DNA of 44,976 nt from an uncultured Lachnoclostridium sp. (lineage in GTDB: Bacteria > Bacillota > Clostridia > Lachnospirales > Lachnospiraceae). Position 1 is the first letter of the stretch. Each line of letters opens with the position of its first letter. The notes beneath the pieces were generated by a model. That model made no database searches, was not told the DNA's origin, and saw only the letters and a program-made list of their open reading frames with translations. Of the stretch, positions 1 to 44,976 are shown one piece after another. The stretch lies in assembly GCA_947305875.1 (NCBI GenBank), contig CAMZEW010000001.1, positions 1-44,976 of the forward strand, in the 5' to 3' direction. The translations under genes and the position numbers were made by a program.

Positions 1-123
1 GACCGGTTCAACATCGGGTTGGATCTCGTCGTCATTGCAAGAGGAACGGCAAAGGGCAGAACCTATCAGGAGATTGCCGATGCGGTGTCGCATTTGGCGC
101 AGCTCCATAACATCGTATTATGA
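1..123 (+). CDS. rnpA: RNase P protein component, C-terminal fragment (5' end lies outside the window)
   Basis: Frame 1 is open from base 1 to TGA at 121-123 (...[33 protein letters not shown]). The stop overlaps the yidD ATG (ATGA). The order rnpA-yidD-yidC is canonical. Confidence 0.75.
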
Positions 124-332
124 AATTCTTATTACTTGGTTTAATTCGTTTTTATCGTAAGTATCTGTCCGGGCTGAAGGGAAGGTCCACCTGTATCTAT
201 ACGCCCACTTGTTCCGAATATGCAATGGAAGCCATTGAAAAGTACGGAGCCATCAAAGGAAGCTATCTTGCCGTAAGGAGGATTCTCCGCTGCCATCCTT
301 TCCATAAGGGTGGATACGATCCCGTACCTTAA
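120..332 (+). CDS. yidD: Membrane protein insertion efficiency factor YidD
   Basis: 70 aa with the hallmark [10 protein letters not shown]...C.Y.PTCSEYA..AI.KYG..KG..L...[15 protein letters not shown]. Confidence 0.93.
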
Positions 333-347
333 TTAGGAGGACCATTC

Positions 348-1772
348 ATGAATTTTATATTTCTGGGCCAGGTGACCGGCATTCTTTCGCCGTTTGCCTG
401 GATTTTAGGTAAGATTCTGAATCTTATCTACCATTTGGTCGAGTGGATGGGAGTTCCGAACATTGCTTTATGTATCGTACTCTTCACCATAGTGATCAAA
501 ATGCTGATGCTTCCTCTTACGATCAAGCAGCAGCGCACGGCCAAGGTTTCCGCCAAGATGCAGCCGGAGATCCGGGCCATTCAGGAGAAATACCGCGGGG
601 TTGACCGGAGCGACCGGAATGCGATGATGCGCATGACGGAAGAGCAGCAGGCGGTCTACCGCAAGTACGGCACAAGCCCGTTCGGCGGATGCCTTCCCCT
701 GATTCTGATGTTTCTGATAATCTTTGCCCTGTACCGCGTAATTTATGCGATTCCTTCGTATGTTTCTTCGGTAAAGGACATGTATCGCCCGATTTCCGAG
801 AGTTTTATGCAGGGAGTTGCCGGCGGTGAAGAACTCAGCGAAAATTATACGGACGCCCTTAAGGAGCTGCTTTCTTACGAGAAGGCATCCATCCGGGACA
901 GCAGCACCAGAAAAGCCAAGAAGTGGAACGAAGACCAGCTGATTGACGCGCTTTCCGTGCTTAACACTTCCGCATGGGATCGTTTTCTCGGCGGCGAACC
1001 GATTTACAAAGAAGATAAGGTCAACGAGACCAAGATTGAGGACGACAGTTACAAGAACTGGAATGCTCTCGTAAAAACGGAAGCCTTTCAGAATTTCATT
1101 AACCGGTCCGAGGTCAGCGAAGCAAAAGAAAAAGTGCTTCAGGTTAACAGCTTCTTCGGGAAGTACAGCGTACTGGATCCGCCCGGCTGGAAGCTGACGC
1201 CGATGCTTCTGATTCCGATACTTGCCGCGGTGCTTCAGTATCTGCAGACGAAGCTTTCCATGTCCTTACAGAAGAACAAGGACTCGAAAAACCAGGAAGC
1301 AGGCAATATGGCCGGCGGCATGGAAGGAATGATGAAGATCATGCCGGTTATCTCCGGTATCTTCTGCGTGTTTCTGCCTCTCGGCGTAGGCATTTACTGG
1401 GTTATGAACTCCGCTGTTTCCATTGCGCAGCAGGCAGCCATCAACAAACGTCTTGATAAGATCAGCATCGATGATATCGTTGCCGCGAACGAGGCGAAGG
1501 AAACCGAGCGCATGAAGAAGATGGGTGTTGTATCCCGCGGAAACGAAATGTCCGAAATTGCCAAGACAAGCACGAAAACCATTGCCGGTTTCTCCGGCTC
1601 GGGTGACAATAAGAAAGCGGCAGACAACGACCGCCGTCCTGCGCAGAAGGTTTCCGACCGGAAGCGCGACGAGATTGCGAAGAACGCCGCCGAAGGAAAA
1701 TCCAACATCTCGGCCATTGCGAACCTGTTCCGTAATGATGATGCCGACGATGCGAAGAAGGAGGATGAATAA
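348..1772 (+). CDS. yidC: YidC/Oxa1-family membrane insertase (long form, 474 aa)
   Basis: AGGAGG sits 7 nt upstream of the ATG. The conserved core is present (LPLTIKQQRTAKVSAKMQPEIRAIQEKY..., GCLPLILMFLIIFALY, PLGVGIYWVMNSAVSIAQQ). Position after yidD is as expected. Confidence 0.9.
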   Translation: MNFIFLGQVTGILSPFAWILGKILNLIYHLVEWMGVPNIALCIVLFTIVIKMLMLPLTIKQQRTAKVSAKMQPEIRAIQEKYRGVDRSDRNAMMRMTEEQQAVYRKYGTSPFGGCLPLILMFLIIFALYRVIYAIPSYVSSVKDMYRPISESFMQGVAGGEELSENYTDALKELLSYEKASIRDSSTRKAKKWNEDQLIDALSVLNTSAWDRFLGGEPIYKEDKVNETKIEDDSYKNWNALVKTEAFQNFINRSEVSEAKEKVLQVNSFFGKYSVLDPPGWKLTPMLLIPILAAVLQYLQTKLSMSLQKNKDSKNQEAGNMAGGMEGMMKIMPVISGIFCVFLPLGVGIYWVMNSAVSIAQQAAINKRLDKISIDDIVAANEAKETERMKKMGVVSRGNEMSEIAKTSTKTIAGFSGSGDNKKAADNDRRPAQKVSDRKRDEIAKNAAEGKSNISAIANLFRNDDADDAKKEDE

Positions 1773-1774
1773 TC

Positions 1775-2728
1775 ATGGCAGTCAAAGAATATACCGGCAA
1801 GACGATTGACGAAGCGAAAACCGCTGCCGCGGCCGAACTCGGAATTGCTGCCGATGAACTCGTATATGAAGTAATCGAAGAGGACAAGGGCGGTTTCCTC
1901 GGACTCTTCAAGACCTGCAAAATTGCGGTAACGGTTGCAGATGCCGTTTCGGAACTCAGCAGTGCGGTTGCGGAAGCAATCGGCGAAGTAGCGGAATCGG
2001 TTGCTCCGGTTTCCGGCGAAGTTCCTTCCGAAGTGGCAGTCGATTTTATCCGTAAGGTTCTTTCCGAACTCGGTTTCACTGCTGAAATCTCCGCATATGT
2101 TGAGGAAGAGGAAGGCAATATCTATATTAACGTTGAGGGCGACGACATGGGAACCCTCATCGGAAAGCGCGGACAGACATTAGATGCTCTTCAGTATCTG
2201 ACCAGTCTTGTCGTAAACCGCGTATGCAATCAGTATTATAAGATTAAGCTTGATACCGAGAATTACCGCGAGCGCCGCAAGGAAACGCTTGAGAACCTTG
2301 CCCGCAATATCGCGAACAAGGTCAAGAAGACCCGCAGAAACGTAGCTCTTGAGCCGATGAATCCTTACGAGCGCCGCATTATTCATTCCGCTTTGCAGAA
2401 TGATAAGTACGTGGAAACCCACAGCGAAGGCGAGGAGCCTTACCGCAAGGTTATCGTTTCCATGAAGAAGGGCGTCGTTTACGAGGGCAACCGCGGATAC
2501 GGACGCGGCGGATACAACCGCGGCGGCTACGGCAACAAGGGCGGATATAACCGCGGCGGTTATGGCAATAAGGGCGGCTACGGATACGGAAACAAGCGTC
2601 CGCCGAAGCCCCGCTACAATGATAATTCGAGCGATTACAGCCAGGATTACATGAAGGATTACGCAGCCTACAAGGAAGCGCGGGCAGCCGAGAAGGCACA
2701 GGAAGAACAGAACAACAACAATAACTGA
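1775..2728 (+). CDS. jag: Jag/KhpB RNA-binding protein (Jag_N, KH and R3H domains) with a Gly/Tyr/Asn/Arg-rich C-terminal tail
   Basis: The KH region reads IGKRGQTLDALQYL and the R3H region LEPMNPYERRIIHSALQ. The gene follows yidC and its SD lies within the yidC 3' end. Confidence 0.88.
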   Translation: MAVKEYTGKTIDEAKTAAAAELGIAADELVYEVIEEDKGGFLGLFKTCKIAVTVADAVSELSSAVAEAIGEVAESVAPVSGEVPSEVAVDFIRKVLSELGFTAEISAYVEEEEGNIYINVEGDDMGTLIGKRGQTLDALQYLTSLVVNRVCNQYYKIKLDTENYRERRKETLENLARNIANKVKKTRRNVALEPMNPYERRIIHSALQNDKYVETHSEGEEPYRKVIVSMKKGVVYEGNRGYGRGGYNRGGYGNKGGYNRGGYGNKGGYGYGNKRPPKPRYNDNSSDYSQDYMKDYAAYKEARAAEKAQEEQNNNNN

Positions 2729-2787
2729 TAAAGAAGAAGGGAGAGGAATGAGATTTCCTTCTCCCTTCCGGTTTTTTAAGGGGACAT

Positions 2788-4191
2788 ATGAGTACCGACA
2801 CGATTGCCGCCATTGCCACCGGGCTTACCGCCGGCGGCATCAGCATTATACGAATCAGCGGACCGGAAGCAATGCGGATTGCGTCCGGCCTGTTTCGCGT
2901 CGGAAAGAAGGAGAATCTTTCGGTTCCCGATATGAAGCGTTGGGAGAGCCATACGGTTCATTACGGATATATTGCAGATGGAGGGCGGATTGTCGACGAA
3001 GTCATGCTTCTTTACATGAAGGCCCCGAAGACCTTCACAAGAGAAGATACCGTTGAAATTGACTGCCACGGCGGAATCGTTGTAACAAAACAGATTCTTT
3101 CGCTTGTTCTTGCAAACGGCGCACGCCTGGCAGAACCGGGAGAGTTTACAAAGCGGGCGTTTTTAAACGGCCGGATTGACCTTTCCCAGGCGGAAGCCGT
3201 GATGGGGATTATCTCCGCGAAGAACGACCTCGCGCTCCGTAATTCCGTAAAGCAGCTCCGCGGCAAGCTCCGTGCCCGCATCCTTTTAATCCGCGAGGAG
3301 ATTCTGAATGCCGTTGCGGAAATCGAGGCTGCGCTTGACCAGCCGGAATACTATACGCTGGAAGGCTTCCGTGAGAAACTCGGCGGCAGTCTTACCGTGC
3401 AATGCGCGGAGATCCGCCGGCTGATTCAGTCTGCGGAAGACGGTCGCATGATGAGCGAAGGCATCCGTACCGTGATTCTCGGAAAGCCGAATGTCGGCAA
3501 GAGTTCCCTGATGAACGCGCTTCTTGACGAGGACCGAGCCATTGTTACGGATATTGCGGGGACGACACGCGATACGTTAAGCGAAGAAATTCGCGTGAAC
3601 GGGATTTCGCTGATTCTTGTGGATACTGCGGGTATCCGGAGTACCGATGATCCGGTCGAGGAAATCGGTGTCAGAAAAGCGCGCGAACAGGCCGAAGAAG
3701 CCGATCTGATTCTTTTCGTCGCGGACGCTTCGATGCCGCTTGACGAAAGGGACCGCGAAGCCCTTCTCGGCAGGAAGAATGCACGCGTTCTTGCGTTACT
3801 GAATAAGTCGGACCTTCCAGGCGTGACGACAGCGGACGATGTCCGGAGCTTCCTTTCGGAGGTTTCCGTTGACGCAGAAGTGCTTCCGGTTTCCGCTAAG
3901 GACGGAAGCGGTCTTAGTGAACTCCGCGAGAAGATTTCGGGAATGTTCTTCTCAGGCGAGCTTCTTTCGGACGACGAGGTTGCCATTACGACCGAACGAC
4001 AGAAGGAATGCCTTTTTGAAGCGCTTTCGAGTTTGGAACATGTGCTTGATGCACTTCAGGCCGGAATGCCCGAAGACTTTCTTTCCATTGATCTGATGGG
4101 AGCTTACGGTGCATTGTCCCGGATTCTCGGCGAAGAAGTCGATGAGGATTTGATTAACCGTATTTTTGAGCAGTTCTGTCTCGGCAAATGA
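2788..4191 (+). CDS. mnmE: tRNA modification GTPase MnmE
   Basis: G1 motif GKPNVGKSSLMN, G3 motif DTAGIR, NKSD, and the C-terminal FCLGK signature. Confidence 0.95.
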   Translation: MSTDTIAAIATGLTAGGISIIRISGPEAMRIASGLFRVGKKENLSVPDMKRWESHTVHYGYIADGGRIVDEVMLLYMKAPKTFTREDTVEIDCHGGIVVTKQILSLVLANGARLAEPGEFTKRAFLNGRIDLSQAEAVMGIISAKNDLALRNSVKQLRGKLRARILLIREEILNAVAEIEAALDQPEYYTLEGFREKLGGSLTVQCAEIRRLIQSAEDGRMMSEGIRTVILGKPNVGKSSLMNALLDEDRAIVTDIAGTTRDTLSEEIRVNGISLILVDTAGIRSTDDPVEEIGVRKAREQAEEADLILFVADASMPLDERDREALLGRKNARVLALLNKSDLPGVTTADDVRSFLSEVSVDAEVLPVSAKDGSGLSELREKISGMFFSGELLSDDEVAITTERQKECLFEALSSLEHVLDALQAGMPEDFLSIDLMGAYGALSRILGEEVDEDLINRIFEQFCLGK

Positions 4192-4202
4192 GAGGGCTAT
4201 AG

Positions 4203-6128
4203 ATGAGTACGATTCCGGAATTTACAACCGATTCTTACGATGTGGCAGTCATCGGAGCCGGCCATGCCGGCTGTGAGGCGGCCCTTGCTTCCGCACGCCT
4301 CGGATGCGAGACAATCTGTTTCATGGTCAGTACCGACACGATTGCGATGATGCCGTGCAACCCGAATATCGGCGGCACGAGCAAAGGCCATCTGGTCCGC
4401 GAAGTCGACGCACTCGGCGGCGAGATGGGAAGAAACATCGATAAGGCATTTATCCAGAGTAAGATGCTGAACCGCTCCAAGGGACCTGCGGTTTATTCGC
4501 TTCGTGCTCAGGCGGACAAGCAGAAATACAGCAATTGCATGCGCGCGGTGATGGAGAATACGCCCCACCTTACGCTCCGTCAGGCAGAGGTTTCCGAGCT
4601 TCTATACGAGGAACTTCCCGACGGAACAAAGCGCGTCACCGGAGTGAAAACCGTATCCGGTGCAATCTATCCCTGTAAGGCGGTTGTGCTTTGCTCGGGT
4701 GTTTATCTGAACGCACGATGCATCTTCGGCGAAGTCAGCACTTATACGGGTCCGAACGGCACGCCGCGGGCCACGCATCTGACTGATTCTCTGCTTGCTG
4801 CAGGGATTGAAATGTACCGCTTTAAGACCGGCACGCCTGCACGGATTGATAAGCGGACGATTGATTTCTCGGCGATGGAAGAGCAGCGCGGGGACGACCC
4901 GATTGTTCCGTTTTCCTTTACGAACACACCGGAAGAATTAGAACGCGAACAGGCGCTTTGCTACCTTGCTTATACGAACGAAGAAACGCACCGGATTATC
5001 CGTGAGAACATCGGCCGGTCGCCGCTTTTCTCCGGCGACATCAAGGGCTCCGGGCCGCGGTACTGCCCTTCGATAGAAGACAAGGTTGTGAAATTCCCGG
5101 AGAAGGACCGACACCAGATATTTATTGAGCCGGAGGGAGAATACACGAACGAAATGTATCTGTCCGGCATGTCGTCAAGCCTTCCCGAAGAAGTTCAGAT
5201 TGCAATGTACCGTTCGGTTCGCGGCCTTGAAAATGCGAAGATTGTCCGGAATGCCTATGCCATCGAATACGACTGCATCAATCCGATGCAGCTCTATCCG
5301 ACGCTTGAATGCAAGAAGATTCACGGTTTCTTCAGCGCCGGCCAGAGCAACGGAAGCAGCGGCTATGAAGAGGCTGCGGCGCAGGGTATTATCGCGGGCA
5401 TCAATGCTTCCCGTTACGTGCAGGGGAAGGAAGGCATCACGCTTGACCGTTCGCAGGCATACATCGGCGTTCTGATTGACGATCTGGTTACGAAGGAAAC
5501 GCACGAGCCTTACCGGATGATGACGAGCCGTGCGGAATACCGTCTGCTCCTTCGTCAGGATAATGCGGACCTCCGCCTCACGGAAATCGGGCATGAGATC
5601 GGACTTGTTTCCGAGGAGCGGTACGCGAAGTTCTGCGCAAAGAGACAGGCAATCGAAGATGAGTTAGAAAGGCTCTCGCTTGTTGTCCTCGGGGCTTCCG
5701 AAGCGGTTTGCAAAACGCTTTCCGGACTCGGCACGGCAGAGATTCATACGGCGACATCGCTTCTTGAACTTCTGCGAAGACCCGAGCTTTCTTATGAAAG
5801 TCTTGCTCCGCTTGACCCGGACCGTAAGCCGCTTCCTGGGGATGTCATCGAGCAGGTCGTTATCAATATCCGTTATGAAGGCTACATTCAGCGGCAGCTG
5901 CAGCAGGTAGAGCATTTTAAAAAGCTTGAGAACCGGCGCATCCCGGAGGGCTTTGATTATGATGCGGTTCCGTCGCTCCGACTTGAGGCAAGACAGAAAT
6001 TAAAGCTGTTCCGTCCGGTAAATGTGGGGCAGGCTTCCAGAATCAGCGGCGTCTCGCCGGCCGATATATCCGTGCTTTTGGTCTTTTTGGAGCGTATGCT
6101 TCGGGAGGAGGGCAGTAAGCATGTATGA
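4203..6128 (+). CDS. mnmG: tRNA uridine 5-carboxymethylaminomethyl modification enzyme MnmG (GidA)
   Basis: N-terminal FAD motif [21 protein letters not shown]; 641 aa, matching GidA length and order. Confidence 0.95.
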
Positions 6129-6843
6129 TGACACAAGGCTTAAGGAAGGCCTGACCGCCCTTTCGATTCCTTTTGATGACGAGAAGATTTCGAAGCTGCA
6201 CCGTTATTATGAGCTGATGGTTTCGAAGAATCAGGTTATGAACCTGACGGCGATTACGGATTATGACGAAGTTGTCGTTAAGCATTGGCTTGACAGCTTA
6301 TGTTTTGTTAAGGCATATCGCGGCGAAAAGGACGCCCGTCTGATTGACATCGGGACCGGCGCAGGATTCCCGGGCATTCCGATTAAGATATTCTGTCCCG
6401 AGCTTGAGGTCGTGTTGCTCGATTCGTTGCAGAAAAGAGTGGTTTTTCTACAAGATGTTGTCAGTGAGCTTGGTCTAACCGCAATATCCTGTATTCATGG
6501 GCGTGCGGAAGAGTTATCACGCAAGGAAGATTATCGGGAAACTTTCGATTACGCTGTCTCGCGTGCGGTTGCAAGGCTTGCATCCCTTTCCGAGCTCTGC
6601 ATTCCTTTTGTCAGGCCCGGCGGACGCTTTCTTTCCTACAAGGCTGACGGTGCAGACGCCGAAATTTCGGAAAGCCGTTATGCCGTTACAACACTTGGCG
6701 GACGCGTGGGAGAGGTTTTAAACTACGACATTCCCACGAGTGACCTTCCCAGAAAGATGGTTGTCATCGAGAAAACCTCCCAAACGCCGCCGAAATATCC
6801 TCGCGGCGGCGGCAAACCGATGAAGGCCCCGCTTTTGAAATGA
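6121..6843 (+). CDS. rsmG: 16S rRNA (guanine527-N7)-methyltransferase RsmG (GidB)
   Basis: SAM motif [17 protein letters not shown] chose the internal ATG at 6121 ([10 protein letters not shown]...), which overlaps the mnmG stop by 8 nt. The ORF-track start at 6022 lies inside mnmG. Confidence 0.88.
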
Positions 6844-6848
6844 CAAAA

Positions 6849-6864
6849 TGTTTCACGTGAAACA
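6849..6864. promoter_or_regulatory. parS: parS centromere-like site (perfect 16-bp palindrome TGTTTCACGTGAAACA)
   Basis: Matches the Firmicute parS consensus TGTTNCACGTGAAACA. It lies in the rsmG-parA intergenic region. Confidence 0.85.
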
Positions 6865-6945
6865 TTTCATATTTGTGTGGAACTATTCGGGAAAGTGTGA
6901 TATACTTTCGAGTGCACACCTTTATTACCGATATAAGAGGTACCT

Positions 6946-7746
6946 ATGGCAAAGATAATTGCAATTTCCAATCAAAAGGGCGGCGTCGGCAAGACTACGA
7001 CGGCCGTTAATCTTTCGGCCTGCCTTGCAGAATTCGGCATGAGCGTTCTTTTGGTTGATATCGACCCGCAGGGAAATGCCACGAGCGGGCTCGGCGTCGA
7101 GAAAAACCGCGAGGCAGCGAATACCTACCGCGTGCTGATCGGCGAGAAGCCGATTGAAGACGCGATTGTCCATACCGCGTTCGTCGGACTGGACGTCGTT
7201 CCGTCCACGGTGGATCTTGCCGGAGCCGAAGCCGAGCTGCTTTCCGCGGATGACCGCGAGTATATACTCCGTGAGGAACTGAAGAAGGTTTCTTCGCGGT
7301 ATGACTATATTGTTATTGACTGTCCGCCGTCTTTGAACATCCTTGTTCTGAATGGACTTTGTGCTGCAGACACAATGATCTGTCCGCTCCAGTGCGAATT
7401 TTATGCGCTCGAAGGCCTGTCACAGCTCCTTGAGACAGTCCAGATGGTACAAACCCGCCTTAATGACAATCTGACGTTCGGCGGAATTCTCTTTACGATG
7501 TTCGACGGACGTACGCGTCTTTCCGCCCAGGTTATTCAGAATGTACAGCAGACCCTGCAGGAACATATATTCCGCACGGTAATTCCGCGGTCCGTCCGCC
7601 TTTCCGAAGCGCCGAGCTACGGAGAGCCGATTACGCAATATGACCGCCGCTCCGCCGGCGCGGAAGCGTATCGGAATTTTGCCCGCGAGATTCTCGCAAT
7701 CGACGGGCGCAAGGCCAAGGTTCGCAAACACAAAGCGTTTCGCTGA
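6946..7746 (+). CDS. soj: ParA/Soj chromosome partitioning ATPase
   Basis: Deviant Walker A motif NQKGGVGKTTTAVNL, plus IDCPPSL. Confidence 0.93.
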   Translation: MAKIIAISNQKGGVGKTTTAVNLSACLAEFGMSVLLVDIDPQGNATSGLGVEKNREAANTYRVLIGEKPIEDAIVHTAFVGLDVVPSTVDLAGAEAELLSADDREYILREELKKVSSRYDYIVIDCPPSLNILVLNGLCAADTMICPLQCEFYALEGLSQLLETVQMVQTRLNDNLTFGGILFTMFDGRTRLSAQVIQNVQQTLQEHIFRTVIPRSVRLSEAPSYGEPITQYDRRSAGAEAYRNFAREILAIDGRKAKVRKHKAFR

Positions 7747-7770
7747 CGAACGGATTAACGGAGGTTACTT

Positions 7771-8670
7771 ATGGCAGCTAAAAAGGGACTCGGAAAGGGC
7801 CTGGAATCCTTGATTTCGAACCGCCTTGACCGGGAAGTAAAGGAAGCCGTACAGAAAAAAGACGATAAGGTTTCACGTGAAACATTTCTTCCGATCGGCA
7901 AGGTTGAACCGAATCGGAATCAGCCGCGCCGGATTTTTGACGAAGACGCACTCAAGGAACTTGCGGATTCCATCCGCATTCACGGCATCATTTCGCCGCT
8001 GATTGTCCGGGAGAACGGCGACTTCTACGAAATCATTGCCGGTGAGCGCCGCTGGAGAGCGGCCAGAATGGCCGGATTAAAGGAAGTACCGGTTCTTGTC
8101 AAGAATTACGAGCCGCAGGAGCTTTTCGAGATTGCCCTGATTGAGAACCTGCAGCGCGAGAACCTGAACGCCGTCGAAGAAGCGGTTGCTTATCAGAAAC
8201 TGATTAAAGAATTCAAGCTGAAGCAGGAAGATGTTGCCCGCCGCGTAGGCAAGAGCCGTGTTGCGGTAACCAACGCGCTTCGCCTTCTGAAGCTTCAGGA
8301 AGATGTACAGCAGATGCTGATTGACGGGACGATCTTCGCCGGCCAGGCCAGGGCGCTTCTTGCCATTGAAGACGGCAAGATGCAGTCTGCTGCCGCCAAG
8401 AAGGTGGTTGACGAGGGAATGAGCGCCCGCGAGACGGAAGCTTATGTCAAAAAGCTTCTTACCCCTGCGAAGCCGAAAGAGAAAGAAGCGAAGAATTCTT
8501 CCGAAGAAGCCGTATACCGCCGTTACGAAGAGAACCTGAAGCGGTGTCTCGGTACGAAGGTTGCCATTAAGAGAAGCGACCGCAACAAAGGAAAGATTGA
8601 GATTGAATACTACTCCGCCGAGGAGTTTGAACGGCTGATGGACCTTCTCGGGGTTCCCGGCATAAACTAG
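7771..8670 (+). CDS. spo0J: ParB/Spo0J chromosome partitioning protein
   Basis: ParB box IIAGERRWRAA, HTH region QEDVARRVGKSRVAVTNALRLLKL, and GGAGG SD. Confidence 0.93.
   Translation: MAAKKGLGKGLESLISNRLDREVKEAVQKKDDKVSRETFLPIGKVEPNRNQPRRIFDEDALKELADSIRIHGIISPLIVRENGDFYEIIAGERRWRAARMAGLKEVPVLVKNYEPQELFEIALIENLQRENLNAVEEAVAYQKLIKEFKLKQEDVARRVGKSRVAVTNALRLLKLQEDVQQMLIDGTIFAGQARALLAIEDGKMQSAAAKKVVDEGMSARETEAYVKKLLTPAKPKEKEAKNSSEEAVYRRYEENLKRCLGTKVAIKRSDRNKGKIEIEYYSAEEFERLMDLLGVPGIN
7869..7884. promoter_or_regulatory. parS: Second parS-like site inside the parB coding sequence (GGTTTCACGTGAAACA, 15/16)
   Basis: Identical to the 6849 site except at the first base. An intragenic parS in spo0J is known from Bacillus subtilis. 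Confidence 0.7.
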
Positions 8671-8695
8671 AGAAACAGAGAATCTGGAGGAGAAT

Positions 8696-9205
8696 ATGTT
8701 TGAAGACTTGGGAGTAAACTCCGACTACATGATTTTGGCCATACTGATCATGCTGCTTCTGTTGCTCTTCTTTAATATGGTTATGGTGTTCAAGTATAAC
8801 CAGATTAAAGACCGTTATCGCGATTTTATGCGGGGCAGCAGCGGAAAGAGCCTGGAAGAAAGGTTCCTCGTCCGCTTTAAGCAGATCGATACGCTGAACG
8901 ACCGGCTGGACGATACAATTGACCGCGTGAAGCTTTTGGAGGACGCGCGCGACACCTCGTTCAAGAAAATTGCCATTCACCGTTATGACGCTTTCGCCGA
9001 GATGGGCGGAAAGCTCAGCTACAGCCTCTGCCTTCTGAATGATGACAACGACGGCTTCATCATGACGAGCATGCATAACCGGGAGGGCTGTTATACATAC
9101 GTGAAGGAAGTCATCAAGGGCAACACCTTTGTCATTCTCTCGGAAGAAGAACGTCAGGTTCTGGAGGAGGCGCAGACTTCCATCGAGGCGATTCAGTCGC
9201 TTTAA
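8696..9205 (+). CDS. Small membrane-anchored protein, DUF4446-like
   Basis: GGAGG SD. An N-terminal TM segment (ILAILIMLLLLLFFNMVMVF) is followed by a helical segment and the core IAIHRYDAFAEMGGKLSYSLCLLNDDNDGF. The position directly after parB is typical of this family in Clostridia. The family name is recalled from memory, not searched. Confidence 0.7.
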   Translation: MFEDLGVNSDYMILAILIMLLLLLFFNMVMVFKYNQIKDRYRDFMRGSSGKSLEERFLVRFKQIDTLNDRLDDTIDRVKLLEDARDTSFKKIAIHRYDAFAEMGGKLSYSLCLLNDDNDGFIMTSMHNREGCYTYVKEVIKGNTFVILSEEERQVLEEAQTSIEAIQSL

Positions 9206-9341
9206 TGACGCTCACAAAACCAGGGGTCTCTCAGAGACGATATTAAAATCGAATTCGGGCAAACCCTAAAGAGCAGAGAAAAGAATCGCAGACAAGATAT
9301 TAAAATATCGCATTATTTTATTTAGAAAGTTCGTTTAAGAA

Positions 9342-10223
9342 ATGCACAGTTATTTAAGAAGCATAGGCTTCAGCAATATCAATACAAAAGAAGAAGAACA
9401 GAAGCTGACCGATGACATAATCCGTTATGCGAATCGAAAAGCGATGATTTCGCTTTCCCAGACCTCTGACGACCAGTACGTCGAGTTCGCTCGTGAGTAT
9501 GCCCCCGGGATGGGCGTGATTGTCCGGGGACAGATGGACGAGCAGGATGTTTTTCACCTGGATCATTATTTTCCTTTCCTGACTCCCCGTTTCGTTTCGA
9601 GCACCGAGGAAACATTCATCGAGAAGAAAAGTGAAAATGATTCCTACGGAGCGCTTTGCGAAGATTACCGTCTCGGAGTCGCTTTGATTTTCCAATTGCA
9701 GAACGCGGTGGATTATCTCCGGGTCAGCAAACGCGGAAAGACATCGTTTCATTTTCCGATAAGGATCGCGGCACTCGCCTCGGAAGGAACCATTCTCTTT
9801 CCGACTTTGAAGACCGAAGCGGTCCCTGCGGACAACGAAGAAGCGAAGAAGCTCGCCAAAATGGTTGCCGCCGCGAAGAACGGCAACCAGGAAGCCATCG
9901 ATCATCTTGCGATTCGCGAGATTGACACGTATACCGCCGTCTCGGACCGGATGAAGAAAGAAGATGTTTTCTCTATCGTTGACACGTCGTTCGTCCCGTA
10001 CGGAATGGAAAGCGAAGTATACCGGATTGTCGGGAACATCCATTCTCTCGAAGAACGCACGAATTCCGTGACCGGCGAGCGGATTTACCTGATGGAAACG
10101 GAATGCAGCAACCTGATTCTTGACCTTTGCGTAAATGCGAAGGATCTGCTCGGAATTCCCGAGCCCGGCCGGCGTTTCCGCGGCGTTGTATGGCTTCAGG
10201 GACGCGTCGATTTCGACCGTTAG
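9342..10223 (+). CDS. Conserved hypothetical protein, DUF3881-like (293 aa)
   Basis: Long ORF starting MHSYLRSIGFSN..., which I recall as the typical N-terminus of the clostridial DUF3881 family. The SD is weak. The antisense ORF 9354-10250 is treated as a shadow. Confidence 0.6.
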   Translation: MHSYLRSIGFSNINTKEEEQKLTDDIIRYANRKAMISLSQTSDDQYVEFAREYAPGMGVIVRGQMDEQDVFHLDHYFPFLTPRFVSSTEETFIEKKSENDSYGALCEDYRLGVALIFQLQNAVDYLRVSKRGKTSFHFPIRIAALASEGTILFPTLKTEAVPADNEEAKKLAKMVAAAKNGNQEAIDHLAIREIDTYTAVSDRMKKEDVFSIVDTSFVPYGMESEVYRIVGNIHSLEERTNSVTGERIYLMETECSNLILDLCVNAKDLLGIPEPGRRFRGVVWLQGRVDFDR

Positions 10224-10282
10224 GACCGGTAAAATAAGTGTATCTCGCATGTCCGGAATTCCGGACGGCGTTGATTCTATAT

Positions 10283-10356
10283 GTCCACGTAGCTCAGCAG
10301 GATAGAGCGACCGCCTCCTAAGCGGTAGGTCGGAGGTTCAAATCCCCTCGTGGACG
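10283..10356 (+). tRNA. tRNA-Arg (anticodon CCT)
   Basis: Manual cloverleaf. Acceptor stem GTCCACG/CGTGGAC with discriminator G. D arm GCTC-AGCAGGATA-GAGC. Anticodon arm ACCGC-CTCCTAA-GCGGT. T arm GGAGG-TTCAAAT-CCCCT with one A-C mismatch. No encoded CCA. Confidence 0.85.
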
Positions 10357-10361
10357 CGAAA

Positions 10362-10397
10362 GGGGCTGTCGCATCATGCGGCAGCCCCTGATTTTTT
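10362..10397. terminator. Rho-independent terminator (12-bp GC-rich stem plus T-run), probably bidirectional between the tRNA and degV
   Basis: GGGGCTGTCGCA-tca-TGCGGCAGCCCC followed by TGATTTTTT. An A-run lies on the other side. Confidence 0.75.
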
Positions 10398-10411
10398 ATC
10401 TTATATGCTGT

Positions 10412-11290
10412 TTAAGCTTTTTCTTTTCCGTGGAAGAACAGACCGACGGTACCCGGACCGGTGTGGCTTCCGATAATGGTACCGACCTCGTGAAGCTGAA
10501 CCTTTCCTCTCAGCTTCGGGAAACGCGCCTCAATCATTGCAATGACGGCCTGCGCGTCTTCGATGCAGTCGGAATGGCAGATGTGGCAGGGGCCGTCGTA
10601 ATCCGTGCCGGAGTCCGCGAACTCGGCAAATTTGTCCACAAGCGCCAGTTCAACCTTCTTCTTGGTGCGGATTTTCTCCATCGGAACAAGCTTTCCTTCG
10701 GAATTGATGGTCAGAAGAGGGCAGATGCCGAGCGTCTCGCCGATCAGTCCCGCTGCTTTCGAAATCCGTCCGCCGCGGATGAAATACTTGAGCGTTGTCG
10801 TGAAAAACCAAGCCTGCGCATGCAAAACCTCGGCTTCAAGCCGCTTGGCGGCCTCCGGAAGAGACAGTCCCTCGGCCTTAAGATCGGCGGCAATGTCAAC
10901 AAGCAAACCGTGCCCCGCAGAGGCGTTGACCGAATCGACGATGCAGATGGTCCGCTCCGGGAATTCATCTTTTAACATGGCCGCAGCATTCTGTGCGCTG
11001 TTGATCGAGCCGGAAAGCCCGCTGGAAAATGCCACGTGCAGGACGTCATACCCCTCCGAAAGCATACCCTTGAAGTAATCATAGTATTCATTGATATTAA
11101 TCTGGCTTGTCTTCGTGTCCGCGCCGTTTCGCATCGCTTCATAAAAGTCCGCGGACGGAACGGTCTTACCGAAATCGTCCGCATAAGCAACGCCGTCCAG
11201 TTCATAATGAAAGGAAATACAGCGGATTCCGCGCGAAGCAAGGTGTTCGGCCGAAAAATCAACGGTTGAGCAGCAACTGATAAGATACAT
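10412..11290 (-). CDS. DegV family fatty-acid-binding protein
   Basis: Contains MYLISCCSTVDF..., SSGLSGSINSA, and GPGTVGLFF at the C-terminus. I chose the start at the internal ATG 11290, which has a GGAGAGAGGG SD. The ORF-track start is 11314. Confidence 0.85.
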   Translation of the reverse strand: MYLISCCSTVDFSAEHLASRGIRCISFHYELDGVAYADDFGKTVPSADFYEAMRNGADTKTSQININEYYDYFKGMLSEGYDVLHVAFSSGLSGSINSAQNAAAMLKDEFPERTICIVDSVNASAGHGLLVDIAADLKAEGLSLPEAAKRLEAEVLHAQAWFFTTTLKYFIRGGRISKAAGLIGETLGICPLLTINSEGKLVPMEKIRTKKKVELALVDKFAEFADSGTDYDGPCHICHSDCIEDAQAVIAMIEARFPKLRGKVQLHEVGTIIGSHTGPGTVGLFFHGKEKA

Positions 11291-11376
11291 AATAAAGAGT
11301 CCCTCTCTCCACAAGGATGGTGTAAATGACCGGTAGTGCTTATCTTCGGAAAATGTGAAAAAGCGTCACATTTGTC

Positions 11377-11405
11377 TTGACAAAGCAGTTCTTCAAACCT
11401 ATAAT
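11377..11405 (+). promoter_or_regulatory. Consensus sigma-A promoter (TTGACA-17 nt-TATAAT) for the XRE regulator gene
   Basis: Both hexamers match consensus exactly with a 17-nt spacer, about 80 nt upstream of the ATG at 11487. Confidence 0.65.
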
Positions 11406-11486
11406 GATGCCAATCAAGAAATATGTTACCATGTACAGAGGGCAATTGCAAGTAAGAATTTTCCCATAAGCGAAAAGGTGATATCG

Positions 11487-12122
11487 ATGGAGAACGAGAG
11501 CGTAATGAAAGCGGAAGATCAGGCAGAGCGGCGCAAGCGGTTTGCGCAGGTCTGGTCCAGTTCGCGCGCGGACGCGGGCAAGACGCAGGCGGAGATAGCC
11601 GGAGCGCTCGGGATCTCCGTGAAAACGGTGCAGAACTGGGAAAACGGCGTCACCTCGCCGGATCTCTTCACCGGATGCGAGTGGTTCCGCACGCTCGGAT
11701 TGAATCCGCTTCCGTATTATCTTGCGTATCTGTTCCCGGAGTATTTCGACGGAATCGCGCCGGAAGACCCGGACGACACGATTGGGAAAGCGCTTACGAA
11801 CTTTGTTGCGAACATGACGCCCGGCGAGAAGAGAGAGCTTCTATATGTGACCGCGGGACGCCACGGAAGCCCCTGGTATTCGCTTCTTCAGATGTTCACG
11901 GCACATTGCCATCTCAGCATGAAATCGCGCGTCAACATTGCGCGTGCGGTGCTTGAGAGCTACGAAATGGAGTTGGAAACAGGAGAGCTTGTATGCCCGG
12001 ACAACATTGCTCCGGATCTGACGATTCTTCGGGACTCGATTGAGCAGGGCAAGAAGGCCGCGATGCACCGCGCAGGCGGCTATACCACCATAGTAACAAG
12101 AGAAAAGGAACATCTTTCATGA
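11487..12122 (+). CDS. XRE-family helix-turn-helix transcriptional regulator with an uncharacterised C-terminal domain
   Basis: HTH region KTQAEIAGALGISVKTVQNWENGVTSP. The start at 11487 is chosen for its AAAGGTG SD. The ORF-track start at 11355 lies upstream of the promoter. Confidence 0.75.
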   Translation: MENESVMKAEDQAERRKRFAQVWSSSRADAGKTQAEIAGALGISVKTVQNWENGVTSPDLFTGCEWFRTLGLNPLPYYLAYLFPEYFDGIAPEDPDDTIGKALTNFVANMTPGEKRELLYVTAGRHGSPWYSLLQMFTAHCHLSMKSRVNIARAVLESYEMELETGELVCPDNIAPDLTILRDSIEQGKKAAMHRAGGYTTIVTREKEHLS

Positions 12123-12293
12123 AAAAAGCAAGATTTACCGCATATTTTTACTGGTATTACTTTTCCTTTACCGACTTTTATGGTAAGGTTAGTTTGCGGT
12201 GTAATCGTTTGTGAGTAAGATCATGAAACCTTTGCGGCACAGATTAACCTGGGCCGCATTTTTAATCATACAGGTAATTCGGAGGATAAGAAA

Positions 12294-13295
12294 ATGATAG
12301 TCGTATTAAAGCCCCATGTAGATACGGAACGCGAGGCACAGCTGATTGACTGGTTCAAGAGCCTCGGACTCGGCGTGCACGTATCGGAAGGAGAATTCCA
12401 GACCGTGCTCGGTCTGATCGGCGATACCAGCAAGGTGGATTCGGATCTTGTGGCGAGCCTTGATATTGTGGAAGCCGTCAAGCGTGTGACCGAAACCTTT
12501 AAGTGCGCAAACCGCAAATTCCATCCGGAGGATACCGTAATCGATGTCGGCGGGGTAAAAATCGGCGGCGGAAACTTCTGCCTGATTGCCGGCCCGTGCT
12601 CAGTGGAATCCGAAGAGCAGATTGTCGGTATCGCCAAGGCCGTAAAGGCTTCCGGAGCGCATATGCTTCGAGGCGGCGCGTTCAAACCGCGTACTTCGCC
12701 CTATGATTTCCAGGGACTGAAGGCAGAAGGAATCGAACTTTTGAAGATTGCGAGACAGGAGACGGGGCTTCCGATTGTTACGGAAATCATGAACGCTTCC
12801 GACCTGCCTCTTTTCGAGGATGTGGACGTGCTTCAGGTCGGTGCGCGTAACACGCAAAACTTTGATTTACTAAGAGAACTCGGCCATACCGGCAAGCCGA
12901 TTCTTCTGAAACGGGGTCTTGCGGGGACGCTTAAAGAGCTCCTGATGAGCGCCGAGTATATTATGGCGAGCGGCAACGAGAACGTAATCCTCTGCGAGCG
13001 CGGCATCCGTTCCTACAGCGATTACCTGAGAAATACGTTAGACCTTTCCGCGGTTCCGATGCTTCACGAATTGACGCATCTGCCGGTAGTTGTTGATCCG
13101 AGCCACGCAACGGGTATGGCCAGAATGGTTCCTCCGATGGCGCTTGCCGCGGCTGCGAGCGGCTGTGACGGTCTGTTGATTGAGGTTCACAACGACCCGC
13201 CGCATGCGCTTTGCGACGGCGCGCAGTCAATCCGTCCGGAAGAATTTGACGCGCTTGCGAAGAAGGTTTACGCAGTACGGGAGGCCGTAAGATGA
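12294..13295 (+). CDS. aroF: 3-deoxy-7-phosphoheptulonate (DAHP) synthase, type I-beta, with an N-terminal ferredoxin-like regulatory domain
   Basis: Contains [12 protein letters not shown] and [24 protein letters not shown]. Confidence 0.9.
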
Positions 13296-14125
13296 AGGTC
13301 GGAATTGTGGGCCTCGGGCTGATCGGAGGCTCTTTTGCCAAGGCTTACCATGCCGCGGGCCATACGGTAGCGGCATTTGACACAAATGCAACGATTTTCT
13401 CGTTCGCAAAACTGGACGGCGCGGTTTCCGAAGAACTGACGGACGAAACAATCCCCGGGTGTGACCTGATTCTGATCTGCACCTATCCGGAGGCAGCCGT
13501 TCATTACATGGAAGAGAAGGGTCCGGTATTCGGGAAGAAGCCGGTCGTCATCGACTGCTGCGGAACGAAAGGAAACATTGTGGACCGGGGCTTTGCGCTT
13601 GCCGAGAAGTACGGCTTCACTTATATCGGCGGGCATCCGATGGCCGGCACGCAGTTCTCGGGATTTAAGTATTCCCGCGGGGATCTGTACGTCGGCGCAC
13701 CGATGGTACTCGTTCCTTCGAAGAATGACGACATCACATTTCTCGACCGGGTCAAAACATTGCTGAAACCGGCCGGATTCGGAAGCATTACCGTAACGAC
13801 GGCCGAAACACACGACAAAGTCATCGCATTTTCCTCACAGCTTGCGCACGTGGTGTCGAATGCATACGTGAAGAGCGAAACTGCGAAGATTCACACCGGC
13901 ATGTCGGCCGGAAGCTACAAGGATCTGACACGCGTTGCGTGGCTGAATCCGGAGATGTGGACGCAGCTTTTCTTCGATAACAAGGAAAACTTAATCAGCG
14001 AAATCGATACGCTGATGGCACATATGAAAGAATACCGGGACGCCCTTGAGACGGACGACCGGGAGACGATGAAGCGGCTTTTGGACGAGGGCCGCAGACG
14101 GAAAGAGGAGGTAGACGGAAAGTGA
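13292..14125 (+). CDS. tyrA: Prephenate dehydrogenase
   Basis: NAD-binding motif VGLGLIGGSFA and the GGHPMAG motif. The start overlaps the aroF stop (ATGA). Confidence 0.88.
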   Translation: MKVGIVGLGLIGGSFAKAYHAAGHTVAAFDTNATIFSFAKLDGAVSEELTDETIPGCDLILICTYPEAAVHYMEEKGPVFGKKPVVIDCCGTKGNIVDRGFALAEKYGFTYIGGHPMAGTQFSGFKYSRGDLYVGAPMVLVPSKNDDITFLDRVKTLLKPAGFGSITVTTAETHDKVIAFSSQLAHVVSNAYVKSETAKIHTGMSAGSYKDLTRVAWLNPEMWTQLFFDNKENLISEIDTLMAHMKEYRDALETDDRETMKRLLDEGRRRKEEVDGK

Positions 14126-15186
14126 AAACCGTAACCGTAAAGGCCGGCAAAGGCTATGAAGTGCGGATCGGACGCGGATTGCTCCCCGAAATCGGGAAGA
14201 AGATCGGCGCGGTTTCCGATGCGAAGCGGGTGATGATTGTCTCCGACGACAACGTGTATCCGCTTTACGGAGATATTGTCGCAGAAAGCCTTGCAAAAGC
14301 CGGATACGTTACGGATTGTTTCGTCTTTTCGAACGGGGAAGAAAGCAAGAATCTGACGGTTTACGGCGAGCTTCTTACGAAACTTTGCGACGCGGGACTC
14401 ACAAGGGATGACCTTCTGGTCGCGCTCGGCGGCGGAGTTGTCGGGGATCTTGCGGGATTTGCCGCGGCGACGTACCGCAGGGGCATTCCGTTCGTGCAGG
14501 TTCCGACCACGCTTCTTGCGGCGGTCGACTCTTCGGTCGGCGGAAAGACCGCGGTGGATCTTCCGAACGGGAAGAATCAGGCCGGCGCGTTTTACCAGCC
14601 GGTGCTTGTTCTCTGCGACCCGGATACGCTCCGGACACTTCCCGAAGAGGAATACAAAAACGGTTGCGCGGAAATCATCAAATACGGCGTTTTGGACGGT
14701 ATGGAACTGTTCTCGAAACTTGCCTCGAAGCCCGTCTGCAGCCAATATGAAGAGATTATCGAGCGGTGTGTTTCGATTAAGCGCGACTATGTCGAAGCGG
14801 ACGAATTCGACCGCGGACAGCGCATGCTTTTAAACCTCGGGCACACAATCGGGCATGCCGTCGAGGCCTGCAGCGATTATCGCATCCCGCACGGACAGGG
14901 CGTTGCCATCGGAATGGCGGCAATTGCGCGCGCATCCGCAAAGTACGGGCTCTGCAGCCCGGAAACCGCGGAAAATGTGACCGCTCTGATTCAAAAATAC
15001 GGCCTTCCGACCGAATTCCCGCCGTACTCCGTAACGGAACTGGCAGCAGCGGCCGGAAGCGACAAGAAGAATACCGGCGCATCAATGCGCCTTGTAATAC
15101 CGGAAGCAATCGGAAAGTGCACGGTACATACGTTCCCGGCGACGGAGTTTCCGGACTGGCTCAGAAAGGGCGGAGCGCATGAATAA
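14122..15186 (+). CDS. aroB: 3-dehydroquinate synthase
   Basis: Contains GGGVVGDLAGFAAATYRRGIPFVQVPTTLLAAVDSSVGGKTAV and LNLGHTIGHA. Overlaps the tyrA stop. Confidence 0.93.
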   Translation: MKTVTVKAGKGYEVRIGRGLLPEIGKKIGAVSDAKRVMIVSDDNVYPLYGDIVAESLAKAGYVTDCFVFSNGEESKNLTVYGELLTKLCDAGLTRDDLLVALGGGVVGDLAGFAAATYRRGIPFVQVPTTLLAAVDSSVGGKTAVDLPNGKNQAGAFYQPVLVLCDPDTLRTLPEEEYKNGCAEIIKYGVLDGMELFSKLASKPVCSQYEEIIERCVSIKRDYVEADEFDRGQRMLLNLGHTIGHAVEACSDYRIPHGQGVAIGMAAIARASAKYGLCSPETAENVTALIQKYGLPTEFPPYSVTELAAAAGSDKKNTGASMRLVIPEAIGKCTVHTFPATEFPDWLRKGGAHE

Positions 15187-16444
15187 AACGGTTCGGGCGG
15201 GCGCTCGGAGCGGGTCGGTAACGATTCCCGCATCGAAATCCGCTGCACACAGACAATTGATATGCGCCGCTTTGTCGGACCAGGCGTCCGTAATCGAATG
15301 CGACGGGATTTCGAAGGATATTCAGGCGACGATGGACTGCCTTACGGTGCTCGGAGCACGGTTTACAAAGGCTGAGGAAGGCATCCGGGTTACTCCCGTA
15401 AACTTATCTGAATGCAGAGCCGAAGGGACCAAAGAAAAGCTTCTTCCCTGCGGCGAAAGCGGCTCCACGCTTCGTTTTCTGTTGCCGATTGCCGCGGCAC
15501 TCGGGGTTTCGGTCGCATTCTCCATGGAAGGAAAATTACCGGACCGTCCGCACGGCGAATTGATCGAAGCGCTTACAAAGCACGGCGCGGAGATTCGGCA
15601 GGAAGGTGCGGAATTACGCTGCTCGGGGCAGCTTTCGGGAGGACTTTACAAGATTCCCGGAGACGTTTCGTCGCAGTTTATCTCGGGGCTTCTTTTTGCA
15701 CTTCCGCTTCTTAACGAAGACAGCACAATCAGAATTACCGGAAGAATCGAGTCTGCTTCGTATATTACAATGACGGAGAAAGCCGTCACGGAAGCCGGCA
15801 TCCGCTTTACGAAAAACGGGCAGGAATATACGGTTCCCGGCGGCCAGACCTATCAGGTAAAAGAGCATATTATCGTTGAGCGGGACTGGTCGAATGCGGC
15901 ATTTTTCCTTTGCGCAGGGGCACTCTCCGAAAAAGGAATCCTTGTAAAAGGACTTTCCTCGGATACCGCGCAGGGCGATATGAAAATTCTTTCGGTTCTT
16001 CGAAGCTTCGGAGCCGAAGTAACCGTACAAAAGGACGGAATCCTTGTTAAAAACGGCCCGCTTCGGGGCTTCACGGTGGATGCTTCCGGAATTCCGGATC
16101 TTGTTCCGGTAATCAGCGTCCTTGCGGCAGGCGCGAAAGGCGAAACGAGAATCGTCCACGCGGAACGGCTCCGCTTTAAGGAATCGGACCGCCTTAGGTC
16201 CACCGCGGCAATGCTTACGGCACTCGGCGGAGACGTTACGGAAACCGAAGACGGACTGATTATCTACGGTAGAACCCGTCTGACAGGCGGAACAGTGAAC
16301 CCCGTGAACGATCACCGGATTGCGATGGCAGCAGCCGTGGCAGCAGGCATCTGCGAAGCGGACGTTACGATCGAAGACGCAGCCTGCGTCGCCAAATCCT
16401 ATCCCGCATTCTTCGAGGACTTCGAACAAATGGAGGTATTGTGA
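15179..16444 (+). CDS. aroA: 3-phosphoshikimate 1-carboxyvinyltransferase (EPSP synthase)
   Basis: Contains PASKSAAHR, CGESGSTLRFLLP, KESDR and NDHRIAMA. Confidence 0.93.
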   Translation: MNKTVRAGARSGSVTIPASKSAAHRQLICAALSDQASVIECDGISKDIQATMDCLTVLGARFTKAEEGIRVTPVNLSECRAEGTKEKLLPCGESGSTLRFLLPIAAALGVSVAFSMEGKLPDRPHGELIEALTKHGAEIRQEGAELRCSGQLSGGLYKIPGDVSSQFISGLLFALPLLNEDSTIRITGRIESASYITMTEKAVTEAGIRFTKNGQEYTVPGGQTYQVKEHIIVERDWSNAAFFLCAGALSEKGILVKGLSSDTAQGDMKILSVLRSFGAEVTVQKDGILVKNGPLRGFTVDASGIPDLVPVISVLAAGAKGETRIVHAERLRFKESDRLRSTAAMLTALGGDVTETEDGLIIYGRTRLTGGTVNPVNDHRIAMAAAVAAGICEADVTIEDAACVAKSYPAFFEDFEQMEVL

Positions 16445-17517
16445 TGGGCAGTACTTACGGAGAAAACATACGTGTAACCCTATTCGGGCAGTCGCATTCG
16501 CCGGCCATCGGAATGACGCTGGAAGGCATTCCCGCAGGCGAACGGGTGGACCTTGAAGCGCTCGAAGCGTTTCTGTCCCGCCGCGCGCCCGGGCAGAACG
16601 CCTACTCGACTGCTCGCAGGGAAGCCGACAAGCCGGAATTTCTGAGCGGCCTTGTGGAGAATATGACATGCGGGACGCCGATTACCGCAATTATCCGGAA
16701 TACCGATACCCGCTCGCAGGATTATGCGAATCTGAAGACGGTTCCGCGCCCCGGACATGCGGATTATACGGCTTATATCAAGTATTACGGGAAGCAGGAT
16801 GCTGCCGGGGGCGGGCATTTCTCGGGCCGGCTTACTGCACCCCTTTGCATTGCGGGAGGCATCTGCAAGCAATTACTTGAAAAAGAAGGCATCCGCGTGA
16901 TTGCCCGCATTGCGGCGATCGGCGGCGTGAAGGACGAAGGAGAGCTTACGGAAGCGGTTACCGGTAAGGCTTTTCCGACAATGAGCGAAGTGCAGGGAGA
17001 GAAGATGCAGGCTAGAATCGCTGAAGTCAAAGCGGACGGTGATTCGGTCGGCGGCATCATCGACTGCGCGGTTCTCGGGCTTCCCGCGGGACTCGGGGAT
17101 CCGATGTTTGACGGAATGGAGAACCGGATTGCGCAAATCATATTCGGAATTCCCGCGGTGAAAGGAATCGGGTTCGGTGCGGGATTTGCCGCAGCCGAGA
17201 TGCTCGGAAGCGAGAATAACGACCGCTTTACGATGGCGGACGGAACCGTGAAGACCGAAACAAACCATTGCGGAGGCATTCTCGGCGGGATTACGAACGG
17301 GATGCCTGTCACATTTGCCGTAGCGATTAAGCCGACGCCCTCGATTGCGAAGGCGCAGCAGAGCGTGAATCTTGCGACCGGACAGGTGACGGAACTGACG
17401 GTTCAGGGAAGGCACGACCCTTGTATCGTGCCGCGCGCGGTGCCTGTTGTGGAGGCGGCCGCGGCAATTGCCGTATATGATGCCCTGCTTTCGAGACGGA
17501 AGGAGAAGACATTTTGA
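16444..17517 (+). CDS. aroC: Chorismate synthase
   Basis: Contains GENIRVTLFGQSHSPAIG, RPGHADYT and GRHDPC. The ATG shares one base with the aroA TGA. GTG at 16441 is an alternative start. Confidence 0.92.
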   Translation: MGSTYGENIRVTLFGQSHSPAIGMTLEGIPAGERVDLEALEAFLSRRAPGQNAYSTARREADKPEFLSGLVENMTCGTPITAIIRNTDTRSQDYANLKTVPRPGHADYTAYIKYYGKQDAAGGGHFSGRLTAPLCIAGGICKQLLEKEGIRVIARIAAIGGVKDEGELTEAVTGKAFPTMSEVQGEKMQARIAEVKADGDSVGGIIDCAVLGLPAGLGDPMFDGMENRIAQIIFGIPAVKGIGFGAGFAAAEMLGSENNDRFTMADGTVKTETNHCGGILGGITNGMPVTFAVAIKPTPSIAKAQQSVNLATGQVTELTVQGRHDPCIVPRAVPVVEAAAAIAVYDALLSRRKEKTF

Positions 17518-18656
17518 ACATTCAGGATTACCGTAAGAAAATTGATGAAATCGACGACAGTCTGATCCGGCTTTTCGAGGAGCGGATGGATGTGGCAGCT
17601 GCGATTGCCGAGTACAAGAAGGCGAATGCGATGCCGGTCCGCGACCAGGGAAGGGAGAAGGAGAAGCTTCTTGATGTCCTTTCGAAAACAAAGGATGATC
17701 TCAAGGAATACACACCGCTTCTGTTTCAGGTGCTTTTCGAGATGAGCCGGAGCTATCAGGCGAGACTGAACGGTGAAGGAACGGAGCTGACCGCACAGAT
17801 TAAAGAGGCTGTCGAGAAGACGCCGACAATGCTCCCGGACAGCCCCAGCGTTGCATGTCAAGGCATCGCCGGAGCCAATTCCCAGGCGGCCTGCGAGAAG
17901 CTGTTCCGCTATCCGAAGACCTTCTTCTGCTCTTCTTTCGAGGCGGTATTCTCGGCCATCGAAAGCGGGCTTTGCACCTACGGCGTCGTTCCGCTTGAGA
18001 ACAGCAGCGCAGGTTCGGTGAACAAGGTTTACGACCTGATGATGAAACACCGTTTCTATGTGGTTCGAAGCATCCGGCTGAAGATCCGCCACAATCTGCT
18101 TTGTAACGCAGGCGCGAAGCTTTCCGATATCAAAGAGATTTATTCCCACGAGCAGGCAATCAGCCAGTGCTCGGATTTCCTGCAGACGCTTAAGAACGTT
18201 CGCGTGATTCCGTGCGAAAACACCGCCGTTGCCGCGAAAATGGTTGCGGACAGCGGACGGAACGACATCGCAGCGCTTGCGAGCGAACAGTGCGAGAAGC
18301 AGTACGGTCTTACATGCCTTCAGAAATCGGTTCAGAATACGGACAACAACTATACGCGGTTCATCTGCATCGCGAAGAAACTTGAGATTTACCCCGGGGC
18401 GAACCGCACGAGTCTTATGATGACGCTTCCGCACGAGCAGGGCTCCCTTTATAAGATGCTGTCCCGCTTTTATGCGCTCGGCATCAACCTCAACAAGCTC
18501 GAAAGCCGTCCGCTTCCGGACCGCGAGTTCGAGTTCATGTTCTATTTCGACCTGGATACGCCGGTGTATTCCCCGAATCTGACACAGTTAATCGGAGAAT
18601 TGCAGAATTCCTGCGATTTCTTCCAGTATCTCGGCAGCTACAGCGAGGTTATCTGA
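17514..18656 (+). CDS. pheA: Bifunctional chorismate mutase / prephenate dehydratase (P-protein) with a C-terminal ACT domain
   Basis: CM helix IDEIDDSLIRLFEERMDVAAAIAEYK, PDT region VACQGIAGANS...ENSSAGSV, and ACT region GSLYKMLSRFYALGINLNKLESRP. The TTG start overlaps the aroC stop. Confidence 0.88.
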   Translation: MNIQDYRKKIDEIDDSLIRLFEERMDVAAAIAEYKKANAMPVRDQGREKEKLLDVLSKTKDDLKEYTPLLFQVLFEMSRSYQARLNGEGTELTAQIKEAVEKTPTMLPDSPSVACQGIAGANSQAACEKLFRYPKTFFCSSFEAVFSAIESGLCTYGVVPLENSSAGSVNKVYDLMMKHRFYVVRSIRLKIRHNLLCNAGAKLSDIKEIYSHEQAISQCSDFLQTLKNVRVIPCENTAVAAKMVADSGRNDIAALASEQCEKQYGLTCLQKSVQNTDNNYTRFICIAKKLEIYPGANRTSLMMTLPHEQGSLYKMLSRFYALGINLNKLESRPLPDREFEFMFYFDLDTPVYSPNLTQLIGELQNSCDFFQYLGSYSEVI

Positions 18657-18657
18657 T

Positions 18658-19893
18658 ATGTTGCAATGCGGTTTGCTCGGCGAGCACCTGTCGCACAGCT
18701 TCTCGCCCGCGATTCATGCGATGCTCGGGTCCTATTCATACGGGCTTTTTGAGAAAACCCCGGACGAAGTGGCCGGGTTTCTTAAGGACGGCAAATGGGA
18801 AGGCCTGAACGTCACGATTCCGTACAAAAAAACCGTCATTCCCTTCCTGAACGGACTCGGGGACGCGGCAGCGGAAATCGGAAGCGTCAATACGATTGTA
18901 AGAAAACCGGACGGAATGCTTTACGGCGATAATACCGACGCATATGGCTTCCGGAAAATGGTATCGCACTCAGGCATTGCTGTCGGAAACCGCAAGGTGC
19001 TTGTTCTGGGAAACGGCGGCGCCGCGGCATCGGTTTTATATGTGCTTAATAAGCTCGGCGCGAAGCCGGTTGTAATCAGCCGGAAGGGGCCGGATAATTA
19101 CGGGAATCTTGAAAAACATGCCGATGCGGAAGTGATTGTCAACACAACGCCGCTCGGAATGTACCCGAACAACGGGGAAAGCGCCCTGTCGCTTTCGCAT
19201 TTTCCGAAGTGTAACGGTGTTCTTGATTTGATTTATAATCCCGCGAGGACGGCGCTTCTTTTGGAGGCGGAAAGCCTCGGAATTCCTGTTGAGAACGGGC
19301 TTTATATGCTTGTCGCACAGGCGAAACGGAGCGCGGAGCTCTTTACGGGAGCGGAGATTAAGGATTCGGAGATTGACCGGATTTACGGGGTCCTTTCGAA
19401 GGAATTACAAAACATCGTTCTGATCGGGATGCCGGGATGCGGAAAGTCAACCGTAGCAAAACGGCTCGGAACGCTTACGGGACGGAAGGTTCTCGATTCG
19501 GACGAAGCGTTTACGAAAAAGTACGGGATGACTCCTGAAGATGCGATTCTTTCAAGGGGAGAGCCCGAATTCCGCCTTATGGAAACCGAAGTGCTTAAGG
19601 AACTCGGAAAGCAATCGGGAATCGTCCTTTCGACCGGCGGCGGAGTGGTGACAAGAGAAGAAAACTTTCCGCTTCTTCACCAAAACGGCGTTCTTGTATG
19701 GCTTCAGAGGGATGTTTCAAAGCTCGAAACGGCGCACAGGCCGCTTTCCATGAAGCGGACGCCCGCGGAGATTTATGCCGAGCGGAAGCCGATGTATGAA
19801 CGGTTTTCCGACCTTTCGGTACCGGTTACCGGGGAGGACGGAGAAGAAACCGCGGAACGGATTTTAGATAGTTTGGAGATAGATTTTTCATGA
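18658..19893 (+). CDS. aroE: Shikimate dehydrogenase / shikimate kinase fusion protein
   Basis: The N-terminal part reads SHSFSPAIHAML...NVTIPYK...NTD, matching AroE. The C-terminal part has the Walker A motif IGMPGCGKSTVAKRLG, matching AroK. Confidence 0.88.
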   Translation: MLQCGLLGEHLSHSFSPAIHAMLGSYSYGLFEKTPDEVAGFLKDGKWEGLNVTIPYKKTVIPFLNGLGDAAAEIGSVNTIVRKPDGMLYGDNTDAYGFRKMVSHSGIAVGNRKVLVLGNGGAAASVLYVLNKLGAKPVVISRKGPDNYGNLEKHADAEVIVNTTPLGMYPNNGESALSLSHFPKCNGVLDLIYNPARTALLLEAESLGIPVENGLYMLVAQAKRSAELFTGAEIKDSEIDRIYGVLSKELQNIVLIGMPGCGKSTVAKRLGTLTGRKVLDSDEAFTKKYGMTPEDAILSRGEPEFRLMETEVLKELGKQSGIVLSTGGGVVTREENFPLLHQNGVLVWLQRDVSKLETAHRPLSMKRTPAEIYAERKPMYERFSDLSVPVTGEDGEETAERILDSLEIDFS

Positions 19894-20336
19894 AGGTTTT
19901 AGTCATTAACGGACCGAATATCAACATGCTCGGCATCCGCGAGCCCGGTATCTACGGCGCACAGACCTATGCGGATCTGCTCGAATTTATTAAATCGTCG
20001 GCGGACGGGCTCGGAATCGAAGCGGACTGCTTCCAGAGCAACCACGAGGGCGACCTTGTAGACCGAATTCAGGCGGCTTACGGCGTCTATGACGGAATCG
20101 TCATCAATCCGGCGGCCTATACGCATACGAGCGTGGCGATTCTTGACGCATTGAAGGCGGTTTCGATTCCGGCCGTTGAAGTGCATATCTCAAAGGTATC
20201 GGAAAGAGAATCGTTCCGGCAGATATCCTACGCCGGAATGGCCTGTAAAAAGACCTTTGCTGGCTACGGTTTCGAAGGCTACCGGATGGCGCTTCGGTTC
20301 CTTTTCGAGGATGCTTCGGAAAGCGCACGGAAATAG
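19890..20336 (+). CDS. aroQ: Type II 3-dehydroquinate dehydratase
   Basis: Contains INGPNINMLGIREPGIYG, SNHEG and INPAAYTHTS. The start overlaps the preceding stop (ATGA). Confidence 0.93.
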   Translation: MKVLVINGPNINMLGIREPGIYGAQTYADLLEFIKSSADGLGIEADCFQSNHEGDLVDRIQAAYGVYDGIVINPAAYTHTSVAILDALKAVSIPAVEVHISKVSERESFRQISYAGMACKKTFAGYGFEGYRMALRFLFEDASESARK

Positions 20337-20346
20337 GCAGTTTACA

Positions 20347-20375
20347 TTGACAAAACAGTTCTTTCGTGGTAAAAA
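20347..20375 (+). promoter_or_regulatory. Putative sigma-A promoter (TTGACA-17 nt-TAAAAA)
   Basis: Perfect -35 hexamer and a weak -10, 37 nt upstream of the TTG start at 20412. Confidence 0.45.
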
Positions 20376-20411
20376 GGATAAGTACTGAAAATCCGTTTTT
20401 GTGGGGCCGTT

Positions 20412-21584
20412 TTGAAGAAAACCAGAAAGAAACTGAATTATTTTTTCCAGATATCCTTTATCGTGGTGATGACCGCGGTCATTCTCTATCTGATGTTCCG
20501 CGGCCGCGATGCAAAACGGATTATTCATTGTCTTAGAAATGCAAAGAAACAGTGGGTATTGCTCGGTGCTTCCCTGATGATTCTGTTCATCTTCATCGAG
20601 TCGGTACAACTGAAGGTCATGTTCGACGGAATGAAGCAGAAGATCAGCCTCTGGAGGTGTTTTCTGCTTTCGAACGTCGAGTATTTTTTTGCCCAGATCA
20701 CGCCCGGAGCGGCCGGCGGACAGCCGATTCAGATGGTCTACATGACGCGGTTCGGCGTGGACGTCCTGGTCGGCGCGCTTGCCTGTATGATGATTGCGGT
20801 CTGGTATAAGGCGGCATTTCTGACCATCTTCCTGATTGCGCTGATCTTCCGCCCTGAGCTGGTGCTTTCTTCGATCCGCAAGGTGCCGATACTTTTTTCC
20901 ATCGGCGTTTTGTTCCAGCTGATTTCCATCTTCTTTTTGTGGATCGGAATCTTCCGTCCGAAGGCTGCTTCCGCGCTCGTTGACAAAATAATCAATATCG
21001 GTGCGAAAATCCGGCTTGTGAAAGACCCGGAGGCATCGAAAAGAAAAGCGCAGGCGTCGATTTCGATGTATCACTACGGCTCGGGATATCTGCGCGACAA
21101 CAAATGGGTCGTCTTCCGGCTGTTCTTATACACGGTCGTGCAGAGACTCGCGTTCTTCTCGGTCACATTTTGCGTCGCGAAAGCACTCGGCGTAAGGCAT
21201 GTGGACTGGCTGAGCGTCGTTGCGGTCCAGGCGATTCTGTCGCTTTCGGTTGACATGCTTCCGATTCCCGGCGCGGCAGGTGCCAACGAGCTTGTGTTTG
21301 TGAATCTGCAGCGGAGACTGTTCGCACCCGAAGTGATGGGCGCCGGACTGCTTTTAAACCGCGGAATCACGTATTATTTCCTGATGATTTCCTGCGGCGT
21401 ATTCACGGTTCTTGCGAATTTCGCGCTTGGGCGCGCAAGAAAAGAGGACCCTCCGGAAGAGCCGCCGGTGAAAGGGCTTGCGAACGCCGAGAAGCAGGTG
21501 GAAGAGGAGTTTGAGCGAGCGATAGCGAAGACCGAAGAACTGACGCGGATTGAGGAAGTCAACCGGGAAGGCTTCCGGGCATGA
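20412..21584 (+). CDS. Flippase-like / lysylphosphatidylglycerol-synthase TM-region family (UPF0104) membrane protein
   Basis: Multi-TM protein with the family-typical FFAQITPGAAGGQPIQ and DMLPIPGAAGANE motifs. TTG start with a weak SD. Confidence 0.75.
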   Translation: MKKTRKKLNYFFQISFIVVMTAVILYLMFRGRDAKRIIHCLRNAKKQWVLLGASLMILFIFIESVQLKVMFDGMKQKISLWRCFLLSNVEYFFAQITPGAAGGQPIQMVYMTRFGVDVLVGALACMMIAVWYKAAFLTIFLIALIFRPELVLSSIRKVPILFSIGVLFQLISIFFLWIGIFRPKAASALVDKIINIGAKIRLVKDPEASKRKAQASISMYHYGSGYLRDNKWVVFRLFLYTVVQRLAFFSVTFCVAKALGVRHVDWLSVVAVQAILSLSVDMLPIPGAAGANELVFVNLQRRLFAPEVMGAGLLLNRGITYYFLMISCGVFTVLANFALGRARKEDPPEEPPVKGLANAEKQVEEEFERAIAKTEELTRIEEVNREGFRA

Positions 21585-21638
21585 AAAAAGAACAGCGCGG
21601 GCAGAAAGGAAAGCCCGCACCGGAATAAGACAAGAGAA

Positions 21639-21675
21639 AGCGGCCTGCCCGTAAGAGCAGACCGCTAATTTTTTT
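21639..21675. terminator. Rho-independent terminator between convergent genes
   Basis: Stem AGCGGCCTG / CAGACCGCT with one mismatch, followed by AATTTTTTT. Confidence 0.65.
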
Positions 21676-21679
21676 AGAA

Positions 21680-23113
21680 TCAATCGAACGGTTCGAAGGT
21701 GACGCAGGTCGCGGGATCTCCGTCCGGCGTAACGACGTAGGCATCGTAATAAGTGTTGCCGTCGTTACCGGTGTAGGATTCCACATGCCTCACGCCGCCG
21801 CCGAGAAGCGTATGGTCGTCAAGGAAGCAGATCGGATGGTCAAGCGTCGTTCCTTCAATGAAGATGGCGCTTGTGCTTCCGTTGATTTCAATGTCTGCGC
21901 CGCGTTCCACAAGGATGGCGCTCGGGCTGCCCTCGGCCTCCAAAACCAGACCGTAAGCCTGGGACATATCCTCATTCACGGTTAAGAATCCGTCTCCGGT
22001 AAATGTGACGGAACCCGCGTAGCAGGCGCCCCAGATTATCATATATCCGATATGGTTCTCCCCGATGAGTTCAATCGTAAAGCTGTTGCCCATCAGGTTC
22101 GTGTTGATACATTCGGCGGTACAGTTATTGAGTGTCAGCGTGTTCGTAATCCGGTTGTAAGTGGCTCCCGGAACATCCATTAAAGACTGACTGTACGGCG
22201 GTTTGCCCCATACCGCGCCCATCTCAAGATAGTGGTTTTGGCTGTCGCCTTCGAGCGTCAAGAAGATATATTGTTCGGGATCCACGCCGTTCCATGCGTA
22301 CTTTCCTTCGAAATCCGGATCCAGGTTCGGAAGCTTCGGAAGCGTGGCGTCTCCGAATTCATAGTAGCCTTCGCCGTGGCTTCGAAGCCATGCGTCGCAA
22401 TAGATATCCTCCTGATAAACGGCATAAATCTCACCGCTCAGAACCTGTATCGACGAAGGCTCGGAAAGCGAACCGGAATACTCGCAGTCATCACTTAACT
22501 CATACCCGAGGAAGCTCGTGCTTCTCGAAGACTCCGGCAGGAACCTCGGGTTTCCGCCCCAGGTCTTAAGCCATGCGCGGACTTCGTCGAGCGCTTCCTG
22601 CTCGGTATCGCATTGCGAAGACGTAAAATGATAATCGGGTTCGTTGTCCGCATGCATCACGTAACGCGTCACATTTACCGCACCCGCAACAGAGCCTTCC
22701 GGCAGATCGATTAACGCCGGAGTCGGTTCCGGAGTGGGCGTTTCGGTCGGCGTCGGGGTCGGCGTGTCAGCGGCGACAACTTTCGGAAGAGAGAAGCCTT
22801 CCGATTCAGACCCGTTCAGCACGTCGTTTCCGAGCGGATCGTATCCGGAGGCCGCGAAGAAAAGGCTAACGGCCGCAACGCCCGCAGCAACGGGCACGGC
22901 GGCGCTTCGAAGCAGCTTCCGAAGCAGATTCCGGTCAGCCGGCTTCTTCTCGTTATCCTCGGAAACCGGACGGAGTTCGGCAAATTCTTCCGGAAGAGCA
23001 GTCACTTCCGGCGTCATCGCAGGGTATTCCGGTGCCGGCATCGCAATCTCCGGGGGGATCGGAGATTCTTCCGGCGGTCGATTGTATTCTTCCGGCAGAC
23101 GGTTAAATTCCAT
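21680..23113 (-). CDS. Hypothetical single-pass membrane protein with a Pro/Glu-rich N-terminus, a Pro/Thr linker and a roughly 330-aa extracytoplasmic domain
   Basis: AGGGGAGGA SD. TM segment AAVPVAAGVAAVSLFFAA and linker TPTPTPTETPTPEPTP. I recognise no family. Confidence 0.7.
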   Translation of the reverse strand: MEFNRLPEEYNRPPEESPIPPEIAMPAPEYPAMTPEVTALPEEFAELRPVSEDNEKKPADRNLLRKLLRSAAVPVAAGVAAVSLFFAASGYDPLGNDVLNGSESEGFSLPKVVAADTPTPTPTETPTPEPTPALIDLPEGSVAGAVNVTRYVMHADNEPDYHFTSSQCDTEQEALDEVRAWLKTWGGNPRFLPESSRSTSFLGYELSDDCEYSGSLSEPSSIQVLSGEIYAVYQEDIYCDAWLRSHGEGYYEFGDATLPKLPNLDPDFEGKYAWNGVDPEQYIFLTLEGDSQNHYLEMGAVWGKPPYSQSLMDVPGATYNRITNTLTLNNCTAECINTNLMGNSFTIELIGENHIGYMIIWGACYAGSVTFTGDGFLTVNEDMSQAYGLVLEAEGSPSAILVERGADIEINGSTSAIFIEGTTLDHPICFLDDHTLLGGGVRHVESYTGNDGNTYYDAYVVTPDGDPATCVTFEPFD

Positions 23114-23152
23114 ACCATCCTCCCCTTTCAGTAAATAAGCCTAAGGCGTGTG

Positions 23153-24046
23153 TCATTTGTCCAAATGCACATCCATCTGCGGGTAAGGGCACTCCACACC
23201 GAGTTTGCGGAAGCCGAGCAGCAGGTCGTGATTCAGAAGACGGGCGCCCGAATAGATATCCTTCTCGTCGACATTTACAACGAAGCGGAGCACTACGGCG
23301 CTGTCCGCAAGCTCCTGCACGCCGAGATAACGCGGCGCTTCCTTCATCACGTCGGTATGCGCGGCGAAAATCTCATTCATCAGCTTCGGAAGCTGGGACT
23401 CGAGCTTCTCAAGATCGGTCGGGTAAGGAACCGCGATGTCGCTGATGCTTCGGGACATCTTATCGGAGCGGTTCAGAATATTCTGCATCGCGGAATTGTT
23501 GACAATCTTCACGTTTCCGCCGGGATCGGTAATGCTCGTGGTACGGATTCCGATGTTCGTAACGGTACCGCGGAAGCCGCCGACTTCAACGATGTCGCCG
23601 ACGTTATACTGATTCTCAAACAGCATGAACGTTCCGGTCACGACATCGGCAATCAGGCTCTCGGCACTGAAGCCGATTACCAGGGCTAAGATTCCGACGC
23701 TTGCAACGATAGTCGAAATGTTGCAGCCGAGAATCGAAAGGCCCCAGCAGAGAATCACTATCGCGGTGATGTATTTCAGCATGCTGGAAACGATGGAAAG
23801 AACCGAACGCGCACGGTGGTTCTCCGGCTCGAACAGCCCCAGCACGAAAACGAGGAGCGTCTCGATGAACAGCACAAAGCAAACCATGCACAACAGATAC
23901 AGAAGCCGGATGGCCTGGAAACTGCCGAACGCCTCCTCCAGGTTGTCAAAATCGATATAGTCGCCGATCAGACCGACGGCAAATGCCACGGCGAAGATGG
24001 CGAACAGTACGATCAGACGGATAAACACTCTTTTGTTATCTTTCAT
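23153..24046 (-). CDS. Small-conductance mechanosensitive channel (MscS family)
   Basis: Contains FSAESLIADVVTGTFMLFENQYNVGDIVEVGGFRGTVTNIGIRTT. The start at 24046 is chosen for its AAGGAGG SD; the ORF-track start is 24196. Confidence 0.88.
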   Translation of the reverse strand: MKDNKRVFIRLIVLFAIFAVAFAVGLIGDYIDFDNLEEAFGSFQAIRLLYLLCMVCFVLFIETLLVFVLGLFEPENHRARSVLSIVSSMLKYITAIVILCWGLSILGCNISTIVASVGILALVIGFSAESLIADVVTGTFMLFENQYNVGDIVEVGGFRGTVTNIGIRTTSITDPGGNVKIVNNSAMQNILNRSDKMSRSISDIAVPYPTDLEKLESQLPKLMNEIFAAHTDVMKEAPRYLGVQELADSAVVLRFVVNVDEKDIYSGARLLNHDLLLGFRKLGVECPYPQMDVHLDK

Positions 24047-24082
24047 ACAAAAACCTCCTTTTGTAAGGATTCTGATAACTTC

Positions 24083-24111
24083 AGTATACGGCAACCAAAC
24101 AGGCGCTTCAA
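24083..24111 (-). promoter_or_regulatory. Putative sigma-A promoter for the MscS gene (TTGAAG-17 nt-TATACT on the minus strand)
   Basis: Hexamers and spacing were read on the reverse complement. The site lies downstream of the CE15 terminator. Confidence 0.5.
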
Positions 24112-24160
24112 GGGTTTCCGAAGTACCTCGCGGGAAGAAATTCGGAAAACCCCGAAACGC

Positions 24161-24192
24161 AAAAAAATGTTGCTTTTTCGGCAACATTTTTT
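24161..24192 (-). terminator. Rho-independent terminator after the CE15 gene
   Basis: ATGTTGC-loop-GCAACAT flanked by an A-run and a T-run. The minus strand reads ...GCAACATTTTTTT. Confidence 0.75.
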
Positions 24193-24223
24193 GCATTTCT
24201 TCGTATAAATGAGGTGCTTTCGT

Positions 24224-25399
24224 CTAATCGGTATTGCAGGGAAGCGCAAAAACGGAAGTCTTAAGGGCGTCGAAATCGACCGGAACATCGAGGCCTCGGA
24301 TCATCCGGTCGAAGTACGGAAGCATCACGCGGAAGTCTTCTTCAAGAACGGCGTGGCCTTCGCGGTGGAAGTTACAGGCAATCCGGTCGGATAAACCGAG
24401 GAAATCAAAAAGCTTCTTCGCTTCTAAGAAGCATTGCCACATGGACGGGGCGTTGACCCAGTCCTCTGCGGTGCAGGAGCCGATCACGAAGAAGGTGCGG
24501 TCCGGCGCGGCGCTCAGTGCGGCCAGCTCGTACTGTTCAACCGGAAGGGAGTCCGGAGTCGGATAACTTAGGAATGTGTCGTTGAACCAGCCCCGTTCGC
24601 TTTCGGACTGCAGGCAGTCAAGCGGCTCGTTCTTCTGGTAGGTGTAAGTTTCGGAAGCGCCGAGCGAAGAGAAATCATAGGTCTTTCCTTCGGACTGATA
24701 GCGGTACAGCGCCAGTCCGCCGGCCCCGCTGCAGGACGGAACAACCATCCGGAAACGGGGATCGAAGGCGCCTGCGACCGCGGTCGCTTTGCCGTAGCGG
24801 GACACGCCCGTGACAATCGAAAGCGAAGGATTCAGCCCAAGTTCCTTCCCAAGCCCGCCTATAACCGAGTCGAGAATCTTCGAAAGCCCCCATGCCCACG
24901 CCATCAATACGCCGGTCTGTGATTCCGGAGCGTCCGTATACGGATAAATGTCATAAAAGCTTCCGAGATGTTTCGTATCGTCCGAAGCGACAAGGCTTGA
25001 GTTGTTCGCAAACACCGCATATCCGCGCTCTAACGCTTCTTTCATCGACGGAAGCCCGTGCATGCTGATAACAAACGGGTAGCCGCCCTCGGGCATCGGA
25101 ACCCGATCGGGGTCCGGCAGGAAAACCGGAAGTGACCACGAAGTGCTCCGCCCGTCCTTCGATACGGTCAAAGTGAGGTTCTTCGCGCCTTCCGCGGGAA
25201 TTGTCCCGAAGAACGAAATCATCACAGCGCCCTCGTCGGAAACCGACCAGGAAACCTCCTCGCCGCTCCGCCACATTCCGTACATGGTGCGCTGATACAG
25301 TTCGCGGAGTTCCGCCGCGCGGAGCTCCCAGTCGGCAGGCGTTTTCACGCTCCGCCCGTCCTCGAATGTGAATATGTCAGGCCATTTGTCTCGATTCAT
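24224..25399 (-). CDS. Glucuronoyl esterase, carbohydrate esterase family 15 (no signal peptide visible)
   Basis: The nucleophile motif GVSRYGK is a variant of the CE15 G-C-S-R-x-G-K. The N-terminus WPDIFTFEDGRSVKTPADWELRAAELRELYQRTMYG matches the CE15 pattern. The start at 25399 has a GGAGAGGG SD. Confidence 0.75.
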   Translation of the reverse strand: MNRDKWPDIFTFEDGRSVKTPADWELRAAELRELYQRTMYGMWRSGEEVSWSVSDEGAVMISFFGTIPAEGAKNLTLTVSKDGRSTSWSLPVFLPDPDRVPMPEGGYPFVISMHGLPSMKEALERGYAVFANNSSLVASDDTKHLGSFYDIYPYTDAPESQTGVLMAWAWGLSKILDSVIGGLGKELGLNPSLSIVTGVSRYGKATAVAGAFDPRFRMVVPSCSGAGGLALYRYQSEGKTYDFSSLGASETYTYQKNEPLDCLQSESERGWFNDTFLSYPTPDSLPVEQYELAALSAAPDRTFFVIGSCTAEDWVNAPSMWQCFLEAKKLFDFLGLSDRIACNFHREGHAVLEEDFRVMLPYFDRMIRGLDVPVDFDALKTSVFALPCNTD

Positions 25400-25517
25400 A
25401 AAACCCTCTCCGATCTTGCTTTTTCCACCAGTATAGCGAAAACGGAAGGATCGTGCAATCGTAAATGACAAAAATCCTTACATTTTTCGGAGCGTAAAAA
25501 TCGCCCTTGACGGATTC

Positions 25518-25546
25518 TTGTTCCGCGCGGGGTTTCATGCTATAAT
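25518..25546 (+). promoter_or_regulatory. Putative sigma-A promoter (TTGTTC-17 nt-TATAAT)
   Basis: Perfect -10 hexamer with 17-nt spacing, 80 nt upstream of the ATG at 25627. Confidence 0.5.
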
Positions 25547-25626
25547 TTATTCGGTGGCAATTGTGCCGGGGAGAAGGCGTATGCCGAAATAAGAAGGAGG
25601 GGGCAGTCGGGTCTGCCGAAGAAGGT

Positions 25627-26079
25627 ATGGATTATTCGAAGATTAAAGAAGAATTTGCAAAGAACGGACAGGAGTTTCCGGATTCTTTGGTTGGGGAAGG
25701 CCTTAGTGAGGAGCAGAAGCTTGAAATCAATCCGTGCGGAACGTTCTGCGGCAAATGTGATGACTACGGCGTAACCTGCGACGGCTGCCGGAACCGCGGA
25801 GGATGTCCGCTCTGGTACCAGATGTTCGGCAATACGACGCCGTGTCCGTATTCGGTATGCTGCGCAAAGAAGGGCATTCATGACTGTTCGCAGTGTAAGG
25901 AACTGCCGTGCGAGGAGTATTTCTCGTATCCGGATCCGGACATGTCCATCGATTATAAGCAGTGGTGGTTCAAGCTTCGCATGAACAACCTGAAGAAGAG
26001 CAATCCGGACTGCAAGGTGGAGGTTTACGACACCTACGAAGAGAACGTAATCCGTTATCTCGGAGAGAAAAAGAAATAG
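25627..26079 (+). CDS. Cys-rich DUF3795-like protein
   Basis: Contains CGTFCGKCDDYGVTCDGCR...CPYSVCCAKKGIHDCSQCKELPCEEY. The start is an internal ATG. The family name is recalled from memory. Confidence 0.7.
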   Translation: MDYSKIKEEFAKNGQEFPDSLVGEGLSEEQKLEINPCGTFCGKCDDYGVTCDGCRNRGGCPLWYQMFGNTTPCPYSVCCAKKGIHDCSQCKELPCEEYFSYPDPDMSIDYKQWWFKLRMNNLKKSNPDCKVEVYDTYEENVIRYLGEKKK

Positions 26080-26092
26080 ATTTTGCGACTGC

Positions 26093-26126
26093 GGGTCGGG
26101 AGAATGCCTCCCGGCCCTTATTTTTT
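26093..26126 (+). terminator. Rho-independent terminator
   Basis: GGGTCGGGAG-aatgc-CTCCCGGCCC followed by TTATTTTTT. Confidence 0.75.
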
Positions 26127-26198
26127 CGGCGAAGTCTTTTCATTTAACGCATAGTGTGATATAATCCTTTTACAATTTTGTCAAATAGGGGGAAATCA

Positions 26199-27203
26199 AT
26201 GAAGAAACCGTTCCCGATAGGGGCAATAATCTTCGGCGTTCTGCTTTGCGCATTCACGACGTATGTGATGCTTGACATGTTCGTCATCGTGCGTCCGATG
26301 CAGACCAACGCGACCGAGATGAATCTTGCGCTTTTTGAGAATGTTGCGACACCGACCGATACGCCGACACCTACGCCGGTTACGGTGAAGGATCCCGATG
26401 CCACTCCGACGCCGGAAGTAACAAGCACGCCGACGCCGACACCTACGCCGTCGATGTTCTCGGAGAAGGTGGTTTCGACCGATACGTTCTATTCGAACGA
26501 CCATATGGCGATTCAGATCAGCGAGTACCGGGAGCACAACACGCAGATTCACGTGGCGGAAGTGTGGGTAAGTTCGCCGCAGTATATTTACACGGCATTT
26601 GCCCAGGATGCGTTCGGTCGTAACGTTTACGATACCACTTCGAATATGGCGAAAGCCAAGGGTGCCGTTTTCGCAATCAACGGAGACAATTACGGCTCCC
26701 GCGAGGGCGGCTACGTAATCCGGAACGGCATCCTGTACCGTTCGAAGAAATACCAGCAGACTTCCCGCGACGTTCTGTGCCTGATGGCCAACGGCGAGTT
26801 CGTATTCAGCAGCTGCTATCTGGCGACGGCCGACGATCTTTTAGAGCTCGGAACCTGGCAGGCATGGACGTTCGGTCCGGTTCTTGTAGATGACTATGAA
26901 ATCAAGGTTGACGTGAACTCGGAAGTGGACCTGTGCTTCGTAACCAATCCGAGAACCGCAATCGGCTTGATTGAGCCGCTTCACTATGTATTCCTCGTTG
27001 CGGACGGCCGCACCGAGAAGAGCCACGGACTGTCGCTTTATCAGGTTGCGGACTTTATGAAGCGTTACGGCTGCAAGGACGTTTACAATCTGGACGGCGG
27101 CGGATCTTCGACGATGGTTTTCCAGGGTAAGATTATCAATTTCCCGACCTCTTACGGTTCCTGGTACGAGAAGGAGGTGACGGATATTGTATACATGCGC
27201 TAA
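26199..27203 (+). CDS. Phosphodiester glycosidase family protein (DUF2233/NAGPA-like), membrane-anchored with a Pro/Thr linker
   Basis: Contains AINGDNYG and NLDGGGSSTM. N-terminal TM segment. AGGGGGA SD before the ATG at 26199. An extended -10 (TGATATAAT) lies at 26157-26165. Confidence 0.8.
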   Translation: MKKPFPIGAIIFGVLLCAFTTYVMLDMFVIVRPMQTNATEMNLALFENVATPTDTPTPTPVTVKDPDATPTPEVTSTPTPTPTPSMFSEKVVSTDTFYSNDHMAIQISEYREHNTQIHVAEVWVSSPQYIYTAFAQDAFGRNVYDTTSNMAKAKGAVFAINGDNYGSREGGYVIRNGILYRSKKYQQTSRDVLCLMANGEFVFSSCYLATADDLLELGTWQAWTFGPVLVDDYEIKVDVNSEVDLCFVTNPRTAIGLIEPLHYVFLVADGRTEKSHGLSLYQVADFMKRYGCKDVYNLDGGGSSTMVFQGKIINFPTSYGSWYEKEVTDIVYMR

Positions 27204-27654
27204 GGCATTACGCCTGCAGTGGAAGATTTTCCTCGGTACGACCATCTTCGTCGGAATCTTCTCCGCTGTTTACGAACACTACAGTCACGGAATACGCTCC
27301 AAATCGATGATTTTCGCATTCCTGTATCCTCTGCTTCTCGGGCTTGTTCCGATTGTCGGGCTTGCTTATCTCAGTGTGATGAAGAAGATTGCCTACCGCG
27401 GCGGAATCCGTCTCGGAATCAATCTGTTCTATGCCGGGATCGCAACGCTTACGATGGGTTCCATCGCAAGAGGCGTTATTGAGATATACGGAACGACCAA
27501 TCATCTGACGAAATACTATACGTACGCAGGTGTTCCGCTTCTGTGCGTCGGATTTGTGCTCACGGTTGTTTTCCTTGTGAAGGCAATCATGAACGTTGAG
27601 AAGAAGGATGAAGACGACATCGATGAGGAAGATGTTCTGATTCTGTCGGAATAA
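27187..27654 (+). CDS. Hypothetical polytopic membrane protein with an acidic C-terminal tail
   Basis: Four hydrophobic segments. The TTG start overlaps the upstream gene by 17 nt, so the start is uncertain. Confidence 0.55.
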   Translation: MYTCAKALRLQWKIFLGTTIFVGIFSAVYEHYSHGIRSKSMIFAFLYPLLLGLVPIVGLAYLSVMKKIAYRGGIRLGINLFYAGIATLTMGSIARGVIEIYGTTNHLTKYYTYAGVPLLCVGFVLTVVFLVKAIMNVEKKDEDDIDEEDVLILSE

Positions 27655-27683
27655 GGCATCGCAACTTGCGAAAAGGAGGGTTT

Positions 27684-28076
27684 ATGCAGGAAGTATATGA
27701 TTTTTTAAAGGCTTGCGGGACCTATTATCTCGCGACGGTTGACGGGGATCAGCCGAGAGTTCGGCCGTTTGGAACGGTTGACATCTTCGAGGGGAAGCTT
27801 TACATCCAGACCGGTAAGGTAAAGGACGTTTCGAAACAGCTTCACGCAAATCCGAAAGCGGAAATCTGTGCTTTCATGAATGGACAGTGGATCCGCGTGG
27901 CCGGCAAGCTCATTGCGGACGACCGCAGGGAAGCAAAAGCGCATATGCTTGAAAGCTATCCGCAGCTTCGCGGCATGTACAACGAGGATGACGGCAACAC
28001 CGAAGTATTCTACTTTGAGGACGCGACCGCGACATTCGCTTCGTTCGGCGGAGCGCCGAAGGTTGTAACGTTTTAA
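27684..28076 (+). CDS. Pyridoxamine 5'-phosphate oxidase-like FMN-binding protein
   Basis: MQEVYDFLKACGTYYLATVDGDQPRVRPFGT...FEGKLYIQTGKVK is typical of the clostridial PNPOx-like family. AAAGGAGGG SD. Confidence 0.82.
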   Translation: MQEVYDFLKACGTYYLATVDGDQPRVRPFGTVDIFEGKLYIQTGKVKDVSKQLHANPKAEICAFMNGQWIRVAGKLIADDRREAKAHMLESYPQLRGMYNEDDGNTEVFYFEDATATFASFGGAPKVVTF

Positions 28077-28082
28077 GGAATC

Positions 28083-28113
28083 GGGAATCCTCCGCGGAGG
28101 GTTCCCTTTTTTT
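28083..28113 (+). terminator. Rho-independent terminator
   Basis: GGGAATCCTCCG/CGGAGGGTTCCC hairpin followed by seven T residues. Confidence 0.8.
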
Positions 28114-28176
28114 GAGCGATAAGCGAGAGCCCTCGATGTGAGGTTACTCACGAGGGTGCGATAAAGAGGACAGAAA

Positions 28177-29811
28177 ATGATAAATCCGATAACAAGAACC
28201 GATTATCCCGACCCCGACGTTATCCGGGTCGGTAAAGTGTTTTATATGATCAGCACGACGATGTATTTCTTCCCGGGCGGGGAGATTCTCCGCTCGTATG
28301 ACCTTGTGCACTGGGAGATTGCGGCGCGCATCTTCGATTCGATTGACGGAACCGACGCCGAGAAGCTTTGCAACGGTCAGAACGCTTACGGCAAAGGCAT
28401 GTGGGCGGCTTCGCTCCGCTATCATGACGGGAAGTTTTATGTGCTGTTCGTGAGCCACGGGCAGGAGGATACGCATCTTTATATTGCCGACAGGGTGAAA
28501 GGACCTTGGGAGCATAAGCGGATTAAAGGCTATTATCACGATGCGTCGCTTCTTTTTGATGACGACGGGCGCGTATTCGTAACGTCCGGCAACATGCAGA
28601 TTCACCTGACCGAGCTTTCTTCGGACCTGTCGGGACCGAAGCCCGGCGGGATTGATCAAATCATCATCAAGGATGACCCGGAGCAGGTATTTCTCGGGTA
28701 TGAAGGGTCTCACTTTTATAAGATTGGCGGACGGTATTATATAACGTTGATTCACTGGCCGAAGGCCGTATCAAGGCGCACGGAAGCCGTGTTCGTATCG
28801 GACCGCGTCGAAGGCCCGTACGTCGGCAGGGATGTCTGCTCGGACGACATGGGTTATCACGGGCAGGGCGTTGCGCAGGGGGGAATCGTCGATACGCCGG
28901 ACGGACATTGGTATTCAATCATGTTCCGGGATTCGGGAGCAATCGGAAGGGTTCCCGTACTTACGCCGGTGACGTTCCGGACCGGCTGCAGCGAGGGATT
29001 CCGGGACGGAATGAGCGGAGAAGCTGAGAAACCCGGCGGATTCCGCGAAGGCCTCACCGGCGAACCGGTTGCGCTCAGAGAAGGTGTCCCCTTCCCCGAA
29101 TTCGGCAGGAACGGATTGATTCCGGAAGATTTTGAAACCCCGGATTTGAACCCGGAATATGAATACGAACCGTTGTTTATATCGGATGATTTCGCTTTTA
29201 CAGGCGAACTGCAGCCCGCACTCAAGCCGCAATGGCAGTGGAATCACATTCCCGACAATGCGAACTGGCGGATTGCACCGGGGGGCGGCCTGGCGATTAC
29301 GACCGGGCGGGTAGATACCAACCTTGTGCAGGCAAGGAATGTTCTCACACAGCGGATGTGCTTTCCGACCTGTGCGGGAGAAGTGACAATAGACGCGACG
29401 GAAATCAAAGAGGGCGATTTCGCCGGGCTTTGCGTTCACCAGGGCTGCTACGGTATGATCGCCGTGACGAAGACCGGCGGCGCTTACGAATTAGTCCGTC
29501 TGATAAAACCGGAACCCGTTAAGGGTTTCGGCATCGGCAGCAACGACCTTGAACCCGGCGTCATCACCGACCGGATTCCACTCGACGGACCTATCGCCCG
29601 GCTCCGAATCGACGCGGACTTCACCGACATGGTTGACACCGCGCAATTCTCCTACGGGAAGGACGGTACTTTCGTTAACCTCGGAGGCCCGCGCAAGCTT
29701 GCCTTCCGCCTCGACCATTTCACCGGCGCGCGCTTCGGTCTGTGCATCTTCTCCACGAAGGAACCCGGCGGCACCGCCGTCTTCCGGGAGTTCCGCCGTT
29801 TTGAAGAATAA
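28177..29811 (+). CDS. Glycoside hydrolase family 43 (beta-xylosidase / alpha-L-arabinofuranosidase type) with a C-terminal beta-sandwich domain
   Basis: Contains DYPDPDVIRVGKVFYMISTTM, GMWAASLRYHDGKFY and YEGSHFYKIGGRYY. No signal peptide. Confidence 0.88.
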   Translation: MINPITRTDYPDPDVIRVGKVFYMISTTMYFFPGGEILRSYDLVHWEIAARIFDSIDGTDAEKLCNGQNAYGKGMWAASLRYHDGKFYVLFVSHGQEDTHLYIADRVKGPWEHKRIKGYYHDASLLFDDDGRVFVTSGNMQIHLTELSSDLSGPKPGGIDQIIIKDDPEQVFLGYEGSHFYKIGGRYYITLIHWPKAVSRRTEAVFVSDRVEGPYVGRDVCSDDMGYHGQGVAQGGIVDTPDGHWYSIMFRDSGAIGRVPVLTPVTFRTGCSEGFRDGMSGEAEKPGGFREGLTGEPVALREGVPFPEFGRNGLIPEDFETPDLNPEYEYEPLFISDDFAFTGELQPALKPQWQWNHIPDNANWRIAPGGGLAITTGRVDTNLVQARNVLTQRMCFPTCAGEVTIDATEIKEGDFAGLCVHQGCYGMIAVTKTGGAYELVRLIKPEPVKGFGIGSNDLEPGVITDRIPLDGPIARLRIDADFTDMVDTAQFSYGKDGTFVNLGGPRKLAFRLDHFTGARFGLCIFSTKEPGGTAVFREFRRFEE

Positions 29812-29815
29812 AAAA

Positions 29816-29887
29816 GCCGGTTCCGCGAAACAGTGCGGCTCGGACCAATTCAGCTTGGTCTGAGCCGCATTGCTTCGAAAGGAACCG
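29816..29887. terminator. Compound inverted repeat / bidirectional terminator between the convergent GH43 and DMT genes
   Basis: The outer stem is CCGGTTCC/GGAACCGG. It encloses a 14-bp inner stem TGCGGCTCGGACCA/TGGTCTGAGCCGCA. Confidence 0.6.
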
Positions 29888-29912
29888 GTGTTGTTATGTC
29901 CCGTTTAGCCGG

Positions 29913-30884
29913 CTACTCCGCCAACCCCTCGGAAATTCCGAGCAGTATGATGCCGACGATAACGGTTAGTACGCAGGCATACTGGGAAGCCTTGAGCTTT
30001 TCCTTGATGATGATTCGCGACAGGATAACCGACACGATGCAGTACGAAGCGACCATCGGGGCCGCGAGCATCGGATTTTTCGCCATCGCGTAAACATAGA
30101 AGACCTGACCGAACTCTTCGCAGCAGGCCGCGATGCCCTTGTTTCGCTCGCTCTTAGCGAACGGATTGTAGAAGGAGCCGGTCTTAATGCGAAGAAAGAT
30201 GTAGCATACGATTCCCGCCACGAAAAATGTGATGCCGTACAGAATAATCACGTCAATCTCGCCGATTCCGAGCCCGGTTTCATCATCGAGGATGATTCCG
30301 TCCGCCGCGGTTCCGATTGTATCGAAAACGCAATAGAGAATCGGGAAGAGAAGGGCAAGCGCGCCGATGCGGTAGCGCCGGTCTTCTTTCGGAAGCTCGG
30401 ATTCCCTCGAAGCAATCCGCTTCTCGACAACCGCAAGCGCAATCACTCCGAGCACGATTAAAGCCGAGCCGATAATGTCAAGCGCACCGAATTCGTCCGT
30501 GAAGCTTGTAATCTTACCGACGAACAGGAAGTATACGAACATGAAAACCGCCGAGAGCGCGCCCGAAGCGTTCTGCACCGGCGAAACAATCGAAAGTTCG
30601 AGATAACGAAGCCCCGCGTAGCCGATGACCATCGAAATGATGTAGCAAAGCGATGCAGGCGAATACTTTAAGGACATCTTCAGAAACGAAGCGAGCGAGA
30701 AATCCTCCTTCAAAGTCTCGGAAAGCGGGAACAGCGCGAAAGCGCACACGCCCATCACCAGCCCTACCCAGACAGCAATCTTCAGGTGCGAATAGCGGTC
30801 GTCCTCGTCGGTTCCTTTTTTATAAAACAGGTCCGCGAAGCCCCAGCCGAGAAGGCAGATTAAAGCAAAGAAAAACCATGACAT
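29913..30884 (-). CDS. DMT-superfamily (EamA-like) transporter
   Basis: Ten hydrophobic segments. N-terminus MSWFFFALICLLGWGFADLFYKKG. Confidence 0.7.
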   Translation of the reverse strand: MSWFFFALICLLGWGFADLFYKKGTDEDDRYSHLKIAVWVGLVMGVCAFALFPLSETLKEDFSLASFLKMSLKYSPASLCYIISMVIGYAGLRYLELSIVSPVQNASGALSAVFMFVYFLFVGKITSFTDEFGALDIIGSALIVLGVIALAVVEKRIASRESELPKEDRRYRIGALALLFPILYCVFDTIGTAADGIILDDETGLGIGEIDVIILYGITFFVAGIVCYIFLRIKTGSFYNPFAKSERNKGIAACCEEFGQVFYVYAMAKNPMLAAPMVASYCIVSVILSRIIIKEKLKASQYACVLTVIVGIILLGISEGLAE

Positions 30885-31118
30885 TTGTCGTTCCCCCTAA
30901 GGTGCATAATTGCGCGCACGCGCGGGCACACTGTGTGAATTATATAAAAGAACGCCCTCTAAGTCAATCATTTCCTGACGCGTCGGGTTGTCTTTCAGCG
31001 GAAAATGTGATATTTTTAATCAAACGTTAATCTTTCTCACATTGTCATTTCATCTTGCTTTGTTAGGATTAAGCCATCGAAAGCACGAGACACGTGCAGA
31101 AAGAAAGGAAACGAGATC

Positions 31119-31667
31119 ATGGATAGAGAAGAGAAGATTACGAAGCTTTGCGAGAAGGTAATGGTTACGAGAGAAGAAGCCGAAGCGGCGCTCGCAGCCA
31201 ATGATGACGATATTCTGGACGCTGTCCTTTACCTTGAGGCACTCGGAAGAATCCGCAATCCGAAGGCAGCGCAATATGCCGAGGAGAGCTACGAGGAGCC
31301 TGTAAAGAAACAGTGCAAGAAAGAGAAGCACAAGAGCGAGTCCTTCGGCGAACTGCTCGGACGGTTCTGCCGCTGGTGCGTAAAGATGATCAAGGCCGGT
31401 TGCGAGAACTACCTCGACATCGAGAAGGAAGGCGAGACGGTTGTAAAGATTCCGCTTATCATTCCGGCAATTCTTTTGATTCCGTGCTTCTGGCTGATTG
31501 CGATTCTGATGATCATCGGACTGTTCTGCGGACTGCATTATTCGTTCAGCGGTCCCGCATTCAGCAAGGATAACCGCTTCAACGAAGCAGCAGGCAAGGC
31601 TTCCGACCGCACGCAGAAGTTCAAGAACGACTTCAACCGCGGTTACTATATGGACGATCAGGAGTAA
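31119..31667 (+). CDS. Membrane protein with an N-terminal UBA / EF-Ts-N-like domain (DUF4342-like context)
   Basis: VTREEAEAALAANDDDILDAVLYLEA resembles the UBA/TS-N helix pair. Central TM segments IPLIIPAILLIPCFWLIAILMIIGLF. Confidence 0.6.
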   Translation: MDREEKITKLCEKVMVTREEAEAALAANDDDILDAVLYLEALGRIRNPKAAQYAEESYEEPVKKQCKKEKHKSESFGELLGRFCRWCVKMIKAGCENYLDIEKEGETVVKIPLIIPAILLIPCFWLIAILMIIGLFCGLHYSFSGPAFSKDNRFNEAAGKASDRTQKFKNDFNRGYYMDDQE

Positions 31668-31725
31668 AAAGCGGACCGCGGGGCAGAGGATACTGACGCG
31701 GTCCGAACACACTTAGGAGGATTAC

Positions 31726-32412
31726 ATGGCAGTTCGGGTTTTAATTGTAGAGGATGAAGAGCAGATTGCCCGCTTTACGGAGCTGGAGCTTCGCCACGAG
31801 GGGTACGAGGTCGCCAAGGCAATGGACGGACGTACCGGGCTTTCGATGGCGGAGGAAGGCAATTACGACATCGTTCTTTTAGACATCATGTTGCCCGAAC
31901 TGAACGGGCTTGAAGTGCTTCGGAGGCTTCGGAAGACATCGGATGTTCCGGTGATTCTTCTGACCGCCCGCGATGCGGTTATGGACAAGGTGTCCGGCTT
32001 AGATTCGGGCGCGGACGACTACGTGACCAAACCGTTCGCCATTGAAGAGCTGCTGGCGCGCATCCGTGTCGCGCTCAAGAAGAAGGCTGCCGCGAAGCCC
32101 GCAGAGGATGAGACTGCGCTGACCTACGGAAAACTCAAAGTGAACGTTTCCGCCTACAGCGTGACCTACGACGGCAACCCGATTGAACTCAGTAAGCGCG
32201 AGTTTGACCTTCTCGCGATTCTTCTTCAGAACCGGAATATCGTCCTCTCCCGCGACACGCTTCTCGGGAAGGTGTGCGGCTATGACTATTTCGGTGAGAC
32301 AAATGTGATCGATGTTTATGTGCGCCATGTCCGGAGCAAGATTGACGAGCCTTACGGCATCAATCTGATACAGACCGTGCGCGGCGTGGGGTATGTGATA
32401 AAGGATGAGTAA
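31726..32412 (+). CDS. OmpR-family response regulator
   Basis: Receiver domain (LLDIMLPELNG, DDYVTKPF) plus winged helix (TVRGVGYVI). Confidence 0.92.
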   Translation: MAVRVLIVEDEEQIARFTELELRHEGYEVAKAMDGRTGLSMAEEGNYDIVLLDIMLPELNGLEVLRRLRKTSDVPVILLTARDAVMDKVSGLDSGADDYVTKPFAIEELLARIRVALKKKAAAKPAEDETALTYGKLKVNVSAYSVTYDGNPIELSKREFDLLAILLQNRNIVLSRDTLLGKVCGYDYFGETNVIDVYVRHVRSKIDEPYGINLIQTVRGVGYVIKDE

Positions 32413-33712
32413 GATGAACCAGGCAGACCAGCAGGCAAAAGAACGCAAGCGGAAGATGAAATCGACCGCGGGCAAGATCCACCGCCTCTTCCTCGGGAAA
32501 ATTCTGCTGATATTCCTCTTCTTCGATGTGGCGCTCGCGGGCCTTTTCGTGGCCGGAACGGTTTACCTCGAAGAAAAGGCGCTGACGGGAGAATTTTCGA
32601 CCGATACGGCGATAGACGTGCGTTCTGTTGAAGACCAAAATTTAGAAATCACATTTGACGATGGGGATAACCACTATACGTGGACGCCCTCGGAGGATTT
32701 CCGCGACATCGTCACGTTCGGCAGCGCGGGAATACTCGGGTTACAGGCATTTATCTTTCTTTGGGCATTTCTGTTCTACCGCTTCCCGATCCGCCGCCGG
32801 TTAAGACCGCTCCGCGAGATGGCCGAGTCGGCACAGATGCTTACGTCGCTTGACTGGGAGCAGGAGAAGATGCGCAACCTGACATACGCAATCAGTCATC
32901 TGGATGCGGAGTCCGGAACGCCCCGTCTTGAGATGCACGACAGCGAGCTTGCCGGGATTGAAAATGCGATGAATGACCTTTTGGACCGCATGCGCGAATC
33001 CTATCGCGAGCAGACGCGTTTCGTAAGCGACGCTTCGCATGAGCTCCGCACCCCGATTGCGGTAATCAAGGGGTATGCGGACATGCTCGACCGCTGGGGC
33101 AAGGAAGACCAGCAGGTTCTCGAGGAAGGCATTGCGGCAATCCGCAGTGAGTCCGACCGCATGAATACGCTTGTGGAGCAGCTGCTGTTCCTGGCGCGCG
33201 GTGACTCCGGCAGACAGCATCTGACGATGGAGTCGGTCAATCTGACTGCGCTTATGCAGGAAGTCTACGACGAATCGGTCATGATCGATCAGAACCATCA
33301 CTACGAACTGCAGAAGGAGCCCGGCGATATCGTCTGCTTCGGCGATTACGGAATGCTCAAGCAATCCGTCCGGATATTGGTCGATAACGCGGCGAAATAT
33401 ACCACGGAAGGCGATACGATCTCGCTCCGCGTCGGAATCAACCGCCAGCGCCTCTGCCCGTACGTATCCGTACAGGATAACGGCATCGGAATGAGCCGTG
33501 AGGACGTGCAGCACATCTTTGAACGGTTCTACCGCTCCGATGTCGCAAGAAACAGCAAAACCGGCGGAACAGGCCTCGGTCTTTCGATCGCCAAATGGAT
33601 CATAGACCGCCATCGCGGCACGATTGAGGTGTTAAGCCGCGAGGAGATCGGAACCCGCTTCACAATCTATCTGCAGACCGCCCCGGAACAGAACGAGGTC
33701 GTCGTACAGTAA
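32405..33712 (+). CDS. Sensor histidine kinase (HisKA and HATPase_c)
   Basis: H-box SDASHELRTPIAVIKGY, N-box DNAAKYT, G2 motif GGTGLGLSIAK, and two N-terminal TM segments. Overlaps the response regulator stop by 8 nt. Confidence 0.9.
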   Translation: MSKMNQADQQAKERKRKMKSTAGKIHRLFLGKILLIFLFFDVALAGLFVAGTVYLEEKALTGEFSTDTAIDVRSVEDQNLEITFDDGDNHYTWTPSEDFRDIVTFGSAGILGLQAFIFLWAFLFYRFPIRRRLRPLREMAESAQMLTSLDWEQEKMRNLTYAISHLDAESGTPRLEMHDSELAGIENAMNDLLDRMRESYREQTRFVSDASHELRTPIAVIKGYADMLDRWGKEDQQVLEEGIAAIRSESDRMNTLVEQLLFLARGDSGRQHLTMESVNLTALMQEVYDESVMIDQNHHYELQKEPGDIVCFGDYGMLKQSVRILVDNAAKYTTEGDTISLRVGINRQRLCPYVSVQDNGIGMSREDVQHIFERFYRSDVARNSKTGGTGLGLSIAKWIIDRHRGTIEVLSREEIGTRFTIYLQTAPEQNEVVVQ

Positions 33713-33727
33713 AAGAGAGCATGGAAA

Positions 33728-33751
33728 AAGCCCGGCAGTGATGCCGGGCTT
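33728..33751. terminator. Hairpin terminator between the convergent HK and CDF genes
   Basis: AAGCCCGGCA-gtga-TGCCGGGCTT with an A-run 5' and a T-rich stretch 3'. Confidence 0.7.
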
Positions 33752-33765
33752 CCTTGTGTCTTGGG

Positions 33766-34941
33766 TTATTCTTTCGAACTCATCTTATAATCGACATTGA
33801 TTACGCAGAAATAAGTATCGCCTATGGTACGGGTTACTTCGCCCATGATCTTCTTCTTAATCTCTTCGACATGATCGGAGAGGCGGAACGGAAGGACGAT
33901 ATCGAAAATCAGGTTCGTGTGGGTCGGACCGCATACAACACGGAAATCGTGCATTGTAAGTTCGGAATCAACATCCGTGATGATGGTCTTCACCTGATTC
34001 CGAAGTGCGTCCACCTGCGGGTCGTTCGTTACAATCGGATCCATGTGGATGGTCGCGAGGCACGAAAGCTTCGTGCAGAGCGTGTACTCGAGGTTGTCAA
34101 TGATATCGTGGATGGCAAGAATGTCGCCCTCTGCAGGAACCTCTGCATGAAGCGAGATAATGCGCCGCCCCGGGCCGTAATCGTGCACAATCAGGTCATG
34201 TAGCCCGAGAATCGAAGGGTCGAAACCGATTACGATATCCTCAACGGATTTGACAAACTCGGGATCCGGCGGTGCGCCGAGCAGCGGGTCAACCGTTTCT
34301 TTGGCCGCCTTGAAACCGGCAATCAGAATGAAGATGCCGACGAGAATACCGAACCAGCCGTCCAGTTTCCACGAGAAGAAGTGTTCAAGAAGCGTCGCAA
34401 TCAATACGGCTGTCGTTGCAAGGCAGTCACTTAAGCTGTCGGTTGCCGTGGCGCGAAGCGTAGCGGAATTAATCTTCTTTCCGACGCGGGTATTGTAGAA
34501 GGCCATGTAACATTTGACGAGAATCGAAGCAATCAGAATGATCAGCACAACCGGCGACCAGTTGGTTGCTTCGGGGTGCAGAATCTTGCCGACCGATTCC
34601 TTGATCAGTTCGTAAGCCATGACAAGGATGACGCCCGAGATAATCAGTCCGGCGACGTATTCGAGCCGGCCGTGCCCGTACGGGTGCTCCGCATCGGGTT
34701 TCTGCTCCGAAAGCCGGAACGAGACGAGCGAAACGACCGAAGAACCGGCGTCCGAAAGGTTGTTGAACGCGTCGGCCGTGATGGCAATCGAGGAACTTAG
34801 AATCCCGGCGAACAGCTTGCCTGCGAAAAGCACCAGATTCAGAAAGATTCCGACCGCGCCGCAGAGCTTGCCGTAGAAGCCGCGCCTGCGGTCCTCGGGA
34901 AGCGCGTCCGCATGGAACAGTTTGGAAAGATAAGTAATCAT
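33766..34941 (-). CDS. Cation diffusion facilitator family transporter
   Basis: Contains ITADAFNNLSDAGSS and HPYGHGRLEY, plus a C-terminal cytoplasmic domain. Confidence 0.88.
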   Translation of the reverse strand: MITYLSKLFHADALPEDRRRGFYGKLCGAVGIFLNLVLFAGKLFAGILSSSIAITADAFNNLSDAGSSVVSLVSFRLSEQKPDAEHPYGHGRLEYVAGLIISGVILVMAYELIKESVGKILHPEATNWSPVVLIILIASILVKCYMAFYNTRVGKKINSATLRATATDSLSDCLATTAVLIATLLEHFFSWKLDGWFGILVGIFILIAGFKAAKETVDPLLGAPPDPEFVKSVEDIVIGFDPSILGLHDLIVHDYGPGRRIISLHAEVPAEGDILAIHDIIDNLEYTLCTKLSCLATIHMDPIVTNDPQVDALRNQVKTIITDVDSELTMHDFRVVCGPTHTNLIFDIVLPFRLSDHVEEIKKKIMGEVTRTIGDTYFCVINVDYKMSSKE

Positions 34942-34958
34942 ATAACGCTCCTCTGTTG

Positions 34959-35693
34959 TCAGCCGTTATAGTCATAAAACAGTTTATCAAGCAATCCGTC
35001 GAGCTCCGACGAGTCGCCGAGCGAAGCCTTAATAAGCGCGCCGGTGTTCTTCGCCATAAGGCGGAAATAAAGGCCGTCGCCGAGTTCGTCCTGCTTGCGG
35101 GTGGAATTCAGGAGGTAGTTCTTCCGAAGCACACCGTACTTTTTCCCGACCGCCTTTCCGTAGCGCCTGAGGGCCTTCGCGGTTGCAACGTCCTCCATCG
35201 CCTTGATATCCGTGAAGCCGCCGACGGCAAGGAACGTCTCCCGTTCCGCCCAGAAGATTCCGCAGTACAGTCCCGTTGCGGCAAATGCCACACGGCACAT
35301 CAGATCATTCAGCCAAAGCAGAAACGAATACCGCTCGAACCGCATCGGAGCGCCTCCGCCGATGTACTTTCCGGTAGAAAGAAGGTCGCGGATTTCGGCG
35401 AGCGTTCCTTTGGTCATGCGATTGTCCGCATCGATGGTCACGATGATGCGTCCGGTTGCGGCGAGGATGCCGTCGTTACGCACCTTTGCGATGGAGCGGA
35501 CCTCGTTCGAAACGGTTCTGGCGCCGGCTTCCGAAGCAATTTCTTCGGTCCGGTCGGTACAGCGGTTGCAGACGACGATGATTTCGGTTTCCCTGCCGGC
35601 AAATTCAGCCGCCCGCCGAACCGAGCGGATGCAGCGGCGGATGTATTTCTCCTCGTTATGAGCGGGAATGATTACCGAAAAAACGGGATTCAT
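34959..35693 (-). CDS. Family 2 glycosyltransferase
   Basis: Contains FSVIIPAHNEEKYIRRCIRSV and TIDADN. The start at 35693 has an AAAGGAG SD. It lies 17 nt upstream of the CDF gene. Confidence 0.82.
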   Translation of the reverse strand: MNPVFSVIIPAHNEEKYIRRCIRSVRRAAEFAGRETEIIVVCNRCTDRTEEIASEAGARTVSNEVRSIAKVRNDGILAATGRIIVTIDADNRMTKGTLAEIRDLLSTGKYIGGGAPMRFERYSFLLWLNDLMCRVAFAATGLYCGIFWAERETFLAVGGFTDIKAMEDVATAKALRRYGKAVGKKYGVLRKNYLLNSTRKQDELGDGLYFRLMAKNTGALIKASLGDSSELDGLLDKLFYDYNG

Positions 35694-35778
35694 CGCGGTC
35701 TCCTTTCGCGGCTTTCTTATTCGCCTATCATAGCACAACAAGACGGGTTTCTCAAGCGGTGCTTTTTCGGAAAGACGG

Positions 35779-35807
35779 TTGTCTGCGGCTAATCAATCTG
35801 CTATAAT
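35779..35807 (+). promoter_or_regulatory. Putative sigma-A promoter for copA (TTGTCT-17 nt-TATAAT, with TG at -15)
   Basis: Perfect -10 hexamer preceded by TGC. Confidence 0.55.
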
Positions 35808-35855
35808 AATCTTTTGGAGAGAAAAGAAGGAGAACGCGCGGAAAGGCAGGGGAAA

Positions 35856-38426
35856 ATGGAACGGTTCAATGTATACGGAATGTCCTGCGCGGCATGCAGC
35901 GCCGCGGTGGAACGCGCGGTGAGGGGTGTGCCCGGCGTTCGGTCGGTTACGGTGAGCCTGCTGCTCGGAACCATGCAGGTGGAAGGTACCGCCGGGGCGG
36001 ACGCGATTGTCGCTGCGGTTCGAAAGGCAGGGTATGACGCAGAGGCGGCGGGGAACGGAAGCACTTCCGGGGCCGGTGGGAAGCATGCCTCGGGAAAGCC
36101 TTGCGCAGGAGCATGCCCTATGGGAAAGACCGGGGAAGAGGATGCTCTTACGGACCGAGAGACACCGGTGCTTAAGAGACGTCTTGTTATCTCGCTTGCG
36201 GCGCTCGTCATCCTGTTTCTGATCGGGATGGGGCATGATATGTTCGGCATTCCGCTTCCGGGATTTCTTTCGGACGATAAGATTCGCGGCGGCGCGCAGA
36301 TGGCGCTGGCGCTTTTTGTGATGGTCGTGAACGGAGCTTTCTTCGTAAGGGGCGTGAAGGGAATTCTGCACCTTGCGCCGAATATGGACACGCTTGTCGC
36401 CATCGGTTCACTAACGGCGTGGGCGTACAGCGCGGTTCTGCTGTTCACCTCGGACAGCACCGAATGGTATTTCGAGTCGGCGGCGATGATTCTGACGCTG
36501 ATTACGGTCGGAAAGATGCTCGAAGCACGGGCTAAAGGCAAGACGACCGACGCCCTTAAGAGCCTTATGAAGCTTGCGCCGAAGACGGCAACCGTCCGGC
36601 GAAACGGTGAGGAGATTGTAATACCGGCAGGGGAAGTGGCTGTCGGCGATATCTTCGTGGTGCGTCCCGGCGAGAGCATCCCGGTTGACGGCGAAGTGAC
36701 CGAAGGCACGAGCGGCGTGAATGAATCTGCGCTGACCGGCGAAAGCATGCCGGTAACGAAGACAATCGGCGATACGGTTCACGCGGCAACAATCAACGGG
36801 AACGGCTATCTGGTATGCCGCGCCACGATGGTCGGCGAGGATACCGCCTACGCTGCAATACTGCGGCTTGTCGCGGATTCGGCTGCGACCAAGGCGCCGA
36901 TTGCGAAGATGGCAGACCGTGTGGCAGCAGTTTTCGTCCCGACGGTAATACTGATTGCAATCGGAACCGTTGTGATACGGCTTCTGCTCGGACAGTCCGC
37001 AGGCGAAGCGCTCGCAAGCGGAATCTCGGTGCTTGTCATCAGCTGTCCGTGTTCGCTGGGATTAGCAACACCGGTAGCGGTGATGGTCGGAAGCGGCGTC
37101 GGCGCACGGAACGGAATCTTATATAAAACCGCCGAAGCAATCGAACAGGCGGGACGCGTGCAGACCGTGCTTCTTGACAAGACCGGCACGGTGACGACCG
37201 GCGTGCCGCGCGTAACGGACATCTTCCCGGCTGAAGGGGAAACAAAGGAACGCGTGCTCCTGCTTGCGGCAGCTCTCGAACAGCGAAGCGGCCATCTGCT
37301 TTCGGAAGCGGTTCTTCAGGAAGCGAAACAGCAGGGAATCACAATACCGGAGGATATAGAGAACTTCGAAGAAGTACCCGGGAAAGGCATCCGCGGAACG
37401 CTCGGCGGGACTGCAATCCGTGTCGGAAACCGGGCGTTCATGGAAGAAACGGAATTAAGCGGGCAGAATCCGAATGCTTGGGCAACACAACCGAACGCGC
37501 ACCATCCGGACACGGGGACAGTGCAGCCGATCCGGATTCCGGACGAGATCTTTGAAGCCGCCTCGAAGGCTTCCGAACAGGGCAAAACCCCGATTTACAT
37601 CGCCGAAGGCGGACGTTGTCTCGGCTGCATCCTTGTTGCCGACGGATTAAAAGAAGACAGTATCCGCGCGGTGCAGAGGCTTCATGAGATGAATCTTCAG
37701 GTCATCCTCCTGACCGGCGATAACGAAAAGACTGCGAAAGCAATCGGCGTGCAGCTCGGTGCGGATCTCGTGTACGCGCAGCAGCTTCCCGGCGGCAAAT
37801 CGGACGTCATCGCGAAGTATCCGCACACCGCGATGGTCGGCGACGGAATCAACGACGCTCCGGCGCTTGTGGAAGCCGACCTCGGCATGGCAATCGGCGC
37901 GGGAACCGACGTCGCGATTGACGCAGCTGATGTCGTTCTGTCCGGCAGCAGCCTGTCGGAGGCGGTCGAAGCCATTCGGCTCGGAAGGTTTACGCTTCGG
38001 ATAATCCGCCAGAACCTGTTCTGGGCGTTCTTTTATAACGTTTTATGCATCCCGCTCGCGGCGGGCGTTCTGACAGGACTCACCGGTCTTGCGATGAACC
38101 CGATGGTCGCGGCAGCGGCGATGAGTCTGTCGAGTTTCTGCGTGGTCAGTAACGCGCTTCGGATCAACCTGTTCCGAAAAGAACAAACCAAAGGAAAAAC
38201 GGAGGAAAATGCAATGAAAACCGTCACAATGGAAGTAAACGGAATGATGTGCGAGCACTGTGAGGCGCGCGTTCGAAAAGCCCTTCTCGGAGTGCCCGGC
38301 GTAAGCGACGCGACGGCAAGCCACAAGGAAAACAAGGTGGTCGTCACCTGCTCCGACGAGGTAATTGCGGAGGCGCTTTCGGAAGCCGTCCGCGCACAGG
38401 ACTACGAAGTTGGTAAAATTTCCTGA
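35856..38426 (+). CDS. copA: Copper-translocating P1B-type ATPase with N-terminal and additional C-terminal heavy-metal-associated domains
   Basis: N-terminal [18 protein letters not shown] motif, [13 protein letters not shown], and C-terminal [14 protein letters not shown]. Confidence 0.93.
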
Positions 38427-38465
38427 AAAATCAGCCGAAAACGCACAAAAAATTGAGAAAAGTAC

Positions 38466-38495
38466 TTGAAAAAACAGGGTAGTCAATGTTACACT
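38466..38495 (+). promoter_or_regulatory. Putative promoter (TTGAAA-18 nt-TACACT with an extended -10 TG)
   Basis: Located 60 nt upstream of the ATG at 38556. It is the only promoter-like element I see ahead of the 38.5-44.7 kb gene string. Confidence 0.45.
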
Positions 38496-38555
38496 AATAT
38501 TTACTAATAAATGTACGCTACGGTGGTATGTCATTTACGCAAACCGGGGATAGGT

Positions 38556-41213
38556 ATGGGAGATTTCAATTGGAACGGGCTCTTCACAAGATGGAAGCCC
38601 GGTAAGAAGCTGTTCGTTTATTACGGACAGAGCACAACTGAAGACGGCCAGAAGAAGCCCGCCCGGCTCACCGGCAAGTCCTACCGAAAAGCAGGTCTTC
38701 CGGATGACGTTTTGCAGGCGATAGACGGGATTAAGAAAAAGCGCTACACGCTTTTTGAGAACGCGCAGCGTCTGTCAAAGGTTCTCGAGAAGCGTACTGT
38801 CGGAAAGGACAGTCTGGCATCGCTCGTAAACAAGGGCATTATCGCAGGCGTTTCCGACCTGCATGCGTTCCGTTCGTTCATCTGGACGACGGGGGATTAC
38901 CTGAAGCGCACGGGGGCGGAATACGATCGCCTTTCCATCGGGGAACTGACGGCGATTGCGAAGGCCGTGGAAGACGCCGGGTATCTGAATTACCGCGGCG
39001 GTTCTTACTTCCCGGGGCTTTGCAGCACGCCTGATAAGAATATATACTTCCTTCCGTCCGGACTGAACCGCGAGCTTCGTGAGAAGGCGGCGGCGGACGG
39101 CGCGGTTGTCGCCTCGCTGAACCGGGCGCGCAAGGACCTGACGCGGATTAAGCCGGTTATGGAGAATCTCGCGATGGAGCTTTTCGCCGGAACCGCCGGT
39201 GAGAAGACCGAGTTCTTCGAGACGGTGCTTTCCGTCTGGTGCTCACTCGCGATTCTGTCGAAGGAACCGTTCTTCCTGACGGACGGTAAGAAGCCCGTTA
39301 CGAATGCCGAGCCGAAGAAGGCTGCGAAGGCACCCGAGCCTGTGAAGGATATTACGGCCGATGCGAAGACTGAGAAGAAAGAAGCCGTAGCGACCGAAAC
39401 CAAGAAGTCCGAGAAGCCTGCCGCGAAGAAAGCGGAGCCGAAGAAGGCTGACAAGCCGGCAGCGAAGGCAGAAAAGGCCGAGGCGAAAACGGAAAAACCC
39501 GTGAAGGCCGGGGCGAAGAAGGCTGACAAGCCCGCAGCAAAGGCAACCGCTGAGAAGAAGGCTGAGAAACCTGCAGCCGCCGGGACGAAAGCCGCCGAGA
39601 CGGAGAAACCCGTGAAGGCTGAGAAGAAGCCCGCCGCGAAGGCAACTGCCGAGATGAAGGCAGAGAAAACTGCAGCGAAGAAGGCCGAGCCGAAGAAGAC
39701 GGATAAGACGGCTAAGAAAGCCGAGACGAAACCAGCTGAGAAGAAAACCGAGAAGACCCCTGAGAAGACAGCCAAGATAGAAAAACCGGCGAAACCCGCC
39801 GGCAAGACCGCGAAGACGGCCAAGGAAACGAAGGCAGCGAAGAAGCCTTCGAAGCCGAAGCAGCCCGAGCCGCAGCCGACCGAGAATTACATGGTTGCGG
39901 AAGTGGACGGCGAGATGGTCCGGATTCCGATCGGAGACGCGTACAAAGAGGAAACACTTGAAATGCTGTCAAAAAGTTCCATTCCCGAGGCGGTTCTGGC
40001 AGACGCGAAGAAGATTCTGCCGAGACTGTCCGAGATGGGCGGCGAGGTCGACATTCAATATCTATCAAAACGATTAAATGAGTTACAGGAGGATGGTATG
40101 GCTAACAATGATCCCGGAAGAGAAAGAACGGTAGAGGAGCTGATTGCGGAGCTGATGGGCACCGCGCAGCAGCCGAAAGCGGCAGCCCCTGCCCCTGAAC
40201 CTGCCCCGGCACCTGCACCGGCACCCGCGCCGGTGAAAGAAGAGGTAAAGCCTGCCCCGGCACCCTCACCCGTTGAACCCGAGTGGGAAGTGTCCACCAA
40301 CAGCGCAATCAAAAATGATATCGAGCCGGAGTGGGAGGTTTCCCTCGTGAATCCTGCCGCAGCCGTTAAGCCCGCAGCACCCGCTCCTGCGCCGGTTGCA
40401 CCCGCACCCGCAGCAGAGCCCGTGAAGCCCGCAGCGCCTACTCCTGAGGATATTGCAGCCAACGCTGTAATCCCCGAGATTCTGCCTTATATTGCTCCCG
40501 AGCCGGAAGCAGCTCCCGCACCCGCTCAGAAGGTTCCGACTCCCGAAGAGATTGCTGCAAGCGCAGCAAGCCTTGAGAGCCTCTTCCCTTCCTTCACCGC
40601 ACCTGCAGCCGAGGAAGTTAAGCCCGTTGAGCCCGCACCCGTGATTCCCGAGCCTGTGGTAATCCCCGAGCCCGCACCGGTTATTCCGGAACCCGCTCCG
40701 GTTATCCCTGAGCCGACGCCGGTTGTTCCCGCTCCCGAGCCGGTGAAGCCGGTCAGCAGTATCCCGGACATCACTCCGGACGGTGTAAAGCCTGCCGCTA
40801 CCCCGATTGAGACGAACGAAACCAGCAAGGAAGAGATGGACGAGCATGAGGCAGCCGTACGCCGCCGTATGCGTGAGATTCTCGAGCAGAACAAGAAGAA
40901 GCAGCAGGAGAAGGACGAAGTCCGCAGACAGATGGAAGAGCGTCGTCTCGAGGTTGCGAGAAAGCAGGAACAGAGACGTCAGGAAATCCTTGCAAAGCGT
41001 AAAGCCGACTATGAGAAGCTTCTTGCCGAGCAGGAAGATCTTCGTAAGGTTGTGGAAGAGAACAAGAACGCCATCATGGGCGACCGTAAGAAGAAGCGTA
41101 CCGAAGCGCAGAGAAGAATCATGGATATTGAGGATATCATCCTGAAGGAATACCTTGATCTGAAGCGCGGCACGAACGATTATCATACCGGTCTAACGCA
41201 GGAGCTTTATTAA
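38556..41213 (+). CDS. Large hypothetical protein (885 aa). It has a globular N-domain, a Lys/Ala/Pro/Glu histone-H1-like repeat, a small middle domain, Pro/Ala-rich repeats and a charged coiled coil.
   Basis: Long uninterrupted ORF with no TM segment or signal peptide. The start is taken at ATG 38556 (MGDFNWNG...). I recognise no family. Confidence 0.75.
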   Translation: MGDFNWNGLFTRWKPGKKLFVYYGQSTTEDGQKKPARLTGKSYRKAGLPDDVLQAIDGIKKKRYTLFENAQRLSKVLEKRTVGKDSLASLVNKGIIAGVSDLHAFRSFIWTTGDYLKRTGAEYDRLSIGELTAIAKAVEDAGYLNYRGGSYFPGLCSTPDKNIYFLPSGLNRELREKAAADGAVVASLNRARKDLTRIKPVMENLAMELFAGTAGEKTEFFETVLSVWCSLAILSKEPFFLTDGKKPVTNAEPKKAAKAPEPVKDITADAKTEKKEAVATETKKSEKPAAKKAEPKKADKPAAKAEKAEAKTEKPVKAGAKKADKPAAKATAEKKAEKPAAAGTKAAETEKPVKAEKKPAAKATAEMKAEKTAAKKAEPKKTDKTAKKAETKPAEKKTEKTPEKTAKIEKPAKPAGKTAKTAKETKAAKKPSKPKQPEPQPTENYMVAEVDGEMVRIPIGDAYKEETLEMLSKSSIPEAVLADAKKILPRLSEMGGEVDIQYLSKRLNELQEDGMANNDPGRERTVEELIAELMGTAQQPKAAAPAPEPAPAPAPAPAPVKEEVKPAPAPSPVEPEWEVSTNSAIKNDIEPEWEVSLVNPAAAVKPAAPAPAPVAPAPAAEPVKPAAPTPEDIAANAVIPEILPYIAPEPEAAPAPAQKVPTPEEIAASAASLESLFPSFTAPAAEEVKPVEPAPVIPEPVVIPEPAPVIPEPAPVIPEPTPVVPAPEPVKPVSSIPDITPDGVKPAATPIETNETSKEEMDEHEAAVRRRMREILEQNKKKQQEKDEVRRQMEERRLEVARKQEQRRQEILAKRKADYEKLLAEQEDLRKVVEENKNAIMGDRKKKRTEAQRRIMDIEDIILKEYLDLKRGTNDYHTGLTQELY
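39285..39880 (+). repeat. Intragenic degenerate tandem repeats encoding (A/E)KK(A/T)EKPAAK-type units
   Basis: Recurrent DNA strings gccgagccgaagaaggc and gaagaaggctgacaagcc(c/g)gcagc. The antisense ORF 39005-39823 is a compositional shadow. Confidence 0.8.
40168..40815 (+). repeat. Intragenic Pro/Ala-rich repeat region. It contains a (AP)n run, duplicated EPEWEVS units, and four VIPEPAP-type units at 40637-40750.
   Basis: Read directly from the translation and from the 21-nt DNA periodicity. Confidence 0.8.
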
Positions 41214-41242
41214 TTTCCCTGTCCTGACAAGGAGGATTTGTA

Positions 41243-41764
41243 ATGGGTATTTTTGATAAGATCATGAACTCCATCTTCAACGAAACGAAGAAGGCTGTTG
41301 ATTCGGTTGTTACTCCCGGTAAGAAGCCGGCGGCAACGCCCGCTCCCACGCCTGCCCCGCAGGCAGCTGCTCCGGTTGTGAATACCCCCGCTGCGGATCC
41401 CGATGCCGAGCGGATCTACCGCGAAGACGGCGGTTATGATTTCAATGACAGCTTCCATCGTGACGCGGCATACTTCCGGAACATTCTGGTAAAGAATTTC
41501 CCGGACTGGAGCCTTGAAGAGAACGTTCCGATTACCCGCATCGATGCGAGCGCGCATCCGAAATGCATTCCGGTAACGTTTATGATGAGCAAAACCGGAC
41601 AGAACTTCGCATTTTTCGTAATGCCGATCAACAAGACGAACGGACTTCCTTATAAGGGATCCAAGCAGGCATTGAAGGCAGCCGGAATCAAGACCGTGCA
41701 TTGCATCGAATGCTACAAGAACGAAGAAAGTTATGTGGTGAACCGTATCCGGAACGCCATGTAA
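41243..41764 (+). CDS. Hypothetical 173-aa protein with an amphipathic N-terminal helix, a Pro/Ala linker and a roughly 115-aa alpha/beta C-domain
   Basis: AAGGAGG SD 7 nt upstream of the ATG and a 29-nt gap after the 885-aa gene. I recognise no family. Confidence 0.75.
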   Translation: MGIFDKIMNSIFNETKKAVDSVVTPGKKPAATPAPTPAPQAAAPVVNTPAADPDAERIYREDGGYDFNDSFHRDAAYFRNILVKNFPDWSLEENVPITRIDASAHPKCIPVTFMMSKTGQNFAFFVMPINKTNGLPYKGSKQALKAAGIKTVHCIECYKNEESYVVNRIRNAM

Positions 41765-41925
41765 TACAGGTCTTTGACCGAGTCGGATAGGGAAGAACGC
41801 ACATGGATGCACCTGCAGGGGGCGCAGCATAACCATCAAAACGGTTTTGCAGGTAGCCGGTTATGTATCGCCCGGTATAGCAAAATTGCTATTTTAAAGC
41901 ACTTCTTCTCTAACCATAAGAGTAA

Positions 41926-41957
41926 AGGAGGCCCCGCTTGCGGGAGACCTCCTTTTT
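41926..41957 (+). promoter_or_regulatory. Hairpin plus U-run that overlaps the RT ribosome-binding site and candidate TTG start (attenuator or translational-control element)
   Basis: AGGAGG(41926-31)-C-CCCG-cttg-CGGG-aga-CCTCCT(41948-53) followed by TTTTT. The 5' arm is the only SD for the RT gene. Confidence 0.6.
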
Positions 41958-43182
41958 ATCGGATTATATGATGGATTTTTTGGAAACCATCGGCGACGGC
42001 AGTCAGTGGGAACGGTTCTACGAGTACTGCAAAGCCGGGGAACACGCAACGAAACAGGAACTCTCGGAACTGCGGCAGTTTATCGACTGCGGCAGTTTTT
42101 TGACGTGGGACGGACACTTCCGTTCAGGGAAGCCCTTCCCGTATGCGGAAAGGACGGTTCTTAACAAGAAAGGAACCGATAAGAAGCGCGTTGTCTATAT
42201 GTTTCCGGGCGAGGCGGGGATTGTCCTTAAGTATCTTTCCTACCGGCTGCATGAGTATGACGGCATCTTCTCGGACAATCTGTTCTCGTTCCGCGTGAAC
42301 CGCGGCGTGAAGAAGGCGGTCGGGGATTTGCTTTCCGTGCCGGGGCTTTCGGAGAAGTACGTGTATAAGCTTGATATTCACGATTATTTCAATTCGGTCG
42401 ACGTCGAGCGGATCATTCCGCTGATTGAGCGGGTGCTCGGGGCGGAGCAGCCGCGGTTCTGCGGTTTCCTGAAGGAATTTCTACGGAATCCCTACGTGAC
42501 GGACGGCGGGAAGATCATTGAAGACCGGAAGGGCATCATGGCCGGCAATTCGCTGTCCTCATTTCTCGCAAATCTGTACCTTTCGGACATGGACCGGTAC
42601 TTCTCGGAGCAAGGGGCCGTCTACGCGCGCTACTCGGACGACATCATCGTGATGGCGGATACGTACGAGGAACTTGAGCAGTACCGCGAGGAGATTCTTA
42701 CAAGGCTTTCCGACAAGGATATGACCGTCAACCCGAAGAAGGTGTTCTATGCAAAGCCCGGCGAGCCGTGGGATTTCCTCGGAATCACCTTCCATGCGGG
42801 CAAGGTTGACGTGGCGCGGGCATCGGTTGAGAAGATGAAGGGGAAGATCCGCCGCAAGGCGCGGGCGCTGTACCGCTGGAAGGTTAAGAAGGGCGCGTCC
42901 GACGAGCAGGCAATCCGCGCGTACATCCGGCATTTCAACCGCAAATTCTACGACAACCCGAACAAAAGCGAGCTCACCTGGTGCCGCTGGTTCTTCCCGG
43001 TCATCAACACCGACGAGAGCCTTAAGGAACTGGACGCGTACCTTCTTGAGAACATCCGCTTCCTTGCGACCGGCAGGCACACGAAAGCCAACTACCGCCT
43101 GCGTTACGAGACAATCAAGGACTACGGTTTCCGAAGCCTTGTGCACGAATACTACGCAATTGCAAACGCCCCGTCGATGTGA
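41938..43182 (+). CDS. Stand-alone reverse transcriptase (RT palm/fingers plus a thumb-like tail; no other domain)
   Basis: Motifs RT1-7 are all present in order, with the catalytic YSDD at 42631-42642. The start is either TTG 41938 (SD at 6-nt spacing, but inside the hairpin) or ATG 41968 (no SD). Confidence 0.88.
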   Translation: MRETSFLSDYMMDFLETIGDGSQWERFYEYCKAGEHATKQELSELRQFIDCGSFLTWDGHFRSGKPFPYAERTVLNKKGTDKKRVVYMFPGEAGIVLKYLSYRLHEYDGIFSDNLFSFRVNRGVKKAVGDLLSVPGLSEKYVYKLDIHDYFNSVDVERIIPLIERVLGAEQPRFCGFLKEFLRNPYVTDGGKIIEDRKGIMAGNSLSSFLANLYLSDMDRYFSEQGAVYARYSDDIIVMADTYEELEQYREEILTRLSDKDMTVNPKKVFYAKPGEPWDFLGITFHAGKVDVARASVEKMKGKIRRKARALYRWKVKKGASDEQAIRAYIRHFNRKFYDNPNKSELTWCRWFFPVINTDESLKELDAYLLENIRFLATGRHTKANYRLRYETIKDYGFRSLVHEYYAIANAPSM

Positions 43183-43186
43183 TAAA

Positions 43187-44710
43187 ATGATTAACATGAG
43201 AAAGAATGTCCAAAACCGAATCGCGAGCATCCTGATTGCGGTCCTCCTCCTGATTACGGAGGCGGGCGGCAGCTTCTTTGCGTGCTTCCGCGGAGCCGCC
43301 GCGGAGGAGGGTGAGGAAGAGAAGCCGATTCCGACGATTGAAGCGATTCTTAAGGGCGGGCCCGCCGTCAGCGCGAAGGCGGGAATCGTTATGGAAGTCC
43401 GCTCGGGCGCCATTCTTTTTGCGAAAAATGCGACGGAATCCCTTCCGCCGATCAGCCTGACGAAGCTTATGACCGCGCTTCTTGTTCTTGAAGAAGCGAA
43501 CATGACCGATACGGTCAAGTGCTCGTATGCGTCGATTAACGGAATCGGAAGCAAAGTGACGCGAGTCGGTCTTGTCGCAGACGAACGCCTTGCGGTCGAA
43601 GACATGCTGTACGCCTGTCTCGTTGCGTCGGCCGACGAAGCAACATATGCGCTCGGCGAGCACACTGGCGGAAGCATGCGGAAGTTTTTGAAAATGATGA
43701 ACGCCCGGATGGAGCAGCTCGGCGGCGTGAATACGACATTTAACAGTGCGACCGGAACCGGCGGAACGACCCAGACCAGTTGCGCTTACGATATTGCGCT
43801 GATTGCGAGCAGGCTCGGCATGCGGAATGATTTCCTGCAGATTGCCGGCGTCAAATGGTATCAGATTCCCCAGACGAACCTGAAGGAATCGCGTACCATC
43901 GCGCAGACGCACAAATTCATCCGGCAGACCTTGAAATACGATTTTGCGATAGCGGGCAAGTCGGGCGGAGCAGCACCCGACGGGACCTACAATCTCTGCA
44001 CCTACGCGGAGCGCGACGGCATGCGGCTCGTCGCCATCGTGATGGGAAGCGCCTCCGACGAGGCGTCCTACGATGACTCCGTAACGATGCTTAATTATGC
44101 TTTTGAGAACTACAAATGCTACACGATGCGCGCCTTAGAGCGCACGATCGACCCGGATTACGCGGGCTTCTTCAGCGAATGCCAGATGTTTACGGGCAAG
44201 GAACATGACACGCTTTCGATTGACCCCGCCGCGACCGTTGTGGTGCCGCACGGAGCCGACCTGACGAAGATCAGTAAGAAGGTCGAGTATATTGTTCCTG
44301 AGGATTATGTCCACGGGGAGAATGTAATCGGGCGGCTCGAGTTCTTCTATGAGGATGCCGCAATCGGCACGACGGACATCATCTTCTACAACGAGGAGTA
44401 TCCGCTTTCCCAGAAGGATTTCAACGCGATGTGGCCGAAGTTCCTGCTGTCACCGTCGCTTCTTGAATCGGTGGGCGGACCGGGAACCGCGACTGTTGTC
44501 AAACTGACCGGAACGAAGAAGGCTACGCCGACGCCGACGCCGCTTCCGAAGAGCGTAATACGCTGGGAAGGTACGTCGAAACAGGCGGCCGCGACTAGAG
44601 CGGGAGTCATATTCGGGGCAATCTTCATCGGACTGATTGTCCTTGTCTATATTGTCGTCCCGATGATTGTGATGCGGCGTGCGCCGAAGAGTAAAGTGAG
44701 AAGAAGATAA
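43187..44710 (+). CDS. Serine-type D-Ala-D-Ala carboxypeptidase (peptidase S11, PBP5-like) with an N-terminal signal/anchor and a C-terminal TM anchor
   Basis: SxxK motif as ISLTKLMT, KSG triad as AGKSGG, a PBP5_C-like region, a Pro/Thr linker, and TM segment IFGAIFIGLIVLVYIVVPMIV. The ATG lies 4 nt after the RT stop. Confidence 0.82.
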   Translation: MINMRKNVQNRIASILIAVLLLITEAGGSFFACFRGAAAEEGEEEKPIPTIEAILKGGPAVSAKAGIVMEVRSGAILFAKNATESLPPISLTKLMTALLVLEEANMTDTVKCSYASINGIGSKVTRVGLVADERLAVEDMLYACLVASADEATYALGEHTGGSMRKFLKMMNARMEQLGGVNTTFNSATGTGGTTQTSCAYDIALIASRLGMRNDFLQIAGVKWYQIPQTNLKESRTIAQTHKFIRQTLKYDFAIAGKSGGAAPDGTYNLCTYAERDGMRLVAIVMGSASDEASYDDSVTMLNYAFENYKCYTMRALERTIDPDYAGFFSECQMFTGKEHDTLSIDPAATVVVPHGADLTKISKKVEYIVPEDYVHGENVIGRLEFFYEDAAIGTTDIIFYNEEYPLSQKDFNAMWPKFLLSPSLLESVGGPGTATVVKLTGTKKATPTPTPLPKSVIRWEGTSKQAAATRAGVIFGAIFIGLIVLVYIVVPMIVMRRAPKSKVRRR

Positions 44711-44713
44711 GAA

Positions 44714-44745
44714 AAACGGCGGGGAGTGATTCCCCGCCGTTCCTG
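44714..44745. terminator. Rho-independent terminator between the convergent PBP and araD genes
   Basis: AACGGCGGGGA-gtgat-TCCCCGCCGTT followed by a T-rich tract. Confidence 0.75.
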
Positions 44746-44976
44746 TTTAATTCTGTCCGTAATAGGCGTTCTTTCCGTGTTTTCTTAAGTAGTGCTTATC
44801 GAGCAGCGCCTGCTGCATGCAGGGCGTGTCGCCGACGAGCAGCGCACTGTTCAGCGCCATGAACGCGACCTCCTCGAGAACGACCGCATTGTGGACGGCT
44901 TCGGCCGCGTCCTTGCCCCAGGTGAACGGACCGTGGGAGCGGACCAGGACAGCCGGGATGTCCGGCGGATTGATGC
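44746..44976 (-). CDS. araD: L-ribulose-5-phosphate 4-epimerase (class II aldolase family), C-terminal fragment
   Basis: The reverse-strand translation ends ...[28 protein letters not shown]...[22 protein letters not shown]. This closely follows the AraD C-terminus. Confidence 0.85.

What the first reader, a model, noticed from the sequence alone, without database searches (positions are those of the whole stretch)
41765..41967. Structured ~200-nt leader upstream of the RT: the SD is sequestered in a terminator-like hairpin, there are further stems, and one frame is stop-free
Three structural elements are visible.
- The only Shine-Dalgarno for the RT (AGGAGG, 41926-41931, 6 nt before TTG 41938) forms the 5' arm of a hairpin. 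Its 3' arm, CCTCCT (41948-41953), lies in codons 4-6 and is followed by TTTTT. The element would either terminate an upstream RNA 10 nt before ATG 41968 or occlude RT translation.
- Upstream lie a 7-bp stem, ACCTGCA...TGCAGGT (about 41810-41856).
- There is also a 6-bp AT-rich hairpin, ATAGCA-aaat-TGCTAT, followed by TTT (about 41877-41895).

One + frame is open across the entire interval (41774-41971), although no credible start or SD is present.

This resembles a dedicated ncRNA or riboregulator attached to the RT, possibly a template RNA. It does not look like a simple spacer.
Basis: seen in the sequence. Interest (0 to 1): 0.6.

Follow-up and report, generated by a model that had tools for sequence, protein, structure and literature searches.

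The report
Known RT-5 RNA beside UG26 enzyme
The "leader" in front of this reverse transcriptase gene is a real, conserved, pseudoknotted small RNA of about 131 nt that Rfam already lists as the orphan motif RT-5. It is the partner RNA of an uncharacterised UG26-type reverse transcriptase, not a ribosome-binding-site switch, and what the pair makes is still unknown.

Summary
Positions 41807-41906 match Rfam RF03026 (RT-5 RNA) at 81.9 bits against a cut-off of 45.7. The gene downstream is a full-length UG26 reverse transcriptase (RT) by its PADLOC profile (E 7e-161).

- **Conservation:** The motif lies beside 75 of 78 informative RT relatives. Eleven of 11 RNA-first hits in sister genera have the RT next door.
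- **The "7-bp stem":** It is a covarying pseudoknot, paired in 97.7% of cells.
- **The AT-rich hairpin:** It is helix P5 of the motif.
- **Closing helix:** A 13-bp purine/pyrimidine helix outside the Rfam model (41785-41797 with 41903-41915) makes the element about 131 nt.
- **The AGGAGG/CCTCCT hairpin:** It is lineage-specific, shared only with the closest relative, and looks like an intrinsic terminator. The conserved RT start is ATG 41968, so SD sequestration is not supported.
- **The open frame:** It is at chance level and not conserved.
- **Upstream gene:** A 173-aa nuclease-fold protein gene precedes the RNA in about 80% of loci, including loci where the RNA is not upstream of the RT.

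The most likely role, by analogy with DRT2, DRT9 and DRT10, is scaffold and template for the RT. This is inferred, not shown. This scan has already reported the same RT-5/UG26 pairing in at least eight other genomes.

The parts
41785..41915 (+). Whole ncRNA element (about 131 nt): the RT-5 core plus a closing helix.
   Evidence: Rfam hit. My own covariance model finds it in 75 of 81 sources. The minimum-energy fold of the region closes with this helix.
41807..41906 (+). Match to Rfam RF03026 (RT-5 RNA), model positions 1-104 of 104.
   Evidence: 81.9 bits against a gathering score of 45.7, E 1e-16. It is the only copy in the window's own genome.
41785..41797 (+). P1 5' strand (purine-rich, GGAUAGGGAAGAA) of the closing helix.
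   Evidence: Pairs with 41903-41915 in 12 of 13 positions. In 69 distinct homologues the helix has a median of 13 contiguous pairs, against 8 when shuffled and 9 when partners are swapped, with 50 distinct strand sequences. Duplex energy is -22.0 for own partners and -15.8 kcal/mol for swapped partners.
41799..41810 (+). P0 mini-hairpin (GCA ... UGC).
   Evidence: In the alignment rows the same position reads GCA/UGC, GCG/CGC, GCAGC/GCUGC or GCGGG/CCCGC in different clades. No formal count was made.
41811..41817 (+). Pseudoknot 5' strand, ACCUGCA.
   Evidence: Pairs with 41848-41854. 97.7% of cells are paired. The outer pair is G-C in 40 sequences and A-U in 31. The pseudoknot was not part of the model that made the alignment.
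41820..41873 (+). Composite stem: P2 (41820-24 with 41869-73), P3 (41827-34 with 41859-66) and P4 (41843-46 with 41855-58). The P4 loop, 41847-41854, carries the pseudoknot 3' strand UGCAGGU (41848-54).
   Evidence: Consensus structure and covariation. An invariant G-U plus C-G pair lies next to an internal loop in 75 of 75 sequences.
41877..41892 (+).
   Evidence: All 5 modelled pairs show changes on both sides.
41893..41902 (+). Single-stranded joint UUUAAAGCAC (family consensus UUYAAAG). It is the longest conserved unpaired stretch.
   Evidence: U41893, U41894 and A41897 are at least 93% conserved.
41903..41915 (+). P1 3' strand (polypyrimidine, UUCUUCUCUAACC).
   Evidence: In many Bacteroidales this strand runs almost into the RT ATG.
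41924..41957 (+). Terminator-like hairpin (stem 41924-36 with 41941-55) with a U5 run at 41953-57.
   Evidence: -19.8 kcal/mol, z -3.1. The stem and loop are identical only in L001. Unrelated hairpins with a T-run occupy the same position in L020, L024, L061, L068 and L069.
41968..43182 (+). UG26 (class 2 UG/Abi) reverse transcriptase, 404 aa from ATG 41968.
   Evidence: PADLOC RT_UG26 E 6.8e-161, profile positions 1-396 of 398. The next best profile is UG4 at 116 bits. Pfam RVT_1. 186 relatives in genome contigs.
41243..41764 (+). 173-aa partner protein: N-terminal amphipathic helix, disordered Pro/Ala linker, and a C-terminal domain of about 100 aa.
   Evidence: A profile HMM finds the family in 70 of 91 loci. 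Its stop codon usually lies 8-80 nt before the RNA. The AF2 C-domain has pLDDT above 90. Foldseek matches to PD-(D/E)xK folds are weak.
41774..41971 (+). Open frame of 65 codons. It is not a gene.
   Evidence: chance level, and not conserved in the homologues.

Best explanation
Positions 41785-41915 encode a discrete structured non-coding RNA of the Rfam RT-5 family. Its layout is:
- a 13-bp closing helix, P1;
- a mini-hairpin, P0;
- a three-part stem, P2-P4, whose apical loop forms a 7-bp pseudoknot with the strand just 3' of P0;
- a hairpin, P5;
- a conserved single-stranded joint, UUYAAAG.

It is the RNA component of a UG26 (class 2 UG/Abi) reverse transcriptase module. That module usually also includes the small nuclease-fold protein encoded just upstream, at 41243-41764.

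Shown here: family membership, the structure with its covariation, a near-obligate two-way association with UG26 RTs, and independence from a fixed position upstream of the RT.

Inferred: by analogy with the characterised class 2 systems DRT2, DRT9 and DRT10, the RNA binds the RT as a scaffold and carries the template for an unconventional cDNA product. P1 would stabilise the RNA, as the basal stem SL1 does in DRT10.

In this lineage the RNA appears to be transcribed with the 173-aa gene, because no promoter is visible in the 20-nt gap. The GC-rich hairpin with its U5 run at 41924-41957 most likely acts as a leaky intrinsic terminator. It would define the RNA's 3' end and keep RT mRNA, translated from ATG 41968, far below the RNA in abundance.
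For: Rfam RF03026 matches at 81.9 bits against a cut-off of 45.7, over the full model. The RT matches PADLOC RT_UG26 at E 6.8e-161 over its full length.

**Association**
- RT-5 scores above its gathering cut-off in 15 of 16 sampled RT-homologue loci.
- My own covariance model finds the RNA in 75 of 81 sources. Three of the misses have the contig cut at the RT.
- Working from the RNA instead: RF03026 occurs in 13 of 120 sampled sister genera, once per genome. All 11 fetched hits have a UG26-like RT adjacent.

**Structure**
- 89.4% of cells are paired and 24 of 29 pairs show compensatory changes. No shuffle out of 500 reaches the observed values. Sliding the partner by one column drops pairing to 36-44%.
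- The pseudoknot is 97.7% paired although it was not in the model.
- The closing helix has a median of 13 contiguous pairs, against 8-9 in controls.

**Not a cis leader of the RT**
- The order is RT, then the 173-aa gene, then the RNA in L026, L027 and L032. L023 has the same order, with the pair about 3 kb downstream of the RT.
- In L042 the pair is on the opposite strand, 3 kb from the RT.
- Loci without the 173-aa gene (L015, L017, L018, L068) carry a canonical TTGACA/TTGATT-17-TATAAT promoter. It would place the transcription start at the 5' end of P1 (read from sequence).

**Terminator reading**
- Hairpin of -19.8 kcal/mol with a U5 run.
- Unrelated hairpins with T-runs sit at the same position in at least 5 other lineages.

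**Analogy**
- Class 2 UG RTs use ncRNA templates (DRT2, DRT9, DRT10).
- The DRT10 ncRNA is 143 nt, needs its basal stem for stability, and holds a short single-stranded template.
- ncRNA reads exceeded RT mRNA more than 1000-fold in DRT2 and DRT9 (PMC9226505).

**Weak hint of expression**
- One 156-nt contig from a bovine-gut RNA library covers 41766-41912. Its differences keep P4 paired, changing U-G to U-A.
Against: - No cDNA, template or RT-RNA binding has been shown for any UG26 system. I found no paper on RT-5 or UG26 function.
- Mestre et al. 2022 rated the defence association of UG26 as inconclusive.
- I could not identify a template. The conserved unpaired nucleotides are few: A41826, G41875, U41876, U41893, U41894 and A41897.
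- The terminator is not a family feature. In 22 of 68 loci the RT start lies within 15 nt of P1. In those loci the RNA and the RT message must be one transcript, and the RNA could also act in cis.
- ATG 41968 has no Shine-Dalgarno, whereas TTG 41938 has a perfect one. The start codon in this lineage is therefore not proven.
- The RNA-library contig cannot show RNA ends or exclude DNA carry-over.
Confidence: 0.65

Rival explanations
1. Cis-acting riboregulator. The AGGAGG/CCTCCT hairpin sequesters the only Shine-Dalgarno and the TTG 41938 start in its loop, so the structured leader controls RT translation or read-through. One variant is that the P1 3' strand acts as an anti-terminator when the RNA is not folded.
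For: - AGGAGG lies 6 nt before the in-frame TTG 41938, and ATG 41968 has no SD.
- The same hairpin and an in-frame TTG are kept in L001.
- Without the terminator's 3' arm, the P1 3' strand can pair with AAGAG...AAGGAGG at -9.6 kcal/mol.
- In 22 of 68 loci the RNA abuts the RT start.
Against: - The hairpin is found only in the window and L001. Spacers elsewhere are unrelated, 0 to about 650 nt long, and where hairpins occur the SD lies outside them.
- The conserved RT N-terminus starts at ATG 41968.
- The 10-codon extension differs between the window and L001 by two compensating 1-nt indels, which behaves like non-coding DNA (read).
- The RNA is downstream of the RT, or on the other strand, in at least 5 loci.
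- The terminator fold (-18 to -20 kcal/mol) dominates the alternative pairing.
Confidence: 0.12
2. A retron. The closing helix would be the a1/a2 repeat, the RNA an msr-msd, and the RT would make branched msDNA primed from a 2'-OH of a guanosine.
For: - The architecture resembles a retron: an inverted repeat of about 13 bp closes a structured RNA next to an RT, and a small effector-like gene is adjacent.
- Weinberg et al. 2017 speculated that many RT motifs take part in retrons.
Against: - The RT is UG26, not retron-type. The NCBIfam retron models score 56 bits or less against cut-offs of 235 or more, and the PADLOC retron RT profiles score far below UG26's 533 bits.
- The core is a pseudoknotted multi-stem fold, not an msr hairpin set followed by a long msd hairpin.
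- The characterised relatives in class 2 copy an internal ncRNA template (DRT2, DRT9, DRT10), by protein priming in DRT9 and DRT10.
Confidence: 0.07
3. The interval encodes a small protein, from the open frame 41774-41971, or is a 3' UTR or spacer whose stems are incidental.
For: One + frame is open over 65 codons.
Against: - The frame has no SD and only a TTG start.
- 7% of shuffles have such a frame. 31 of 73 homologous elements have no open frame, and where one exists the frame differs between loci.
- The substitution pattern is compensatory base-pairing, and indels are not in multiples of three.
Confidence: 0.02

Closest known systems
Rfam RF03026, RT-5 RNA (one of the RT-1 to RT-19 motifs of Weinberg et al. 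2017, PMC5737381)
   Same: Full-length match well above the gathering score. It has the same stems (P2-P4, P5), the same conserved loop UUGCAGG and 5' strand GCNCCUGC, and lies next to an RT gene.
   Different: The Rfam model covers 104 positions. The element here extends on both sides through a covarying closing helix of 10-17 bp, plus a P0 hairpin. The model's structure line leaves the pseudoknot strands unpaired. The paper gives no function and does not name the RT group. Here the group is UG26.
DRT10 (UG17) ncRNA-RT-SLATT system (bioRxiv 10.1101/2025.10.16.682844 and 10.64898/2026.04.29.721553)
   Same: It is a class 2 UG RT with a structured ncRNA of about 140 nt closed by a basal stem, and a three-part module with a small accessory protein. 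UG17 is among the next-best profiles for this RT. The basal stem is needed for RNA stability, and a short single-stranded template lies between stems.
   Different: The RT group differs: the UG17 profile scores 103 bits against 533 for UG26. The accessory protein here is a soluble nuclease-fold protein, not a SLATT membrane protein. The ncRNA folds are unrelated. No product or template is known for UG26.
DRT2 (UG2) and DRT9 (UG28) ncRNAs
   Same: Each is an ncRNA encoded beside a stand-alone class 2 RT, essential for function, and far more abundant than the RT mRNA (PMC9226505). Both are copied repeatedly into cDNA.
   Different: There is no sequence or structure similarity. RT-5 has no long template loop of the DRT2 kind and no U-tract of the DRT9 kind in a single-stranded region.
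Retron msr-msd
   Same: Terminal inverted repeat closing a structured RNA adjacent to an RT.
   Different: The RT clade is different, the core is pseudoknotted, and there is no evidence of branched msDNA.

Membership tests
Rfam RF03026 (RT-5 RNA) | Covariance-model score at or above the curated gathering score of 45.7 bits. | tested here: met
   81.9 bits, E 1e-16, model positions 1-104 of 104.
Rfam RF03026 (RT-5 RNA) | The consensus helices are maintained by compensatory change among relatives. | tested here: met
   24 of 29 pairs show changes on both sides, 89.4% of cells are paired, and 0 of 500 shuffles reach the observed values. RNAalifold finds 12 of 19 pairs compensatory.
Rfam RF03026 (RT-5 RNA) | Located next to a reverse transcriptase gene. 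| tested here: met
   The hit ends 61 nt before the RT ATG, on the same strand. The RNA is found in 75 of 81 sources. All 11 fetched RNA-first hits have the RT adjacent.
UG26 reverse transcriptase (class 2 UG/Abi, Mestre et al. 2022) | Best, full-length match to the UG26 profile, clearly separated from other UG groups. | tested here: met
   PADLOC RT_UG26 scores 533.5 bits over profile positions 1-396 of 398. The next best is UG4 at 116 bits.
UG26 reverse transcriptase (class 2 UG/Abi, Mestre et al. 2022) | Stand-alone RT with no fused extra domain. | tested here: met
   Only RVT_1 is found in Pfam, in a 404-aa protein.
Class 2 DRT-type ncRNA-templated system (DRT2, DRT9, DRT10) | The RT copies part of its ncRNA into cDNA. 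| not testable with these tools
   This needs cDNA sequencing or biochemistry. No template could be named from conservation.
Class 2 DRT-type ncRNA-templated system (DRT2, DRT9, DRT10) | Protects against phage. | not testable with these tools
   The literature rates UG26's defence association as inconclusive (PMC9226505). The RNA's patchy spread, 13 of 120 sister genera, fits an accessory module but proves nothing.
DRT10 (UG17) system | UG17-type RT with a SLATT effector. | tested here: not met
   The UG17 profile scores only 103 bits. The neighbouring 173-aa protein has no significant Pfam or NCBIfam match, SLATT included.
Retron | Retron-clade RT. | tested here: not met
   The NCBIfam retron models score far below their cut-offs, 56 bits against 235. 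The PADLOC retron RT profiles score far below UG26.
Retron | Branched msDNA primed from a conserved guanosine. | not testable with these tools
   No data.
Intrinsic (Rho-independent) terminator, for 41924-41957 | A GC-rich stem-loop directly followed by a U-run. | tested here: met
   A 13-pair stem of -19.8 kcal/mol with UUUUU at 41953-41957. The simple scanner did not list it, which I attribute to the bulged 3' arm.
Intrinsic (Rho-independent) terminator, for 41924-41957 | Transcript 3' ends map to the U-run. | not testable with these tools
   Only assembled contigs were available, and these cannot show RNA ends.

The most novel reading that the evidence does not exclude
RT-5 RNA plus the UG26 RT would form a further, still undescribed DNA-writing system of the class 2 UG family. 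The RT would copy a short internal template over and over, in the manner of telomerase or DRT10, into repetitive single-stranded DNA. By elimination the candidates are the conserved single-stranded joint UUYAAAG between P5 and P1, or the polypyrimidine P1 3' strand once unwound. The co-encoded PD-(D/E)xK-fold 173-aa protein would then sense, process or be activated by that DNA. In this lineage a leaky terminator would set the RNA-to-RT ratio.
Probability: 0.25. Interest if true: 0.75.

Novelty: new member of a known kind. Interest (0 to 1): 0.4.

Why it matters
Each class 2 UG reverse transcriptase studied so far (DRT2, DRT9, DRT10, and DRT3a in DRT3) has revealed an unexpected way of writing DNA from a partner RNA. 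UG26 has no known product, template or phenotype, and its RNA has been an orphan Rfam entry since 2017.

This locus adds a clean, compact example: the 173-aa gene, a 131-nt RNA, a terminator and the RT within 2 kb. It comes with a full structural map (closing helix, pseudoknot, invariant G-U pair, conserved joint) that says which mutations to make.

As a discovery it is limited. The RNA family is catalogued, and this scan has already described the RT-5/UG26 pairing in at least eight other genomes.

Tried and rejected
- **Complex prediction, RT with the 173-aa C-domain:** no verdict (score 0.14, mark 0.32). This is not evidence either way.
- **Foldseek of the 173-aa model against PDB:** no match at E <= 0.001. 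There were only weak matches to PD-(D/E)xK folds (Hjc, TnsA, BstEII, R2 endonuclease domain; probability 0.8-0.95). I therefore call it "nuclease-fold", not a nuclease. The alignment shows no conserved catalytic D/E/K triad.
- **Annotation of the 173-aa protein:** Pfam, NCBIfam and a PDB profile search gave nothing significant. The search for homologous proteins returned only close relatives labelled "hypothetical".
- **RNA-seq:** only three runs were returned, and all are assembled contigs. Flanks left uncovered in the RNA libraries cannot be read as absence of mRNA. One RNA-library contig over the ncRNA is only a hint.
- **Template search:** conserved unpaired columns give no direct repeat like the two ACU triplets of DRT10. 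A UUC...UUC pattern around the joint is not discriminating, because the P1 strand is pyrimidine-rich anyway.
- **Sensitive model search of L025, L030 and L031, filters off:** no RNA within 4 kb. L031 has the 173-aa gene cut by the contig end just after the RT, so the RNA may lie beyond it.
- **Promoter scan:** no sigma-70-like site lies between the 173-aa gene's stop and P1 in the window.
- **Literature:** searches for RT-5, RF03026 and UG26 function found nothing. The 2017 supplement is not held, so I could not check whether the pseudoknot or P1 was drawn there.
- **Anti-terminator idea:** it is possible on paper at -9.6 kcal/mol. It is confined to this lineage and much weaker than the terminator.
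Full report
**What is at the coordinates**

The interval 41765-41967 lies between the stop of a 173-aa ORF (41243-41764) and an RT ORF. The RT ORF can be read from TTG 41938 or ATG 41968 and ends at 43182.
- The AGGAGG/CCTCCT hairpin has its stem at 41924-41936 with 41941-41955, TTG 41938 in the loop, and a U5 run at 41953-41957. It folds at -19.8 kcal/mol, z -3.1.
- ACCTGCA (41811-17) is complementary to TGCAGGT (41848-54).
- ATAGCA-aaat-TGCTAT lies at 41877-41892.
- The + frame 41774-41971 is open.
- The whole interval folds better than shuffles, z -2.9.

**Identity**

A scan of Rfam places 41807-41906 in RF03026, the RT-5 RNA. The score is 81.9 bits against a gathering score of 45.7, E 1e-16, and covers the full model. 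RT-5 is one of 19 RT-associated motifs reported without a function by Weinberg et al. 2017 (PMC5737381).

The RT is a full-length member of group UG26 of the UG/Abi family. PADLOC RT_UG26 scores 533 bits at E 6.8e-161, and the next group, UG4, scores 116 bits. Pfam finds only RVT_1. Mestre et al. 2022 (PMC9226505) listed 35 UG26 members, rated their defence association as inconclusive, and described no ncRNA for them. I found no later paper on UG26 or RT-5. The closest solved structures by sequence profile are group II intron RTs and a 499-aa chain deposited only as "RNA-dependent DNA polymerase", followed by Drt2 and retron RTs. None is close.

**Association in both directions**
- From the protein: 186 relatives were found in one-genome-per-species contigs, and 80 loci were fetched. 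They come from Lachnospiraceae, other Clostridia, Bacteroidales and Erysipelotrichaceae, mostly rumen or gut MAGs.
- RT-5 scores above its gathering cut-off in 15 of 16 sampled loci.
- A covariance model I built finds the RNA in 75 of 81 sources. Three of the six misses have the contig cut at the RT, and three (L025, L030, L031) have no copy within 4 kb.
- From the RNA: RF03026 occurs once in the window's own MAG and in 13 of 120 sampled sister genera, always once per genome. All 11 fetched hits have a UG26-like RT adjacent. This patchy, single-copy spread fits an accessory module.

**Structure**

On the 75-sequence alignment, 89.4% of cells form standard pairs. Of 29 pairs, 24 show changes on both sides. 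No shuffle out of 500 reaches the observed values, and sliding the partner by one column drops pairing to 36-44%.

It is 97.7% paired, and its outer pair is G-C in 40 sequences and A-U in 31. This holds although the pseudoknot was not part of the model that made the alignment. The AT-rich hairpin is P5, and all five modelled pairs covary. An invariant G-U plus C-G pair flanks an internal loop in 75 of 75 sequences, which is typical of a recognition site.

Outside the Rfam model I found a closing helix. A purine-rich strand sits immediately 5' of P0 (window 41785-41797) and pairs with the conserved polypyrimidine "tail" (41903-41915). The strands differ between clades but stay complementary. 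Examples are GGAUAGAGAAGAA with UUCUUCUCUAUCC, GAAAAAGGGGA with UCCCCUUUUUC, AAUGCGGGAGG with CCUCCCGCAUU, and AAAGCGGCGGA with UCCGCUGCUUU. The helix has a median of 13 contiguous pairs in 69 distinct sequences, against 8 when shuffled and 9 when partners are swapped. Duplex energy is -22.0 for own partners and -15.8 kcal/mol for swapped partners. The full element is therefore 41785-41915, about 131 nt.

**Why it is not a leader that gates RT translation**

(a) The conserved RT N-terminus begins at ATG 41968. Profile position 1 aligns to residue 2, and tblastn matches start at residue 1-2 on an ATG in most loci.

(b) The 10-codon TTG extension is kept open only in the nearest relative, L001. 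There it differs by two compensating 1-nt indels, which shift the peptide out of frame between them (read).

(c) The spacer between P1 and the RT start varies from 0 to about 650 nt. The median is about 30 nt, and it is 15 nt or less in 22 of 68 loci. The AGGAGG hairpin occurs only in the window and L001.

(d) The RNA follows the RT in L026, L027, L032 and, about 3 kb downstream, L023. It lies on the opposite strand 3 kb away in L042.

(e) Four loci (L015, L017, L018, L068) have a canonical sigma-70 promoter that would start transcription at the 5' end of P1.

What recurs after the RNA in independent lineages is a GC-rich hairpin of unrelated sequence, with a T-run in L020, L024, L061, L068 and L069. 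The window's hairpin is therefore best read as a lineage-specific intrinsic terminator for the RNA. Only 10 nt separate its U-run from the ATG, so RT expression must come from read-through. That would give much more RNA than RT message, as was measured for DRT2 and DRT9. This step is inferred. A kinetic anti-terminator, the P1 3' strand pairing with AAGAG...AAGGAGG at -9.6 kcal/mol, is possible on paper but weak and confined to this lineage.

**The open frame**

The frame is real, but 7% of composition-matched shuffles have one. Of 73 homologous elements, 31 have no open frame, and the frame differs among the rest. The substitution pattern is one of base-pair compensation. It is not a gene.

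**The upstream gene**

The 173-aa protein belongs to a family found in 70 of 91 loci by profile HMM. Its stop codon usually lies 8-80 nt before the RNA. The gene and the RNA stay together when the RT is elsewhere.

The protein has an N-terminal amphipathic helix, a disordered linker, and a C-domain of about 100 aa ending in a conserved motif, INF....PNE..YV..RI.K.L. The AF2 model is confident for the C-domain, with pLDDT above 90. Foldseek gives only weak matches to PD-(D/E)xK folds, and no catalytic triad is conserved. Pfam, NCBIfam and PDB profile searches are silent. I do not know whether this is the "YcjD-like" cluster that Mestre et al. saw in 9 of 35 UG26 loci. The window has no promoter-like site in the 20 nt between this gene and P1, so the RNA is probably co-transcribed with it here.

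**Expression**

Only assembled contigs were available. One 156-nt contig from a bovine-gut RNA library covers 41766-41912. It carries L001-like variants that keep P4 paired. This is a hint that the RNA exists as an abundant species, no more.

**Mechanism**

Three things are shown: membership of RT-5, a pseudoknotted closed architecture under strong selection, and a near-obligate partnership with UG26 RTs that does not depend on gene order.

The function is inferred from the characterised class 2 UG systems. DRT2, DRT9 and DRT10 all use their ncRNA as scaffold and template for repeated reverse transcription. The DRT10 ncRNA is 143 nt, needs its basal stem for stability, and carries a 10-nt single-stranded template. 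By analogy, RT-5 is most likely the scaffold and template RNA of the UG26 RT, with P1 acting as the stabilising basal stem.

I could not name the template. The only unpaired stretches of 8 nt or more are a variable linker (41835-41842) and the conserved joint UUYAAAG (41893-41902).

My odds are about 0.95 for "RT-5 ncRNA partner of a UG26 RT", about 0.65 for the full reading including scaffold/template and terminator, 0.12 for a cis riboregulator, 0.07 for a retron, and 0.02 for coding or incidental structure.

**Novelty**

The RNA family and the RT group are both catalogued, so this locus is a new member. The link between RT-5 and UG26, the closing helix and the conserved 173-aa partner are not in the papers I could search. 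However, this scan's own earlier follow-ups reached the same reading on at least eight other genomes. I consulted those notes only after reaching my conclusions, and I tested each point myself here.

Noticed in passing
window 41243-41764: The 173-aa protein belongs to an unannotated family found in 70 of 91 UG26 loci. It has an N-terminal MGLFDK-type amphipathic helix, a disordered linker and a confident C-domain with weak PD-(D/E)xK-fold matches. The gene always ends just before the RT-5 RNA.
   Followed up: partly
L026:4001-6434, L027:4001-6219, L032:167-2405, L023:4001-9142, L042:751-5203: A Lachnospiraceae subclade has the permuted order RT, then the 173-aa gene, then the RNA. In L042 the protein-RNA pair is on the opposite strand, 3 kb from the RT. 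The tight unit is therefore protein gene plus RNA, not RNA plus RT.
   Followed up: partly
L011:3728-3998 and L012:3824-3998: The spacer between the RNA and the RT has expanded to 170-270 nt. In L011 it holds about three tandem copies of a GC-rich unit of about 35 nt (GATTGCGGACGGAGCGCAGTTGGCAGCAG...).
   Followed up: no
L049, L057, L063, L066 (between the RNA and the RT start): Several Bacteroidales loci carry GC-rich repeat-like inserts (GACACGAGACACGG / GTCTCGTGTC motifs) between the RNA and the RT. These may be small repetitive extragenic elements.
   Followed up: no
window 38511-41213: This 900-aa protein has no Pfam family. It is conserved upstream of the module only in the closest Lachnospiraceae loci (L001-L008), so it reflects local synteny and is not part of the RT system.
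   Followed up: partly
window 43046-44710: A Peptidase_S11 (D-Ala-D-Ala carboxypeptidase) ORF as listed overlaps the end of the RT gene. It is conserved downstream in only 7 close loci, so it is probably unrelated to the RT module.
   Followed up: no
L080, L059, L006, L007 and many Bacteroidales loci (RT start): In many loci, including Firmicutes, the RT ATG follows the polypyrimidine P1 strand directly, with no Shine-Dalgarno. The family seems to tolerate or favour weak RT translation initiation.
   Followed up: no

Follow-up and report, generated by a model that had tools for sequence, protein, structure and literature searches.

The UG26 group of reverse transcriptases (RTs) was described by Mestre et al. 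2022 (PMC9226505), where a COG2852 or Vsr-like accessory (cluster 1531) was adjacent in 9/35 members, the defence association of the group was scored inconclusive, and no cognate structured RNA was reported for UG26. The RT-5 RNA motif (Rfam RF03026), in turn, was described as lying near RT genes, with a retron or DGR role speculated (Weinberg et al. 2017, PMC5737381), and was published as an orphan.

The Class 2 UG RTs studied so far all write DNA in unexpected ways, namely by assembly of a gene (DRT2), by protein-primed synthesis of poly-dA (DRT9) and by telomerase-like addition of repeats (DRT10). UG26 is an unstudied sister group of these three. DRT9 (UG28) consists of an RT and an ncRNA and carries out tyrosine-primed poly-dA synthesis (PMC12483538; PMC12489045), the priming residues being the C-terminal tyrosines in ...SLNYDYE (PMC12483538). 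In 10.64898/2026.05.04.722794 and 10.1101/2025.10.16.682844, Class 2 DRTs are described as polymerising ncRNA-templated products, and these sources together with PMC12483538 present the adjacent ncRNA as both scaffold and template in every characterised Class 2 UG RT.

Here, a UG26 locus was analysed within the window, i.e. the whole 44,976-nt stretch of DNA under study. The locus is almost certainly, its identity included, a chromosomal three-part module with the order partner gene, structured RNA and RT (Table 1). Since the RT family was catalogued in 2022 and the RNA motif in 2017, the novelty is below that implied by the sequence-only reading of the region; it is the three-part anatomy that is newly recognised. 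The analysis supplies a parts list (partner, RNA with defined helices, RT with a likely start) and links the orphan Rfam motif to an enzyme.

Table 1. Coordinates of the identified features of the UG26 module in the window.
Feature	Position	Strand	Description
Partner gene	41243..41764	+	173 aa; directly upstream
Structured ncRNA	41783..41920	+	Extended form of Rfam RF03026 'RT-5 RNA'; Rfam core 41807..41906
P0 outer helix, 5' strand	41788..41797	+	Purine-rich, UAGGGAAGAA
Pseudoknot, 5' strand	41811..41817	+	ACCUGCA, inside conserved string YGCRCCUGCR
Pseudoknot, 3' strand	41848..41854	+	UGCAGGU, in apical loop of hairpin P1
P0 outer helix, 3' strand	41903..41912	+	Pyrimidine-rich, UUCUUCUCUA; U-rich tail next in most homologues
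Terminator-like hairpin	41924..41957	+	GGAGGCCCCG-CUUG-CGGGAGACCUCC then U5, between RNA and RT start
UG26 RT gene	41968..43182	+	404 aa from ATG 41968; 414 aa with TTG 41938

Reverse transcriptase gene and family assignment

The ORF at 41938..43182 (+) was confirmed, with a Pfam RVT_1 match at aa 76–285 (E-value 3.7e-22), and its translation contained all seven of the motifs RT1–RT7 quoted in the sequence-only reading, in the order given there. The PADLOC profile RT_UG26 matched with an E-value of 7.4e-161 (533 bits, profile positions 1–396 of 398), and the two E-values together place the RT identity far beyond chance. The runners-up were UG4 (116 bits), UG27 (107) and UG17 (103); Drt9 reached 97.9 bits and Drt2 65.7. 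By profile classification the protein is thus assigned unambiguously to UG26, a Class 2 UG/Abi RT group, although the first inspection by eye had left the family unnamed. The RT matches the UG26 profile from end to end and, as in UG26 of Mestre et al., is without a fused domain, so that no difference exists at the RT level.

As the translation start, ATG 41968 or 41971 is favoured over TTG 41938, on account of the family alignment and of the UG26 profile, which starts at aa 12 of the TTG-initiated ORF. The TTG codon is preceded by a strong Shine-Dalgarno (SD) sequence, AAAGGAGG, at a spacing of 6 nt, and both elements lie within the terminator-like hairpin (−19.8 kcal/mol, z = −2.7). At the other end of the gene, the downstream gap of 4 nt noted before is correct if the next gene begins at ATG 43187.

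Fingers and a palm, in which Y[S/A]DD is invariant, are followed by a thumb of group II type and a D-like C-terminal region; the last residues are the conserved ...SLVHEYY. The AF2 model (pLDDT 92) had its best full-length fold match, across fingers, palm, thumb and D-like region, in the group II intron RT GsI-IIC (PDB 6AR1, TM-score 0.75), followed by the G2L4 RT (PDB 9D4S, 0.66) and DRT9 (0.65), with retron RTs (0.43–0.47) below the group II RTs and DRT9. The roughly 125-aa tail, earlier described as thumb-like, superposes in this whole-protein match on the thumb and D-like region of GsI-IIC. The description of a compact RT without a fused effector domain also holds, as Pfam gave RVT_1 only and the whole 404-aa model can be superposed on a group II intron RT composed of the RT, thumb and D parts.

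About 60 columns were invariant among 30 homologues in the family alignment, including Y222, D224 and D225, and the catalytic and all other RT motifs were invariant; on the grounds of this motif invariance the RT is predicted to be an active polymerase. YSDD had been considered atypical together with the GNSLSS variant of RT4. The former is not, since Y[S/A]DD is invariant family-wide, whereas the latter is clade-specific, with Ser in place of a Pro whose conservation in RT4 is at least 90%.

The exclusion of three RT classes from visible features alone was upheld, for DGRs within the window. The group II intron model TIGR04416 reached 108.2 bits against a cut-off of 300, and no intron RNA was found at Rfam thresholds in the window; a small dedicated RNA and a partner are present instead. 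By sequence, group II maturases are the nearest relatives of solved structure. The retron St85 model NF038233 scored 56 bits (cut-off 235) and the retron Ec67 model 11 bits (cut-off 450), and no retron RNA family of Rfam matched in the window. As regards DGRs, no TR/VR-like repeat pair involving the RT region was present in the 45-kb window, with a VR elsewhere in the genome being possible. The suggestion of a UG/DRT-type RT behind a structured ncRNA stood (RT_UG26; Rfam RT-5), but not the naming of DRT2/UG2 as the example: NF041746 gave 58.7 bits against a cut-off of 390, in line with the low PADLOC Drt2 score. Equally rejected were DRT9 (UG28), by its Drt9 score against that of UG26, and DRT10 (UG17), by the RT_UG17 score and by a partner without a Pfam or PADLOC SLATT match.

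Structured RNA

The space of about 200 nt upstream of the RT gene, previously taken as non-coding and without room for ribozyme domains, was right in length (203 nt, 41765 to 41967) but is not empty: it holds a full-length RT-5 RNA and thereafter a hairpin followed by U5. RF03026 matched in the window with 81.9 bits (gathering score 45.7) over model positions 1–104 of 104, the Rfam core ending 61 nt before the RT start. Rfam found the family in 11/11 diverse UG26 loci. With an extended covariance model (R1), scoring 122.3 bits in the window, one copy was found in 76/81 UG26 sources, and in four of the five misses the relevant flank was cut off by a contig end.

Covariation among the 76 sequences was strong: 87% of cells were paired compared with 41–52% in slid controls, and 0/500 shuffles reached the observed value. 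The same helices were obtained when the window sequence was folded by itself (MFE −41.7 kcal/mol, z = −3.3). The core is pseudoknotted, the unpaired 5′ tail of RF03026 being joined to its hairpin loop by pairs that were 100% paired on 12 sequences and 99.1% on 76, with compensatory changes at 4/6 pairs (76 sequences). Outside the RF03026 model, where its strands are unpaired, an outer helix of 8–10 bp (P0) was identified, 94% paired and with compensatory changes at 8/8 pairs (76 sequences); it was independently predicted by RNAalifold and was also present in the MFE fold of the window sequence. The 5′ strand of P0 is 93% purine and the 3′ strand 97% pyrimidine, and the eight columns past the 3′ strand are 63% T. 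That the purines of P0 are kept on one strand across the whole family is an oddity. The G and C residues just inside P0 are conserved. RT-5 is the cognate RNA of UG26, with a pseudoknotted core and with 5′ and 3′ ends joined by the long-range purine/pyrimidine helix P0; relative to the published motif, the RNA is here tied specifically to UG26 and extended outward by P0.

Between the RNA and the RT start, the terminator-like hairpin is common to the window and locus L001 and absent from more distant loci, where a U-rich run follows P0 instead.

The long-range helix that closes the RNA by joining its ends, the conserved G and C residues just inside it, and the layout of RT, ncRNA and effector resemble retrons, in which many of the RT motifs take part according to a speculation of Weinberg et al. 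(PMC5737381). P0 would then represent the a1/a2 inverted repeats, cDNA would be primed from the 2′-OH of the conserved G by the closing helix, and the resulting branched RNA-DNA (msDNA) would restrain the partner as effector. The three-part logic and the closed RNA ends are indeed shared with retrons. However, this explanation is very unlikely, as the RT lies outside the retron clade, with the St85 model far below its cut-off and PADLOC retron-type models far below UG26; RT7 lacks the retron signature, reading FLG and not VTG according to the sequence-only reading; the fold is less similar, by TM-score, to retron RTs than to DRT9 or the group II RTs; and the type of partner differs. Moreover, P0 is present, but no msd-like long hairpin was found in the part of RT-5 that separates the recognition stem-loops from the closing helix.

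Partner protein

The RT is not an orphan as first described, since the conserved 173-aa partner ORF lies directly upstream; the upstream same-strand ORF clustered with the partner in 63/81 loci, or 64/81 by HMM. The partner was adjacent in 26% of UG26 members in Mestre et al., compared with ca. 85% of loci here. A word-indexed homology search returned only 12–24 proteins for the partner, but the family in fact comprises 664 cluster representatives (E-value ≤1e-3), as established by an exhaustive profile search. By sequence, the partner had no Pfam family, no significant relative of solved structure and nothing meaningful in PHROGs. The PADLOC model RTasCOG2852 was matched by 6/22 members of the partner family (best E-value 3e-07), the copy in the window, without a match at E 0.1, being linked through the family profile only. 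Through its family profile, the partner can be equated with PADLOC RTasCOG2852 and with the COG2852-like protein that Mestre et al. 2022 described as associated with RTs.

At its N-terminus the protein has an amphipathic helix (MGIFDKIMNSIF...); a Pro/Ala linker of low complexity connects this to a C-terminal domain of some 105 aa. In the AF2 model, for which the alignment was built from database proteins, pLDDT was >90 for aa 70–173, with the topology alpha-beta-beta-beta-alpha-beta-alpha. All top Foldseek matches were PD-(D/E)XK proteins, individually weak (E-values 0.03–0.3, none ≤0.001; best probability 0.97), and on these weak fold matches a PD-(D/E)XK-like fold is predicted for the C-terminal domain. 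Among 224 sequences, the catalytic D...(D/E)xK was not conserved: the 'PD' position reads P-[Y/V]-[S/T], with Asp in 9%, and no conserved acidic-x-Lys was found on the next strand. N160, Y164 and R168, in turn, were 96–98% conserved. Judged from these residues, the partner is a protein predicted to be devoid of a nuclease active site.

The N-terminus had a hydrophobic moment of 0.50–0.52, and an M-[G/S]-hydrophobic-hydrophobic start was present in 146/171 partner representatives. In some relatives, true TM segments followed by K/R replace the amphipathic helix, and two such TM-fused variants were found in canonical partner-RNA-RT modules. The N-terminus is accordingly predicted to be membrane-seeking, with a cytoplasmic C-terminal domain. 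The predicted lack of a nuclease active site and the predicted membrane direction add to the description of the accessory by Mestre et al.

One member of the partner family carries a lipoprotein-like signal, which would be at odds with a cytoplasmic nucleic-acid binder.

Module layout and purifying selection

The partner stop codon preceded the RNA start by a median of 12.5 nt (range 0–103) in 64/64 loci, and the RNA was directly upstream of the RT in 70/76 loci, with a median of 27 nt from RNA end to RT start. Five loci (L023, L025, L026, L027 and L032) showed the order RT-partner-RNA, and in L042 the unit was on the opposite strand; in all of these the RNA stays with the partner. The RNA is more than a leader of the RT, as it was described earlier: usually located before this gene, it keeps to the partner and not to the RT wherever the order is rearranged. 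The partner was not nearby in about 11 loci with intact flanks, which indicates that it is not obligatory in cis.

The usual position and short gap before the RT are what a purely cis-regulatory RNA would show, acting as attenuator, autoregulatory leader or 3′ UTR for RT or partner expression while the RT acts on another substrate. The hairpin-U5 after the RNA in the window and the U-rich tails elsewhere, the sequestration of the SD-like sequence by the hairpin, and the lack of a recognisable template (see below) point in the same direction. Nevertheless, a role limited to cis-regulation is considered unlikely: in the rearranged loci the RNA is downstream of the partner and not upstream of the RT, the near-invariant pseudoknot sequence and the strand-asymmetric closing helix exceed a typical attenuator, and the adjacent ncRNA is scaffold and template in all characterised Class 2 UG RTs according to the sources cited above. 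The reading of RT-5 RNA as scaffold and template of the UG26 RT, by analogy to these systems, is somewhat better than an even guess.

Nearest to the RT outside its own family, by sequence and by fold, were group II intron maturases and RT-Cas1 fusions, and the locus could be imagined as what is left of a retroelement, such as a group II intron, in decay and without present function. However, no intron RNA domains were present at Rfam thresholds, there was one copy per locus, the ORFs were intact with their roughly 60 invariant RT positions kept over 44–89% identity, and the RNA showed strong compensatory covariation beside a conserved partner. The intact ORFs, RNA covariation and partner conservation indicate purifying selection on all three parts, and the remnant explanation, barely credible, is effectively refuted by the conservation data.

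Genomic context and distribution

UG26 was found as 186 loci among 185,579 species representatives, in Bacillota and Bacteroidota with a common habitat of rumen and gut. The order P-type ATPase, 900-aa protein, module and D-Ala-D-Ala carboxypeptidase was syntenic in ca. 8–14 Lachnospiraceae species, down to 59–70% RT identity. A defence-island context was not seen around UG26 loci: among 130 neighbour proteins at most about seven (ca. 5%) had any PADLOC match, and the others were housekeeping. Searches of phages, IMG/VR and plasmids yielded no copy, only distant RTs of <31% identity. The missing defence-island or mobile-element context is a second oddity of the group.

Housekeeping neighbours outside defence islands, stable synteny, and no phage or plasmid carriage would suit a housekeeping or DNA-repair RT similar to G2L4, which acts in double-strand-break repair, and so would a fold resembling that of G2L4 and of the group II intron RTs, as well as the Vsr-like annotation of the partner cluster by Mestre et al. 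(PMC9226505); the Vsr/COG2852-like partner would then be a repair-related DNA binder, and the module not immune. Against this stand the very patchy spread over two phyla that share a habitat, which fits an accessory, horizontally transferred function, and the partner itself, which, predicted to be without nuclease catalytic residues and membrane-directed, would make an unusual repair factor. Nor is G2L4 known to have a structured RNA dedicated to it. Taken together, a repair role is improbable. A defence function of the UG26 module, suggested by analogy to DRT2, DRT9 and DRT10, is about evenly balanced between for and against. If the module is a defence system, it would be one specific to gut and rumen anaerobes; if not, it would be a rare Class 2 RT-RNA machine with another cellular role.

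DRT10 (UG17) is comparable in that a Class 2 UG RT is accompanied by an adjacent structured ncRNA of about 140 nt and by a third component associated with the membrane, and UG17 was among the top secondary PADLOC matches. It differs in RT group and in third component, the UG26 partner being predicted to be of nuclease fold with an amphipathic helix and not SLATT, and no variable template loop with a clear A-B-A′ was found in UG26. Moreover, UG17 is frequent in defence islands (10.1101/2025.10.16.682844), whereas UG26 is not.

Proposed mechanism and template search

On the analogy of DRT2, DRT9 and DRT10, a three-step mechanism for the UG26 module is given a slight preference. Partner mRNA and RNA would be co-transcribed, with termination after P0, or at the hairpin-U5 in the clade of the window, yielding abundant RNA and scarce RT. 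The RT would bind the folded RNA as a scaffold and copy a short internal segment into DNA, possibly in repeats and possibly with the conserved C-terminal tyrosines as primers, in the way of DRT9. Finally, the membrane-tethered partner would bind either this nucleic acid or the complex of RT and RNA, and serve as a sensor or an effector. The role would most likely be phage defence by abortive infection, a role outside defence being also possible.

No template was recognised in the RT-5 RNA by scans for poly-U, stop-free circular frames and A-B-A′ repeats. An endless ORF in the manner of DRT2/Neo was rejected, as a stop-free circular frame was present in only 12–20/76 RNAs; both strands, and the RNA with and without P0, were included, and the count is limited by template boundaries that were not defined. 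A DRT9-style poly-U was also rejected, as the U-run in the P1 loop before GCAGG varies (CUGUG, UCUUG, CCUUG). The scan for DRT10-style A-B-A′ gave two hot spots, the low-complexity pyrimidine strand of P0 and the conserved GC.CCUGC. string. The latter overlaps the pseudoknot and is inherited by descent, and neither of the two is independent evidence of a template.

A more far-reaching proposal is that UG26 represents a fourth type, by mechanism, among the Class 2 systems of RT and ncRNA. P0, with purines strictly in its 5′ and pyrimidines in its 3′ strand, would together with the pseudoknot act like a telomerase-style template-boundary or triplex element, short-repeat or strand-biased DNA would be primed from the C-terminal tyrosines and read by a membrane-tethered, nuclease-dead PD-(D/E)XK protein, and the module would work from stable positions in the chromosomes of gut and rumen anaerobes, away from defence islands and possibly with a role other than classical phage defence. 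The proposal has a low probability.

The comparison with DRT9 (UG28) showed an ncRNA upstream of a Class 2 RT in both systems, and DRT9 was the second-best structural neighbour (TM-score 0.65). On the other side, the Drt9 profile score was only 98 bits, RT-5 is without a universally conserved poly-U, and the RT of UG26 is shorter by about 95 aa. That UG26 uses protein priming or makes a repetitive product, as an analogy to DRT9 and DRT10, is tentative and rather doubtful. The UG26 C-terminus is conserved as ...SLV(N/H)xYY; in both RTs a string similar to SL..N is followed, at the very C-terminus, by two conserved tyrosines, a likeness by sequence position only.

Identity of the reverse transcriptase

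The reading frame and the seven RT motifs quoted for it in the sequence-only reading were all present in the translation of 41938..43182 (+), which matched Pfam RVT_1 with an E-value of 3.7e-22 and the PADLOC profile RT_UG26 with an E-value of 7.4e-161 (533 bits, profile positions 1–396 of 398), whereas the runner-up PADLOC families UG4, UG27, UG17 and Drt9 reached just 98–116 bits. No NCBIfam model matched the RT at its cut-off, and the identities rejected in this comparison were group II maturase (108 bits vs cut-off 300), Drt3a (77 vs 200), Drt2 (59 vs 390) and retron St85 (56 vs 235). Judged by its sequence, the RT is a typical member of UG26, a catalogued but uncharacterised group. This Class 2 UG/Abi group was defined from 35 members, of which nine adjoin a COG2852 or Vsr-like protein; its defence prediction was graded inconclusive, and no ncRNA was reported for the group (Mestre et al. 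2022, PMC9226505). The proposal of a UG/DRT-like RT with an ncRNA template was borne out for family and layout (RT_UG26 with RT-5 RNA), and much of the implied novelty falls away since UG26 is already catalogued. New here are the assignment of RT-5 to UG26, an RNA architecture that reaches beyond the Rfam model and the near-universal partner-then-RNA unit, together with the apparently dead active site and predicted membrane targeting of the partner. It also holds that the RT is neither a group II intron nor, by visible criteria, a DGR component, as the window contained no intron RNA and no TR/VR-like repeat.

Among 30 homologues (44–89% identity) about 60 RT positions never varied, among them Y222, D224 and D225 of Y[S/A]DD, and because of this invariance UG26 RT is predicted to be a polymerase with an intact active site on which purifying selection acts. 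In RT4, AGNSLSS (42547–42552) has Ser where AGxPxSS has a Pro conserved at 90% or more, a change that is a clade trait of the window and its 88–89% relatives. The AF2 model of the RT (pLDDT 92) superposed full-length on the GsI-IIC group II intron RT with a TM-score of 0.75 (DRT9 0.65, G2L4 0.66), and owing to this superposition the "thumb-like tail" noted earlier is modelled as a group-II-type thumb with a D-like region.

Database gene calls were split between the TTG start and an ATG at 41968 (404 aa), the latter being the likely start because homologues and the RT_UG26 profile begin at this position (MMDFLE). The TTG falls in the loop (CUUG) of a terminator-like hairpin whose 5′ arm is formed by the perfect Shine-Dalgarno sequence of this start, AAAGGAGG, so that translation from TTG would compete with hairpin folding. 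This hairpin, followed by U5 and separate from the RT-5 RNA, was present in the window and in its closest relative; it would tip the balance towards plentiful RNA and little RT. Downstream, the 4-nt gap (43183–43186) between the RT stop and the next gene was as described; this gene encodes an S11 D-Ala-D-Ala carboxypeptidase homologue (Peptidase_S11), also found 3′ of the module in about eight related loci.

Features of the UG26 module and its surroundings (window coordinates, except for the two fusion loci)
Feature	Position	Strand	Description
tRNA gene	10283–10356	+	Rfam tRNA, 64 bits
900-aa protein	38511–41213	+	no Pfam family; just upstream of module in about nine Lachnospiraceae loci
Partner gene	41243..41764	+	173-aa ORF, window copy of the conserved neighbour
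Outer helix P0	41788–41797 with 41903–41912	+	purine-rich 5′ strand, pyrimidine-rich 3′ tail
RT-5 RNA (Rfam RF03026)	41807..41906	+	81.9 bits vs gathering score 45.7, full model
Pseudoknot	ACCUGCA 41811–41817 with UGCAGGU 41848–41854	+	unpaired 5′ tail of model to P1 apical loop
Terminator-like hairpin with U5	41924–41957	+	between RNA and RT start; −19.8 kcal/mol
RT ORF as called mechanically	41938..43182	+	TTG start, 414 aa
P0155 (L092 locus)	16–1446		partner-domain fusion in canonical UG26 module
P0262 (L091 locus)	4001–4852		partner-domain fusion in canonical UG26 module

The RT-5 RNA

Apart from the tRNA gene, RT-5 was the sole RNA-family match in the window. Motifs RT-1 to RT-19 were described solely as lying near RT genes, with retron or DGR roles speculated (Weinberg et al. 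2017, PMC5737381). The Rfam model placed RT-5 5′ of the RT in 11/11 diverse UG26 loci, and our own covariance model identified a single RNA in each of 76 out of 81 sources; in four of the remaining five the relevant flank is lost at a contig end. RT-5 is thus identified, on sequence evidence, as UG26's own RNA. Full-text literature search found no paper on RT-5 RNA or RF03026, and as far as searchable literature goes the UG26–RT-5 link has been unstated. An ncRNA in Class 2 RTs was already expected by specialists, and UG26 is now directly testable.

The RNA exceeds the Rfam model in size and structure. Helix P0 joins a purine stretch about 10–20 nt before the Rfam start to the tail after the Rfam end; it emerged unprompted from RNAalifold, was seen on a MAFFT alignment too, and appeared when the window sequence was folded thermodynamically by itself (−41.7 kcal/mol, z = −3.3). 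Across 76 sequences P0 was 94% paired with compensatory changes at 8/8 pairs, and the pseudoknot 99% paired with such changes at 4/6 pairs. Over the structure as a whole, 87% of cells were paired vs 41–52% after sliding partners by 1–3 columns, in an alignment fitted to the covariance model and hence biased towards modelled helices, the pseudoknot being absent from the model. Covariation in P0 was almost solely A-U to G-C, whereby the strands keep their bias (5′ strand 93% purine, 3′ strand 97% pyrimidine; 543 standard pairs in the purine-5′ orientation vs 19 reversed), and a U-rich tail (63% T) follows. A retron-like branched product, for which the resemblance of P0 to a1/a2 repeats might speak, is improbable with the UG26 RT lying outside retron RTs.

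Module layout

From 186 UG26 loci found in species-representative genomes, 80 were fetched, and every ORF within 5 kb of the RT was clustered over 81 loci. One conserved neighbour of about 180 aa was recovered on the same strand 5′ of the RT in 63/81 loci by clustering and 64/81 by HMM, which contradicts the "orphan" status given to this RT. The partner stop preceded the RNA by a median of 12.5 nt (range 0–103; 64/64 loci), a spacing kept where the order is RT-partner-RNA (loci L023, L025, L026, L027, L032) and in locus L042, where the unit lies 3 kb off on the opposite strand. Because this spacing persists in rearranged loci too, the conserved unit is partner then RNA, usually followed by the RT. 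The suggested structured non-coding leader therefore stands as a structured RNA upstream, not simply as an RT 5′ leader, and a purely cis-regulatory RNA is unlikely, the rearranged loci speaking against it. About 11 loci with intact flanks had RNA and RT and no partner nearby. In a syntenic clade that has TrkA-TrkH upstream, L033 has partner, RNA and RT, and L040 and L046 have no partner, their RNA starting 45–76 nt after trkH; this looks like recent partner loss with RNA and RT intact. That the module is a decaying retroelement is refuted, since all three parts are conserved.

The partner protein

The partner had no Pfam family and no solved-structure relative detectable by sequence, and exhaustive profile search yielded a family of 664 cluster representatives. 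PADLOC RTasCOG2852 was matched by 6/22 family members, the window copy being too divergent, which ties the family to cluster 1531 of Mestre et al. The C-terminal domain (aa 70–173; AF2 pLDDT above 90) has an alpha-beta-beta-beta-alpha-beta-alpha topology, and its Foldseek matches, individually weak (E-values 0.03–0.3), were all PD-(D/E)XK proteins: Hjc, TnsA, the R2 restriction-like endonuclease domain, Bax1, McrC and RecU. Neither the catalytic Asp nor (D/E)xK was conserved among 224 sequences; instead N160, Y164 and R168, which share one face of the final helix, were 96–98% conserved, and the domain is for this reason read as a nuclease fold retained for binding, not cutting.

The N-terminus is an amphipathic helix (hydrophobic moment about 0.5), and 146/171 representatives begin M-[G/S]-hydrophobic-hydrophobic. 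A few members have, in place of the helix, true TM segments with K/R after them, or else a pair of TM helices with a bacterial PH domain. Two such TM-anchored variants sit in canonical partner-RNA-RT modules with RNAs of 74 and 100 bits and RTs 40–42% identical to that of the window: P0155 combines three TM segments and a zinc ribbon with a tandem pair of partner domains, and in P0262 the partner domain is preceded by two TM helices plus a bacterial PH domain. Given the amphipathic N-termini and the anchored variants, membrane association looks like a family property. Zinc ribbons also occurred in further family members (P0237, P0292, L028), and P0148 carries a lipoprotein-like signal.

Proposed mechanism

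In characterised Class 2 UG RTs, iterative reverse transcription is templated by the adjacent ncRNA, which is also the scaffold (10.64898/2026.05.04.722794, 10.1101/2025.10.16.682844). DRT2 copies its ncRNA by rolling circle, and DRT10 adds A-B-A′ repeats and has a membrane effector of the SLATT type. In DRT9 a U-tract templates poly-dA and C-terminal tyrosines are the primers (PMC12483538). Since characterised Class 2 UG RTs template on an adjacent ncRNA, the UG26 RT would be expected to associate with RT-5 and to reverse-transcribe a short stretch inside it, and the partner would sense or execute downstream of this step. The conserved UG26 C-terminus, ...SLV(N/H)xYY, resembles the DRT9 priming tail, ...SLNYDYE, a possible lead to priming. 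No template was recognised in RT-5 RNA, which contained no conserved poly-U of DRT9 type and no conserved endless ORF of DRT2 type. Candidate A-B-A′ signals came down to a conserved string overlapping the pseudoknot and a low-complexity tract, nothing else.

Genomic context and distribution

True UG26 was not found in phage, IMG/VR or plasmid collections. Among the 130 nearest proteins of 34 diverse loci, neighbours were housekeeping (tRNA synthetases, TrkAH, EF-G, P-type ATPases), with at most about seven PADLOC matches. This lack of a defence or mobile-element context and the strand-asymmetric closing helix stand out as two oddities. The housekeeping surroundings would suit a G2L4-like repair role for the RT, which is nevertheless doubtful in view of the patchy distribution and of the dead nuclease site and membrane targeting read in the partner.

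The loci were mostly from rumen or gut Lachnospiraceae, other Clostridia, Bacteroidales and Erysipelotrichaceae. Two rumen MAGs (loci L020 and L029) are labelled Deltaproteobacteria and Dehalococcoidales, which could reflect mis-binning or horizontal transfer; all others were gut or rumen Bacillota and Bacteroidota. The module occupies the syntenic slot of the window in about 8–14 Lachnospiraceae species. The 900-aa protein carries long K/A/E-rich (AKKAEPKK-like) and P/A/V-rich (EPAPVIP-like) repeats and a charged, helical C-terminus.
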